A DNA stretch of 64,000 nt, taken from contig CANQSR010000011.1 of the NCBI GenBank assembly GCA_947626575.1, positions 944-64,943 of the forward strand, in the 5' to 3' direction. Below, in pieces: positions 1 through 64,000 of the stretch. This DNA is from an uncultured Clostridia bacterium. Lineage in GTDB: Bacteria > Bacillota > Clostridia > Christensenellales > Borkfalkiaceae. A program made the translations under genes and the position numbers. The notes beneath the pieces are model-generated. The model did no database searches. It saw nothing but the letters and a program-made list of their open reading frames with translations, and was not told the DNA's origin. How positions within the stretch are numbered: position 1 is the first letter of the stretch; the number at the start of each line of letters is the position of its first letter.

Positions 1-81
1 TCCGAACCCCCCGCGCCCCCGCAGCCCGACTTTATGAATACCGATGAAGAGAACGAACGGATCAACCGTGAGAACAAATAA
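1..81 (+). CDS. C-terminal fragment of an unidentified CDS entering from upstream
   Basis: Frame 1 is open from base 1 to TAA 79-81 (SEPPAPPQPDFMNTDEENERINRENK*). Too short to assign. Confidence 0.3.
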   Translation, partial: SEPPAPPQPDFMNTDEENERINRENK

Positions 82-169
82 AACGGGTGCGCGTGAAGTA
101 TGAAAGTATATAAAGTATATAATGTGCGCGTGCGCGCATACATTTTATAGTGGGGGGATAACGTGCAAC

Positions 170-835
170 GCAGGACAAAGGCTTCCCCCCACGGGGGGAA
201 GCTGTCACCATGTGACTGATGAGGGGTTTTGGACGTTCACGTCATTTCGAACCCCACAGGGGTGAGAAATCTCAAAGGACGCGATTCCTCACTTCGTTCG
301 GAATGACGTATGGAAGCCCCGCTCGTTCGGACAGGACGCTGCCTATGCGCCCCACCCCCTTGGGGAGTCCCCCTCCCATGGGAGGGGGTAGAAGCGGCCC
401 GTCGCTTTGGCATGGCGGGTCGTCGCCCCGCTCGTTCGGACAGGACGGGTACACCACCCCCTCCCCTACCCTGTCTCACGCGGGTAGAACCCCGCGTTAC
501 TTCGCCTTCGGCTCGTGGCGACCTTCGATAATAAATAGAAGCCTCGGTCGGACGGTCACCGTTCGCGCGGCAAATGCGCTCACTCACCGCAAAACGCCGC
601 CCACAGCACACTGTGCTGATGTGCGAGAATTGCGTTTTGCGACCCTCAGGTATAAGGGGGGAGGCGACGGGAAGCCCGAATAAGCGACCCGATTACCTCA
701 ACTGCGGAGAGGCGAGCAGAACGAGGAGCGCGCGGCTTCCCGCACGGAGCGTACTTTATCGTACGTGACGAAGGGAAACGTAAGCGCGACAAAGTTATGC
801 GACGTCTATACGCAGTTCGCATTACGAAGTCCAAC
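170..835. repeat. Mosaic repeat block
   Basis: It contains a C6/G6 hairpin (181-202), M1 (241-308), M2 (minus orientation, 474-644) carrying the 54-bp M8 at 499-552, and M15 (minus orientation, about 690-835). Confidence 0.85.
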
Positions 836-840
836 CAAAC

Positions 841-871
841 AAGGTGCGGAGTCGAATCGACTCCGCACCTT
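841..871 (-). terminator. Hairpin terminator after the lipoprotein gene
   Basis: AAGGTGCGGAGTCG-AAT-CGACTCCGCACCTT, a perfect 14-bp stem. Confidence 0.6.
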
Positions 872-889
872 GCTCAAAGGGGGGGAAAG

Positions 890-2686
890 TTACGTCAAAT
901 CCACGCTGTGCCTGACGTAGCCTGTGGAATTGGCCATGAGATTATATTCGACGATGAACTGCACCGTCTCGTGCGCGGGGATCTTCACCGTGTAATGGAA
1001 AGCCCTGTCAAAGGCGTCTCCAAAGCCCTCGTTGCCCCGCTGGCATGCGAAATATTCCGTTCCTGCGACGACCGAGCCGTCGATGTTTCTGACAAACGTC
1101 ACCAGCCCGCCCGTCAGATTGATGTGGACCGTCACCGTGCGCTCGCTTTCGCCGCGGTTGGTGAACGTAAATACGTCCTGGTAGTCCTTCATCCAATTGC
1201 CGATGTTGGCAAGTTTGCCGCGGGTATCATACCACCCGCAACCAACCGTGACGGGCTTTTGATCGGGCCCAAAGACGGTGTGGAAGGAGGTCATGTCCGT
1301 GCCGACGGCTTCGGGGTGACCCTGCACGTTGATGTGCGTCACCCACTCTTCGAGCGTCTGTTCGTGCCGCGTCGAGGGGATCTCCGCACCCGGTTCACCC
1401 TCGGCGGGAACGTCGTCCATATAATAGTTGCTGAATGTGACGGGGAGCTTGCCTTCGGGCGTCGCATCGTTGAACACCCAGCTTGCGCTGTTATCCACCA
1501 CATACCCGACGTCCTGCCCGCAATGCACCACGCCGTACGCTTCGGGATCGGTGATGCCGAGGTGGTCGTCGCCGCCCTCCGTTCCGGGCGCGATCTTGGC
1601 GGGGTCGTCATACACATAGTAGGCGCCCTCGGCCTTTCCCACGACGTCGAAGAGTACCGCGCCGTTCTGGCAGTTGCCCGTCACGCGTTTATCCGCCGTA
1701 TCGCCCACGTTGGCGTTGGAAAAGGCGTCCGAAGTCGTGCCGCCGAACACATAGATGAATTTCCCTGCGGGGACACGGTAGGTTATCGGCTGGAAGCCCA
1801 AGAGCGGATAGTTGCCGCTGAACCCCATGAGCGCCTTCCAGCTCGCAAGCTGGCTCTCCGTAAACCCGCCCGGGTCGGGGATCCTGAATTTCAGGTTGTA
1901 AAACTGCGTCCACTCCTGTTCGCCGAAATAGGAGCCGTCTCCCGCACGCTGGTAGCCGATGTTCTTGACGGTGACGTACATGTCCGCGGTCCCCGTATTG
2001 CGTACGCGGTAGCCGTAGAACACGCCGGGGTTCATCTTATCGCTCTGCTGCTCCATCGTGAAAAACACGCTTTGGTCGGAGACATCCTGCCGTGTGATGC
2101 AGTGGTTGACGACCTGCGGGCCTTCGGTGAGCGCTTCGGGTGCGTTGCAATACACATAGAGCGTATCCGGACGCTTGACGTATTCGATGGGGGCGGGCCG
2201 CATGGGATCGGCGGGGTCGGAGGACTCCGTGGGGATCTTGCTCGCATCCGGCACCGCGCCGATCTCGAACGGCAGTTGCGCCGTATGGTTTTTGGCCGTC
2301 ACGGTGAGGCGGATCTTTTTCGAGGCGGGAACGATGCGCACATACACCGTATCGCCCGCTTCAAGCAAAATTTCAAAGCCCTTCTCCGAGGAGACGAGGA
2401 GCGTTCCGTCTTCGCCGTAAAACTCCACCTTCCGGATGCTGCTTGCCAAAAAACTTACGCTGTACGTATCCGTGAAGGGAGCCTTCATCTTGACCGTACA
2501 CGCCGCGCCTTCCTCGATGGTCTGAAAGGAGGAAAGCCGCACAACGGGAAGGTCTGCATGATCCTTTACGTCAAACCCGCCGTTTCCGCCGCCACCGCCG
2601 CCGCCCGTACAGGCGGAAGCCGCAAGGAGCGTAAACACCGCGGCGCATAAGAGCGCACCCTTCCTTCGCATATCGCGTCTCCTCAT
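890..2686 (-). CDS. Secreted lipoprotein of unknown function
   Basis: ORF 890..2782. I prefer the internal ATG at 2686 (MRRRDMRRKGALLCAAVFTLLAASAC). It has a signal peptide with a lipobox Cys followed by a Gly-rich linker, and a hairpin terminator downstream at 841-871. Confidence 0.7.
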   Translation of the reverse strand: MRRRDMRRKGALLCAAVFTLLAASACTGGGGGGGNGGFDVKDHADLPVVRLSSFQTIEEGAACTVKMKAPFTDTYSVSFLASSIRKVEFYGEDGTLLVSSEKGFEILLEAGDTVYVRIVPASKKIRLTVTAKNHTAQLPFEIGAVPDASKIPTESSDPADPMRPAPIEYVKRPDTLYVYCNAPEALTEGPQVVNHCITRQDVSDQSVFFTMEQQSDKMNPGVFYGYRVRNTGTADMYVTVKNIGYQRAGDGSYFGEQEWTQFYNLKFRIPDPGGFTESQLASWKALMGFSGNYPLLGFQPITYRVPAGKFIYVFGGTTSDAFSNANVGDTADKRVTGNCQNGAVLFDVVGKAEGAYYVYDDPAKIAPGTEGGDDHLGITDPEAYGVVHCGQDVGYVVDNSASWVFNDATPEGKLPVTFSNYYMDDVPAEGEPGAEIPSTRHEQTLEEWVTHINVQGHPEAVGTDMTSFHTVFGPDQKPVTVGCGWYDTRGKLANIGNWMKDYQDVFTFTNRGESERTVTVHINLTGGLVTFVRNIDGSVVAGTEYFACQRGNEGFGDAFDRAFHYTVKIPAHETVQFIVEYNLMANSTGYVRHSVDLT

Positions 2687-2932
2687 TTCATTGTCGGGTT
2701 TTATTATACACGCATATTTTTCATTTGTCAACCTATTTGAAAAAAATTTTTTTCTTTTTCTGAAAAATTTTGTTTTTTGCACGACTTATTGAATATTTCG
2801 CAGTTGGAAATTTTTACGCTGAAAAAAGTTTTCATAAAATGAAATTCCCGCCGCAACGCTCCTCTCGCGGGGCGGCGGCGGGAAAAATTGCTTGGTTTGC
2901 GGGCGGAATACGCCGTGCGGGCGCGCCGAAGC

Positions 2933-4351
2933 TCAGCCTTCGGGCGTGCGGTAGAAATAGAAATACGTTTCATCCTCGCCGCAGGGGCGCATCCCCGCCG
3001 CGAGCAGCATCGTGCGCGAACGCGCGTTCTCCTTGTAGCACTTGGCTTCCAGCCGTTCGAGGTTCAGCCGCGAGAAGGCATACGCGGCGTACCCGCAAAC
3101 GGCTTCGCGCGCATAGCCCATGCCCTCGTATTCGGGCAGAAGCCGCACGCCGATCTCGGCGCGCGCATCATAGCCGAAGCGGTGCAGGACGGCTTCTCCC
3201 ACCAGCATGTCCGAAAGGTAGATGCCCAAAGGCATCTCGCGGCGCTTCGCGAAGTCCTCCCGCGCGCTCTTCAAAAAGTAGGAATCGGCGGGCCGCCGCT
3301 TGCGGTCGCTCCGCCAATCGTACCCCCAATAGCGGTTGCGCACGACGTCCCCCGCAAGGCGCGCATAGGCCGCCTTATCGGCATCCTCAACGGGCTTCAA
3401 GACCAACCGCTCCGTCCTGAAATCGGGCAGGCGCATCACGAAGTCGATGGCGCGCTTGGGGGTGACGTTGTATTTATCCACGAGTTCGCACGGGCCGTAT
3501 TGCAATTTGGATTTGCGCAGGCCGAGGTCGCCCGCATCGTCCATGCGGTTGAGAAACCGCACCCCATCCCCGCAAAACGCCCGCGCAAACTGCCGCGCGA
3601 GGAAGGGATAGACGCCCTCGCATTCCCTGAGCGCCTTCTCGATGTGTACGACGATCATGTCGCCGCACCGCTCGCCCGCGGAGAAGCCGACGACCCTGCC
3701 CCCTGCGGTGAGGATTCCCGCCCGCATGTGCAATTCCTGCATGTGCGGCAAGACCGCATAGACCTCGTCGAGTTCCTCGTCCGCAAGCGGGCTTCCCTTC
3801 GCCCGCTGGGAGGCTTCGTATTCGTGTAAGAAGGCTTCAATGGCACCCATGTCCGAGGGTAAGGCCTCGCGGAACTGCCAATCGGGGTATAATTTTTCAA
3901 ATTTGCGCACGTGGTTGCGCTGGCCCGCGTACTTCTTCCCCGGATACTCCTTGAAATCTTCCGCGCGGTAGAGATAGTCCCGCCAGCGGCGGTTGTTGGT
4001 GACAAGCATCTCCGCATAGCGCGCCGTGAGCAGGGGCAGACGCTCCTTGGGGACGTTGGTATAGTGGATGCGCTCGCCCGTATCCCGCGCGCGCTCCTCG
4101 ATGGCGGCAACGGCTCGCATCTCCGCCTCCCCGTCCCCGGAGCGCGAGAGCGGGAAATGGTAATAGCACTTGCCCGCAAAGTACTCGCGCAGAACGAGGC
4201 AATCCCCGATGAAGGCATAGGCGGGCTTTAAGGCGTCGTACCACATGTATTGGAAGGCGAGCGAAAAATCGCTGATATGCCGCGTCTGCGCCGCAAAATA
4301 CGGCGCAAGCTCCTGCATGTTCTCCCTGTCGATCGGCTGAAAAAGTTCCAT
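2933..4351 (-). CDS. Two-domain acyltransferase: N-terminal DUF2156-like domain plus C-terminal RimJ/RimL-type GNAT
   Basis: 472 aa. The C-terminus (EAVLHRFGYDARAEIGVRLLPEYEGMGYAREAV...LERLEAKCYKENARSRTML) is a GNAT pattern. The N-terminal half resembles DUF2156 / lysyl-PG-synthase C-domain proteins, recognised by eye. Confidence 0.65.
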   Translation of the reverse strand: MELFQPIDRENMQELAPYFAAQTRHISDFSLAFQYMWYDALKPAYAFIGDCLVLREYFAGKCYYHFPLSRSGDGEAEMRAVAAIEERARDTGERIHYTNVPKERLPLLTARYAEMLVTNNRRWRDYLYRAEDFKEYPGKKYAGQRNHVRKFEKLYPDWQFREALPSDMGAIEAFLHEYEASQRAKGSPLADEELDEVYAVLPHMQELHMRAGILTAGGRVVGFSAGERCGDMIVVHIEKALRECEGVYPFLARQFARAFCGDGVRFLNRMDDAGDLGLRKSKLQYGPCELVDKYNVTPKRAIDFVMRLPDFRTERLVLKPVEDADKAAYARLAGDVVRNRYWGYDWRSDRKRRPADSYFLKSAREDFAKRREMPLGIYLSDMLVGEAVLHRFGYDARAEIGVRLLPEYEGMGYAREAVCGYAAYAFSRLNLERLEAKCYKENARSRTMLLAAGMRPCGEDETYFYFYRTPEG

Positions 4352-4364
4352 AAACCTGCCTGCG

Positions 4365-4498
4365 TTCCCAGACTCTCATATAAATGGAACGCCACCCCCT
4401 CACCGCCGCAAGGGCAGCGGCGGAGCTCCCCCTCAAGGGGGCGCCGAGAACACCCCTTCGCCCCCTCAGGAGAGCGTCGGGGATACCCATGTCCGCGG
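4365..4498. repeat. Mosaic repeat block (M11-type)
   Basis: CCACCCCCTCA..CGCAAGGGC..GCTCCCCCTCAAGGGGGCGCC recurs at about 9020-9085, 55290-55345 and 60755-60790. Confidence 0.7.
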
Positions 4499-4500
4499 TC

Positions 4501-5373
4501 TCACTTGATGTTATCCAAAATATCGAGCATCTCGGAAATGCGTTCGAGGTCGTCGCGGGAGTAGTAGTCGATGTAGATGCGGCCCTTCTTTTCGGTGCCG
4601 ATCAAAGAGACCTTCGTGCCGAGCGACGTGCGGAGCCGCTCCACGAAGTGTTTGAGTTCCACGCTCGTCTTTGCCGTCTTTTTTTCCTTTTCGCGGGCGA
4701 GGATCTCCGGCGGGTTCAGTTCCTGTTTGACGGCGCGCTCCATCTCGCGCACCGAACTTCCGTTTTTGACGCACTCCGCCGCAAGGCGTATCTGCGCCTC
4801 CTTGGGCAGGGGGACGAGGGTACGCGCATGGCCCGGAGAGAGCTTGCCCGTGCGGACGAGGGCGATGACTTCGTCGGCGAGCGTGAGAAGGCGCAGCGTA
4901 TTGGCGATGGCGGGACGGGACTTGCCGATCTGCTCGGCGAGCGCCTCCTGCGTGAGGCCGTAATCCTCCATGAGCTTTTTCATGGCGTACGCCGCCTCGA
5001 TGGGGTTGAGGTCCTCGCGCTGTAAGTTTTCGATGAGGGCGAGTTCGCGGATCTGCTTTTCGTCGAGTTCGCGGATGATGACGGGGACCCGTTCCAGCCC
5101 CGCGCGGCGGGCGGCGCGGTAACGCCGTTCCCCCGCGATGATCATGTACGTCCCGTCCGCGTTCCTGTTGACGACGATGGGCGAAATGACCCCGTATTCC
5201 CGTATGGAATTCGTGAGGTCGTTCATCGCATTTTCATCGAAAGCCTTGCGCGGCTGGTCGGGGTTGGGATAGATCTCCGAAAGAAGCAGTTCGCCGCTCT
5301 TGCCCGCGGTGCGCGCTTCCTCCTCGATCCCCCCCTCGAACAGCGCGGAGAGGCCTCTCGATCCTTTCGCCAT
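4501..5373 (-). CDS. parB: Chromosome partitioning protein ParB/Spo0J
   Basis: 290 aa with the GERRYRAARRAG box, the IENLQREDLNPIE box and an HTH (QEALAEQIGKSRPAIANTLRLL). It lies directly downstream of soj. Confidence 0.95.
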   Translation of the reverse strand: MAKGSRGLSALFEGGIEEEARTAGKSGELLLSEIYPNPDQPRKAFDENAMNDLTNSIREYGVISPIVVNRNADGTYMIIAGERRYRAARRAGLERVPVIIRELDEKQIRELALIENLQREDLNPIEAAYAMKKLMEDYGLTQEALAEQIGKSRPAIANTLRLLTLADEVIALVRTGKLSPGHARTLVPLPKEAQIRLAAECVKNGSSVREMERAVKQELNPPEILAREKEKKTAKTSVELKHFVERLRTSLGTKVSLIGTEKKGRIYIDYYSRDDLERISEMLDILDNIK

Positions 5374-5375
5374 AG

Positions 5376-6140
5376 CTAATCTCCTCTTGCCGATTTTTTC
5401 AAAAACTCTTCCGCAAACGCCTCATAGGCGCGCGCCCCCATACACTTGGGGTCATATAGCGTTACGGGCTTGCCCTGCGCCGCGGACTCTGCGAGCCGCG
5501 CGCTTCGCGGGATGACCGTCTTAAAGATGCGCTTCCCGAAGATGCGCTCCGCCTCCGCGGCCGCCTGCCCGGCCGAAGCGGCGCGCACGTCGTACATCGT
5601 GAGCAGCGCGCCTTCGATGCGCAGATTTTTGTTGAGATGCCGCCTGACGAGCGTCACCGTCTCCGCAAGGCTTTCGAGCGCGGCGCTCTCCGCCCCCGTT
5701 CCGGGAACGGGAATGACGGCGCCGTCCGATGCCGTGAGCGCGTTGATGGTGAGAAGCCCCAAAGACGACGGGCAGTCGAGCAGGACGAAATCATATTGCC
5801 GCGCGGCCTGTCCGAGCGCCGCCCGCAGCAGTTTCTCGCGGTCGCGGCGGTAGATGAGTTCCTGCTCGGCGCGCGCGAGTTCGCCGCCCGCGGGGACGAG
5901 GAACACGCCCGATTCCGTCTCGGCGGCACACCCGCCGATCTGCTCATCCTCGGTGAGGATGCCGTACATCGCTCCGCCCGTCTCCACGCCGCCCAGCCAT
6001 GCCGTGGCGCCGCCGTCGGGCGAGAGATCTGCGAGCAAAACGCGCAAACCCCGTCTGGCGAGAAAGGCCGCAAGGCTGACGGCCGTGGCCGTTTTTCCTG
6101 CCCCTGCGCATTGGTTGATGAACGAAATGACCCTACCCAT
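5376..6140 (-). CDS. soj: ParA/Soj-family ATPase with an atypical deviant Walker A
   Basis: 254 aa, collinear with Soj (LLDCPSSLGLLTINALTASDGAVIPV, LLTMYD, VIPRSARLAES). The N-terminus is NQCAGAGKTAT where NQKGGVGKTTT is expected, and DLSPDG where DIDPQG is expected. Confidence 0.9.
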   Translation of the reverse strand: MGRVISFINQCAGAGKTATAVSLAAFLARRGLRVLLADLSPDGGATAWLGGVETGGAMYGILTEDEQIGGCAAETESGVFLVPAGGELARAEQELIYRRDREKLLRAALGQAARQYDFVLLDCPSSLGLLTINALTASDGAVIPVPGTGAESAALESLAETVTLVRRHLNKNLRIEGALLTMYDVRAASAGQAAAEAERIFGKRIFKTVIPRSARLAESAAQGKPVTLYDPKCMGARAYEAFAEEFLKKSARGD

Positions 6141-6197
6141 GTCCGCGATCCCCCCTGCTGCTACGTCATTTTCGTCGTGATTTTTCTCTATGAAACT

Positions 6198-8297
<2,100 letters not shown>

Positions 8298-8358
8298 ATT
8301 TGGTCTCCTTATCGAAACTTCGCACGCATATTGCGCGTGCGCACATTGTGATAGAGGT

Positions 8359-8387
8359 ATTATACCACAGATGCAGAAAATTATCAA
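8359..8387 (-). promoter_or_regulatory. SigA-type promoter of ftsH
   Basis: On the minus strand: TTGATA (8387-8382), N17, TGG-TATAAT (8364-8359). Confidence 0.65.
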
Positions 8388-8467
8388 GCGAATGCCGGGA
8401 AATCTTTCCCGCTTTTCATGTTTATCACAAAATTTTCGAAATATCCCCGCGCTGTTTGCTGCAAAAT

Positions 8468-8483
8468 TGTTTCATGTGAAACT
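8468..8483. promoter_or_regulatory. Degenerate parS-like site
   Basis: TGTTTCATGTGAAACT has 2 mismatches to the consensus. It lies 42 bp from the perfect site. Confidence 0.5.
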
Positions 8484-8509
8484 GTTCCCAAAAAATTTTC
8501 AAATTCCGA

Positions 8510-8525
8510 TGTTTCACGTGAAACA
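8510..8525. promoter_or_regulatory. parS centromere site (perfect 16-bp palindrome)
   Basis: TGTTTCACGTGAAACA matches the Firmicutes parS consensus TGTTNCACGTGAAACA. It lies about 2.4 kb from soj-parB. Confidence 0.8.
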
Positions 8526-8551
8526 TACAGCGCATAAAAATTTTTGCCCGC

Positions 8552-8592
8552 CGTGGATAGCAATGTGGATAATTTTGTGGAAATGTGGATAA
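8552..8592 (+). promoter_or_regulatory. Second DnaA-box cluster (4 co-oriented boxes in 41 bp)
   Basis: CGTGGATAG at 8552-8560, perfect TGTGGATAA at 8564-8572, TGTGGAAAT at 8576-8584, and perfect TGTGGATAA at 8584-8592. Confidence 0.65.
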
Positions 8593-8595
8593 CCC

Positions 8596-9312
8596 CTCAC
8601 TCGCCGCAGGGAAAATCATGTCATTCCGAACGGATGAGAGGAATCTCCTTATTATAATAAGGTGACCCTTCGGCAAGCTCAGGGTGACGGATTGGAGTCC
8701 CCACTCCCTGTATCCCTCTCCCCAAGGAGAGGGTAGGCCTCGCCACGCCCCCCAAGGGGGCGACGAGAGTGCAGCGACGATGTAGCCGTCTTTCTGAGCC
8801 GCATTGGCTTGGTTTTCAACGAACTGCCCATCCGCGAAGAATCTTATTGCGACCGCGTTCAATGTAGGCAGACTTCGTTTTTCGGGATGTTTCGCTTCGC
8901 TCAACATGACGAGAAATCTCAAAGCGAGATTCCTCACATACGTTCGGAATGACGCGATCTCCCCTTGCCCACCCCTTGAGGGGTGGGTGTCACCAAAGGT
9001 GACGGAAGGGGTGTCATACAAATACGCCACCCCCTCAGCCCCGCAAGGGCGCGGGTCAGCTCCCCCTCAAGGGGGCGCCAAGGATAAGGCCTCGCCGTCC
9101 CTAAGAGAACCCGAAGGCCCTCCCCCCGTTGGGGGGAGGGTGGCACGAGCAACGCGAGTGACGGATGGGGGGGGGAACGGACGGAAGAATGCCCCCCACC
9201 ACCGCCCTGCGGGCAGAGCCTCCCCCCATGTAGGGGTTGGCCTTTCACCCCCTACCTGTCCGCAAAGCGGACGTCCTCCCCCCTCAGGTATAAGGGTGGA
9301 GGCGTCTTCCCA
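8596..9312. repeat. Mosaic repeat block
   Basis: It contains M5(-) at about 8600-8745, M7(-) at 8783-8954, M6(-) at about 8955-9015, M11 at about 9020-9085, an M6-like unit at about 9125-9175, and M10 at about 9185-9250. Confidence 0.85.
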
Positions 9313-9315
9313 ATG

Positions 9316-9343
9316 AAAAATACCGCCGAGAGGCGGTATTTTC
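9316..9343 (-). terminator. Bidirectional hairpin terminator after cvpA
   Basis: AATACCGCC-GAGA-GGCGGTATT, flanked by an A-run on one side and a T-run on the other. Confidence 0.6.
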
Positions 9344-9431
9344 GCGATTTCACATTTTTTTGTTTTCACATTTTCAAATTTTGTATTTCGGCACTTTCGC
9401 ACTTTCGTATTATCGTATTCGTATTCTTCCG

Positions 9432-10007
9432 TTACAGGCGGTTGATGATCCGTCCGGGCAGGTTGGTCGCTTCAATGAACCACTCGGACGTGTAAATGGA
9501 CCTCACCACAACGCTCGATTGGATAAACTCGTTGATAAAATCCGCGTTGATCCAATGGCATACGGTAAGAAGCACGAGAATGAGGAGCAGGGCTTCGCCA
9601 AGACCCAATATTCCGCCCAAAATGCGGTCCGTCACGTTCAGCACTTTGGATTTTTCCACGAGGACGCGCGCTAACTTCCCGATGAGCCATGTGGCAAGTT
9701 TGGTGACGACGAGCAACCCGATAAAGCAGATGACGATGCTCAGCCAGCCCGCAAGCGTCTCGTTCCCCACGCCGTTCGCGATCGCAGTCGTCAGACCGAA
9801 CGAGGATTCCAACGCCGCCTGCAACGGCGTACACATGGAAAACGCGAGTACGACGGCAAGGAGCGTTCCGCCCAACTTACACACGCCGCGCACAAACCCG
9901 CGCGTACAGCCGATGATGAGGCCGATGAGGATGAGCGCGAAAAAGATGACGTCGAGGATCCAACCGCCGCCCGAACCGGCCATCGAGGCCTCGGCAAGCA
10001 AATTCAT
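9432..10007 (-). CDS. cvpA: CvpA-family membrane protein
   Basis: 191 aa with four hydrophobic helices. The N-terminal pattern WILDVIFFALILIGLIIGCTRGFVR is typical of the colicin V production protein family. Confidence 0.7.
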   Translation of the reverse strand: MNLLAEASMAGSGGGWILDVIFFALILIGLIIGCTRGFVRGVCKLGGTLLAVVLAFSMCTPLQAALESSFGLTTAIANGVGNETLAGWLSIVICFIGLLVVTKLATWLIGKLARVLVEKSKVLNVTDRILGGILGLGEALLLILVLLTVCHWINADFINEFIQSSVVVRSIYTSEWFIEATNLPGRIINRL

Positions 10008-10140
10008 GATCTATCCCTCCGAATTCTTGGTAGTCCCTATTATATCACCGCTTACGAAAAAAGTCATCCGCTTTCCGTAAAAATGTTATAAAAAATTTTA
10101 CGTTGGTCCAAACTTTCCCTGCAACTTTTGCGAGGCAACT

Positions 10141-10725
10141 ATGGAATACACCTTTCACTTCTACAACACGCTCGCCGAAACGGGGATCTTTCTCGCGCTT
10201 TCACGACTCCTCGGCCCCTGCAACGCGCCGCCCGTGGTCCTCTGCATCGGGAGCGACCTTGCCATCGGGGACAGCCTCGGCCCGCTCACGGGAACGCTTC
10301 TCCGCCGCGCGGGGTTCAGCGGCTATATCTATGGGACCTTAAAGACGCCCGTGACCGCCAAGGAGATCAAAAATATCGACGGCTTCCTGCGCAAGACGCA
10401 CCCGAAGAGCAAGATCGTCGCGGTGGACGCGGCCGTGGGGGAAGAGGCGGATATCGGGCTTCTGAAAGTGGTGGATGCCCCCCTCCGCCCCGGTTCTGGC
10501 GCGAACAAGCGGCTGGGCAAGGTGGGAGACGTCTCCGTCTTGGGCGTGGTGGCGAAAAAATCGGCGTTCTCTTACTCGCTTTTGAACCTTACGCGGCTGA
10601 ACATGGTCTACGGCATGGCCGAAACGGTGTGCGGCGCGCTCTCTCTTCTCGCATCCAAAAGCAGTTGGCGGGAGGAAAATGTTACGGGCGAACAGGAATG
10701 TTATCAGACGCGCGGTTTCGTGTAA
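10141..10725 (+). CDS. yyaC: Spore protease YyaC-like protein
   Basis: 194 aa. CIGSDLAIGDSLGPLTG and IVAVDAAVG match the YyaC/GPR-type protease family. An origin-proximal position near parB is the same as in Bacillus. Confidence 0.75.
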   Translation: MEYTFHFYNTLAETGIFLALSRLLGPCNAPPVVLCIGSDLAIGDSLGPLTGTLLRRAGFSGYIYGTLKTPVTAKEIKNIDGFLRKTHPKSKIVAVDAAVGEEADIGLLKVVDAPLRPGSGANKRLGKVGDVSVLGVVAKKSAFSYSLLNLTRLNMVYGMAETVCGALSLLASKSSWREENVTGEQECYQTRGFV

Positions 10726-10770
10726 TAAATTAACAAATTCACACGTCCCGCGAAATTTTTCTGTGTTTTC

Positions 10771-10799
10771 TTGACGAAATTATCGCGTTGGAATAAAAT
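10771..10799 (+). promoter_or_regulatory. SigA-type promoter of the 76-aa ORF
   Basis: TTGACG-N17-TAAAAT. Confidence 0.6.
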
Positions 10800-10832
10800 A
10801 ATGCTGACAAAATTCAAAAGGAGGGCAAAGCA

Positions 10833-11063
10833 ATGATCAAGACGACCAAGACCAAGACCTATGATACCGCGACCGCCGAGCTTGTCAAAAAGGTGACCGT
10901 CGGGACTTACGGCGACCCCGCCGGATATGAGATGACGATGTACCGCACTGCGGAAGGGGATTATTTCCTCTACACCTATGGCGGCGAGGCATCCGAATAT
11001 GCGACGGAAGCCATCAAGGCGTTCTCGAAAGCGGCCGCCAAGAAGTGGCTGGAAGAGAACTGA
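10833..11063 (+). CDS. Small hypothetical protein (76 aa)
   Basis: It has its own TTGACG-N17-TAAAAT promoter (10771-10799), an AGGAGG RBS, and a hairpin terminator at 11146-11180. Confidence 0.6.
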   Translation: MIKTTKTKTYDTATAELVKKVTVGTYGDPAGYEMTMYRTAEGDYFLYTYGGEASEYATEAIKAFSKAAAKKWLEEN

Positions 11064-11145
11064 CAACCGACAAAGGACTGCGCAAGAGGCCTGCACAAGC
11101 GACTTTCAACGAGAGACCGGCAAGGCCCGCAACAAGGAACAAAAA

Positions 11146-11180
11146 GATACCCGCACCCCCGTGGTGCGGGTCTCTTTTTT
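11146..11180 (+). terminator. Rho-independent terminator
   Basis: GATACCCGCAC...GTGCGGGTCTC followed by TTTTTT. Confidence 0.7.
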
Positions 11181-11184
11181 GGCG

Positions 11185-11570
11185 GGCGCATGGCCTACCC
11201 CCCTATGGGGGGGAAGGCTTGCTCTTGGCGCCCCTGAGAGGTCGCAAAACGCATTTCTCGCACATCAGCACGGTGTGCTGTGTGCGGCGTTTTGCGGTGA
11301 GTGAGCGCATTTGTAGCGCGAACGGTGACCGAACGCGGGGGTCTACCCGCGTGAGACGCTGGCGAGCGAAGCGAGACTGAGGGGTTTCGCATGTTCACGT
11401 CATTTCGAACCCCACGGGGGTGAGAAATCTCTAAGTTGAGATTCCTCACATACGTTCGGAATGACGTATGGAAGCCTTGGTCGTCGGAATGACGCGGGAA
11501 ACCCTTTCGGCCGCTTGCTTCGCTCGCGTCCACTTTCCCTAAAAGGGACAGCGAGAGGCTTTCCGCGCAA
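11185..11570. repeat. Mosaic repeat block
   Basis: It contains intact M2(+) at 11240-11356, M1 at 11399-11465, and an M9-like unit at about 11500-11560. Confidence 0.85.
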
Positions 11571-11603
11571 AACAACAGGGTCGCATTCTTGCGGCCCTGT
11601 TGC
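11570..11603 (-). terminator. Candidate terminator after jag
   Basis: On the minus strand: CAACAGGGCCGC-AAGAAT-GCGACCCTGTTG, then TTTTG. One mismatch in the stem. Confidence 0.5.
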
Positions 11604-11620
11604 TCAATCAATTGTTTTTC

Positions 11621-12583
11621 TTACTCCTCATCCCCGGACATGGTAGGGGTCTCTTCCGTCACGGGCGTCGTCTGTTCGGGTTCCTGCCCGTCCTCGGCTT
11701 TCCCTAAATACGTTCCGAAAAATCCCGAAAATCCGCCCTTCTTGTAACCGGGCGTGCCGCCGCGCGAAAGGCTCGTGCCGCTCGTTTCGGGAGTGGCCTC
11801 GGCGGGGAACTCGCGCTTGGGATAGGGCTTCTTATCGCCGTACTTGCGGTCGCGGCCGTTGTCCCTGCCGCGGCCCTTGCCGCCGCGTTTTTCGCCGTAC
11901 TTCTCGCCGTAATGGCCCTTGCCGCCGCGCTTCTCCACGCGCAGGTTTTTGGGGGTGATGACGACATAGCGCGCGGGTTCTTTGCCCTCGCTCTTGGTGG
12001 TCACCTCTTCGTTATCCACGAGCGCCGCGTGGATGATCCTTCTCTCATACGGGTTCATGGGTTCGAGGCGGACCCGCTTCCCCAGCCTCACCGCCTTGGC
12101 CGCGAGCTTTTCGGCGAGCTTCTTCAAGGTCTCCTCGCGCTCTTCGCGGTAATTCCCGCAATCGACGACCACGCGTTTGTATTCCTTCCTGCCCGTGTTG
12201 GCGACCGCGCCCGCGAGCGTCTGGATGGCGTCGATGACCTCGCCGCGCCGCCCGATCAGCCCCTTTGCCGATTCCGCTTGCAGACGGATGACGATCTTCT
12301 CGTCCTCGCTTACGAGTTCGCACGCCGCATCCGAGCCGATGAGCGGGAACAGCCCCGTCAAAAACGCCACGGCGCGCTCGCCGTCGGTATGCTCCGCCGC
12401 TTTCGTCTCTTGCGGCAACGGCTTTTTTTCCACCGTTACCCTTGCGTCCACGTGTCCGATGCCGAACAGGCCGCCTTTTTTGCCCTCGTCGAGGACCTCG
12501 ATGTCTGCTTCCTCACGGGCGATGCCGAGTTGTTTGAGGCCCGCTTCGATGGCGTCCTCTACTGTTTTGCCTTGAAATTCCAT
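11621..12583 (-). CDS. jag: Jag/KhpB RNA-binding protein (Jag_N + KH + R3H) with a long RGG-like C-terminal extension
   Basis: 320 aa. The Jag_N start is MEFQGKTVEDAIEAGLKQLG, the KH motif is GLIGRRGEVIDAIQ, and the R3H motif is MNPYERRIIHAAL. It lies directly downstream of yidC. Confidence 0.85.
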   Translation of the reverse strand: MEFQGKTVEDAIEAGLKQLGIAREEADIEVLDEGKKGGLFGIGHVDARVTVEKKPLPQETKAAEHTDGERAVAFLTGLFPLIGSDAACELVSEDEKIVIRLQAESAKGLIGRRGEVIDAIQTLAGAVANTGRKEYKRVVVDCGNYREEREETLKKLAEKLAAKAVRLGKRVRLEPMNPYERRIIHAALVDNEEVTTKSEGKEPARYVVITPKNLRVEKRGGKGHYGEKYGEKRGGKGRGRDNGRDRKYGDKKPYPKREFPAEATPETSGTSLSRGGTPGYKKGGFSGFFGTYLGKAEDGQEPEQTTPVTEETPTMSGDEE

Positions 12584-12607
12584 GGTTTCACCTCTTATCG
12601 GCAGGCG

Positions 12608-14233
12608 TCATTTGCGCCGCTTTTTATCATTGTTTCCGCCCTTACCGTGCGTTTCGTCCTTTTTGCCCTTTTCGGGTTTCGCGTTCCCGTCCTTTTCCAT
12701 CCACGGTAGCTTGCGGCCGTAACGTTCCCGGATGCGCTCTTCTTCCTTCTTCTTGAAGATGCCGCCGAGAACGGCGTTGGTGCTGAGCGTCACGAGTAGC
12801 GAGATCACGCTCGACATCGTCATGTAAATACTGAATGCCGCGCTGTACATGAACGCAAAGATCGCATAGATGATGGGCATCATGACGAGCATGACCTTTT
12901 GCGTGGCCGCGCCCTGCCCGTCTACGGTCTGGTATTGGTTGCTCTCCTTCTGGCTGCGCATGGTGATCCATTGCGAAAGCACCATGAGGCCGATGGAGAG
13001 TACGATGAGGATAAAGTACCCGTTGGGAGCGCTCTTCTGGTCCTCCAATTGGGACGTCAGATTTTCATACAGGGGCTGCGTCAGAACGACGTTCAGCTCC
13101 TTGCTCTCCACCGTCCCGTCCGCGCGGGGGATATCCACCCACGAGCTGCCGAGCTGGCTCTTGAACGTGCCGTAATCGGGGATGGGGTGGTTATAGGAGA
13201 CGTCGGGATACCACACGTTCTTGACCCACAAGAACGAGGGATTGTGCGCATCGTACCACACTTTCGCGGCCTTTGCGCCGAGGCTGATGACGTACTCGGT
13301 GCAGGCCGTGTTCTCGCTCTTGGGCGTCGCCGTCTCCTCGCCTTCGGGGACGATTTTGGAATCGGCGACGATCTTCTCCACTGCCTCCTTGGCTTCGGGG
13401 TCCGCGAGCAGGATATCCTTATCGAACCTGTACTCCTCGCGGATGCTCGCCGCGTCGAGATTATAGATGTATTCGAGATAGCGCGCGCTGTCCTGCGCAT
13501 GCACGCGCATATAGCGCGAATTTACCGTTTTCATGACGGCATTGCCGTTTGCGTCCACCTTGGGCGTGCCGTCCTCGTTGAGGTCGGCCTCCTCGTGGGT
13601 GTAGTAAAACATCTCATAGACAACGCCGTCCTCGGACATGGTATGCCCTTCTTCAAAAGTTAGAACATACTCGTCGTCCTCTTTCCCCTCAAACGTGAGG
13701 TGGTAAGGCTTGGCGAAGAGCCACTTCGACGTATCCTCGTGCTGCTCCTTGATGGTCATCGCGAAGTTGGGTCCTACAACGCCGTGTTCCAGAATGGCGG
13801 CGTTGTACTCGTTGGACATGTTGACGAAACTTTCAAGGTTGGCGTAGCGCGAGTAGGCGTTGAAGCCCTGGAATGCGACGATGAGGATGACGATGGAGAG
13901 GATCATGGGCAAGCACGCGCCGAACATGCTGTACCCGTTTTTCTTATAGAGCTCCATCATCTTGGTGTTGTACATCGTCTTATCGTTGGCGTACTGTTGT
14001 TGGAGCTTTTCGAGATCGTCCTTCATATCGCGCATGATGAGGGTCTGTTTGCGCATTTTGAAGCGTTGATAGATATCGAAGGGCAGGGTGATCGCCTTCA
14101 AGACGAGCGTAAACACGATGATGCCGAGACCGATGAGGCCGACGCCCTCGATGATGACGCGCGCAAATTGGCCGAGCCAATCCAGCCCGATATTGTAGCC
14201 CTGTTCGAGCAGGGTGATGCCGATAAAATTCAT
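12608..14233 (-). CDS. yidC: YidC/SpoIIIJ membrane insertase with a large loop insertion
   Basis: 541 aa. It has the conserved TM1, coiled-coil and TM2 (LKAITLPFDIYQRFKMRKQ...MELYKKNGYSMFGACLPMILSIVILIV) and C-terminal TMs with a basic tail. Confidence 0.85.
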   Translation of the reverse strand: MNFIGITLLEQGYNIGLDWLGQFARVIIEGVGLIGLGIIVFTLVLKAITLPFDIYQRFKMRKQTLIMRDMKDDLEKLQQQYANDKTMYNTKMMELYKKNGYSMFGACLPMILSIVILIVAFQGFNAYSRYANLESFVNMSNEYNAAILEHGVVGPNFAMTIKEQHEDTSKWLFAKPYHLTFEGKEDDEYVLTFEEGHTMSEDGVVYEMFYYTHEEADLNEDGTPKVDANGNAVMKTVNSRYMRVHAQDSARYLEYIYNLDAASIREEYRFDKDILLADPEAKEAVEKIVADSKIVPEGEETATPKSENTACTEYVISLGAKAAKVWYDAHNPSFLWVKNVWYPDVSYNHPIPDYGTFKSQLGSSWVDIPRADGTVESKELNVVLTQPLYENLTSQLEDQKSAPNGYFILIVLSIGLMVLSQWITMRSQKESNQYQTVDGQGAATQKVMLVMMPIIYAIFAFMYSAAFSIYMTMSSVISLLVTLSTNAVLGGIFKKKEEERIRERYGRKLPWMEKDGNAKPEKGKKDETHGKGGNNDKKRRK

Positions 14234-14289
14234 ATATCTCCTTGGGGACTGCGTATCGACTGAAAGTTTGTCCGCCTTGCCGGCGGGGC

Positions 14290-14771
14290 TTTTTTTCTAA
14301 TGGGAAGGGGGCAAGGCTTCCCCCCTTCGGGGCGGGTTACGACCTATCATGGACAGCAAGAGCGCGAAGGCCCCTCATCGCCGCCACTTCGTCATTTCGA
14401 ACCCCGCAGGGGTGAGAAATCTCAAAGGGCGAGATTCCTCGCTCCGCTACTTCGCCTACGGCTCGTGACGCGCTTAGATTACAATAGAAATCTCGCGCGG
14501 ACGGAATGACGCAAGGGGAAGGCTTTACGCAAACCCATTCTAAATTTCATGCGAATAACCAAAATCACAATTTTGGTTTTCGCCCTCAATTTGCGCGTCA
14601 AGCGCTTCTTGTCCGTTGGAACGTATGAGAGGATAACGCATGTTAAGGCGCGGAAGTATATTTCCCTCACGGGAATTTGTTTGGGGTAAGTTGATGCACA
14701 CCCCCCACCCTACCCTCCCCCCTCTGGTAAAATGGGGGAGGCGAGAGGAACACCCAAACAAATTTCGTGAA
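14290..14771. repeat. Mosaic repeat block splitting yidD from yidC
   Basis: It contains M1 carrying an M8 variant (14391-14510, insert at 14449-14501), M3 at 14551-14623, and the TIR-bounded M4 at 14668-14769. Confidence 0.85.
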
Positions 14772-15074
14772 CTATATCAGCCACTTCTTTTTCCAGAACA
14801 CCTCCGGCGCGGGGTCGATTCCCCCCTTGGAGAAAGGGTTGCAGCGCAAAATCCGCCACGCACCGAGCAGAATGCCGATGACTGCGCCGTAATTATTGAT
14901 ACATCGCTTGGTGTATTCCGAACATGTGGGCGTATAGAGGCAGGTGTGATGCGAAAGACGGCGCTGGTAAAAGGCGATCATGCGGATGCAGACGCCCCGC
15001 AAAAAGGGACGGAATACGCGGCGGCGGAGATACCGCCTGTTTCTCCGGACAAGTTCACGGATTGAGATCTTCAC
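14772..15074 (-). CDS. yidD: Membrane protein insertion efficiency factor YidD
   Basis: Motifs are IAFYQRRLS, TPTCSEYTKRCI, RILRCNPFSKGGIDP. The start is uncertain. GTG 15074 has AAGGAA 8 nt upstream, and the ORF-track ATG is at 15110. It overlaps the rnpA 3' end. Confidence 0.8.
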   Translation of the reverse strand: MKISIRELVRRNRRYLRRRVFRPFLRGVCIRMIAFYQRRLSHHTCLYTPTCSEYTKRCINNYGAVIGILLGAWRILRCNPFSKGGIDPAPEVFWKKKWLI

Positions 15075-15384
15075 CGAGTTTTTCCTTGCCGATGATCCTT
15101 TCGACGTCACGGCTGAACCCCTCGAAAGAATATGCCGCGGCCTTTTTGGGGATGAGAAGCACGTTGCACGGACGGATGGGCCGCGCGGTGCGGAAGGCTT
15201 CCCGAAGGAGCCGCTTGATCCTGTTCCGCTCGACGCTCTTTCCGTATTTCTTCCCCACGCAGACGGCGAGCGCCGTCTCCGGGGCGGGAGAATAGACGAA
15301 AACGAGCGTGTCCCCGTAGACCCGCTTTCCTCCTCGCAATACGGCCGTGATTTTTTTCGCCTTTTTCAGCCGCGCATATTTCAT
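15055..15384 (-). CDS. rnpA: Ribonuclease P protein component
   Basis: 109 aa and basic. VGKKYGKSVERNRIKRLLREAF matches the RnpA signature. It lies immediately downstream of rpmH. Confidence 0.85.
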   Translation of the reverse strand: MKYARLKKAKKITAVLRGGKRVYGDTLVFVYSPAPETALAVCVGKKYGKSVERNRIKRLLREAFRTARPIRPCNVLLIPKKAAAYSFEGFSRDVERIIGKEKLGEDLNP

Positions 15385-15390
15385 CGTGCT

Positions 15391-15525
15391 TTACGCGGAA
15401 ACGTGCTTTCTGCCTCTGTCTCTTCTTCTCTTGATCACTTTTCTGCCGCCGGCAGAAGCCATTCTCTTGCGGAAGCCGTGTACCTTGCTCCGCTGTCTCT
15501 TCTTGGGCTGGTAAGTTCTCTTCAT
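15391..15525 (-). CDS. rpmH: 50S ribosomal protein L34
   Basis: Not in the ORF track because it is under 60 aa. Hand translation gives [44 protein letters not shown], the canonical L34 sequence. Confidence 0.9.
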
Positions 15526-15598
15526 ATCGGTTGCTCCTTGAAGTTCGTGTTATTTGATTATAAGGGTTTTCTCGCCTTGCGTCAAGCGATTTTCCCTC

Positions 15599-16693
15599 TC
15601 ACGCCGCATTTCTGACGGGTAAAATCAGATAGAGGCTGTGTTTATCCTGCGCATTTTGCAGAATGAAGGGCGAAACCGCCCCGTTGAAGGAGACGACGAT
15701 CTCATCCTCGCCGAGCGCTTTCAGGGCGTCGAGCAGGAATTTTGCGTTCATGGAGATGGTAAGTTCCTTCCCCTCCACGCGGGCGGGAACGGGTTCGGAT
15801 ACGTTGCCGTAATCGGAATTGGAGGAGATGCGCACGCCCTCCTGCGAAATTTCCAGCGTGACGAGATTGTTCTTGTCCCCGCGGTTTAAGATGTTGGCGC
15901 GTTCCGCGCTCGCCGTAAGCTGCGCACGGGAGAGCGTCACGACGGTGGAGAACGACGTCGGGATGACGTTTTCCTTCTTGATGAAGTCGCCGAGATACAG
16001 CCGCGAGACGAGCGTAAGGCCGTCCGCGCCCGCCATGAGCATGCCGCTCTGCGTATAGAGGGTGATCTCCTCGCCGTCGCCGAGCATACGCGCGATCTCC
16101 GTGAGCGTGCGCGCGGGGCAGACGATGCTCATCGCATTGCTCTTTTCGAGGATATCCGCCTCGGAGACCGCCAGCCTGTACCCGTCGAGGGCGACCGTTT
16201 CCAGCTTGTCCCCGAAGGTCATAAGGCAGCCTTTGAGGATGGGGCGGGAATCGTCCTGCGCGCAGCAGAACGCCGTCTCGGCGATGACGGTTTTGAGCGC
16301 CTCGGACTTCATGCGGAAGGAGTTTTCCCCGACTTCGAGATCTATCTTGGGGAAATCTTCGGCGGAGAGCGCCTGCATGTAGGAGACGGAATCGCGGTAT
16401 TGCAGTTCCACGCCACGTTCCCCCGTCGAGAAGGAGATCTCCTCATCGGCGAGTTTGGAAGAGAAGTCGGCAAAGAGTTTGCCGGGGACGCAGATCTCGC
16501 CCTCCTCCAAAACTTCCGCGTTTACGAGCTTGCGGATGGAGAGTTCGCCGTCGGTGGCGAGAAGGGAAACGCCTTGCAGCGTCGCCGTGAGTTTGATGCA
16601 CTCCAAAATGGGCGCCGTCGTGCGCACCGCGCACGCCTTGGAAACCTTCGTCACCGCTTCCGAGAGCGTGAGACCGTCTGCAATAAATTTCAT
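15599..16693 (-). CDS. dnaN: DNA polymerase III beta sliding clamp
   Basis: 364 aa, starting MKFIADGLTLSEAVTKVSKACAVRTTAPILECIKL... with three-domain clamp architecture. RBS GAAGGAGAA. Confidence 0.95.
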   Translation of the reverse strand: MKFIADGLTLSEAVTKVSKACAVRTTAPILECIKLTATLQGVSLLATDGELSIRKLVNAEVLEEGEICVPGKLFADFSSKLADEEISFSTGERGVELQYRDSVSYMQALSAEDFPKIDLEVGENSFRMKSEALKTVIAETAFCCAQDDSRPILKGCLMTFGDKLETVALDGYRLAVSEADILEKSNAMSIVCPARTLTEIARMLGDGEEITLYTQSGMLMAGADGLTLVSRLYLGDFIKKENVIPTSFSTVVTLSRAQLTASAERANILNRGDKNNLVTLEISQEGVRISSNSDYGNVSEPVPARVEGKELTISMNAKFLLDALKALGEDEIVVSFNGAVSPFILQNAQDKHSLYLILPVRNAA

Positions 16694-16742
16694 CTTGTTC
16701 TCCTTCGCCGCCTTCTTTGGGAGGTGGACTTATAGAATAAAT

Positions 16743-16771
16743 ATTATAATAATAGTAGTAGGGATGTGGAA
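16743..16771 (-). promoter_or_regulatory. Candidate dnaN promoter overlapping DnaA boxes
   Basis: On the minus strand: TTCCAC (inside a DnaA box), N17, TATAAT. The -35 is weak. Confidence 0.4.
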
Positions 16772-17036
16772 AGCGTGGATAACTTTCCGCCATTTTGCGT
16801 TTCTGACGGTATTATACCGAAAATCGCGGAAAAGGTCAAGAAATTTGCCCCGTTTCCGAAAAAATGCGGGGAAATTTCCCTGTGGAAAGGCGTGTGGAAA
16901 AGTTTACGGCGCGGCATGGAAAAGCGGATAACTTTCCCGCGCCGCCCAAGCGTTTCTTCCCGCGGCGGGAAAGCGGAAGAAGAACGGGGAAGGTTGTCCA
17001 CGGAGATATCCACAATGTGCAAACATGTGGAAACAG

Positions 17037-17065
17037 TTGCAATCTTTATCCACATGTGATACAAT
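17037..17065 (+). promoter_or_regulatory. Candidate rsmG promoter (leaderless geometry) with a perfect DnaA box in the spacer
   Basis: TTGCAA-N17-TACAAT. The -10 ends 7 nt before ATG 17072, and there is no SD. Confidence 0.5.
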
Positions 17066-17071
17066 AAAGAC

Positions 17072-17755
17072 ATGCAGACAGCGCTTCCGGATTTCGGCAG
17101 GATAGCGGCGTGCATTGAGGAGCGGCGCGGCCGCTTCGAGGCATTCTATGCGCTCCTGCGCGCGTATAACGCGCGTTTCAACCTCACCTCCATTATAGAG
17201 GAAGAGGAGGTCTACGTCAAGCATTTTTGTGATTCGCTGGCGGGCATGGACCTCTTTCCCGCGGGTGCGTCCGTCGCGGAAGTGGGTTCGGGGGCGGGGT
17301 TCCCCTCTGTGCCGCTCATGTTGGCGCGCGAGGACCTTTCCTTTACCCTCATCGAGAGTACGGGCAAGAAATGCCGCTTTTTGGAGACGGCCGTGCGTGA
17401 ACTCGGCTTAAAGGCCGAAGTGGTCTGCGGCCGCGCGGAGGACCTTGCGCGGGGGGATTTGCGCGAAAAGTTCGGCGTGTGCTGTGCGCGGGCCGTGGCG
17501 CGGCTGGATACGCTCGCGGAATACTGCATGCCGCTTGTGAAAAAGGGCGGCCTCTTCATTGCCTACAAGGGCGCGGGTGAGATGGAGACGGGCAGGCGCG
17601 CCGTGGAGATCTTGGGCGGCGGCGCCATGAAAGAAATTTCTTACGACCTTCCGCGCGGCTATGGAAAGCGCACGCTGTTTTTGGTGGAAAAGGCGCGGCC
17701 GACGCCGCCGAAGTATCCGCGCGGGAACGGCGCGGAGAGGAGATCGCCGCTATGA
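17072..17755 (+). CDS. rsmG: 16S rRNA (guanine527-N7)-methyltransferase RsmG/GidB
   Basis: 227 aa with the SAM motif VAEVGSGAGFPSVPL and HFCDSL. There is no SD. A TACAAT -10 ends 7 nt before the ATG. Confidence 0.9.
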   Translation: MQTALPDFGRIAACIEERRGRFEAFYALLRAYNARFNLTSIIEEEEVYVKHFCDSLAGMDLFPAGASVAEVGSGAGFPSVPLMLAREDLSFTLIESTGKKCRFLETAVRELGLKAEVVCGRAEDLARGDLREKFGVCCARAVARLDTLAEYCMPLVKKGGLFIAYKGAGEMETGRRAVEILGGGAMKEISYDLPRGYGKRTLFLVEKARPTPPKYPRGNGAERRSPL

Positions 17756-18207
17756 ACAGGGGATTCCGCTGCGCGCTCACGGGCCACCGCGACCTTCCGC
17801 GCGATTTCGATAAGAGCGCGCTGTTCGCCGCACTCGAAAAACTCCTGCGGGAGGGGTTCTGCGTCTTTTACTGCGGCATGGCGCGCGGGTTCGATCTGCT
17901 CGCCCTTTCTTACCTTGTAGAGCGCAAAGCGGCATACCATGCCCGCGTTGAGGCCTTCATTCCGCACATGCAACAGGCGGAGTATTACGGCGAGAAAGAC
18001 CGTGAAATGTATGAGCGGCTCCTCAAACAGTGCGAAGTCGTGCATCTCGTCGCGCCGGTATATTTCAAGGGCTGCGAACTCTTCCGCGACAGGATGATGG
18101 TGGACCGGGCCGACCTCGTGTTCGCATACCTGACGCAGGAGACGGGCGGCACCGCGTACACGGTGAATTATGCGCGTTCGCAGGGCGTCGAGGTCAGGTT
18201 TTTATAG
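17752..18207 (+). CDS. DUF1273/YpsA-like SLOG-family protein
   Basis: 151 aa. The pattern TGHRDL...CGMARGFDLLA...FRDRMMVDRADLVFAY resembles DUF1273. It overlaps the rsmG stop by 4 nt. Confidence 0.65.
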   Translation: MNRGFRCALTGHRDLPRDFDKSALFAALEKLLREGFCVFYCGMARGFDLLALSYLVERKAAYHARVEAFIPHMQQAEYYGEKDREMYERLLKQCEVVHLVAPVYFKGCELFRDRMMVDRADLVFAYLTQETGGTAYTVNYARSQGVEVRFL

Positions 18208-18216
18208 GAGAAGGAT

Positions 18217-19383
18217 ATGGAGAAAGTTGCATTTGCGGACGGCGAAAAGATAGGCGTCATCGGAGAGGACGGCGTCTCGTTCTATGAGAGCGAAACGATC
18301 GCCCGCTACCGGGAATATGCCGAAACGCGCCAAAAAAACGACGAATGGAAGTATTCTGGCGAAGGCGCGCGGTTCCGCGGCGACACGGCGAAAAACGCCG
18401 CCGTGCAGACAGACGCCTATGTCAACGGCGTCGCGTGGCAGGACGGCAAAATCGTCTATGCCTACACCGTGGGCGGGTCGTCGGGCGTATGCAGAAGGCC
18501 GCAGGACCCCAAGGCGCGCGAGGAGCATATCTATTCCGCGTCCGACGCCGAGATCCTCTCCGTGCAGACGTTGGGTCCCTCTGTTGCCGTCACGGTAAAG
18601 CGCGACGAAGCCACTTCGCAGGTGGGGATCCTCGACGGGAATACGAGCGAACTCGTGACGTTTACCGAGGGGGACGCGCGCGACGCCAACGCCGCGTTCG
18701 ACGCGGCCCATCCCATGTGGATACTCTTTGACAGCGCGGGCGCGGGGCGGCTCGCGAACGGGGAGTTTTCGGGGCAGTATGCCCCCGCCGTCCTCATGCG
18801 GTTAGACCGCGAAACGCTCGCGCTCGAAGAGGTAAAGCGCGACGGCAAAAATTCCTGCGTCAAGCCCAAAACCGACGCGGACGGCGCGCTGTACTATATC
18901 AGGCGGCCCAACAAAGAGCGGCGGGATTCCGTCGTTTGGGATATTCTGCTCTTTCCCTTCCGCCTCGTGAAAGCGTTCTTCGGGCTGTTGCAGGCGTTCA
19001 CGGTCATCTTCGGAAAAACAAGCCTGACCTCGGACATGGGTACGGGCAATAATCCCACAAGCGGCAGAAAACAGGATGCGCGCAAGCTGTTCGTGGACGG
19101 CCGTCTCATCGACGCAGAGAAGGAAGAAAAGCGCAACCGCAAGCGGAAGGACCATACATACGGCTTTATCCCCGCGAGCTGGAAGCTGATGAAGGCGGCG
19201 GACGGCGCGGACGAGGTCCTCGCGAGCGGCGTGTGCGATTTTTCCGTCGGCCGCGAAGGCATTTATTATACGGACGGCCGCCATATCTACAAACTTTCGG
19301 GCGGCAAGGAGACCAAGCTCGCCGATACGAAGTGTTGTCTTAGCCTCTGCGCGGAACCGTCCGCCGAAGAATTCGATTTTTGA
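18217..19383 (+). CDS. Hypothetical protein with one central TM helix
   Basis: 388 aa with an AGGAGAAGGA RBS. The TM is VVWDILLFPFRLVKAFFGLLQAFTVIFG. The C-terminal GIYYTDGRHIYK motif looks like a beta-propeller/DUF5050 motif. Confidence 0.6.
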   Translation: MEKVAFADGEKIGVIGEDGVSFYESETIARYREYAETRQKNDEWKYSGEGARFRGDTAKNAAVQTDAYVNGVAWQDGKIVYAYTVGGSSGVCRRPQDPKAREEHIYSASDAEILSVQTLGPSVAVTVKRDEATSQVGILDGNTSELVTFTEGDARDANAAFDAAHPMWILFDSAGAGRLANGEFSGQYAPAVLMRLDRETLALEEVKRDGKNSCVKPKTDADGALYYIRRPNKERRDSVVWDILLFPFRLVKAFFGLLQAFTVIFGKTSLTSDMGTGNNPTSGRKQDARKLFVDGRLIDAEKEEKRNRKRKDHTYGFIPASWKLMKAADGADEVLASGVCDFSVGREGIYYTDGRHIYKLSGGKETKLADTKCCLSLCAEPSAEEFDF

Positions 19384-19384
19384 G

Positions 19385-19900
19385 CGGATACGGATATCCA
19401 AACGCCGGGAAGCCTCCCCCTTGTGAGGGGAAGACCTGCCCCCTTTTAAGGGGTCGCAAAACGCGCTTCTCGCACATCAGCACAGTGTGCTGTGGGCGGC
19501 GTTTTGCGGGGAGTGAGCGCATTTGCCGCGCGAACGGTGACCGAACGCGGGGTTCTACCCGCGTGAGAGGGTGGCGCGGCTTTGCCGCGTCAGGTGGGGG
19601 TGATGAAAGGCGAGAGAATGTCCCCCCCACCACCGCCCTGCGGGCGGAGCCTCCCCCCATGGGGGGTAGGCCTTTTACTATTCGTCATTCCGCACGAGGC
19701 TTCTATTCGTCATTCCGAGCGGAGCGACGAAGTAGCGCAGTCGAGGAATCACCTTATTATAATCATGTGACCCTTCGACGGGCTCAGGGTGACGGATTTA
19801 CCCCCCCCACTCCCTCAATCCCTCTCCCCAAGGAGCGGGTAGCTCTTACTTACGTCCTTCCGCGGGAAAACCGACAAAAGCTGCTTTTTTCCGACCCCAT
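19385..19900. repeat. Mosaic repeat block
   Basis: It contains M2(+) at 19452-19568, M10 at about 19615-19670, and M5(-) at about 19745-19850. Confidence 0.85.
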
Positions 19901-19957
19901 ATGACATTTTTTTCTCCCTTCCGCCTGTTATACTCATGCGGAGAAGGAGAATTTTTT

Positions 19958-20911
19958 ATGCCGTTTGAAAAGAGAGTTTGCGTACTCAAACAAGTTAAAA
20001 AGGGATTTACCGCAGACGGCAGCGCCCTATCCGGCGCCGTCTACTGCGAACGGTTGGGCGAGGAGATCACGGTCATGCCCCGCCTCTTGGGCATCGCGCC
20101 CGTCAAGGAGGGCCGCTATGCGCTCGCGCTGTGGGTGGCGGGCGGCGTCTATATCGTCGATCTGAACGGCGGGGCCAATGCGAAGATCGTTGCGCCGTCC
20201 ATGAAGGAGGGCGTGGCGGTGCTGCTCGTCTTTATCCGCAACGGGGAACCCAGCCCCGTCGCCTTCGGCAGTTGCGGGGCCGCACCCGCGTCTTACGAAG
20301 GCATTCTCGCCGAGATTTCCGCCCGCGAGAGGAAAAAGAAGGCACCCATGCCCGTACCCCCCGCCGCAGTTCCCACGGGATACCCCAACAATGCGCCCGT
20401 CGCGCCGCCGCAAGAAGAACCCTTTCGCGAAGAGAAATACGACGACGAAGCCATCGCCGAAGAAAACTTCTACCGTGAACGCGCGGTGCATGAAGATGCA
20501 ACAGCTGAAACGGAAGGCGCAAATGAGCCGCGCGAGGCAGGGGATCCGCCTTGCGGGGATGAAGAAGCGGTACATCCGTTCCGTGTCACAGCGGGCGGCC
20601 TTACATATTACCACACCGTGCGGGAAAAACTCCGGGAAGCCTTCGCCCGCTTCGAGAAGGATACGCGCCTCACGGCCGTATTCCCCTGTTCCGAATGGGT
20701 AAGGTCGGAGGGGGCGTTGCTCGGCATCATCTATGAGGGCGGACTGCCACGCTACCTGTGCGTTGCGGTGGAAGCCGCGGGCGAGCCGCCGGAGGAGATG
20801 AAGGAGCATTGCCAATTCGTCCCCGCGGGACCCTTTTCGGATACGGAGGGGTTTTATATAGTCTTTCAATCCGCCGACAGCGGGGAGTACGTGACTGTTT
20901 CTTCGGGCTAA
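19958..20911 (+). CDS. Hypothetical protein
   Basis: ORF 19901..20911. I prefer ATG 19958 (MPFEKRVCVLKQVKKGF...), which has GGAGAAGGAGAA 7 nt upstream. Confidence 0.6.
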   Translation: MPFEKRVCVLKQVKKGFTADGSALSGAVYCERLGEEITVMPRLLGIAPVKEGRYALALWVAGGVYIVDLNGGANAKIVAPSMKEGVAVLLVFIRNGEPSPVAFGSCGAAPASYEGILAEISARERKKKAPMPVPPAAVPTGYPNNAPVAPPQEEPFREEKYDDEAIAEENFYRERAVHEDATAETEGANEPREAGDPPCGDEEAVHPFRVTAGGLTYYHTVREKLREAFARFEKDTRLTAVFPCSEWVRSEGALLGIIYEGGLPRYLCVAVEAAGEPPEEMKEHCQFVPAGPFSDTEGFYIVFQSADSGEYVTVSSG

Positions 20912-21365
20912 CTGCGTATAAGCTACGCGATACGTCGTCGAAGATGCGCTTCCCTCGGTCGTGTACGTTTTAAGTACACTCCCGTCGGGAATGCTCCTTC
21001 TCCTCGTCTCGCTTGCTTCTCCGCAGTTGGGGTAACCATAACGCTTATTCGGGCAATTCACGCCCTGCGGGCGCGCCCCTTCGGGGCGTCCGCGCAAGCC
21101 CTACCCCCAACGGGGGGAGGGTGGCACGAGCGGAGCGAGTGACGGATGGGGGGCTAACTCCGTACCCCACCACCGTCCTGCCCGAACGAGCATTGTTTGG
21201 CACCCCCTCCCCTACCCCTCCCCCTCTGGTAAAAGGGGGAGGGCAAGGAGGCCCGCGCCTCCCCCCTATACATGAGGGGTCGCAAAACGCCGCACGCAGC
21301 ACACCGTGCTGATGTGCGAGAAATGCGTTTTGCGACCTCTTAGGGGCGCCAAGGGGCGGCCGCCA
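20912..21365. repeat. Mosaic repeat block
   Basis: It contains M15(+) at 20912-21055, an M6-like unit at about 21110-21160, an M4 core fragment at about 21195-21245, and the M2 hairpin sub-module alone at 21278-21347. Confidence 0.8.
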
Positions 21366-21421
21366 TTCCTTATTAACATACCTTATCCTCTCTCATCCGC
21401 GCAAATTTTGCGTGGATTTTG

Positions 21422-21450
21422 TTTACAATTCCTCCTGTCCGTGGTATAAT
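21422..21450 (+). promoter_or_regulatory. SigA-type promoter of pck
   Basis: TTTACA-N17-(TGg)TATAAT. Confidence 0.65.
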
Positions 21451-21484
21451 AGAATAGAACGGAAACGTTTTACAGGAGGTTACT

Positions 21485-23251
21485 ATGGCGCTTACCAACA
21501 ACAAAAAAGTCCTCGCGTTCGTCAAAGAGAGCGCGGAACTTGCCCAGCCCGACAACATCGTATGGATCGACGGCAGCGAGGCCCAGCTTGCGGCCCTCCG
21601 CGAAGAGGCCGTAAAGACGGGCGAAATGATCAAACTCAACCAGAAAAAGCTCCCCGGATGCTACTATCACCGCACCGCGCAAAACGATGTGGCGCGCGTC
21701 GAGGACCGTACCTTTATCTGCTGCCGCAATAAGGACGACGCAGGCCCCATCAACTATTGGATGGACCCCAAAGAGGCCTATGCCCTCTGCCGCGAGATCG
21801 CCCGCGGGAAGATGAAGGGCCGTACCATGTACGTGATCCCCTATTCGATGGGCGTTGTAGGCTCGCCGTTTTCCAAAATCGGCATCGAGGTCACGGACTC
21901 CATTTACGTCGTCCTCAACATGGCCATCATGACCCGCGTCGGCCTTGATTGTTACGACTACCTCGGCGAGGACGGGGACTTCATCAAGGGCTTCCATTGC
22001 AAATGCGATGTGGACCCCGAAAAGCGTTACATCATGCACTTCCCCGAAGATGATACCATCATCTCCGTCAACTCCGCTTACGGCGGCAACGTCCTGCTCG
22101 GCAAGAAGTGTTTTGCCCTGCGCATCGCTTCCTACCTCGGCAAGAACGAGGGCTGGATGGCCGAGCATATGCTCATTTTGGGCGTCACCTTCCCCGACGG
22201 CACCAAGAAATACCTCGCGGCGGCCTTCCCGTCCGCCTGCGGCAAGACCAACCTCGCCATGCTCATTCCCCCCAAACACTACCTCGAAAAGGGATACCGC
22301 GTGGAATGCGTGGGCGACGATATCGCATGGATCCGCGTGGGCGCGGACGGCAGGCTCTGGGCGGTCAACCCCGAAAATGGGTTCTTCGGCGTCGCGCCCG
22401 GCACCAACGAGAAGTCCAACCCCAACGCCCTCGCCGCAACGCGGCAGGGTACCATCTTCACCAACGTGGCCATCGACCCCTCCGATAACACGGTGTGGTG
22501 GGAGGGTCTCACCAAACAGCCGCCCGAAAAACTCATCGATTGGCTCGGCAACGATTGGACGCCCCAAAGCGGCGTGAAGGCCGCCCATCCCAATTCGAGG
22601 TTTACGGCGCCCGCAAGCGGTTGCCCGTGCCTCTCGCCCGCCTTCAACTCCAAGGAAGGCGTGCCGCTCGACGCCATCATCTTCGGCGGCAGACGCGCCA
22701 CGACGACCCCGCTCGTCTATCAATCCCGCGATTGGGACCACGGCGTGTTCGTGGGTTCCATCATGAGTTCCGAGACGACGGCCGCCGCGACGGGAGCTGT
22801 TGGCGTACTCCGCCACGACCCCATGGCGATGAAGCCCTTCTGCGGCTATCATATGGCAGATTACTTCGGCCATTGGATCGAAATGGGCAAGAAGATCGCG
22901 CATCCGCCCAAGATCTTCAACGTCAATTGGTTCCGGCAGGATGAAAAGGGCGAATTTTTGTGGCCGGGCTTCGGCGACAATATGCGCGTTCTCGAATGGA
23001 TCTTGAAGCGTTGCGACGGCAAAGTGGGCGCGCGCGAGACGGCCATCGGCTATGTCCCCTATGCGAAGGACATCGACCTCGAAGGTCTCGATTACAGCGA
23101 GGAGAAGCTCGAAAGCATCCTCTATGTGGATAAGAAGCGTTGGAGCGCCGAGGCGGACGAGATCGAGGGCTACTACAAGCAGTTCGGCGACCGTCTCCCC
23201 AAGGAGCTTCGCGAGAGTCTTAAAACGCTCAAAGAAAATTGCGAAAAGTGA
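21485..23251 (+). CDS. pck: Phosphoenolpyruvate carboxykinase (GTP)
   Basis: 588 aa with FPSACGKTNLAML (kinase-1a), GDDIAWI, and NSRFTAPA. It has a TTTACA-N17-TATAAT promoter and a hairpin terminator. Confidence 0.95.
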   Translation: MALTNNKKVLAFVKESAELAQPDNIVWIDGSEAQLAALREEAVKTGEMIKLNQKKLPGCYYHRTAQNDVARVEDRTFICCRNKDDAGPINYWMDPKEAYALCREIARGKMKGRTMYVIPYSMGVVGSPFSKIGIEVTDSIYVVLNMAIMTRVGLDCYDYLGEDGDFIKGFHCKCDVDPEKRYIMHFPEDDTIISVNSAYGGNVLLGKKCFALRIASYLGKNEGWMAEHMLILGVTFPDGTKKYLAAAFPSACGKTNLAMLIPPKHYLEKGYRVECVGDDIAWIRVGADGRLWAVNPENGFFGVAPGTNEKSNPNALAATRQGTIFTNVAIDPSDNTVWWEGLTKQPPEKLIDWLGNDWTPQSGVKAAHPNSRFTAPASGCPCLSPAFNSKEGVPLDAIIFGGRRATTTPLVYQSRDWDHGVFVGSIMSSETTAAATGAVGVLRHDPMAMKPFCGYHMADYFGHWIEMGKKIAHPPKIFNVNWFRQDEKGEFLWPGFGDNMRVLEWILKRCDGKVGARETAIGYVPYAKDIDLEGLDYSEEKLESILYVDKKRWSAEADEIEGYYKQFGDRLPKELRESLKTLKENCEK

Positions 23252-23265
23252 CACCTGTGGTCAAC

Positions 23266-23289
23266 AAAACCGCCTTCGGGCGGTTTTTT
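23266..23289 (+). terminator. Rho-independent terminator of pck
   Basis: AAAACCGCC-TTCG-GGCGGTTTTTT. Confidence 0.8.
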
Positions 23290-23290
23290 C

Positions 23291-24866
23291 ATATGCTTTT
23301 CTGCGGGGCGGGCGAGGCCTTGGCGCCCCTAAGAGGGGAGCTGGCACCGCAGGTGCCTGAGGGGTTTCGCTCTCGTCGCCCCTTTTAGGTCGCAAAACGC
23401 ACTTTTCGCACATCAGCACAGTGTGCTGTGGGCGGCGTTTTGCGGTGAGTGAGCGCATTTACCGCGCGAACGGTGACCGTCCAACCGAGGCTTCTATTTA
23501 TTATCGAAGGTCGCCACGAGCCGCAGGCGAAGTAACGCGGGGGGCTACCCGCGCGAGAAAGATGTCACGAGCTTGCGAGTGACAGAGGGGTTTTGAAACC
23601 CTTTCCCCCTTCGCAGGCTCAGGGTACTTTCCCTAAAAGGGACGGCTAGTTAGCGCGTGCGTTACCCTGATTGTACGTCATTCCGAGGAGCGAAGCGACG
23701 AGAAATCTCGTCTCTCGTCATGTTGAGCGAAGCGAAACATCCCGAAAAACGAAGTCCGCCTACATTGAACGCGGTCGCAATAAGATTCTTCGCGGATGGG
23801 CAGTTCGTTGAAAGTCATCCCTATGCGGCTCAGAATGACGGCTACTTCGTCGCTGCACTCTCGTCGCCCCTCTTGTGGGTCGCGGCAAGGCTACCCTCTC
23901 CTTGGGGAGAGGGACTAAGGGAGTGGGGATAAATCCGTCACCCTGAGCTTGCCGATGGGTCACATTATAATAATAAGGAGATTCCTCGGCAGAGCCTCGG
24001 AATGACGTATGGGAGCGCGGACGGAATGACGGATAGTATGACACCCCTTCCGTCACTCGCGTTGCTCGTGACACCCACCCCTCAAAGGGGTGGGCAAGGG
24101 GGCGCGTGCGTACGTCATTTCGAGGAGCGAAGCGACGAGAAATCTCGTCCCTCGTCATGTTGAGCGAAGCGAAACATCCCGAAAAACGAAGTCCGCCTAC
24201 ATTGAACGCGGTCGTAATAAGATTCTTCGCGGATAGGTAGTTCGTTGAAAGTCATCCTTATGCGGCTCAGAATGACAGCTACACCCCTTCCGTCACTCGC
24301 GTTGCTCGTGACACCCACCCCTCAAAGGGGTGGGCGAGGGGGCGCGTGCGTTGCCCTGATTGTATGTCATTCCGAGGAGCAAAGCGACGAGAAATCTCGT
24401 TCCCCGTCATGTTGAGCGAAGAGAAACATCCCGAAAAACGAAGTCCGCCTACATTGAACGCGGTCGCAATAAGATTCTTCGCGGATAGGCAGTTCGTTGA
24501 AAACCAAGCCAATGCGGCTCAGAATGACGGCTACTTCGTCGCCCCCTTGGGGCCGCGGCGAGGCCTACCCTCTCCTTGGGGAGAGGGATTAAGGGAGTGG
24601 GGATAAATCCGTCACCCTGAGCTTGCCGAAGGGTCACATTATTATAAGGAGATTCCTCGGCAGAGCCTCGGAATGACGTATATTTCCCACCTCAGTCACG
24701 CGTGACAGCTCCTCCCCAGGGGGCGCTATCGGAAACCCTTTATCCTCATTCCGAACGGAGCGAAGCGGAGTGAGTGAATTCGAATTGGTTCCATATGCCT
24801 CTTTGTTCAAGATACACTCCCCGCTCACTGCGTTCGGGGTCGGTATGAGGGAAAACTCCTTCATCC
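23291..24866. repeat. Largest mosaic repeat block (about 1.6 kb)
   Basis: It contains M2(+)::M8 at 23388-23558 (insert 23480-23533), M9 at about 23560-23650, three 169-bp M7 copies (23676-23844, 24113-24281, 24365-24533), M5 twice (about 23880-24010 and 24555-24680), M6 twice (about 24040-24100 and 24283-24345), and M13(-) at about 24745-24860. Confidence 0.9.
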
Positions 24867-24869
24867 GCT

Positions 24870-25082
24870 TTAAGGGTCTATGCCGAAAAGCGTGTTCGGC
24901 GTGACCCCATATAATTTGCAGAGCGCAAGGATCTGCTCATAATTCAGCTGAAAGACGCCGTTTTCAAAACGGCTGTATTGTTGTTGCGTCATGAGCATTT
25001 TTGCGGCGACTTCCTTTTGGGTCAAGCCCATATCTTTACGCGCTTGTTTGAGGTTCGCCCCCACCATTTTTGCAACTTCCAT
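24870..25082 (-). CDS. XRE-family helix-turn-helix transcriptional regulator
   Basis: 70 aa. LKQARKDMGLTQKEVAAKMLMTQQQYSRFENG is a classic Cro/C1 HTH. A hand count gives about 47% GC. Confidence 0.8.
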   Translation of the reverse strand: MEVAKMVGANLKQARKDMGLTQKEVAAKMLMTQQQYSRFENGVFQLNYEQILALCKLYGVTPNTLFGIDP

Positions 25083-25126
25083 GTAAGAATTATTACCATA
25101 AAGTGATGTAAAATCCTTGACTTACG

Positions 25127-25155
25127 CCGCTTTATGATGTAAAATAGAGGACGCT
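25127..25155 (+). promoter_or_regulatory. SigA-type promoter of the lipoprotein gene in the XRE divergent region
   Basis: TTGACT-N17-(TGt)TAAAAT. The 11-mer TGATGTAAAAT occurs twice (about 25104 and 25145) and is a possible XRE operator. Confidence 0.65.
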
Positions 25156-25182
25156 AAAACCATTTTATTAAGGAGAAATGAT

Positions 25183-25881
25183 ATGAAAAAGGCAATGCTT
25201 TTCATGGCGGCCGCCGTGATCGCATCCGCGCTGTGTTTTGGCGCGGCGGGCTGTGCGGAGCAAGGGATCGACCCCGAAACATTTTCAAGCGAAACCGTGA
25301 CCGCCGAGCAGTGGACCGCCGCCTTCGAAGATGATAATTTCGTAAGTTACAGATTGCATTCGTTCAGGTATCTCGCGGGCGATGACGGCGTCAATGAATC
25401 CGGAATATGTACGAAGGAAGAAAATCGGATACAAATGGAATGGACTTTGGGGGACACTTCCGCCGGAGCGGATGCTTCCACCGAAGCGACGATGCGGTAT
25501 TGCGAGAAGACAGAGGACGGTACGATCTTGTGTTACGAAAGCGCGGACGGATCAAAATGGCAGGAAACCCCCGACTATGGGGCCTACAAGACATTCGCAA
25601 ACCCCGCAAACGGTTTTTTGGAAATCATTGAGCAGTTGATGGAAGTCAATCTGCGTGAATATGAAACCTTTACATACAGTGAAGCGCAAAAAGGGTATGT
25701 TTTTACGCAAGAGACGTCTGCCATGAAGGATACCGTAACGCTAAAATTCCAGAGCGGTAAGATCGTCGCGATCTTGTGGGAAAGAATGGAAGGCGAAACA
25801 AAGACGGGAAACTATATTTGCGCAATTACATATGGCAAGCAGAACGTCGTCCGCCCCAAGGTAGAAGAGCCGTCGGAATAA
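25183..25881 (+). CDS. Lipoprotein of unknown function
   Basis: 232 aa with the signal and lipobox MKKAMLFMAAAVIASALCFGAAGC. It has a strong TTGACT-N17-TAAAAT promoter, is divergent from the XRE gene, and is lower in GC than its neighbours. Confidence 0.7.
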   Translation: MKKAMLFMAAAVIASALCFGAAGCAEQGIDPETFSSETVTAEQWTAAFEDDNFVSYRLHSFRYLAGDDGVNESGICTKEENRIQMEWTLGDTSAGADASTEATMRYCEKTEDGTILCYESADGSKWQETPDYGAYKTFANPANGFLEIIEQLMEVNLREYETFTYSEAQKGYVFTQETSAMKDTVTLKFQSGKIVAILWERMEGETKTGNYICAITYGKQNVVRPKVEEPSE

Positions 25882-25964
25882 CGAGGGCATGTTGGCTTAG
25901 CGGCGTCATCCGCGAAAGCCTCAACGCTCAAAGAAAATTGCGAAAAGTGACACCTGTGGTCGAA

Positions 25965-25989
25965 AAAAACCGCCTTCGGGCGGTTTTTT
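25965..25989 (+). terminator. Rho-independent terminator, near-identical copy of the pck terminator
   Basis: AAAAACCGCC-TTCG-GGCGGTTTTTT. Confidence 0.75.
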
Positions 25990-25990
25990 C

Positions 25991-26600
25991 TTGTGGTTTT
26001 CCGCGGGGTGGGGTGAGGCCTACCCCCTCCTTGGGGAGAGGGACTAAGGGAGTGGGGATAAATCCGTCACCCTGAGCTTGCCGAAGGGTCACATTATAAT
26101 AAGGTGATTCCTCACTTCGTTCGGAATGACGCATAGGAGCGCGGACGGAATGACGGCTACATCGTCGCTGCGTTCCTCGTCGCCCCTAAAGAGGGGAGAT
26201 GTCACGAGCTTGCGAGAGACAGAGGGGTTTTGAAACCCTTTCCCCCTTCGCAGGCTCAGGGTACTTTCCCTTTCAGGGACAGCAAGGGGGGCGGGCGGAA
26301 TGACGGATAGTATGACACCCCTTCCGTCACTCGCGTTGCTCGTGCCACCCACCCCTCAAAGGGGTGGGCGAGGGGGCGCGTGCGTTGCCCTGATTGTACG
26401 TCATTTCGAGGAGCGAAGCGACGAGAAATCCCGTTCCACGTCATGTTGAGCGAAGCGAAACATCCCGAAAAACGAAGTCCGCCTACATTGAACGCGGTCG
26501 CAATAAGATTCTTCGCGGATGGGCAGTTCGATGAAAGTCATCCTTATGCGGCTCAGAATGACGGCTGCTCCCTACCACGGTCTCCTCCGCGTCCTCGTCA
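25991..26600. repeat. Mosaic repeat block
   Basis: It contains M5 at about 26010-26130, M9 at about 26195-26285, M6 at about 26313-26375, and M7 at 26399-26566. Confidence 0.85.
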
Positions 26601-26647
26601 CCCCCTCCGCGGCGAAAGAAAATTTCACGAAAAGAATCTTATAAAAA

Positions 26648-26676
26648 TAGACAAACGCGCGCGGGCGTGATATAAT
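26648..26676 (+). promoter_or_regulatory. SigA-type promoter of hppA
   Basis: TAGACA-N17-TATAAT. Confidence 0.55.
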
Positions 26677-26708
26677 AATGGCAATGTTTCCTAATCAAGG
26701 AGGGGAAT

Positions 26709-28976
26709 ATGAATCTCTTAGTTTCAACACCCTTTGAGCATAGCGCGCTCAGCCTGAACCTGCTCACGATCATCGTCATGTTCGCAGTGGTCCTCGGCCT
26801 CGGCTATGCCGCGCTCAACTTCTTCCTCACGAAGAAGCTCAAAGAGGGCAACGAGCGGATGCAGCACATCGCCGCAAAGATCCGCGAAGGCGCGAACGCA
26901 TTCATCTTCTATGAATACAAGATCGTCGCCATCATCGGCCTCGCCGTGGCCGTGGTCCTCGCCATCCTCATCGCATGGGAGACGGGCGTCGCCTTCGTCA
27001 TCGGCGCCATCATGTCGGCGACGGCGGGCTTCATCGGCATGAAGATCGCAACGTACGCCAACGTGCGCGTCACGAACGCCGCCAACGAGAGCCGCAATAT
27101 CGGCAAGACTTTGAAAGTCGCCTTCCGCGGCGGCTCCGTCATGGGGCTGTGCGTCGCGGGGTTTGCCCTGCTCGGCGCCATCCTCGTCTACTGCATCTTC
27201 GGCTGGGCGGGCGGCATGCTCACGCTTACCGATGCGGGCGAGATCGTCTCGCATGTCAACCCCGTCACGGGGCAGAGCTACAATCTCTCCATCATCCTTT
27301 CGGGCTATGCCCTCGGCTGTTCCATCATCGCCCTCTTCAACCGCGTGGGCGGCGGCATCTACACCAAGGCCGCGGATATGGGCGCCGACCTCGTCGGAAA
27401 GACGGAGGCGCATATCCCCGAAGACGACCCCCGCAACCCCGCCACTATCGCCGATAACGTGGGCGATAACGTGGGCGACGTCGCGGGCCTCGGCGCCGAC
27501 CTTCTCGAAAGCTATGTGGGCGCCATCATGTCCACGGTCATCCTCGCCCTCGAACTCTTCAACAACACCTTGGGCGCGGCGGGGGTCATCGGCGTCTGGC
27601 TCTTGCAGAAGATGATCCTGTTCCCCATTCTCTTTGCGGGCATCGGCCTCATCGGGTGCGTTGCGGGCATCTCCTACCCCCTTTTGAAGCCCAAGCTCTC
27701 GGATAATCCGCACATGGAACTCAACCTCGCGACGTGGATCTCCGCGGGCGTGACCGTCATCGGCGGGTGTCTGCTCTCCGTGTTCCTCTTCATGGGGGAG
27801 AGCGCGGAAGCGCTCAAAGCGGCCAAGCTGAACATCGGCGTCGTTTCGCCGTGGGTGGCGGCTTCGGTCGGCATACTCGCGGGCATCGTCATCGGCATCA
27901 TCTCGGAGTACTACACGAGTTACGACCATAAGCCCACGAAGAGCATCGCGCACGCGAGCAAAGAGGGCGCGGCGCTCACCATCACGCAGGGCATGGCGAC
28001 GGGCATGATCTCGACGATGCTCCCCGTCGTCGTTTTGGGCATCGCCATCTTCTCTTGCTATGCGATCGGCGGCATGTATGGCGTCGGCTGCGGCGCGATG
28101 GGCATGCTCTCCTTCGTCGCGGCGACCGTCTCCGTGGATACGTACGGCCCCATTTCGGATAACGCGGGCGGCATCGCCGAAATGAGCATGCTCGATGAAG
28201 AGGTGCGCGATATCACGGATACCCTCGATTCCGTCGGCAACACGACGGCGGCCATCGGCAAGGGATTTGCCATCGGGAGCGCGGCGCTCGCCACCATGTC
28301 CATGATGTCGAGCTATCTGTATGCCGCGGCCGATACCTTCCTGCAAAACGGCCTTCTCACGCTCAACATCATCCGCGGGGATATCATCGTGGGCGCCATC
28401 GTGGGCGCGGCCATCCCCTTCCTGTTTTCGGGGATGCTCATCAATGCCGTCGCCAAGGCGGCGCGCAAGATGGTGGAGGAAGTGCGCCGCCAATTCCGCG
28501 AAAATCCCAAGATCCTTTCGGGCGAAGAGGACCCCGATTCCACCAAATGCGTCACCATTTCCTCGCAGGGCGCGCTCAAACAGATGATCGTGCCTTCCGT
28601 CGTCGCCATCGCCATCCCCGTCGTCTGCGGCTTCATCTTCGGCCCCGGCTTTGTGGGCGGCATCCTCATCGGCGCGACGCTCTCCGCCATCATGCTCGCC
28701 ATCTACACGGGCAACGCGGGCGGCGCGTGGGATAACGCCAAGAAGTTCATCGAATCGGGCGGCGTCGAAGGCGTCAAGAAGGGCGAAGAGGGCTATGATA
28801 CCGTCCATGACGCGGCCGTCGTGGGCGATACCGTCGGCGACCCCTTGAAAGATACCGTCGGGCCTTCCCTCGATATCCTCATCAAGATCATGTCCACGAT
28901 CTCGCTCGTGTGCGTGGTGGTGTTCCAGAACTTCAATCTGATGAAAGTACTCAATCTCACGTCCCTGTTTGCATAA
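26709..28976 (+). CDS. hppA: Membrane-bound proton/sodium-translocating pyrophosphatase
   Basis: 755 aa and polytopic, with ADNVGDNVGDVAGLGADL, GPISDNAGGIAEM and DTVGDPLKDTVGPSL. Confidence 0.95.
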   Translation: MNLLVSTPFEHSALSLNLLTIIVMFAVVLGLGYAALNFFLTKKLKEGNERMQHIAAKIREGANAFIFYEYKIVAIIGLAVAVVLAILIAWETGVAFVIGAIMSATAGFIGMKIATYANVRVTNAANESRNIGKTLKVAFRGGSVMGLCVAGFALLGAILVYCIFGWAGGMLTLTDAGEIVSHVNPVTGQSYNLSIILSGYALGCSIIALFNRVGGGIYTKAADMGADLVGKTEAHIPEDDPRNPATIADNVGDNVGDVAGLGADLLESYVGAIMSTVILALELFNNTLGAAGVIGVWLLQKMILFPILFAGIGLIGCVAGISYPLLKPKLSDNPHMELNLATWISAGVTVIGGCLLSVFLFMGESAEALKAAKLNIGVVSPWVAASVGILAGIVIGIISEYYTSYDHKPTKSIAHASKEGAALTITQGMATGMISTMLPVVVLGIAIFSCYAIGGMYGVGCGAMGMLSFVAATVSVDTYGPISDNAGGIAEMSMLDEEVRDITDTLDSVGNTTAAIGKGFAIGSAALATMSMMSSYLYAAADTFLQNGLLTLNIIRGDIIVGAIVGAAIPFLFSGMLINAVAKAARKMVEEVRRQFRENPKILSGEEDPDSTKCVTISSQGALKQMIVPSVVAIAIPVVCGFIFGPGFVGGILIGATLSAIMLAIYTGNAGGAWDNAKKFIESGGVEGVKKGEEGYDTVHDAAVVGDTVGDPLKDTVGPSLDILIKIMSTISLVCVVVFQNFNLMKVLNLTSLFA

Positions 28977-28989
28977 CGAGACCTCAGCG

Positions 28990-29019
28990 GGCGGCGGCTC
29001 TTATGGCCGCCGCTTTTCT
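28990..29019 (+). terminator. Rho-independent terminator of hppA
   Basis: GCGGCGGC-loop-GCCGCCGC, then TTTTCTT. Confidence 0.65.
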
Positions 29020-29044
29020 TAAAAAAGCGCAAAAACCTTACCCC

Positions 29045-30529
29045 ATGTTGCAATTTCTCGGAAAACTGTATGCGCAGACGGCGCAGGAGCGGTCGCTCCC
29101 GCTGTGCCGCGAGACCTTTGCGCGCACGGGCGACCGCCTCGCCTTCGAGCGGGCGTATTTCGCGCGGCGGAAATTTCTTACGGCGGCAACGCTTTTATAC
29201 GGGGCGTGCGGCGGGCAGGAATATCTCGACGGCGCGGCCGCGGAGATCTTAAAGATCCTGCGCGAACCCACGTGGGTGCATCCCGCGCACGGGGACGAGA
29301 TCGACCTCTTTGCCGCGGAGACAGGCCTTTTGTTCGCCGAAGCGAGCGCGGCCCTGCCTCTTCCGCAGGCGATAGAAGAGGAGGTGCGGGAAGAGCTTCT
29401 GCGGCGCATCGCCGCACCGTTTTGCGCCCGGAAATTTTGGTGGGAAGAGGCGGAGAACAATTGGTCGGCCGTCTGCATGGGCAACGTGGCGGGGACGCTC
29501 TACCGTACGGACAGGGCGGCGTTTTCCGCGCAAGAGGGGCGTATCCGCGCGGCGCTGTGCCGTTATCTTGACGGCTTCCCCGCCGACGGCTACTGCTTCG
29601 AGGGGCTGGAATATTGGAACTTCGGCTTCGGCGCCTTCGCCTATATCGCGGACTTGGTATGCCCCGATTTGCTCTTTGCCCCCAAAGTGCGCGAGATCGC
29701 GCAGTATCCGCAGCGGTGTTTTCTGCGGGGAAACGTCACGGCGAGTTTTTCCGATTGCCCGCCTTACGGCAAGGCGGACAGGGGGCTTATCACCTTCCTT
29801 TCGCAAAAATTCGGCCTGCCGCTTCTTCCTGAGGAGCAGACCTATCTGCGCGCGGAGAACTGCGCGTGGCTTCCCCTCTCCCGCGCCGCGGCATACGGCG
29901 CTAAGACGTCGCCCGCGCCGACGTATCGGGAGGGCGTTTACGGCGCAAAGGCGGCCATCTTCCACAGGGACGGGTTTTCGCTCGCCGTGAAGGCGGGCAA
30001 CAACGGTGAGCCGCACAACCACAACGACGTCGGCTCCTTCATCTTCTCGGCGGACGGCGGGCCGATCGTTGCCGACCTCGGCCAGCCGCTCTATGACAGG
30101 GACTATTTTTCCGCCCGCCGCTATGAAAATTTGGCCGCGTCCTCCTTTGGGCATAGCGTGCCTATCGTGAACGGCAAGGGGCAGTGCGCGGGAGAGACAT
30201 ACGGCGGGACGCTCGCGGCGGACGGCCTCAGCGTGGAGTTCTCCGCGGCCTATGCGGACTGCAAAAAACTTTCGCGCAAATTTTCGTTTTTGCCACATGG
30301 GGTGGCAATTTTCGACGAATTTTCCGCTTCCGACCGCATCACGGAGCGGTTTATCTCCATACGGCCCGAAGCGGCGGCGCGGATCCGCTCCGAGGACGGC
30401 TTCGCCGCGCGCATCGAGGCGCGGACGTGGCGCGACCACGGCGGCGCGGAAAAGCCCGTGTATCTGGTGGACTTCGAGGTCCCCGCAGGGCGGACTTCCG
30501 CCGCATTTACCATCACTTGCGAAGAATAA
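29045..30529 (+). CDS. Heparinase II/III-like family protein
   Basis: NGEPHNHNDVGSFIF and FGHSVPIVNG motifs are present. The ORF-track start 28910 is rejected because the hppA terminator hairpin (28990-29019) lies inside it. ATG 29045 is chosen. Confidence 0.65.
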   Translation: MLQFLGKLYAQTAQERSLPLCRETFARTGDRLAFERAYFARRKFLTAATLLYGACGGQEYLDGAAAEILKILREPTWVHPAHGDEIDLFAAETGLLFAEASAALPLPQAIEEEVREELLRRIAAPFCARKFWWEEAENNWSAVCMGNVAGTLYRTDRAAFSAQEGRIRAALCRYLDGFPADGYCFEGLEYWNFGFGAFAYIADLVCPDLLFAPKVREIAQYPQRCFLRGNVTASFSDCPPYGKADRGLITFLSQKFGLPLLPEEQTYLRAENCAWLPLSRAAAYGAKTSPAPTYREGVYGAKAAIFHRDGFSLAVKAGNNGEPHNHNDVGSFIFSADGGPIVADLGQPLYDRDYFSARRYENLAASSFGHSVPIVNGKGQCAGETYGGTLAADGLSVEFSAAYADCKKLSRKFSFLPHGVAIFDEFSASDRITERFISIRPEAAARIRSEDGFAARIEARTWRDHGGAEKPVYLVDFEVPAGRTSAAFTITCEE

Positions 30530-30568
30530 AAACCGCCCCGTGCGGGGCGTAGTACAGAGGAAAAACCC

Positions 30569-31300
30569 ATGAATTGGATCGACGTTTTGCTTGTTTGCTT
30601 CTTTCTCTTTTTTATCGGCAGCACGCTCGGCTGGTGCCTCGAAGTGCTGTTCCGCCGCTTTTTCTCGGCGAAGAAGTGGATCAATCCGGGCTTTCTGACG
30701 GGACCCTATCTGCCGCTTTACGGCTTCGGCGTCGTGGGCCTCTTCGGCATCTCCCTGATCCCCATCCATACGGGCATGGATTGGCTCGACGCCGTCCTCA
30801 TCATTCTCATCATGGGGGCCGCGATGACGCTCATCGAGTACATCGCGGGGCTGATCTTTATCAAAGGGATGGGCATCAAACTGTGGGATTATTCCAACCG
30901 ATGGGGAAACATACAGGGTATCATCTGCCCGCTGTTTTCGCTGTTTTGGCTGCTCGTGGCGGTGTTCTTTTACTTCGTCATCGACGCGCCCGTCATCCAA
31001 GCCGTCACGTGGTTCGTCCACCACATCGAATTTGCGTTCGTCGTGGGCATCTTTTTCGGCGTGTTTTTCGTGGACCTCGGCCATTCGCTGAATGTTTCGG
31101 CGCGCATCCGCAAGTTTGCGAAGGAGCATGACGTCGTCGTCCACTTCGAAAAACTCAAAGAAGCCGTGCGCGAACGAATGGAAGAACACAAGGTGAAGGT
31201 GAGCTTTGCGTTCCCGTTCAAGTCGCTTTCCGAGTTCAAGGAAGAACTCACCGAGCGCAAAGAAAAGTTCTCCGTCGCCCGCAAAAAGAAACAGGAGTAA
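30569..31300 (+). CDS. Polytopic membrane protein (putative ABC-transporter type IV family, PF06541-like)
   Basis: 243 aa. The N-terminus FFLFFIGSTLGWCLEVLFRRF is typical of this family. A terminator lies at 31324-31362. Confidence 0.65.
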   Translation: MNWIDVLLVCFFLFFIGSTLGWCLEVLFRRFFSAKKWINPGFLTGPYLPLYGFGVVGLFGISLIPIHTGMDWLDAVLIILIMGAAMTLIEYIAGLIFIKGMGIKLWDYSNRWGNIQGIICPLFSLFWLLVAVFFYFVIDAPVIQAVTWFVHHIEFAFVVGIFFGVFFVDLGHSLNVSARIRKFAKEHDVVVHFEKLKEAVRERMEEHKVKVSFAFPFKSLSEFKEELTERKEKFSVARKKKQE

Positions 31301-31323
31301 TGACCGCTTAGAGCAAAAACGAC

Positions 31324-31362
31324 GGGGGCATGTCTGCAAGACATGCCCCCGATTTTCATTTT
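31324..31362 (+). terminator. Rho-independent terminator
   Basis: GGGGGCATGTC-TGCAA-GACATGCCCCC, then GATTTTCATTTT. Confidence 0.7.
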
Positions 31363-31364
31363 GT

Positions 31365-32400
31365 TGTGATTTGTTCCCCAAGGGGACAGCGCAAAGGCCT
31401 ACCCCCCACGGGGGGAGGCTCCGCCCGCAGGGCGGTGGTGGGGGGTAGGCTTCCCCCACCTGTCTCGCTGCGCGAGCCACCCGCCCCCACAAGCAGGGGC
31501 GGGTCTCGTCGCCCCTTATAGGGGAGATGTCACGAGCCTGCGAGTGACAGAGGGGTTTTGAACCCCTTTCGGCCCGTTGGGCCACTTTCCCCCAAGGGGA
31601 CAGCAAGAGCGCAAAGGCCTACCTCCCACGGGGGGCGGGACGCGGCTCGTTCGGGCAGGACGCTACTCATGCTCCCCACCCCCTTGGGGAGTCCCCCTCC
31701 CACGGGAGGGGGTAGAAGCGGCCCGTCGCTCGGACGTGGCAAATCAATGGCTCCGTAGACGCCTGGGGGGAGGGCTTCCAATTACTTGCCTTAGCCCGAA
31801 TTGATTTCGGGCGTGGGCGACCAAATTTGCAGAGTCTTGTCTGCTTCTTGTCCGTTGAAACGAACAAGAGGATAATGCAAGTTAAGGCGTTAAAGTATAT
31901 TTCCCTCACGGTTGCGGACTTACGACACCCCTTTGGTCGCGCAAGGACGGCGCGACACTTTCCCCTCAAGGGGACAGCGAGAAAAAAGCAAAACAAATTT
32001 CGTGAATAAAATTTCTTGCGAATAACCAAAATCGCATTTTGGTTTTCGCCCTCAATTTGCGCGTCAAGCGCTTGTTGTTCGTTGGAACGAATGAGAGGAC
32101 CAAGTAAATGAAGGCGGGGAAGTAAATTTCCCTCACGGAAATTTGTTTGGGGTTCGTTGATGCACCCCCTACCTAAATCCTCCCCCCTCAGGTATAAGGG
32201 GGGAGGCGGGGGTACAACCAAACAAATTTCGTGAATAAAATTTCTTGCGAATAACCAAAACCACGCTTTTGGTTTTCGCCCTCAATTTGCGCGTCAAGCG
32301 CTTGTTGTCCGTTGAAACGAACAAGAGGACCAAGTAAATGAAGGCGCGGGCGTTTGTTTCCCTCGTTGGATTTGTTTTCCGCAGGAAAAGAAATCCAACG
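31365..32400. repeat. Mosaic repeat block (about 1 kb)
   Basis: It contains M10 at about 31395-31450, M9 at about 31525-31600, M14 at about 31780-31870, M3 twice (about 32020-32095 and 32253-32325), and M4 at 32134-32233. Confidence 0.85.
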
Positions 32401-32405
32401 AAACC

Positions 32406-33164
32406 TTACATCACGACGATGTTTCTCGCCGTGAATTTATCTTTGAGTTCCTGCGGGAAATTATCGTCCGTGATGAGGACGTCGATATCTTCGAGGCGCG
32501 CGAACGTATATGGCATGATCTTGCCGATCTTGGAGCTATCCAGCATCATATACATGGATTTCGCCTTTCTCCTCGTCATTTTGAGGAGGTCCGCCTCCAC
32601 CTGCGAAGCGCAGGAGAAGCCGTTCTCCGGCGTAAACGCCGAGGCCGAGATGATGGCAAGCTCGAAATTCGTATTGTCAAAGTACGCCTTCGCAACAGGC
32701 GAAGCCGTAGACAAATTGTCCTTCATCACCTGCCCGCCGAGGACGGTTAAGTGTACGTTCTTCTTCTGCGCGATCTCAATGGCCACCGCAAGCCCGTTCG
32801 TGAACACATGGATGTTGATATCGGGCATTTCCTTTGCAAGATATAAAGAAGTCGTGCCGCCGTCCACGAAGAGCGAGGTGTTTTCGTCGATGAGGCGCGC
32901 CGCTTTTTGCGCGATCTTGATCTTTTCGTCGGTATGGATGGCGGTTTTCTTGGTATAAGGCTCGCCCGATACCTTCTGCACTTCCTTCACCGACATCGCG
33001 CCGCCCCTTACGCGGATGATGCGCCCCTCCTGTTCGAGCTGATACAGGTCGCGCCGCAGAGTCATCTGCGAGACGTGGGGGAAATAGTCATCGAGTTGTT
33101 CAAGGGTCAGCCTGCCCCGCTTATCGAGGAGTTCTGCAATTTCTTCTACGCGGTCCCGTTTCAT
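32406..33164 (-). CDS. DeoR-family transcriptional regulator
   Basis: 252 aa with an N-terminal HTH (VSQMTLRRDLYQLEQEG) and a C-terminal DeoR sugar-binding domain (LFVDGGTTSL). It looks lower in GC by eye. Confidence 0.85.
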   Translation of the reverse strand: MKRDRVEEIAELLDKRGRLTLEQLDDYFPHVSQMTLRRDLYQLEQEGRIIRVRGGAMSVKEVQKVSGEPYTKKTAIHTDEKIKIAQKAARLIDENTSLFVDGGTTSLYLAKEMPDINIHVFTNGLAVAIEIAQKKNVHLTVLGGQVMKDNLSTASPVAKAYFDNTNFELAIISASAFTPENGFSCASQVEADLLKMTRRKAKSMYMMLDSSKIGKIMPYTFARLEDIDVLITDDNFPQELKDKFTARNIVVM

Positions 33165-33484
33165 AAGTTGATATCTCTCCTTTATAATCCTTTGTAATAT
33201 TTTAACACGTTATTCCACGGAATGCAAGCGATTTCACAGAAAATTTGTGGAAAAGCGGAAACATTTTTGAAAATTTTGTTAATACGCCCGCAGCGTGCGA
33301 AATTGCGGTGAAAAGTTTTTTCATTTTACGGCGCGGAGCGCCTTCTGCCGCCGTCATACGGCGGCTTGGCCGTATGACGGCGGCAGCGATACAGGGCTTC
33401 CGCCGCGGAAGGCCGCCGCGCGGCCTTCGCGGATGATATCGCGCCCCGCAAGACAAATTTCATGAATACGTTGCGCAAAAATCG

Positions 33485-33513
33485 TTGCCTTTTCGCCCGA
33501 AGAATGGTAAAAT
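33485..33513 (+). promoter_or_regulatory. Promoter with leaderless geometry for ORF 33520
   Basis: TTGCCT-N17-(TGg)TAAAAT. The -10 ends 7 nt before the ATG. Confidence 0.5.
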
Positions 33514-33519
33514 AGCGGC

Positions 33520-34167
33520 ATGGAAACCGGTAATTTTTTGCAGGGGCTCGACGAATATTTTTGCGCCCAATATGCCGATTATGTGCGCATCAGCGCGATC
33601 GAGGGGTACGTCATGCCCGAAGTGCTGTACGTCGCGCGGGACGGGAACATCGCCCGCCGCGATTCCGCGTGCATGCGGCTCAGCCACCAGCAGAACGCGG
33701 GCGAATTGCTCGCGCGCTTCAAGGAGGGGCTTGCGGATACCGATTTTACCTTTTCCTTCCGTTTCCCCAAATTCAAGGAGCGGATGCACGCGCTTTTCAG
33801 GGGCAAGAAGGGCAGTTTTTCCCATCTTTTGCCCGCCGCGCTCGCCCGTGCGGGCGAAACGGCGGAATCTGCGGGGGAAAAACTTTCCATCGCGCCGCGC
33901 TATTGGAAAAAGATCGTAAAGGGTACCCTCTATCCCGAAAAAAATACCATTCTCGCGCTTGCGATCGTCACGCGGATGCAACAGGAAGATGCGCTCGCGC
34001 TGCTCGGAAGCTGTCAGTTCACGCTTGACCATACTTCCGTGCGGGATATCGTCGCGGAGTATCTCATCGTCCGCAAGATCTTCAATCCCGCCATGCGGGA
34101 CGCCTGCCTTGCGGAATACAAAATAGACACTCTTCCCATCGCGGCGGAGAAACAGCATACGGTATAG
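33520..34167 (+). CDS. Hypothetical protein
   Basis: 215 aa. There is no SD. A TTGCCT-N17-TAAAAT promoter ends 7 nt before the ATG, so this may be a leaderless mRNA. cysE follows 12 nt downstream. Confidence 0.5.
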   Translation: METGNFLQGLDEYFCAQYADYVRISAIEGYVMPEVLYVARDGNIARRDSACMRLSHQQNAGELLARFKEGLADTDFTFSFRFPKFKERMHALFRGKKGSFSHLLPAALARAGETAESAGEKLSIAPRYWKKIVKGTLYPEKNTILALAIVTRMQQEDALALLGSCQFTLDHTSVRDIVAEYLIVRKIFNPAMRDACLAEYKIDTLPIAAEKQHTV

Positions 34168-34179
34168 GGGAGGTCCCCC

Positions 34180-34830
34180 ATGTTCTTTCGTAAACTTCGC
34201 GCGGATATCGGCGCCGCCATGCGGAACGACCCCGCCGCGCGCAACCGCTTTGAAGTATATCTGACTTACGGCGGCGTCCGCGCCCTCATCTGGCACCGCC
34301 GCGCCTATTTCTTTTACACCAGACTGCACTTTAAGACGCTCGCCCGCATGATGTCCTCGTGGGCGAAATTCAAAACGGGCATCGAGATCCACCCCGCCGC
34401 AAAGATCGCCCCCGGCGTCTTTATCGACCACGGCGCGGGCGTCGTCATCGGCGAGACCGCCGAGGTCGAGGAGGGCGTCGTCATCTACCAGGGCGTAACG
34501 CTCGGCGGCACGGGCAAGGAAAAGGGCAAGCGCCACCCGACGGTGAAGCGGAACGCCGTCATCTCCTGCGGCGCCAAAGTCCTCGGCGGGTTTACCGTCG
34601 GCGAAGGCGCGCGCATCGGCGCGGGCGCCGTCGTATTGAAGGAAGTCCCGCCGTATGCCACCGTCGTGGGCGTTCCCGGCCGCGTGGTGCGCATCAACGG
34701 TGAAAAAACGCAAACGCTCATCCCCGAAAGGGAGGACCCCGTCCTCAAAGAGCTGTGCGCCCTGCGCGAGCGCGTATTCGCGCTGGAAGAGCAGCTTCAA
34801 GAGCAAAAAGATAAGAATGACAGCAAATGA
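34180..34830 (+). CDS. cysE: Serine O-acetyltransferase
   Basis: 216 aa with hexapeptide repeats and GIEIHPAAKIAPGVFIDHGAGVVIGETA. Confidence 0.9.
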   Translation: MFFRKLRADIGAAMRNDPAARNRFEVYLTYGGVRALIWHRRAYFFYTRLHFKTLARMMSSWAKFKTGIEIHPAAKIAPGVFIDHGAGVVIGETAEVEEGVVIYQGVTLGGTGKEKGKRHPTVKRNAVISCGAKVLGGFTVGEGARIGAGAVVLKEVPPYATVVGVPGRVVRINGEKTQTLIPEREDPVLKELCALRERVFALEEQLQEQKDKNDSK

Positions 34831-34855
34831 CCATACCATGTCCGAGGTAAAGGCT

Positions 34856-36244
34856 ATGAAAATTTATAATTCACGCACACGCAGAAAGGAAGAATTTGTT
34901 CCCATCGAGGAAGGAAAGGTCAAGATGTATGCCTGCGGCATCACCGTTTCGGGCGAGGCCCACATCGGGCATGGCTTTCAGGCCCTCGTCTATGACGTGT
35001 TCCGCAAATTTCTCGAAAAACAGGGCTATGAAGTGACCTATGCCCGCAATTATACGGATGTGGATGATAAGATCATCGCCAAGAGCCGCGAGACGGGCAT
35101 CCCCGCCGACGAGTACGCCGCGATGATGATCGCAAAGATAGACGCCGTCATGGCGAAGGCGAACATCGGCGAACCCACGCTGTGGCTCAAAGCGACCGAA
35201 CACATCGGCGACATCATTTCCTTCATCCAAGACCTCATCCGCGGGGGGCATGCCTACGAAGGGGGCAACGGAGACGTCTATTTCGACGTGGATAGCTACC
35301 CCGCTTACGGGCAGCTTTCCGGAAGGAGCAAGGAGGAAATGCTCGACGGCGTGCGCGTGGAAAACGACGAGCGCAAGAAGAACGCCTATGACTTTGCGCT
35401 GTGGAAGGCGGCAAAGCCGGGCGAGATCTTTTGGGATTCGCCGTGGGGCAAGGGCAGGCCGGGGTGGCACATCGAGTGTTCGGCGATGAACCGCGCCGCG
35501 TTCGGCGAGCGCATCGATATCCACGGCGGCGGCCGCGACCTCATCTTCCCCCATCACGAGAACGAGATCGCGCAGACGGAGTCGCTCACGGGCAAGACAT
35601 TCGCAAACTATTGGATGCACAACGGGCTTATCAAAGTCAACGGGCAGAAGATGTCCAAATCGCTCGGAAACGTGCTGCTCATGGAGGACGTTCTCGCAAA
35701 GTATTCGGATGAGGCGCTGAAATTCGCGCTCCTCTCCACCAACTACCGCAGCGACCTCAACATCACGGACAACCTGTTCCCCGATGCCGAGGCTCACCTT
35801 GTGCGGTTTTATACGCTCATCGACAAGATCGAGACGGCTTTCCCCGCGGAGGAGGGGGGCATGTCCGAGATCGACGCGAAATTCGACGCGGCGATGAGCG
35901 ACGATTTCAACGCCGCGCTGGCGCTTTCCGATCTCTTCGGATATTTCAAGGAGGCGGGAAAACTGCTTGCGGAAGGCGACCCCGCCGCGCGGAGGATCAC
36001 CAACCAACTGCGGGCGACGTACGGACTTTTGGGCATTTTGCAAAAGGACGCGAAGGCATATCTTGCGCAATACGCGCCCAAGGCGGACGACGTTCCCGCC
36101 GAAGTGAAGGCGGTGGCGGAGGCGCGCGCCGAAGCGCGGAAAAACAAGGATTGGGCGAGATCCGACGAACTGCGCGAGAAGCTCAAAGCGCTCGGCTATG
36201 CCGTAAAGGATTCCAAGGACGGATATACCCTCACGCGCCTTTGA
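34856..36244 (+). CDS. cysS: Cysteine--tRNA ligase
   Basis: Starts MKIYNSRTRRKEEF, has a HIGH-like motif (EAHIGH), KMSKS, and WHIECSAM. The start was moved from the ORF-track 34655 to ATG 34856, after the cysE stop. Confidence 0.92.
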   Translation: MKIYNSRTRRKEEFVPIEEGKVKMYACGITVSGEAHIGHGFQALVYDVFRKFLEKQGYEVTYARNYTDVDDKIIAKSRETGIPADEYAAMMIAKIDAVMAKANIGEPTLWLKATEHIGDIISFIQDLIRGGHAYEGGNGDVYFDVDSYPAYGQLSGRSKEEMLDGVRVENDERKKNAYDFALWKAAKPGEIFWDSPWGKGRPGWHIECSAMNRAAFGERIDIHGGGRDLIFPHHENEIAQTESLTGKTFANYWMHNGLIKVNGQKMSKSLGNVLLMEDVLAKYSDEALKFALLSTNYRSDLNITDNLFPDAEAHLVRFYTLIDKIETAFPAEEGGMSEIDAKFDAAMSDDFNAALALSDLFGYFKEAGKLLAEGDPAARRITNQLRATYGLLGILQKDAKAYLAQYAPKADDVPAEVKAVAEARAEARKNKDWARSDELREKLKALGYAVKDSKDGYTLTRL

Positions 36245-36249
36245 CGCAA

Positions 36250-36480
36250 GTCCGGGGTTTAACAGGATGACGCCTCACGTCATTTTGCCCTCCCTCACGT
36301 CATTTTGCACCCCGCCCGTCATTTCGAACCCCAAAGGGGTGAGAAATCTCCAAGGATGAGATTCCTCACTTCGTTCGGAATGACGTGTTACACATTCGTT
36401 ACTTCGCCTTACGGCTCGTATCGCGCTGAGTCTACAATAGAAGCCTCGCGCGTTCGGAATGACGTATGAGCGCGTCCCCC
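36250..36480. repeat. Mosaic repeat block upstream of alaS
   Basis: It contains iterated CACGTCATTTTGC units (about 36276-36320), M1 at 36318-36384, and a solo M1 arm carrying M8 (insert at 36401-36454). Confidence 0.8.
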
Positions 36481-36514
36481 CATAAACCGATAAACCATAA
36501 ACGGAGCAAATATT

Positions 36515-38326
36515 ATGAAGATCACAGGAAAGGAACTCAGACAAAAATGGCTCGATTTCTATAAGGCGCGCGGACACGCCGATATCGGCGCGGTCTCGCT
36601 CATCGGCGACGGCGCAACGGGCGTCATGTTCAACGTCGCGGGTATGCAGCCCCTCATGCCCTACCTCTTGGGCAAACAGCACCCCGCCGGTAAGCGTCTT
36701 TGCAACGTGCAGGGCTGTATGCGCACCGTGGATATCGACAGCGTCGGCGACGCTTCCCACTTCACCTTTTTCGAGATGATGGGCAATTGGTCGCTCGGCG
36801 ATTACTTCAAAAAGGAAAAGACGGCGTGGACCTTCGAACTGCTCACCCGCGTGTTCGGCCTCGATAAGGACAAGCTGTGTACGACGGTCTTCGAGGGTAA
36901 CGCCTCCGCCCCCCGCGACAGCGAGACGGCCGAACTGCTCATCGGCCTCGGCATCCGCCCCGAACACGTCTTTTTCCTGCCCAAATCGGATAATTGGTGG
37001 GAACTCGAAGGCACCGTGGGGACGCCCTGCGGCCCCGATAACGAGTGGTTCTACCCCCTCGACGCAGACAAAAAGGACCCCGTTTTCCCCGACGATTACG
37101 TCGAGATCGGCAACGACGTCTATATGCAGTACAAAAAGACGGCGGACGGTTACGAGCCGCTCGCGAGCAAAAATGTGGACACGGGGTTTGGTTTTGACCG
37201 CATGCTCCTCTTTTTGAACGGTCTCGACGACGCCTACCTCACCGACCTCTTCACGGGCGTACTCAAAAAACTCGAAGAGCTTTCGGGCAAGAAGTATGCG
37301 GACGGCGGCGAGGCACAGCGCGCCATGCGCATCATCGCCGACCACACCCGCACGACGGTCATGCTCATCGGCGACGTGCAGGGCATCCTGCCCTCCAACG
37401 TGGGGGCGGGCTACATCCTCCGCCGCATCATGCGCAGGGCCATCCGTTACTGCCGCCAGCTCGGCGTCTCCTCCGACGCCATGTGCGAAGCCGCGAAGAT
37501 CTACATCCGCGAAGTCTACAACGAGGCCTATCCGCTGCTTGCCGAAAAGGAAGAGTACATCCTCGGCGAGATCAAGAAGGAGGCCGAACGCTTCGAGGCC
37601 ACGCTCGCCACGGGCATGAAGGAATTCGATAAGTGCATCGCGGGCATCGCGCGCAAGAACGAATTCATGAAGAAGCAGGATCCCGCGTATATTGAGGAGA
37701 CGGTCATCGGCGGCAAACAGGCCTTCCGTCTCTATGATACGTACGGCTTCCCGCTCGAACTTACCGAGGAACTTGCGGCCGAGAAGGGCCTCTCGGTGGA
37801 CCGCGAAGGGTTCGAAGCGGCCTTCAAGGAGCATCAGGAGAAGAGCCGCGTCATCCCCAAGGGGGAAGCCAAGGGCGGCCTCGAATCGCATTCCGAGATG
37901 GCCACCAAGTACCATACCGCCACGCACCTTCTCAACGCGGCCTTGAAGCGGGTCCTCTCCCCCGACTGCAACCAGAAGGGAAGCAACATCAACGACGAGC
38001 GCATGCGCTTCGATTTCAACTTCGAACGCGCCATGACGCCGGAGGAAGTGAAGGCCGTCGAAGATCTCGTCAACGAGAAGATCAGAGAGGATATCCCCGT
38101 CGTATTCCGCGAGATGAGCCTCGAAGAGGCGCGTGCGGAGCAGTTTGTGGGCGTATTTGACAGCAAGTACGGCGAGGTCGTCAAGACGTATTCCATCGGC
38201 GACTTCTCCAAGGAAATGTGCGGCGGCCCGCACGTGGAACGCACGGGCGTTTTGGGGCATTTCCGCATCGTGAAGGAGCAGTCCTCTTCGGCGGGCATCC
38301 GCCGCATCAAAGCGGTTCTGGAATAA
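36515..38326 (+). CDS. alaS: Alanine--tRNA ligase, short form (603 aa, no C-Ala domain)
   Basis: FFEMMGNWSLGDYFK, GPCGPDNEWFY and VDTGFGFDRML mark the class II core. HTATHLLNAAL and CGGPHV mark the editing site. The protein ends about 270 aa earlier than canonical bacterial AlaRS. Confidence 0.85.
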   Translation: MKITGKELRQKWLDFYKARGHADIGAVSLIGDGATGVMFNVAGMQPLMPYLLGKQHPAGKRLCNVQGCMRTVDIDSVGDASHFTFFEMMGNWSLGDYFKKEKTAWTFELLTRVFGLDKDKLCTTVFEGNASAPRDSETAELLIGLGIRPEHVFFLPKSDNWWELEGTVGTPCGPDNEWFYPLDADKKDPVFPDDYVEIGNDVYMQYKKTADGYEPLASKNVDTGFGFDRMLLFLNGLDDAYLTDLFTGVLKKLEELSGKKYADGGEAQRAMRIIADHTRTTVMLIGDVQGILPSNVGAGYILRRIMRRAIRYCRQLGVSSDAMCEAAKIYIREVYNEAYPLLAEKEEYILGEIKKEAERFEATLATGMKEFDKCIAGIARKNEFMKKQDPAYIEETVIGGKQAFRLYDTYGFPLELTEELAAEKGLSVDREGFEAAFKEHQEKSRVIPKGEAKGGLESHSEMATKYHTATHLLNAALKRVLSPDCNQKGSNINDERMRFDFNFERAMTPEEVKAVEDLVNEKIREDIPVVFREMSLEEARAEQFVGVFDSKYGEVVKTYSIGDFSKEMCGGPHVERTGVLGHFRIVKEQSSSAGIRRIKAVLE

Positions 38327-38329
38327 GAA

Positions 38330-38745
38330 GAACTCCTCATTCCGAGGCTCCGCAGGGGCCGAGTGAATCTTTAACTCATCGGTTTCATGATACATCTTCG
38401 TTTAAGATACACTCCCCGCTCACTGCGTTCGGGGTCGGTATGAGGGAAACTCTTTCGGCTTAATACGTCATTCCGAACGCAGTGAGGAATCTCGTCCGCC
38501 GTCATACTGCCCCGCCCGCACGTTCTTTGTGACGTCGAAGGGCGGCACGAGGAGCGGAGCGACGAAGTAAGAACGAAGCCCGCTTCCACAATACTTGGTC
38601 GCAATAAGATTCTTCGCGGATGGGCAATTCGTTGAAAGCCATGTTGTTGCGGCTCAGAATGACGTTCAAAGCTCGGCCGGACGGAATGACGAATAGAACG
38701 CTTCGGCGCGGACAGAATGACGTACGGCGCGTCGGCATATGAAAG
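38330..38745. repeat. Mosaic repeat block
   Basis: It contains M13(-) at about 38335-38460, an M7 fragment at about 38590-38680, and several GGAATGACG cores. Confidence 0.75.
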
Positions 38746-38757
38746 TAAGGAGAAACC

Positions 38758-39327
38758 ATGACGGCAAAAGAGAAACTGCACGCAGGGCTATTATATAAGG
38801 TAGACGACGAGCTTCGCGCCGAGCTTGCCGCGTGCAAGAAAAAGTGCGTCGAATACAACAATACGCCGCGCGAGGATACGGAAAAACGTGAGGCCGTCAT
38901 GCGCGCCATCCTCGGCAAGTGCGGCAAAAATTTCTTCATCGAGAGCAACGTCTGGTTCGATTACGGCTACAACACCGAAGTCGGAGAAAATTTCTATGCC
39001 AACCACGACTGCGTATTCCTCGATACGGGCAAGCTCACCTTCGGCGACAACGTGTTCATCGCGCCGCAATGCGGATTTTATACGGCGGGGCATCCCCTCG
39101 ACGCCAAAACGCGCGACGCCCGGCTCGAATTCGCAAAGCCCATCCGCGTGGGAAACAGCGTGTGGATCGGCGGCGGGGTGCGCGTGCTTCCCGGCGTGAC
39201 CATCGGCGACAACGTCGTCATCGGAGCGGGGGCGGTCGTGGTACACGATATCCCGTCCGATAGCGTTGCGGTGGGCAATCCCGCGCGCGTCGTGAAAAGG
39301 CTGCCTGCGGCGGATACGGGGGAATAA
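38758..39327 (+). CDS. maa: Maltose/galactoside O-acetyltransferase family (hexapeptide)
   Basis: 189 aa, starting MTAKEKLHAGLLYK, with GDNVFIAPQCGFYTAGHPLD and VGNSVWIGGGVRVLPGVTIGDNVVIGAGAVV. Confidence 0.85.
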   Translation: MTAKEKLHAGLLYKVDDELRAELAACKKKCVEYNNTPREDTEKREAVMRAILGKCGKNFFIESNVWFDYGYNTEVGENFYANHDCVFLDTGKLTFGDNVFIAPQCGFYTAGHPLDAKTRDARLEFAKPIRVGNSVWIGGGVRVLPGVTIGDNVVIGAGAVVVHDIPSDSVAVGNPARVVKRLPAADTGE

Positions 39328-39432
39328 ACCCCGCCCGGAAGGCGCGCCGCGGCGGACGTTTTTTCGTCCGTTCCGTGAACGAAAATATTTGGACTTTTCC
39401 GAAAAAATCTTAAAATCCAAATGCAAAACAGC

Positions 39433-39461
39433 TTGACGGAACGTTTTCGAGGTCCTATAAT
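39433..39461 (+). promoter_or_regulatory. SigA-type promoter of rplM-rpsI
   Basis: TTGACG-N17-TATAAT. Confidence 0.65.
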
Positions 39462-39467
39462 AAAGAG

Positions 39468-39568
39468 GTAGCCGGCAAGAAGAGGCAGAAAACGCTCCCC
39501 CGTGCGGACCCAAAACAAGCCGGCAACATGGTTGTTACTGCCTTCGGGATATTACAAGGAGTACGGAT
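39468..39568 (+). promoter_or_regulatory. Structured 5' leader of rplM (possible L13 autoregulatory leader)
   Basis: About 100 nt lie between the promoter and the RBS, with complementary GCCGGC...GCCGGC and GGCA...TGCC segments. Firmicutes carry an L13 leader at this position, but the assignment is not verified. Confidence 0.35.
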
Positions 39569-40000
39569 ATGAAAACCTACATGGCAAACGCGCAAACGGT
39601 CGAGAGAAAGTGGTACGTCGTCGATGCCGACGGCCTTCCCCTCGGTAGACTTGCTTCCAAGGTCGCGGCCATTTTGCGCGGCAAAAACAAGCCCACATTC
39701 ACTCCCAACGTCGATACGGGCGATTTTGTGATCATTATCAACAGCGATAAAGCCGTTCTCACAGGCAAGAAACTTGAGAACAAATTTTACCGTTATCATA
39801 CGGGCTACATCGGCGGCCTCAAAGAGACGCCTTACAGCAAGATGATGGCGGAACACAGCGACCTCGCGGTGTACGAAGCCGTGCGCGGCATGCTTCCCAA
39901 AAATTCTCTCGGCCGCCAGATGCTGAAAAAGCTGAGAGTATATAAGGGACCTGAACACAAGCACGAAGCGCAGAAACCCGAAGCGCTGAAATTATTTTAA
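39569..40000 (+). CDS. rplM: 50S ribosomal protein L13
   Basis: 143 aa, starting [30 protein letters not shown]. Confidence 0.95.
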
Positions 40001-40015
40001 GGTGGGGGGAAAGAC

Positions 40016-40429
40016 ATGGCCAAAGCGACGATCAAGAAAAAGTTACAGTTTTGGGGCACCGGCAGAAGAAAGAAGGCAATTGCGCGCGTGCGTCTCATCC
40101 CCGGCGGCAGCGGCGCGATCGTGATCAACGACCGCACCCTCGAAGATTACTTCCCGCAAGGCACGACGCAGTATGTTGTGAAGCAGCCTCTTGCCGAAGT
40201 GAGCGCCGAAGGGAAATATGATATCTTCGTCAACGTCATCGGCGGCGGATATACCGGGCAAGCCGGGGCGATCCGTCTCGGCATCGCGAGAGCGCTTCTC
40301 GAAGCGGAACCCGAATGCCGCCCCGCGCTCAAAAAGGCGGGCTTCCTCACGAGGGATCCCCGCGTCAAGGAGAGAAAGAAGTACGGCTTGAAGAAAGCAC
40401 GCCGTGCGCCGCAGTTCTCCAAGAGATGA
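40016..40429 (+). CDS. rpsI: 30S ribosomal protein S9
   Basis: 137 aa with [14 protein letters not shown] and a C-terminal RRAPQFSKR. Confidence 0.95.
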
Positions 40430-40434
40430 TTTCA

Positions 40435-40460
40435 AAAACCGACCCGTGCGGGTCGGTTTT
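40435..40460 (+). terminator. Rho-independent terminator of rplM-rpsI
   Basis: AAAACCGACCC-GTGC-GGGTCGGTTTT. Confidence 0.8.
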
Positions 40461-40462
40461 CG

Positions 40463-40870
40463 CTATTGTTCCCCCTCATACCGACCCCGAACGCAGTGAG
40501 CGGGGAGTGTATCTTGAACGAAAAAGCATTCATTGAACCAATTCGAATTCACTCACTTCGCTTCGTTCGGAATGAGGCATCGGGGCGACGAGAACAAGCC
40601 TCTTGCCCACCCCTTGAGGGGTGGGTGTCACCGCAGGTGACGGAAGGGGTGTCATATAAAAACACCCCCTACCTGTCACGGCAGAGCCGTGACGTCCGTC
40701 TCACGCGGGTAGAACCCCGCGTTCGGTCACCGTTCGCGCTACAAATGCGCTCACTCACCGCAAAACGCCGCACACAGCACACCGTGCTGATGTGCGAGAA
40801 GCGCGTTTTGCGACCCCTCAGGTATAAGGGGGGAGGCGGGCGTCTCCCCTCATATGGACCCCAAGGGGGG
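40463..40870. repeat. Mosaic repeat block
   Basis: It contains M13(+) at about 40470-40575, M6 at about 40600-40655, and intact M2(-) at 40699-40815. Confidence 0.85.
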
Positions 40871-40916
40871 AAGCCCCGCTTTCGCCCTTCTTACTGTCAC
40901 ACGCAAAGGAGTTATC

Positions 40917-41747
40917 ATGTTTTATACGACCGTCGATTTATACGATTATTTTCACATTCCCCGCGGGGAAAATGCGGGCGGGTCGCTGACCGTCTATGCG
41001 CGTTCCCGCAATCCCGAAAATTCGCCCCGCATCCGTCCCGCCATCCTGATCGCGGCGGGCGGCGGCTATAACTACCTCTCTTTCCGCGAGGGCGAACCCG
41101 TCGCCTTGAAATTTCTCGCCGAGGGGTATGCCGTATTCCTGCTCAATTACACCATCTGCACGCCCTATCCCGTGCCGCTCATCGAGGCGGCGATGGCGAT
41201 GAAGTATATCCGCGAAAACGCGCAAACGTACGCCGTGGATGCAGACCGCGTCTGCGCGGCGGGCTTTTCTGCGGGCGGCCATCTCGTGGGGATGCTCGCC
41301 ACGATGTTCGGCGAAAAAGAGGTCATAGAGCGCATCGGAGGGGGGCATGTCCGCCCCGACGCCGTCATTTTGAGTTATCCCGTCATCACGACGGGCATCC
41401 GTACGCACGGCGACACGGCCAATACCATATCGGGCGGCGACCCCAAACTTGCGGCCCGCCTCTCCCTTGAAAAGCGCGTGACGAAGGAGAGTTCGCCCGC
41501 ATTCATCTGGCACACGTCGGAGGACGACTGCGTTGCCGTCGAGAACGCGTTTCTGATGGCGCAGGCCTACCGTGCGGCGGGCGTGCCGTTTGAACTGCAC
41601 ATCTTCGAGAAGGGCGGCCACGGCCTGTCCACGTCGGATATCGAAGTCTGCAACGAACGCGGGTGCCGCGGCGACGTCGAGGCCGTGCGCATGTGGATCC
41701 CCCTCGCCCTGAATTTCTTGAAGGCCCGCGGCTTCGAGGTGCGATAA
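40917..41747 (+). CDS. Alpha/beta-hydrolase fold esterase
   Basis: Nucleophile elbow GFSAGGH and a C-terminal GGHG. ATG 40917 with an AAGGAG RBS is preferred. The ORF-track upstream extension (40854) runs into a repeat block. Confidence 0.8.
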   Translation: MFYTTVDLYDYFHIPRGENAGGSLTVYARSRNPENSPRIRPAILIAAGGGYNYLSFREGEPVALKFLAEGYAVFLLNYTICTPYPVPLIEAAMAMKYIRENAQTYAVDADRVCAAGFSAGGHLVGMLATMFGEKEVIERIGGGHVRPDAVILSYPVITTGIRTHGDTANTISGGDPKLAARLSLEKRVTKESSPAFIWHTSEDDCVAVENAFLMAQAYRAAGVPFELHIFEKGGHGLSTSDIEVCNERGCRGDVEAVRMWIPLALNFLKARGFEVR

Positions 41748-41749
41748 GA

Positions 41750-42105
41750 CTTCCCCTTGCTGTCCCTTATTGTAACAATGTGACCCTTCGACAGGCTCAG
41801 GGTGACGGATTTATCCCCACTCCTTGAATCCCTCTCCCCAAGGAGAGGGTAGGCCGAACGTCGTTACGTCCGCGCGAGGCGTTCTATTCGTCATTCCGAA
41901 CGAAGTGAGGAATCTCGTTTTTTGAGATTTCTCACCCCTGCGGGGTTCGGAATGACGTATTGGGCGATGGGTACATGCCTCTTGCCCATCACTACAAGGG
42001 GCGACGAGACCTTGCTGTCCCTTATCGTAATAATGTGACCCTTCGACAGGCTCAGGGTGACGGATTTATTCCCCGTCCGCGCAATCCGCCGAGGGTGGGC
42101 AAGGC
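41750..42105. repeat. Mosaic repeat block
   Basis: It contains M5(-) at about 41770-41860, M1 at 41890-41956, and an M5 fragment at about 42030-42075. Confidence 0.8.
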
Positions 42106-42108
42106 CCC

Positions 42109-42312
42109 TCATTTCTTCGCCTTTCTGCTGATTTGTTCGTGGCGGGCGAGGAGACCGCCGAGGGCGTCGCGGCCCGCGTTGGGCGCGGAAGGCGTCTCCG
42201 TCCCGTAGGCGGGTGCGGAGAAGGCGGGATCGTCCGCCTTGGGCTGCGTTTGCTCTCCCGCCGTGAGCGCAGAGAGCGCATCGAGCAGTTCAAAGATACC
42301 GAATTTTTCCAT
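42109..42312 (-). CDS. Small hypothetical protein (67 aa)
   Basis: Internal ATG 42312 (MEKFGIFELLDALSAL...) with GGAG about 10 nt upstream. No family recognised. Confidence 0.4.
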   Translation of the reverse strand: MEKFGIFELLDALSALTAGEQTQPKADDPAFSAPAYGTETPSAPNAGRDALGGLLARHEQISRKAKK

Positions 42313-42425
42313 TGCGGCACACTCCGTTGAAGCCCTGCGGCCGCCAAAACGGCCGCGCGGGACATAAAATACCGTTCCCTGCACAAAAATTTTCCAAAAA
42401 ACGTGCAAGTTTCACGGGTTTTTGA

Positions 42426-42454
42426 TTGCCAAAAGCCTTGATTTAGTTTATAAT
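42426..42454 (+). promoter_or_regulatory. SigA-type promoter of the 845-aa ORF (large lipoprotein gene)
   Basis: TTGCCA-N17-TATAAT. Confidence 0.6.
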
Positions 42455-42508
42455 GAAAAATGTATCGTTAGAACCATAAATTTTCCAAAGACGGTAAGGA
42501 TACAGCAT

Positions 42509-44959
42509 ATGCGAAATGTAACGAAAAAATTTTTAGCATTGGCGACGGCGGCGGTCCTCTCCGCGGGCGCCCTCTCGCTCGCCGCCTGCGGCTCCGGCTT
42601 CCGGAATCCCGCGGCGATCCAGCCGGGCGAAGTGACTTCCAACGGCGGCTTCGTCGTCTCGGTGGGCGATGACGCCAACGGGTATTACTACTTCATCAAC
42701 GGCGTCGAGACGGCCACTTCCGACAACACTTACGGCACGCCCGTGAAGGGCGCGCTGATGCGCGTGAAGAAATCCGAACTTGCGCAGGGCAAAGGGGAAG
42801 GCGAACTCGTCATTCCCTCCCTCATGGTCGCGGGCGACTACACGGCGGGCCTCTTCATTTACGGCGAACGCATCTACTATGCCACCCCCACCAACGTGCG
42901 CAACACCACGGGCGTCGTCGAAAACTCCTACCTCGACTTCAAGAGCGCCAAGCTCGACGGCACGGACATCAAAGACCTCTTCCGTCTCTCCTCCAACACG
43001 ACGGTCTATCGCTATGTGGAAGTGGACGGCACGGTGTACGCCGTCTATGCGTCCGGTTCGAGTACCTACACCCTGCATTCCTATAATACGTCGAACGGCA
43101 CGGATACCGTTCTTGCGGACGGCGTGACCAAGTACGCGTTCGACAGCAACGATAAGACCAACGCCACCGTCTATTATACGATGAGCGTGACGGAGAACGT
43201 CGCCACCGACAGCGCGCGCACGGCAGGGTATAACCAGCTCTACCGCGTATCCGCGGCCGCCACCGAAGCGCCCGAAGGGTATGCCTACAAGGATGCGGGC
43301 TATTGGGACGAGTTCCGCGAATGGATCGACGAGAACAACAGCGGGAACATCCCCTATACCAACCTCGGCGAACTTGTCCTGGACGGCATCAGCACGAACA
43401 ACGGCAAGACCATCTTCAACCACAGCGAGAAGGACCCTTCCACCCCCTTCGGCTACACCTACACCCTGCGTTCCTACCAGAACGGCGGCATCTATTTCAC
43501 GCTGGCGGAGACCAACGGCAAGGGCGGTGACCTCTATTATCTTTCCGAGGCAAAGATCGCGGAGAGCGGGTTCGATTCCATCGGGTCCAATCCCGTTGCC
43601 AACCCCGAAGAGGGCAAGAGCGAGGCCTGCGTGAAGCTTGCCAACGACATCGACGCGGCAAACAAGGCGACGGATTCCGCCTATTACTATATCGACGACG
43701 ACGGGCATCACTATCTCTATGTGGAGAGCGGGAGCATTTACCGCGCCGATTTGGACGGCAAAGGCGGCATTACGAGCGATCTCATGATCGCCACGGGCGC
43801 GGGGTCCGCGACCATCGTTGCCCTCGACAGCACGTCCTCCGATGCGTACGGGTACGTCTATTATTCGCAGACCAACGGCAACGGCCTTTCCGTGGAGCGC
43901 GCGGTCTATGACGGCGACGCGGAGAACTACAAGAACCTCACCTATGACGGCGAGAACAACGCGGCGTATAAGCCCGTGAAGGTCCTCAACCTGCAACACG
44001 TGAGCGGCTGGTATAACTATGAGGTGATCGACGGCACCGTGTTCTATGCGGACGCCGAGCAGTTCGGCGGCACGGCGTATAGCTACACGGCCGCAGTCAG
44101 CCTCAAAAAAGACGGCAAGCTCATGGACAACGTCGAACTCAAAGCCTTCAACGATAGCTATGAGGCCATCACGAGTACGGATAAGTCGGTGGGCCTCTTC
44201 GGCAAGCTCAACGATGCCTTCGGCGATTCCGACCTCTCCAACGCCATCAAGTATTACTTCTACACGGGGGAGAGCGAACAGTTCAAGGCGAACATCGATG
44301 AAGCCCTCACCTATGGCGAAAAAGATACGTCGCTCTACACCGAGGAAGAGCAGAAGGCGTTCAATGCCTATGTGAACGGCAAAGAGTACAAGACGTCGCA
44401 GGATAAAGTCCTGTTCGCGGCCGGCGAGCGGACGCTGTACGATGCCTTCCGCACCCGTCTCGGCAGGATGAGCGATGCGGACGAAGAGACATACGATAAC
44501 TATTGGAAGACGAGCGGGCTGGCGCATTACACCCCTCCCGCAGAGGAAGATACGGGCCTCGCATGGTGGGCATGGCTGCTCATCGCGATCGCGATCGCAC
44601 TCGTCGTGGCGGCGGGCGTGCTGTGCGGATTGTACTTCTTCTACTACAAGAAGAAGGCGAAGGCCACAACCGAGCCGAGGCGCAAGGTGCGCACGCAGGT
44701 GGACGAGGATATCGACGTCTATGCGGACGAGACCTCCGAACCGGAGGACCCGGAGAGCGCAGGAGCCGCGGAAGAGCCTTCCGAAGAGACGGAGGAGTCG
44801 GAAGAGGACTTCGAAGAACCTGTTCCCGAAGAACCCGCTCCCGAAGAACCCGCTGCAGAACCTGTTGAGGAACCCGCTCCCGCCGAGCCTGTTGAGGAAC
44901 CCGTTGAGGAACCGGCACCTGTTGAAGAACCGGCCCCCGAACAGCCTTCGGAAAACTAA
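42509..44959 (+). CDS. Large surface lipoprotein with a C-terminal TM anchor and an acidic Pro/Glu repeat tail
   Basis: Signal and lipobox MRNVTKKFLALATAAVLSAGALSLAAC. Repeated IYY/LYY-type motifs, the TM WWAWLLIAIAIALVVAAGVLCGLYFFYY, then EEPxPEEP repeats. Promoter TTGCCA-N17-TATAAT and a terminator at 44971-45000. Confidence 0.75.
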   Translation: MRNVTKKFLALATAAVLSAGALSLAACGSGFRNPAAIQPGEVTSNGGFVVSVGDDANGYYYFINGVETATSDNTYGTPVKGALMRVKKSELAQGKGEGELVIPSLMVAGDYTAGLFIYGERIYYATPTNVRNTTGVVENSYLDFKSAKLDGTDIKDLFRLSSNTTVYRYVEVDGTVYAVYASGSSTYTLHSYNTSNGTDTVLADGVTKYAFDSNDKTNATVYYTMSVTENVATDSARTAGYNQLYRVSAAATEAPEGYAYKDAGYWDEFREWIDENNSGNIPYTNLGELVLDGISTNNGKTIFNHSEKDPSTPFGYTYTLRSYQNGGIYFTLAETNGKGGDLYYLSEAKIAESGFDSIGSNPVANPEEGKSEACVKLANDIDAANKATDSAYYYIDDDGHHYLYVESGSIYRADLDGKGGITSDLMIATGAGSATIVALDSTSSDAYGYVYYSQTNGNGLSVERAVYDGDAENYKNLTYDGENNAAYKPVKVLNLQHVSGWYNYEVIDGTVFYADAEQFGGTAYSYTAAVSLKKDGKLMDNVELKAFNDSYEAITSTDKSVGLFGKLNDAFGDSDLSNAIKYYFYTGESEQFKANIDEALTYGEKDTSLYTEEEQKAFNAYVNGKEYKTSQDKVLFAAGERTLYDAFRTRLGRMSDADEETYDNYWKTSGLAHYTPPAEEDTGLAWWAWLLIAIAIALVVAAGVLCGLYFFYYKKKAKATTEPRRKVRTQVDEDIDVYADETSEPEDPESAGAAEEPSEETEESEEDFEEPVPEEPAPEEPAAEPVEEPAPAEPVEEPVEEPAPVEEPAPEQPSEN

Positions 44960-44970
44960 ACCGATAAACA

Positions 44971-45000
44971 AAGCTCCCCTGTGTTTGCAGGGGAGCTTTT
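44971..45000 (+). terminator. Rho-independent terminator
   Basis: AGCTCCCCTG-loop-CAGGGGAGCT, then TTTT. Confidence 0.75.
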
Positions 45001-45420
45001 CCATGTCCTTGGCGAAAAGAGGCCTTGGCGCCCCTATTAGGGGAGCCGGCGAGGCCATGGCCTCGACTGAGGGGTTTCGGATGTTTACGTCATTCCGCGC
45101 GAAGCGTTTACGTCATTCCGTCCGAAGCCTCTATGCGCCAATCCGAGCGAGGCCTCTATACGTCATTCCGAACGAAGTGAGGAATCTCTCCTTTGAGATT
45201 TCTCACCCCTATGGGGTTCGAAATGACGTCCGAGGCGCTTACGTCATTCCGACCGAGGCCTCTATGCGTCATTCCGAGCGAAGCACGAGCCGCAGGCGAA
45301 GTGGCGCAGTCGAGGAATCACTTGGTTTTAATAATGTGACCCTTCGACAGGCTCAGGGTGACGAATGTACCCCCGCTCCCCAAATCCGCTACGGCGGCAG
45401 GGACCGCCTTAGGCCCCCCG
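45001..45420. repeat. Mosaic repeat block
   Basis: It contains an M11-like start, several GTCATTCCG cores, M1 at 45162-45227, and an M5 fragment at about 45320-45370. Confidence 0.8.
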
Positions 45421-45483
45421 ACCCCGCCGCAGAACCCTCAAAAAATTTTTTTCTGTTTTTTTCCGAAATACATAAAAAAACGG

Positions 45484-45512
45484 TTTACAAAAAAAATAAA
45501 TCTTAATATAAT
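45484..45512 (+). promoter_or_regulatory. SigA-type promoter of the zinc-ribbon/comFC unit
   Basis: TTTACA-N17-TATAAT in an AT-rich tract. Confidence 0.65.
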
Positions 45513-45552
45513 TTATTAGCCTGTAAGAGGGCGGCCAGCGGAGGATAGAAAA

Positions 45553-46053
45553 ATGGTTCGTTACATGAAATGCCCGCGTTGCGATTTGAACTATATTGAT
45601 GCGGAAAAACAGGAGTATTGCGACGTCTGTCTCAAAGAAATGAAAGGCATCCCGACAGGGCTTGAAGAGATCGAGGAAGCGGAAGATGAACTTCCCACCG
45701 AACTCTGCCCCGTCTGCGGCGAAAATATGATGCGTGCCGGCGAAAAGATGTGCGATGAGTGCCGCAAAAAGATGGAGTACGACGAGACGGAGGAGGCCGA
45801 GAGCGAAGAGGACGACGAGTGGCGCGAGTACCTCGACGACGACGCGGAGGACCTTTCGGGCGAGATCGGCGAGCTGGATGCGGAATTCGGCGAAGAGTTT
45901 GCCGACGAAGAGGAAGAGGAGGAAGAGCCGGAAGAGGCCGCGGACGACGAAGAGGATCTGGATTACGTCACGGGCGACGAAATTTACACCCTCACCGACG
46001 ACGATGACGATGAGGACGAGGCCGACGAAAGATCCGAGGACGATGATTTCTGA
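45553..46053 (+). CDS. Zinc-ribbon protein with an acidic C-terminal tail
   Basis: 166 aa with CPRC...CDVC and CPVC...CDEC pairs, then a long D/E tract. GGAGGA RBS and a TTTACA-N17-TATAAT promoter. Confidence 0.6.
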   Translation: MVRYMKCPRCDLNYIDAEKQEYCDVCLKEMKGIPTGLEEIEEAEDELPTELCPVCGENMMRAGEKMCDECRKKMEYDETEEAESEEDDEWREYLDDDAEDLSGEIGELDAEFGEEFADEEEEEEEPEEAADDEEDLDYVTGDEIYTLTDDDDDEDEADERSEDDDF

Positions 46054-46116
46054 TGAAGGAAGCGGGTATTTGCCCGCTTTTTCCATGGGGCCGCATGCCC
46101 CCGTTTCCTGCACACG

Positions 46117-46860
46117 ATGAAAAATTTATTTGCCCGTTTGGGCGCGCGCATCAAGAAATACGACGACGCGCACAACTTCACCTGCGACGTCTGCGGGCGC
46201 GAAGTGTTCGGCGGCGAACGCATCTGCGGCAGTTGCCGCGATAAGCTCCCCTATAACCGCGGCGTCATCTGCCCTCTCTGCGGCCGCCGCGAGAAGGAGG
46301 AGGGCATTTGCCTTACGTGCAAAGAGCGGCCGATCGGCGTCGAAAAGGCACGCTCCGTCTTTACCCACGAAGGCGATGCGGCCCGCCTCGTCGTGCGCTT
46401 CAAGCGCGGGCAGAAGTATTTATACCGCACGCTCGGCGAAGAGCTGTTCGCGCTCTGCGAGCGTGAGTTTTCAAGGCCCGATGCCCTCGTGGCGATCCCC
46501 ATGTCCGAAAAGGCGCAGGCAAAGCGCGGGTATAACCAGGCGGAACTGCTCGCCGTGCGCCTCTCCGAGCTTTGGGGCGTCCCCGTCATCGCACCCGTCC
46601 GCAAGGCGCGCGAAACGAGTTCGCAGAAGTTCTTGGGCCGCGCCGAGCGCACGGAAAACCTGCGCGGCTCCTTCCACGTCTTTGACCGCAAGGCCGTGCG
46701 GGATAAGACCCTGCTCATCGTGGACGACACCATGACGACGGGCGCGACCATCACGGAATTTGCCGAAGTATTGCGGCGCGCGGGCGCGAAAAAGCTGTTC
46801 GCCGCAACGGTCACGAGCGTTGCGGAAAAGAGTCCGACGGGGTACAGAGACGTAAAATGA
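46117..46860 (+). CDS. comFC: ComF-family phosphoribosyltransferase-like protein
   Basis: 247 aa with an N-terminal Cys4 (CDVCG...CGSC, CPLCG...CLTC) and the PRT motif LLIVDDTMTTGATI. Confidence 0.85.
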   Translation: MKNLFARLGARIKKYDDAHNFTCDVCGREVFGGERICGSCRDKLPYNRGVICPLCGRREKEEGICLTCKERPIGVEKARSVFTHEGDAARLVVRFKRGQKYLYRTLGEELFALCEREFSRPDALVAIPMSEKAQAKRGYNQAELLAVRLSELWGVPVIAPVRKARETSSQKFLGRAERTENLRGSFHVFDRKAVRDKTLLIVDDTMTTGATITEFAEVLRRAGAKKLFAATVTSVAEKSPTGYRDVK

Positions 46861-46952
46861 GCCTACCATGTCCGAGGATAGGCGGTCAGAAAACAAATTT
46901 GTATAATAATTTCCCACCTCCGCATAATGACGTTATACGGAGGTTTTTATTT

Positions 46953-47495
46953 ATGAAGGCAACGGGGATCGTAAGAAGGATCGATGAACTCGGCAGGGTG
47001 GTCATCCCGAAAGAAATACGGCGCACGCTGCGCATCCGCGAGGGGGACCCCCTCGAACTCTTTACCGACCGCGATGAACTCATGCTCAAAAAATATTCGC
47101 CCATCGCGTCCGTGGACCGCTTTGCGGAGGGGACGGTGAAGTCTCTGAACGAACAGAGCGGGCTTACGGCGGTCATCACCGACGGCGACGTCGTGCTTGC
47201 GGCGGCGGGCGCGGGCAAGAAGGGGCTGGTCGGCAAGACGGTCTCGGATAAGCTCACCGAGATCATGTCCTCGCGCAGGAGCTATCTTGCGAGCCGCGCG
47301 GAGGGCGGCGAAGTGGTGCCGATCACGTCCGAGGGGACGGATTTCACGGCGGAAGTCATCGTCCCCATCGTGGCGAACGGCGACTGTTTGGGAACGGTGA
47401 TCTTGCTGTCAGCGGAAGAGGGATTTGTCCCCGAAGGTTCGGCGGTCAAATTGACCCGCCTCACCGCGGATATCATCGCAAACCAATTCGAGTAA
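46953..47495 (+). CDS. spoVT: Stage V sporulation protein T (AbrB-type N-domain + GAF-like)
   Basis: MKATGIVRRIDELGRVVIPKEIRRTLRIREGDPLE is a SpoVT/AbrB swapped hairpin. GGAGG RBS. The upstream extension in the ORF track is rejected. Confidence 0.9.
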   Translation: MKATGIVRRIDELGRVVIPKEIRRTLRIREGDPLELFTDRDELMLKKYSPIASVDRFAEGTVKSLNEQSGLTAVITDGDVVLAAAGAGKKGLVGKTVSDKLTEIMSSRRSYLASRAEGGEVVPITSEGTDFTAEVIVPIVANGDCLGTVILLSAEEGFVPEGSAVKLTRLTADIIANQFE

Positions 47496-47496
47496 T

Positions 47497-48296
47497 TAAG
47501 TTTCGTAAATTTCTATCATATAGAAGCCCTTTAAGACTAAGGGCATAGAAATTTACGATAGAAACCCGCGTTGGCGCCTTAACGCTCTTGGCTCTCTTCT
47601 TCGTTCCAACGGACAAGAAGCGCTTGACGCGCAAATTGAGGGCGAAAACCAAAATGCGATTTTGGTTATTCGCAATAGATTTAGAATGGGTTTGCGGGAA
47701 GCTTTCCCCAAGGGGAAGACCTGCCCCTACTTGTGGGGGCGCAAAACGCAATTCTCGCACATCAGCACAGTGTGCTGTGGGCGGCGTTTTGCGGTGAGTG
47801 AGCGCATTCGCCGCGCGAACGGTGACCGAACGCGGGGTTCTACCCGCGTGAGAGGGTGGCGCGGCTTTGCCGCGTCAGGTGGGGGAAGCCTCCTCGCTGT
47901 CCCTCTTAGGGAAAGTGGCGCGAAGCGCCGAAAGGGTTTTCCCTCATACCGACCCCGAACGCAGTGAGCGGGGAGTGTATCCTGAGCGGAGAGGTATCAT
48001 GGAACCGAATGAGTTAAAGATTCACTCACTCCACTTCGCTTCGTTCGGAATGAGGCCGAAAGGGTTTCACCCCTTAGTCTCGGCGGTGGCCCACGTCATT
48101 CCAACGACCGTAGGGAGAGTCTCGGCCGGTGGCCTACGTCATTCCGAGGAGCGGAGCGACGAGGAATCTCGCTTTTAGAGATTTCTCACCCCTATGGGGT
48201 TCGAAATGACGTGCGGACAGGTAGGGGGTTGACGAAATGACGTGCGGACAGGCAGGGAGGTTGCCGAAATGACGTGCGGACAGGTAGGGGGTGCCT
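47497..48296. repeat. Mosaic repeat block
   Basis: It contains the M12 hairpin at 47497-47560, M3(-) at about 47590-47670, M2(+) at 47738-47853, M13 at about 47940-48060, M1 at 48138-48210, and three 31-32-bp tandem units at 48203-48296. Confidence 0.85.
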
Positions 48297-48314
48297 AAAT
48301 GCCCCCGCTACATA

Positions 48315-49748
48315 ATGAAACAGGCATCCTATCTGCGCGGGGCCGCCATTCTGACGTTGGGCGGACTCGCGGCCAAGGTCATCGGCGCGCTCTACCGCAT
48401 CCCCCTCGCCAACGCGCTGGGCGGGTACGGCATGGGCCTCTATCAGATGGCCTATCCGCTCTTCTGCGTCCTTCTCACCTTTACGTCGACGGGCATTCCG
48501 TCGGCGCTTTCCCGCGTTGTGGCCGCCGAACGCGCCCGCGGCACGGAGAACGGCGGCACGGTCCGTTCCGCGCTGCGTCTCTTCGGCTTCCTCGGCGCGG
48601 CGGGGACGGCCGCCATGCTGCTCTTTGCCCTTCCCATGGCGGGCTTGCAGGGGGACGAGGGGCTTGTTTCCTGTTATGTGATGCTCGCGCCGTCTGTTTT
48701 GCTCGTCGCCCTTCTCTCGGTTTTCCGCGGCTACTTTCAGGGCTGCGGCGATATGGCCCCGACGGCGGTCTCCGAACTCATCGAGCAGGCCGTGAAGGCG
48801 GGCGTGGGCATTTTTTTCGCATACAGGTATCAAAATACGCCCGAACGCGCCGCCGCATACGTGCTACTTTCGGTCACGGTTTCGGAGGCCGCGGCCCTAC
48901 TTATTCTCATGCTCCGCTACCGCTTTACGCGGCACAGCCGCACCCTCCGCGCCCGCACGCAGCATCCGCGCAATCTTCTCGCGCCCGTCCTGCCCGTGAT
49001 GGCGGCGAGCGCGCTTCTGCCCCTCTCGCAGATGGCGGATTCGGTACTCTTGGTGCGCCTTCTGAGCGTACACGCCTCGGATGCGGTCGCGCAGTACGGC
49101 CTCTTTTCGGGCGGCGCAGTCGCGCTGTACAGTCTGCCCGCCACGGCGGCCTACGGCTTTGCGGCCGCGGCCGTTCCTGAGATCTCCCGCGCCGCCGCGA
49201 GGGGGGACGCGGCGGAGGGCAAACGGCATTCTCTTACGGCGCTCTTCATCACGCTCGCCCTCGCGCTTCCGTGCGCGGCCGGGCTTGCTCTCCTTGCCCG
49301 CCCCGTGGTGGACTTTTTGTACCCCTCCCTCTCCTCTGCCGATGCGGCGCTCCTCGTGCAATTGGTGCGCATGACGGCCGTCTCGGCCGCCACGCTCGCG
49401 GGCGTGGAGACGCTCGCGGCCTGTCTTACGGGCATGGGCAGGGCGAAATACGCCGCGCTCTCCATGCTCGTTGCCGTCCTCGTAAAATTTGCGGTGCAGG
49501 CGGCCCTTGTCCCGCGGCCGCAATTCGGCATCGGCGGCGCCGCGATTGCGGCAGATCTGTGCTTTTTGATTGCTTTTTTCATGGATTTGTATTATACTGT
49601 AAGAAAACCCAAGGAGAGAGCCTATGATCACGGTCGTGAGTCTCGGCGCGGCGCGCGGGGAAGTGACCCTCAGAGGGTTGGAAGCCATACGGAGGGCGGA
49701 CGAAGTCCTCGTCCGCACGGCGGCCGCACCTTCCTCAAAGACGTTTGA
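48315..49748 (+). CDS. MOP-superfamily flippase (MurJ/SpoVB/YabM-like)
   Basis: It starts at MKQASYLRGAAILTLGGLAAKVIGALYRIPLAN and has about 12 TM helices. The spoVT-yabM-yabN order matches Bacillus. The hydrophilic tail overlaps the next gene by 125 nt. Confidence 0.8.
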   Translation: MKQASYLRGAAILTLGGLAAKVIGALYRIPLANALGGYGMGLYQMAYPLFCVLLTFTSTGIPSALSRVVAAERARGTENGGTVRSALRLFGFLGAAGTAAMLLFALPMAGLQGDEGLVSCYVMLAPSVLLVALLSVFRGYFQGCGDMAPTAVSELIEQAVKAGVGIFFAYRYQNTPERAAAYVLLSVTVSEAAALLILMLRYRFTRHSRTLRARTQHPRNLLAPVLPVMAASALLPLSQMADSVLLVRLLSVHASDAVAQYGLFSGGAVALYSLPATAAYGFAAAAVPEISRAAARGDAAEGKRHSLTALFITLALALPCAAGLALLARPVVDFLYPSLSSADAALLVQLVRMTAVSAATLAGVETLAACLTGMGRAKYAALSMLVAVLVKFAVQAALVPRPQFGIGGAAIAADLCFLIAFFMDLYYTVRKPKERAYDHGRESRRGARGSDPQRVGSHTEGGRSPRPHGGRTFLKDV

Positions 49749-51021
49749 CGACGAAAAGATCCCATACACATCCCTCGATTTTCTCTATGAGAGATGCCGC
49801 AATTACGATACGCTCACGCGGCGCATCGTGCGCGAAGTGCGTTCGCGCGCACGGGGCGGAAAGAACGTTGCCTACTGCGTGGACGGCGGCGTGTTCGAAG
49901 ATGAAGCCGCCCGCATTTTACTTACCAAAAAGACGGTCTCCTGCATCGACGGCCCGTCCAAGGCCGCCCGCATCGCGGCGCTTGCCCGCCTCGGCGATCA
50001 CACGGCCGTCTCGGCGTTCGCCATCCATGATGCAAAACTCGCCCTGCCGCTCGTCGTCTATGATCTGACGGCGGACAACGTGGGCGACGTCAAACTGCTG
50101 CTCGCCGAAAAATACGGCGACGAAGCGCCCGCGTTTTTGGCCGCGGGCGGCCGCACGTTTTCCCTGCCTATCTATGAAATCGATAGGCATCCCTTGGACA
50201 TGGGTGCGGGCGTTGCGGTCTATGACCTTCCGTTGTTGCAAAAAAAGAAGTTCGATTTTGAAGACTTCATCGCCATTTTGCGCCGTCTGCGCGCCCCGGA
50301 CGGGTGTCCGTGGGACCGCGTGCAGACGCACGAGAGCATCCGCATCAACGCCATCGAAGAAGCCTATGAACTCGTGGACGCCATCGACCGCGGCGACGCG
50401 GAACGGATGCTTGAAGAGACGGGAGACGTGCTGATGCAGGCGGCGTTCCACGCCCTCATCGAAGAGGAGCGCGGCGGATTTACGGTGACGGACATGCTCA
50501 CCGCCGTCTCGGAAAAGCTCATCACGCGGCATACGCACATCTTCGGGCAGGACAAGGCGCAGGATGCCGATGGCGCGCTCTCCGTGTGGGAGAAAAACAA
50601 GATGACGGAAAAGCACCAGACGACCTATTCGGACGCCGTCAACGACGTACCCGAATGTTTCCCCGCGCTGCTTCGCGCCCAGAAGATCGCAAAGCGGATG
50701 CAAAAGGGCGGCTGGGACGCCGCCACGATCGAGAATTTCGAGAAGAAATTCCGCGAGGAATACGGCGAACTCATGGAGGCCTTCCGTGCGGGCGACGCCG
50801 CGCACATCGCGGAGGAACTCGGCGACGTGCTGTTCTGCGCGGTAGAACTTGGGCGCGCCGTCGGGGCGGACTGCGAGCAGGCGCTTCTCGATACCGTCAA
50901 AAAGATGCAGGCGCGTTACAACGCCTATGAGGCGATGGTCCTTGCCGACGGCAAGGACGTAAACAAGCTCACCAAGGAAGAGCGCGATACTTATTATGAG
51001 AGGGCAAAACATGCTTCATGA
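49624..51021 (+). CDS. mazG: YabN-type fusion: tetrapyrrole-methylase-like domain + MazG NTP pyrophosphohydrolase
   Basis: 465 aa, with MITVVSLGAARG at the N-terminus and MazG repeats (EEAYELVDAI, EELGDVLF). AAGGAGAGAG RBS. Confidence 0.9.
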   Translation: MITVVSLGAARGEVTLRGLEAIRRADEVLVRTAAAPSSKTFDDEKIPYTSLDFLYERCRNYDTLTRRIVREVRSRARGGKNVAYCVDGGVFEDEAARILLTKKTVSCIDGPSKAARIAALARLGDHTAVSAFAIHDAKLALPLVVYDLTADNVGDVKLLLAEKYGDEAPAFLAAGGRTFSLPIYEIDRHPLDMGAGVAVYDLPLLQKKKFDFEDFIAILRRLRAPDGCPWDRVQTHESIRINAIEEAYELVDAIDRGDAERMLEETGDVLMQAAFHALIEEERGGFTVTDMLTAVSEKLITRHTHIFGQDKAQDADGALSVWEKNKMTEKHQTTYSDAVNDVPECFPALLRAQKIAKRMQKGGWDAATIENFEKKFREEYGELMEAFRAGDAAHIAEELGDVLFCAVELGRAVGADCEQALLDTVKKMQARYNAYEAMVLADGKDVNKLTKEERDTYYERAKHAS

Positions 51022-51955
51022 ACTATCTATCGCGGGCATGGTATGCCCCAATAACGTCATCCTTGCGCCCATGGCGGGCTATACGAACTATCCCTTCCGC
51101 ACCATGTGCGAGAGTTTGGGGGCGGGGCTTACGGTCTCCGAGATGGTGAGCGCGAAGGGCCTTCACTATAAAAACGAGGATACGCGGCTGCTTTTGTACC
51201 ACGGCGGCGGGAAGGGTACGCGGCCGCTCGCCGTACAGCTCTTCGGGAGCGACCCCGACATCATGCGCGAGGCCTGCGAGAGCGAGGAGCTGGCGGATTA
51301 CGACCTCATCGACATCAACATGGGCTGCCCCATGCCCAAGATCACCCGCAACGGGGAGGGTTGCGCGCTCATGGACAACATGCCGCTCGCCGAAAAGGTC
51401 ATCTCCGCATGCGTCAAGAGCGGCAAGCGCATCTCCGTCAAGTTCCGCACGGGCATGGTTCCCGAACGGAAGGTCACCCGCGAGTTCGCGAAGATGTGCG
51501 AGGGCGCGGGAGCTGCGATGATCACCGTCCACGGCAGGACGGCCGACAAGATCTACGCGGGGCCTTGCGACTTCGCGGAGATCGCCGCCGCAAAGCAGGC
51601 CGTAAGCATCCCCGTCGTCGCCAACGGCGGCGTTTGGAACAAGAAAGATGCTGATAAAATATTGAAAATGACGGGCGCAGACGCGGTCATGGTAGGCAGA
51701 GCCGCGCTCTATAACCCCCGCGTGTTCTGTGAGATCACGGAGAGCGAGGCCCCGCCCATTTTGCCGCTCTTCAAGGAGCAGATGGCGCTTACGCGGATCA
51801 TCTACGGCGAGCGTTTTGCGCTCGTATATATGCGCAAGATGGCGGCGTTCTATATCAAAGGGCTGCCGGGTTCGGCGACGCACCGCCGCGAGCTGTTCGA
51901 GGCGGAGAGCTGTGAGGATGTTTTGCGGCTCACCCAGCGCATTTGGGGCGATTGA
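51011..51955 (+). CDS. dus: tRNA-dihydrouridine synthase
   Basis: VILAPMAGYTNYPFR, DINMGCP and ITVHGRT. ATG 51011 overlaps the mazG stop. A perfect hairpin terminator lies at 52001-52030. Confidence 0.9.
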   Translation: MLHELSIAGMVCPNNVILAPMAGYTNYPFRTMCESLGAGLTVSEMVSAKGLHYKNEDTRLLLYHGGGKGTRPLAVQLFGSDPDIMREACESEELADYDLIDINMGCPMPKITRNGEGCALMDNMPLAEKVISACVKSGKRISVKFRTGMVPERKVTREFAKMCEGAGAAMITVHGRTADKIYAGPCDFAEIAAAKQAVSIPVVANGGVWNKKDADKILKMTGADAVMVGRAALYNPRVFCEITESEAPPILPLFKEQMALTRIIYGERFALVYMRKMAAFYIKGLPGSATHRRELFEAESCEDVLRLTQRIWGD

Positions 51956-52000
51956 CGGCCGTTTCCCGGCGTTTTCGGCGCAAAAATCAAAAAATTTTTT

Positions 52001-52030
52001 GTAAACCGTTGTGAAACGGTTTACTTTTTT
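52001..52030 (+). terminator. Rho-independent terminator of dus
   Basis: GTAAACCGTT-GTGA-AACGGTTTAC, then TTTTTT. Confidence 0.8.
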
Positions 52031-52048
52031 ATTCCGGCATGTTATAAT
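52020..52048 (+). promoter_or_regulatory. Strong promoter-like element 830 nt upstream of gyrB
   Basis: TTTACT-N17-(TGt)TATAAT, immediately after the dus terminator. No ORF lies before gyrB. Confidence 0.55.
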
Positions 52049-52129
52049 GACCCTGTCTCGCGCGCGTGCGCGCTATATAGATTGATATACAGTATAACAC
52101 AATGAACTTGCGCGCGGGCGCGCTATGTG

Positions 52130-52860
52130 AGGGAAAGGTTATTCCCCTCGCTGTCCCGGAAAGGGAAAGTGGGCGCGAGCGGCCGAAAGGGTTTTCACGT
52201 CATTTCGAACCGCAGGGGTGAGAAATCTCAAAGAACGAGATTCCTCACTTCGTTACTTCGTCTTCGGCTCGTGGCGACCTTCGATAATAAATAGATGCCT
52301 CGGTCGTTCGGAATGACGTATTAGGCCGAAAGGGTTTCAAAACCCCTCTGTCACTCGTAAACTCGTGACATCTGTCTCACGCGGGTAGAACCCCGCGTTC
52401 GGTCATCGTTCGCGCTACAAATGCGCTCACTCACCGCAAAACGCCGCCCACAGCACACCGTGCTGATGTGCGAGAAGTGCGTTTTGCGACCTCAAAGGGG
52501 CGACGAGACCTGCCCCTTGCTAAGGGGGCGGGTGGCGCGGCTTTGCCGCGTCAGGTGGGGGTAGGGCTTCCCCAATTATTTGCCTTAGGCGGAATTCACT
52601 TCCGCCGACCGCCCGCACATTCTTTGTTGTCTAAGGGCGTCACGAGCGCAAAGCGCGAAGTAGGGCGACCCAATTTGCAGAGCCCCCTGTCTGCTTGTTG
52701 TCTGCGAGAACATCGCATCGGGACCAAGCCCGTAAAAATAAAAACCAAAATCGAATCACGGAAATTTGTTTTAGGGCGGTTGATATGCACCCCCCACCCC
52801 ACCCTCCCCCCTTTGGTCAAAAGGGGGAGGCAAATAGGAGGCAAAACAAATTTCGTGAAA
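52130..52860. repeat. Mosaic repeat block upstream of gyrB
   Basis: It contains M1::M8 (about 52199-52317, insert at 52255-52308), M9(-) at about 52320-52372, intact M2(-) at 52375-52491, M14 at about 52570-52700, and M4 at 52757-52857. Confidence 0.85.
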
Positions 52861-52875
52861 ACATAGGAGTGTTTT

Positions 52876-54789
<1,914 letters not shown>

Positions 54790-54908
54790 CCCTTGCCCAC
54801 CCCTTGAGGGGTGGGTGGCACGGCTTCGCCGTGACGGAAGGGGTGTCATATATCTTGCCCACCTTAGACGGGTGGGTGGCACGGCTTCGCCGTGACGGAA
54901 GGGGTGGC
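54790..54908. repeat. Two tandem M6 units between the gyrB stop and the DUF559 start
   Basis: CTTGCCCACC..GGGTGGGTGGCACGGCTTCGCCGTGACGGAAGGGGTG occurs twice. Confidence 0.85.
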
Positions 54909-55265
54909 ATGATGAATGAACTTTACAATCCCAAGCTGATACAAAACGCCAAGTCATTGCGCAAAGGAATGACAAAGGAAGAGCGCAAGCTGTGGTATAC
55001 GTTCCTTCGTTATCTTCCCGTCAAATTTGTGCGTCAAAAAGCTCGTGGTTTTTACATCGCGGATTTTTATTGTGCGGAAGCGAGGTTGGCCATAGAATTG
55101 GACGGATCTCAACACTTTGAAGAAGCGGGCGAACGGCGCGACTTAATACGGGATGCCTTTTTTTCGGCACACGGGATTCGCGTTGTGCGATATTCCAACT
55201 ACGATATTGCAATGCACTATGATGTTGTAAAAGCGGATATTTTGAAGCAGTTGGGATTGGATTGA
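54909..55265 (+). CDS. DUF559 (Vsr-like PD-(D/E)xK) endonuclease-domain protein
   Basis: 118 aa with MTKEERKLWYTFLR...FVRQKARGFYIADFYC...LAIELDG. Clearly AT-richer than its neighbours by eye. The start codon and SD lie in the end of an M6 repeat. Confidence 0.8.
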   Translation: MMNELYNPKLIQNAKSLRKGMTKEERKLWYTFLRYLPVKFVRQKARGFYIADFYCAEARLAIELDGSQHFEEAGERRDLIRDAFFSAHGIRVVRYSNYDIAMHYDVVKADILKQLGLD

Positions 55266-55269
55266 CTTC

Positions 55270-56006
55270 TCTGCCGCATAAAGAGAACGCCACCCCCTCA
55301 GACCCGCAAGGGCGCGGGCCAGCTCCCCCTCAAGGGGCAGCCAAGAAGGCCGGCCGCGAAACCCCATTCCCCAATCGCTTGCCTTAGCCCGAATTTACTT
55401 CGGGCGTGGGCGACCCAATTTGCAGAGTCCTGTCTGCTTGTTGTCCGCGAGAACATCTCATCGGAACCAAGTCCGTAAAAATAAAAAGCAAAATCGTCTC
55501 ACGGAAATTTGTTTTGGGGGCGGTTGATGTACACCCCCCACCCTACCCTCCCCCCTTTGGTAAAAAGGGGGAGGCAAATAGGAAGCAAAACAAATTTCGT
55601 GAACACCTTCTCAAATCACTGCGAATAACCAAAACCACGCTTTTGGTTTTCGCCCTCAATTTGCCGGCTTGCGGCCTCTTGTCCGCGAGAACATCTCATC
55701 GGAACCAAGTCTGTAAAAATAAAAAGCAAAATCGTCTCACGGAAATTTGTTTTGGGGGCGGTTGATGTACACCCCCCACCCTACCCTCCCCCCTTTGGTC
55801 AAAAGGGGGAGGCAAATAGGAAGCAAAACAAATTTCGTGAACACCTTCTCAAATCACTGCGAATAACCAAAATCACGCTTTTGGTTTTCGCCCTCAATTT
55901 GCGCGGTGCGCTTGTTGTCCGCGAGAACATCTCATCGGAACCAAGTCCGTAAAAGCAAAACCCACAATCGACCCACGGGCATTTTGTTGCACAACAAAAT
56001 GCCGTG
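55270..56006. repeat. Mosaic repeat block upstream of gyrA, including a 2.3-copy tandem array of period about 237 bp
   Basis: It contains M11 at about 55290-55345, M14 at about 55370-55445, tandem composite units starting at 55443, 55681 and 55917 (with M4 at 55500-55601 and 55738-55839), and a terminal TIR-like hairpin at 55974-56006. Confidence 0.9.
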
Positions 56007-56027
56007 AAAAAATCATAGGAGTTTAAT

Positions 56028-58661
<2,634 letters not shown>

Positions 58662-58739
58662 AGAAAGCGGACGGATTTTAAGCGGGGGAAAGGGCAATGA
58701 GACCGCGTTTCCCCATACCATGTCCGCGGACATGGCTTC

Positions 58740-59150
58740 AAAAACACAGAAAAAGAGCCGAGGCCCCGCCCCGGCTCTTTGCTTATGTTTTGTGCATTTT
58801 GCCGCCCCTATGGGGGACGGCAAAGCTCTACCCCCTCCTTGGGGAGGGGGATTCAGGGAGTGGGGATTATTCCCCACCACAGTCACGCTCACGCGTGACA
58901 GCTCCTCCCCGGGGAGGCGCTTTGGGAAACCCTTATCGGCCCGATACGTCATTCCGAAACGAAGTGAGGAATCTCGTTCTTTGAGATTTCTCACCCCTAC
59001 GGGGTTCGAAATGACGTGAACCCACATGGCGCTTTGGGAAACCCTTATCGGCCCGATACGTCATTCCGAAACGAAGTGAGGAATCTCGTTCTTTGAGATT
59101 TCTCACCCCTACGGGGTTCGAAATGACGCAAGAGGGACGGTGAGGCGTTT
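58740..59150. repeat. Mosaic repeat block with a perfect 101-bp tandem duplication
   Basis: It contains an M5 fragment at about 58830-58870. The segments 58916-59016 and 59028-59128 are identical and each holds an M1 unit. They are separated by 11 bp. Confidence 0.9.
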
Positions 59151-59164
59151 TTTCTTGCCTCTTC

Positions 59165-59797
59165 TCAGATCTTCGAATAGCCGTACGAATTGATGAGCGC
59201 GTCGATGCGCACGCCCTCGCGGCAGAGCGGGCATTCGCCCGGCTTATAGGAGCGGTATGCGGGCAGGTCCTCGCCCCCGATGAGCCGCCTTACGGGTACG
59301 CCCGGAATCTCGAAGTCGCCGCCGAATACCGTGGCAACGCCGACGGGGTCGCCGTCGTAATAGCGGATGCCGCGGACCGCGCCCATGGCCGTGATGCCCG
59401 TCGTCGCCGTGGCGGCGAGGATCAGCACATGGCGGTTTTTGACGTACGGCACGAGGTTGTCCCGCAGGAGCAGTTTTTCATCCGCGGTAAATTCGGGGGA
59501 GATGACGGCGATCTCCTGTTTCATGTTGATGCCCGTGGAATTTGTAAATTCTTCCGCAAGGAACGCGCCCACCATCTTCATGCGTTCGAGCGTGATGATG
59601 GTATCGACGGGGACGTCGGAAAAGCTCTCGGCGAACAGTTTTGCCGTGATGCGCGCGAGCGGCGCTTCGGACTTGACGCGCGTCATATCCACGCAGTAAT
59701 TGATGTGGGAGTGTTGGGTGGCAAAGTGGCCGGGGATGACGCGTACGCGGACTTTGTTGTTGCGCGCCGCAAAGAGTTCAAAAGCCTTGGTTTCCAT
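59165..59797 (-). CDS. Phosphoribosyltransferase-like protein of unknown role
   Basis: 210 aa. HVLILAATATTGITAMGAV resembles a degenerate PRT loop. There is a C-terminal CPLC. It is divergent from grpE. Confidence 0.55.
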   Translation of the reverse strand: METKAFELFAARNNKVRVRVIPGHFATQHSHINYCVDMTRVKSEAPLARITAKLFAESFSDVPVDTIITLERMKMVGAFLAEEFTNSTGINMKQEIAVISPEFTADEKLLLRDNLVPYVKNRHVLILAATATTGITAMGAVRGIRYYDGDPVGVATVFGGDFEIPGVPVRRLIGGEDLPAYRSYKPGECPLCREGVRIDALINSYGYSKI

Positions 59798-59933
59798 ACA
59801 ATGGGACCTCCCTTTTCTCTATTTTAGTATAAATTCCCCCGCTTGTAAAGGGCGTAAACGGAAAATTCACGGAATTTTTTTGGCTTTTTTCGGAAAAACC
59901 GTTTAGAAAATCTTTTTTTACATTATATGTAAG

Positions 59934-60545
59934 ATGTCAAAAAACCAAGAAGGTGCGACCGTGGACAAAGAGAAAAAGAAAAAATCTGCCGTGGCAAACG
60001 GCGCGGAGGACCCTGTTCCTGCCGAAGAGCTTCCCCAAGAACCCTGCGTGGCCGCATCCCCTGAGACGCCCCCCGCGGAGCCGCCGCAGGAGGCCCCCGC
60101 AGAGGATGCCGCGCTCACGGAGGCACGGGCGCAGGCCGAGGATTTCAAGCGCAAGTGGTACGCCGTGACGGCGGAATACGAGAACTACCGCCGCAGGACG
60201 GCGGGCGAGAGCGCCAAACGGTATAACGAAGGGCGCGCCGACGTCGTCTCCAAGCTGTTCCCCATCGCGGATAATCTCGAACGCGCGCTCGCGAGCTGTG
60301 AGACGGAAGCGACGAAAAAGGGCATCGAAATGGTGGTGAAGGCCTTTGAAAAGATCCTCGAAGGCGAACACATCACCGAGATCAACCCCGTAGGCCAACC
60401 CTTCGACGCCGAGAAACACGAGGCGATCATGGCCGTGGACCCCGCCGAAGGCGAGACGGGCGGAACAGTGAAGAGCGTGTATCTCAAAGGGTATGAGAAG
60501 GATGGGAAAGTACTTCGCTTTGCGCAAGTCATCGTTATAAAATAA
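59934..60545 (+). CDS. grpE: Nucleotide exchange factor GrpE
   Basis: 203 aa. The C-terminus (FDAEKHEAIMAV...VLRFAQVIV) is the GrpE signature. The N-terminus is Pro/Glu-rich. There is no SD before ATG 59934, and GTG 59961 is an alternative start. Confidence 0.88.
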   Translation: MSKNQEGATVDKEKKKKSAVANGAEDPVPAEELPQEPCVAASPETPPAEPPQEAPAEDAALTEARAQAEDFKRKWYAVTAEYENYRRRTAGESAKRYNEGRADVVSKLFPIADNLERALASCETEATKKGIEMVVKAFEKILEGEHITEINPVGQPFDAEKHEAIMAVDPAEGETGGTVKSVYLKGYEKDGKVLRFAQVIVIK

Positions 60546-60900
60546 ACGCATATTTGCGTCGCAATACTTCGTCATACTGCGTTTTTCTTGGTCACGTACG
60601 GGAAAGTACGCTCCCTGCGAAAAGCCTCGTATTCCTTGTCTTGCTCGCAACTCTGCGTTTATGATGAACTCGGATGAGTTTCGAAAATTTCTATCATTTA
60701 GAAACCTCTTAAAAATAAGGGCATAGAAATTTTCGAGACGATTTGTTCCCTTGGCGCCCCTTTGAGGGGAGCTGCCCCGCGGTCTTGCGGGGCTGAGGGG
60801 TTTCGGAAACCCTTCCCCAAGGGGAAGACCTGCCCCTACTTGTGGGGGCGGGTGGCGCGGCTTTGCCGCGTCAGGTGGGGGTAGGCCTTCACCCCCCCAA
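60546..60900. repeat. Mosaic repeat block between grpE and dnaK
   Basis: It contains M15(+) from 60546, the M12 hairpin at about 60676-60745, then M11-like and M2-flank-like segments. Confidence 0.8.
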
Positions 60901-60945
60901 AAAATCAAACCAAAAAAATCTGAAATCAAAAGGAGTGAATATATT

Positions 60946-62736
60946 ATGAGTAAGGTAATCGGTATCGACTTAGGAACAACCAATTCGTGCGTGGCGGTGA
61001 TGGAAGGCGGCGAGCCTGTGGTCATCGCGAATGCGGAGGGCAGCCGCACGACCCCTTCCGTCGTCGCGTTCCAAAAGGACGGCTCCCGCGTCGTGGGGCA
61101 GGTCGCAAAGCGTCAGGCGGTCGCCAACCCCGATAAGACCGTCATCTCCATCAAACGCAAGATGGGGTCGGATTATAAAGTGAAGATCGACGAAAAATCC
61201 TATTCTCCGCAGGAGATCTCCGCCATGATCCTCTCCAAACTCAAACAGGACGCGGAGGCCTATCTCGGCGGCAAAGTGACGGACGCCGTCATCACCTGCC
61301 CCGCTTACTTCACCGACGCACAGCGGCAGGCCACCAAGGATGCGGGGAAAATTGCGGGCCTCAACGTGCTTCGTATCATCAACGAACCCACGGCGGCTGC
61401 GCTCTCTTACGGCCTCGATAAGGAGAAGGAAAACAGCAAGGTCATGATCTATGACCTCGGCGGCGGCACCTTCGATGTCTCCATCCTTGAAATCTCCGAC
61501 GGTGTGTTCGAAGTCCTCGCGACCAACGGCAACAATATGCTCGGCGGCGACGATTTCGATAAGCGGCTCATGGATTACATGGTGGATGAATTCAAGAAGA
61601 GCCACGGCGTGGACCTCTCCAAGGACAAGATGGCCATGCAACGCCTCAAAGAGGCGGCGGAGAAGGCCAAGATCGAACTCTCCGGCATGAACCAGACCTC
61701 CGTCTCCCTTCCCTTCATCTCCATGACGGACGCGGGTCCCGCGCACCTCGAACTTGATATCACGCGCCAGAAATTCGAAGCGCTGATTTCCGACCTCATC
61801 GAAAAGACGGCCGAACCCATGCGTCTCGCCATGAAGGACGCCGGCCTCTCCTATAACGACATCGATAAAGTCATCCTCGTGGGCGGCTCGACGCGCGTTC
61901 CCGCCGTCGTTGCCAAGGTCAAAGAGATCACGGGCAAGGAGCCGTTCAAGGGGATCAATCCCGATGAGTGCGTCGCCATCGGCGCGGCTATCCAGGGCGG
62001 CGTTCTGACGGGCGAAGTCAAGGACGTCCTTCTTCTCGACGTCATGCCGCTCTCGCTCGGCATCGAGACGCTCGGCGGCGTGTTTACCCGCCTCATCGAC
62101 CGGAATACGACCATCCCCGTCAAGAAATCGCAGGTATTCTCCACGGCGGCGGATAACCAGACGAGCGTGGAGATCCACATCTTGCAGGGCGAACGCGAGT
62201 TCTGCCGCGATAACAAGACGATGGGCCGCTTCATGCTGACGGGCATTGCGCCCGCGCCCCGCGGCATCCCGCAGATCGAAGTCACATTCGACGTCGATGC
62301 CAACGGCATCGTCCACGTCGAGGCGAAAGACCTCGGCACGGGCAAGTCCACGGATATCACCATCACGTCGTCCACCAACCTCTCGGAGGATGAGATCAAC
62401 AAGGCGGTGAAGGATGCGGAGCAGTACGCCGAAGAGGATAAGAAGCGCAAGGCCAAGGTAGATGCGAAGAACAAGCTCGACGGCCTCATCTTCTCCGTGG
62501 AGCAGACCATCAAGGACAGCGAGGGCAAGCTCTCCGATGAGGACAAGGCGACCTTGCAGTCGGCGGTCGACGAGGCCAAGAAAGACCTCGAAGCGGACGA
62601 CGAGGAGAAGTATAACGCGGCGTTCGAAGAACTTTCGAAGAAGATCCAGCCCGTAATCGCCAAGCTGTACCAGCAGAATGCGGGCGCGCAGGGCGGCGAA
62701 GATCCCAACGCCGGCGGCGACGAATTCCATCAGTAA
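60946..62736 (+). CDS. dnaK: Molecular chaperone DnaK (Hsp70)
   Basis: 596 aa with [23 protein letters not shown] and [13 protein letters not shown]. Confidence 0.97.
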
Positions 62737-62739
62737 AGG

Positions 62740-63330
62740 TTTCGCGCGATTTCTTTTCTGCGAAAATAAATCCGCGCGAGGGAAATGTGCGTTGACGCCT
62801 TAATGGGCTTATCCTCTCATCCGTTCCAGCGGACAAGAAGCGCTTGACGCGCAAATTGAGGGCGAAAACCAAAATTGTGATTTTGGTTATTCGCAGAAAA
62901 TCAGAACGTTCACGAAATTTGTTTGGGCAACCTCATGCCTCCCCCCTTTTACCAGAGGGGGGAGGGTAGGGTAGGGGGTGTACATCAACGAACCCCAAAC
63001 AAATTTCCGTGAGGGAAATGTGCGTTGATGCCTTAACATGCGTTATCCTCTCATACATTCCAACGGACAAGAAGCAGGCAGGGTTCTGCAAATTGGGTCG
63101 CCCACGCCCGAAGTAAATTCGGGCTAAGGCAAGTAATTGGAAGCCCTACCCCCAACGGGGGGGAGGGTGGCACGAGCAACGCGAGTGACGGATGGGGGGT
63201 AAAACTAACTCCGTCCCCCCACCACCGCCCTGCGGGCGGAGCCTCCCCCCCAAGGGGTAGGCCTTCGCGCTTTTCAAGCAAAAAAGTAAAATCGTATCAC
63301 GGAAATTTGTTTTCCAAAACAAATTTCGTG
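62740..63330. repeat. Mosaic repeat block between dnaK and dnaJ
   Basis: It contains M3(-) at about 62815-62890, M4(-) at 62911-63011, M14(-) at about 63060-63140, an M6-like unit at about 63150-63200, M10 at about 63205-63265, and an empty TIR hairpin at 63298-63330. Confidence 0.85.
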
Positions 63331-63339
63331 AGGTAATCT

Positions 63340-64000
63340 ATGGCTGAAAAAAAGAACTATTACGAGATTCTCGGCGTCAAGAAGGACGCTTCCGATGAGG
63401 AGATCAAGGCGGCTTATAAAAAGCTCGTCAAGATGTACCACCCCGATTTGCATCCGAACGATCCGCTCGCCGCGGAAAAGTTCAAGGAGATCAACGAGGC
63501 CAACGAGGTACTCTCCGATAAGCAGAAGCGTGCGGCGTACGATTATGAACAGGAGCATCCGGGCATGGGCGGTCCCGGCGGCATGGGCGGCTTCGGCGGC
63601 TTTGGCGGGTTCGGCGATATCTTCGATTCCATCTTCCAAGGCTTCGGCGGCGGCGCATCCGTGCAGCGCGATACCACGGGCGAGGATATCCGTTATACGA
63701 TGAACATCTCCTTTATGGACGCCGCCAAGGGCTGCCATAAGGAGTTTACTTATATGCGCAACGAGCCGTGCCGCGATTGCCGCGGGACGGGCGCGAAAAA
63801 CGGCACCGCCTTCAAGACGTGCGCAAAGTGCGGCGGGAAGGGGCAGGTACGCTTTACGCAGGAGACCATGTTCGGCAGGACCGTCCGCGTGGGGGCATGT
63901 CCCGATTGCGGCGGCCGCGGCAAGATCGTGACGGATAAATGCCCCGCCTGCAAGGGCAAGGGCTATCTTCGCCGCGAGACGACGGTCTCCTTCGATATCC
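63340..64000 (+). CDS. dnaJ: Molecular chaperone DnaJ (5' part, runs off the window)
   Basis: Not in the ORF track because it is open-ended. Hand translation gives [37 protein letters not shown] (J domain with HPD), a G/F region, and CxxCxGxG zinc-finger repeats ([32 protein letters not shown]). Confidence 0.93.

Follow-up and report, generated by a model that had tools for sequence, protein, structure and literature searches.

Results

Repeats at gyrB, gyrA and dnaK-dnaJ

The window, by which we mean the whole 64,000-nt stretch of DNA analysed here, comes from an uncultured Clostridia bacterium of the Borkfalkiaceae and carries gyrB, gyrA, dnaK and dnaJ, with repeated elements in front of or between these genes. 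A sequence-only reading of the same DNA had picked out six copies of an element of about 100 bp, M4, bounded by inverted repeats, as well as two short hairpins in which the repeats abut with no core between them. The six M4 copies are real and measure 100-102 bp: 14668-14769 (+, with one left-arm mismatch), 32134-32233, 52757-52857 (+), 55500-55601 (+), 55738-55839 (+) and 62911-63011, the last on the minus strand and so inverted relative to the other five. All hold the same core, A. With up to two mismatches allowed, 7 matches to the motif CACGGAAATTTGTTT turn up in the window, where 0.14 would be expected.

The copy at 52757-52857 ends 18 nt before the gyrB ATG (52876), as had been noticed, and is the last module of a mosaic of ~750 nt inserted in the gyrB leader. 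That mosaic begins ~30 nt beyond the ancestral gyrB promoter (TTTACT-17-TGtTATAAT) and a conserved CGCGCGCGTGCGCGC hairpin (together 52020-52075, +), which were located by a promoter scan and by comparison with relatives. The copies at 55500-55601 and 55738-55839 belong to the first and second of two tandem units upstream of the gyrA hairpin, a core-less form (CACGGGCATTTTGTTG CA CAACAAAATGCCGTG) at 55974-56006 (+), 21 nt before the gyrA ATG (56028).

Between dnaK and dnaJ, a core-less variant (CGCGCGGATTTATTTTCGCAGAAAAGAAATCGCGCG) lies at 62743-62778 on the minus strand, 6 nt after the dnaK stop codon (62734-62736), where it scores 46.5 bits against the covariance model R1 described below; its associated module, U, occupies 62779-62910 (-), and a homologous arrangement follows dnaK in the relative G008 (L064). 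The inverted M4 copy at 62911-63011, which R1 finds as a hairpin with a large loop insertion, is the second unit of this two-unit array beginning at the dnaK stop, with its own U at 63012-63140 (-). On the plus strand, an A-rich segment corresponding to the 3' part of U (TTCAAGCAAAAAAGTAAAATCGTAT, 63271-63297) precedes the core-less hairpin CACGGAAATTTGTTTT CC AAAACAAATTTCGTG at 63298-63330, 9 nt before the dnaJ ATG at 63340. The same segment precedes the start-side hairpins at gyrB, gyrA and recA and at C1 11130 and C1 29731/29895. Against R1 the dnaJ hairpin scores 52.9 bits on the plus strand and 39.6 on the minus strand; it folds at -10.7 kcal/mol with a bulged G, and contributes its last base to the Shine-Dalgarno sequence (SD), GAGG, which begins there. 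The two core-less hairpins originally described, those before dnaJ and gyrA, are thus genuine, and the window holds further ones at 62743-62778 and 32364-32401.

A dispersed palindrome with a CAC/GTG foot

The short hairpin, H hereafter, has a CAC/GTG foot, a 5' arm with one extra G, a stem of 11-17 A/T-rich positions that are all perfectly paired, and AA after the stem. The foot is kept and the stem is variable: the foot is CAC(G)/GTG, some variants having CGCG or CGTTGG instead, and a single bulged G follows the CAC foot in 17 of 23 forms. The arms are inverted repeats, as had been said, but not exact ones, and the one extra G of the left arm (CACGG... against ...CGTG) gives the element a direction.

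At least 60 H loci are present in this genome (1.90 Mb, 35 contigs), ~21 of them empty, by a symmetric regular expression run over the whole genome, and ~40 with an insert. The covariance model R1, built from 18 empty hairpins (alignment A1), returns 32 matches in the genome, some loci being matched on both strands. The empty copies alone show at least 12 different stems, every one of them paired or compensated. We accordingly describe H as a dispersed palindromic repeat and the 33-nt hairpin as what looks to be its basic, older form.

Covariation was counted on a second alignment, A2, of 150 model-aligned hairpins from many species, because the plain MAFFT alignment A1 had two right arms out of register. 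In A2, which is fitted to the model, leans towards structure for that reason and contains some reverse-strand duplicates, 98.1% of cells are paired; shuffling lowers this to 80.8%, and sliding the partner gives no more than 61%. Double-sided changes occur at 12 of 15 pairs (355 cells), and only 4 of 2089 cells are G-U, against 40 that are unpaired. In a stem selected only as RNA, G-U is normally the commonest departure from pairing. Scarcity of G-U together with paired changes is what would be expected if the palindrome were maintained at the DNA level, or on both strands, and thus points to H being kept as a strand-symmetric DNA palindrome.

H does not resemble an intrinsic terminator, which combines a G+C-rich stem with a U-tract: its stems are A/T-rich, no T-run or U-tract follows it in either orientation, and the terminator scan did not call it. 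Rfam gave no match at gathering score over the window, where two regions reached chance level only (E 0.16-0.62). A second A/T-rich palindrome family (TCGAAAATTTCTAT ... ATAGAAATTTTCGA) is present at 60676-60740, in the grpE-dnaK spacer, and also at ~13246 of contig C12 of this genome (G000); it can likewise come after a U module.

H closes a longer unit

A conserved module, U, of ~130-190 bp precedes every copy of the exact left arm of M4. It consists of three covarying hairpins and the motifs CAATTTGC, TTGTC and TTTCCCT, arranged as hairpin 1, CAATTTGC, hairpin 2, CTTnTTGTCC, a loop, GAGAGGAyAA, TTAAGGCG and ATTTCCCT, and modules of the same architecture, again with covarying hairpins, occur in other species of the genus. 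Because the sequence flanking M4 is conserved as well, the repeated unit is ~230 bp and not 100 bp long. Units are found singly or in head-to-tail arrays with a period of ~230 bp. One example in the window is an array of three (31776-32406, +), whose U modules are ~90% identical and whose hairpins contain, in order, core B (31906-32004), core A (32134-32233) and nothing (32364-32401), the empty one standing 5 nt from the stop of a convergent gene. Within this array the left arm around core B is 10 nt shorter, and the last hairpin has the foot CGTTGG instead of CACG.

No U lacking a hairpin was found in our search; each true U is followed by an H-type hairpin, so that H is not an independent insert behind U. 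We conclude from this regularity that H is, by all appearances, the terminal and always the last module of a unit, U-H, of 170-230 bp. Only start-side hairpins have before them an A-rich form of U's 3' end (GTAAAAATAAAAAGCAAAATCGnnT). An A-rich single strand followed by a stem resembles endoribonuclease sites in Firmicutes.

Cores nested in the hairpin loop

M4 has arms of 15-17 nt with one bulge and, like a MITE, terminal inverted repeats; the exact left arm is present in 37-39 copies genome-wide. Its interpretation as a self-contained, TIR-bounded element of 100 bp did not survive closer comparison, given the conserved U upstream and the fact that the same arms enclose at least four cores (A, B, C and D) as well as nested forms that are longer, at 204-226 nt. 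Without M4 arms, the core A centre (CACCCCCyACCCTACCCTCCCCCC-loop-GGGGGGAGG) recurs at ~100 loci across the genome and in many unrelated contexts, and the core B/C centre does so at many loci. Some copies have an extra small hairpin nested inside the core (e.g. C9 62595). The longest insert within an H pair in this genome is 226 nt, and none is gene-sized. No direct repeat brackets M4: its left flank is always conserved U, and its right flank begins with AA. These patterns suggest that M4 is H with an independent dispersed module nested in its loop, and that the supposed TIRs are the two arms of a hairpin that serves as a slot, not the ends of a 100-bp transposon.

The G-rich strand of core A carries four G-tracts (GGGGGGAGGGTAGGGTAGGGGG) that form a canonical G-quadruplex motif, present at 62945-62975 of the window and at ~100 other loci, where it overlaps a 9-bp CCTCCCCCC/GGGGGGAGG hairpin.

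Two origins had been offered for the empty hairpins, a landing pad for the core or an excision footprint, the latter meaning that M4 is a mobile TIR element and that short hairpins are what remains after the core or the element leaves. Two empty copies do have exact M4 arms, as a footprint should, the dnaJ hairpin with arms of the B type (GTTTT/AAAAC) and the hairpin at C22 2076 with arms of the A/C type (GTTTG/CAAAC). Joining the arms of M4-B or of M4-A/C, however, does not give the loops observed there (CC and CTTGC), so even these two are unlike the product of a precise core removal. For at least 10 of the other empty variants there is no full version, and empty forms are found genus-wide where the M4 arm sequence is missing. 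Moreover, the cores are independent modules with ~100 copies elsewhere, and what lies to the left of M4 is a conserved repeat and not target DNA. We regard excision as a very unlikely origin of the short hairpins. The independence of the cores and the genus-wide presence of empty H instead favour the landing pad, and that half of the earlier proposal is supported, with the hairpin as the basic form and the core as a later occupant of its loop. The other half, that the hairpin is ancestral to the 5'-UTRs in which it stands, is not, as the leaders of relatives indicate below.

Position at gene edges

We curated the locus inventory by hand. It contains 60 loci, 23 followed by another unit and 37 terminal in their array. 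Sixteen of the 37 terminal hairpins lie 4-33 nt before a co-oriented start codon, mostly with the SD in between, and the genes concerned include gyrB, gyrA, dnaJ, recA, uvrB, adk, rbgA and ppx. Another 14, including the one at dnaK, have the stop codon of a convergent gene at a distance of 2-16 nt, and the remaining seven are in neither position. A random intergenic end would fall in the start-side position with a probability of 0.057 and in the stop-side position with a probability of 0.030 (p ~5e-11 and ~2e-12, respectively). The expectation that such hairpins are enriched near start codons beyond the window is thus borne out genome-wide, and a stem stands directly before the SD not only at gyrB, gyrA and dnaJ but at no fewer than 13 more genes, far above chance. 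The U side never adjoins a gene, the nearest being at least 234 nt away. In four other species, too, it is the hairpin that stands close to genes: 19 of 38 H lie 2-9 nt from a convergent stop, 4-5 precede an SD and ATG, and six more are parted from a stop by a short duplicate of their own 3' end. This closeness to genes may come in part from very short ancestral spacers, since an insertion that spares both the gene and its SD in such a spacer must abut both.

Duplicates of this kind were noticed at nine gene-side junctions (C1 88335, C5 4430 and C5 5932 of G000; L052, L056, L065, L068, L070 and L072). There a second copy of the last 8-11 nt of the hairpin (e.g. ATTTCGTGAAC) follows after 1-6 nt and adjoins the stop codon or the SD; these copies may trace the addition of units. 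Two genes of G000, recA (C7 70318-71502) and ppx (C5 226-1893), are bracketed at both ends, with a forward U-H at the start and an inverted U-M4 at the stop, when ~0.16 such genes would be expected by chance. A map of gene-adjoining modules based on repeated 14-mers was set aside as too noisy, half of the repeated 14-mers being in called genes, and is of qualitative use only.

A hairpin just ahead of at least 16 starts, gyrB, gyrA, dnaJ, recA, uvrB and adk among them, could be a dedicated RNA element, selected as a 5'-UTR control of translation or transcription through SD occlusion, as a thermometer or as a terminator. The A-rich single-stranded stretch found before start-side copies only would fit such a role, as would the hairpin of some kind that often lies between dnaK and dnaJ in relatives. 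In the predicted folds of the dnaJ, gyrA and gyrB leaders, however, the SD is unpaired, and occlusion of the ribosome-binding site was not seen. Termination is equally at odds with the missing U-tract and the negative terminator scan, equally many copies follow stop codons in inverted orientation, and G-U pairs are nearly absent, which is unusual for an RNA-only stem. Nor is the association with particular genes kept across the genus: H is at gyrA in 3 of 21 genomes and at dnaJ in 2 of 21. We consider selection of H as a dedicated RNA control unlikely.

Leaders in relatives and the ancestral state

In ~15 of 20 relatives the gyrB leader consists of a TTTACT/TTTACA-17-TATAAT promoter, a CGCGCGyrCGCGCG hairpin, ~35 A/T-rich bases and the SD. 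The present genome retains the promoter and the CGCGCG hairpin but has ~750 nt of mosaic between them and the SD. Most relatives thus have a different hairpin in this leader, gyrA directly follows gyrB in 7 of the 20, and H is dispersed, adjoining convergent stops (at least 14) about as often as starts (at least 16), all of which speaks against H as an ancestral 5'-UTR element. In G002 and in G012 (Ca. Gallimonas merdigallinarum), the right half of an H adjoins the gyrB SD, and a full empty H, in each genome's own variant, precedes gyrA. The dnaK-dnaJ spacer of most relatives is 60-120 nt long with a terminator-like hairpin, and that of G036 has an H-like hairpin. In this genome the spacer is 603 nt long (62737-63339), consists wholly of repeat units and is without the T-run hairpin of relatives; no terminator-like site was called on its plus strand.

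The sigma-70 scan found no other promoter-like sequence between 52020-52075 and the gyrB SD, and none inside U or just before H. By hand inspection, the TAAAAT/CAAAAT sequences before H have no matching -35. The conserved gyrB promoter and the compact gyrB-gyrA and dnaK-dnaJ arrangements of relatives mean that the DNA of these units must be transcribed if the genes are to be expressed. As judged from these comparisons, the units are therefore shown to lie inside leaders and operon spacers, and H would be carried in the mRNA.

The alternating purine-pyrimidine palindrome CGCGCGyrCGCGCG, at 52058-52075 of the window, lies a few bases past the gyrB -10 in ~15 of 20 species (L202-L221). It could be a supercoiling-sensitive or Z-DNA-prone control element.

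Copies of H before both gyrase genes raise the question of whether a chromosomal protein binds it as a cruciform or palindrome, in the way that gyrase binds REP/BIME sequences, its position at gyrB and gyrA then serving supercoiling feedback. H is a strand-symmetric palindrome with a conserved foot and bulge, and several proteins reportedly bind to REP/BIME sequences (PMC2817692, PMC3333891). Yet the stem sequence is free to vary, leaving only the foot and the shape to be read, H stands before or after many unrelated genes, and the ancestral control region of gyrB is a different, GC-rich palindrome that is still present. Such a protein site strikes us as highly improbable.

Taxonomic range

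Of the 61 genomes sampled from the genus (Ca. Gallimonas and its allies), R1 detects H in 54, at up to ~60 copies each. It found no H in the 120 genomes sampled to represent 85 further genera of the order, among which four genomes only are from the same family. An exact pattern scan found carriers among MAGs from chicken, rabbit, mouse and human gut, labelled Ca. Gallimonas, Ca. Coproplasma, Ca. Borkfalkia avistercoris, Borkfalkiaceae or "Christensenellaceae". Within the genomes sampled, H is a lineage-specific repeat that seems confined to one group of gut Clostridia. An exact look-up of DnaK returned two other contigs only, 99.98-99.99% identical to the window, and our literature search turned up no publication that deals with repeats of Gallimonas or Borkfalkiaceae.

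In its exact form, the M4 arm is species-specific, with 37 copies here and 0-1 in 30 relatives. M4-A with different arms of its own occurs in another species (L140), which indicates that the composite predates the present species and that the arms track the local hairpin population.

Candidate enzymes

For a Y1_Tnp/RAYT transposase (PF01797) no match was found in this 97%-complete genome; only 15 of the 61 genomes sampled from the genus have the domain, and the H-rich G001, G002, G012 and G043 do not. We therefore rejected RAYT/IS200 as the mobiliser. Searches of this genome for TnpB and IS110 genes also found none. Five tyrosine recombinases are present. So are four DUF559 genes, at least three of them beside repeat mosaics, and a DUF559 nuclease was rejected as well because its copy number does not follow H abundance across the 61 genomes: G005, G057 and G043 have 44-60 H and no DUF559, whereas G033 has four DUF559 and no H. 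In no fewer than six species of the genus, gyrA has a gene of this family, with its Vsr-like nuclease fold, just in front of it (54912-55265 of the window; G006 C101, G011 C3, G014 C164, G032 C14 and G033 C98). The orientation of H shows no replication-strand bias (9 of 21 by GC skew and 22 of 54 by gene orientation).

We tentatively raise the possibility, about which we remain doubtful, that H is the recognition hairpin of an undescribed mobile system, in which a hairpin-specific enzyme other than RAYT, TnpB or IS110 places U-H in a polar manner at gene edges. The recognised features would be the CAC/GTG foot, the one extrahelical G and an otherwise free stem. The same or a related activity would drop tiny hairpin modules into the loops without target duplication, and correction within the hairpin would keep the arms paired.

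Discussion

The repeats described here have much in common with several known families. REP and BIME sequences (PMC1525189, PMC3333891, PMC2817692, PMC3116915) are, like H, short palindromes outside genes that reach high copy numbers, keep their foot and vary their stem by compensated changes. They combine into mosaics with further motifs and are found behind stop codons and within operons, where they are transcribed; the at least 60 loci of H in 1.9 Mb are in keeping with a high-copy short palindrome of this kind. By contrast, this genome and most H-rich relatives have no RAYT, the foot has CAC/GTG and an extrahelical G where REP has GTAG, and the stem is A/T-rich where that of REP is G/C-rich. 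BIMEs are built from alternating inverted pairs of REPs with short linkers between them; H units run head to tail with a long polar partner, U. REP loops are landing sites for insertion sequences such as IS1397, ISKpn1 and ISPpu9/10 (PMC1525189, PMC12288879), whereas the loops of H hold tiny non-coding modules.

The Correia elements of Neisseria (CREE/NEMIS) are closer to M4 in size and outline, being 100-155 bp long, bounded by inverted repeats, known in full and short forms, often directly next to genes and, in the case of CREE, co-transcribed with them. CREE arms pair as an RNA hairpin that RNase III cuts or is blocked from cutting, which alters how the gene next to it is expressed (PMC2649163). 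A TA target is duplicated by CREE, whose ends can give rise to promoters, whereas we found neither a target duplication nor a sigma-70-like promoter for M4; the arms of CREE are 26 bp long against 15-17 bp, and M4 is part of a larger unit.

Among Gram-positive genomes, the BOX, RUP and SPRITE repeats of the pneumococcus are modular and intergenic, with variable sub-modules and stable hairpins, and are co-transcribed (PMC3049150). U-H is likewise a modular intergenic repeat in a Gram-positive genome. The modules of BOX, however, are serial (A-Bn-C) and not nested in a loop as in M4, sequences and lineage differ, and RUP is an IS630-derived MITE with target duplication, unlike M4. Integron attC sites are imperfect palindromes with a variable centre in which extrahelical bases of one arm give strand identity, all of which recalls H, but H is without R''/R' core sites (RYYYAAC/GTTRRRY), cassette ORFs or an integrase context. 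The PATEs derived from IS200/IS605 have sub-terminal hairpins that a Y1 TnpA moves, and a strand bias relative to replication; here there is no Y1_Tnp and no strand bias. With neither a RAYT nor alternating orientation nor a target duplication, and with no parent IS among the Y1, TnpB and IS110 families searched, the H family appears to work like REP/BIME, Correia and BOX repeats while lacking what defines each of them.

Taken together, these observations make it probable, in our judgement, that H is a basic, lineage-specific palindromic repeat which ends the unit U-H, that M4 is H with a nested module, and that the repeat sits at gene edges and is kept as a palindrome at the level of DNA. The changes in the stem that remain paired and avoid G-U would reflect the formation of a hairpin or cruciform in DNA, recognised by its shape, with the CAC/GTG foot and the one extrahelical G as the features read. 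The H end, and never the U end, is turned to the gene, leaving the SD free at start codons. Once in the mRNA, H would most likely serve as an end-protecting stem or as the boundary of a processed region, and with such a stem essential genes could withstand structured repeats that are hundreds of bases long.

Intergenic DNA makes up roughly one sixth of this small genome. Repeat mosaic accounts for much of it and is present inside the leaders and operon spacers of essential genes such as gyrB, gyrA, dnaK-dnaJ and recA. H, as a polar terminal hairpin and a slot, gives a concrete anatomy to the building of such mosaics and suggests how genes may be shielded from them. The family is a clean marker for the genus and a likely cause of assembly breaks in these MAGs, and a repeat system without its usual RAYT partner may lead to a new hairpin-acting enzyme. 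If an undescribed mobile system of that kind does exist, it would be a self-nesting repeat system limited to one genus of gut Clostridia, whose terminal hairpin would by now effectively form the structure at the 5' or 3' end of many housekeeping mRNAs.
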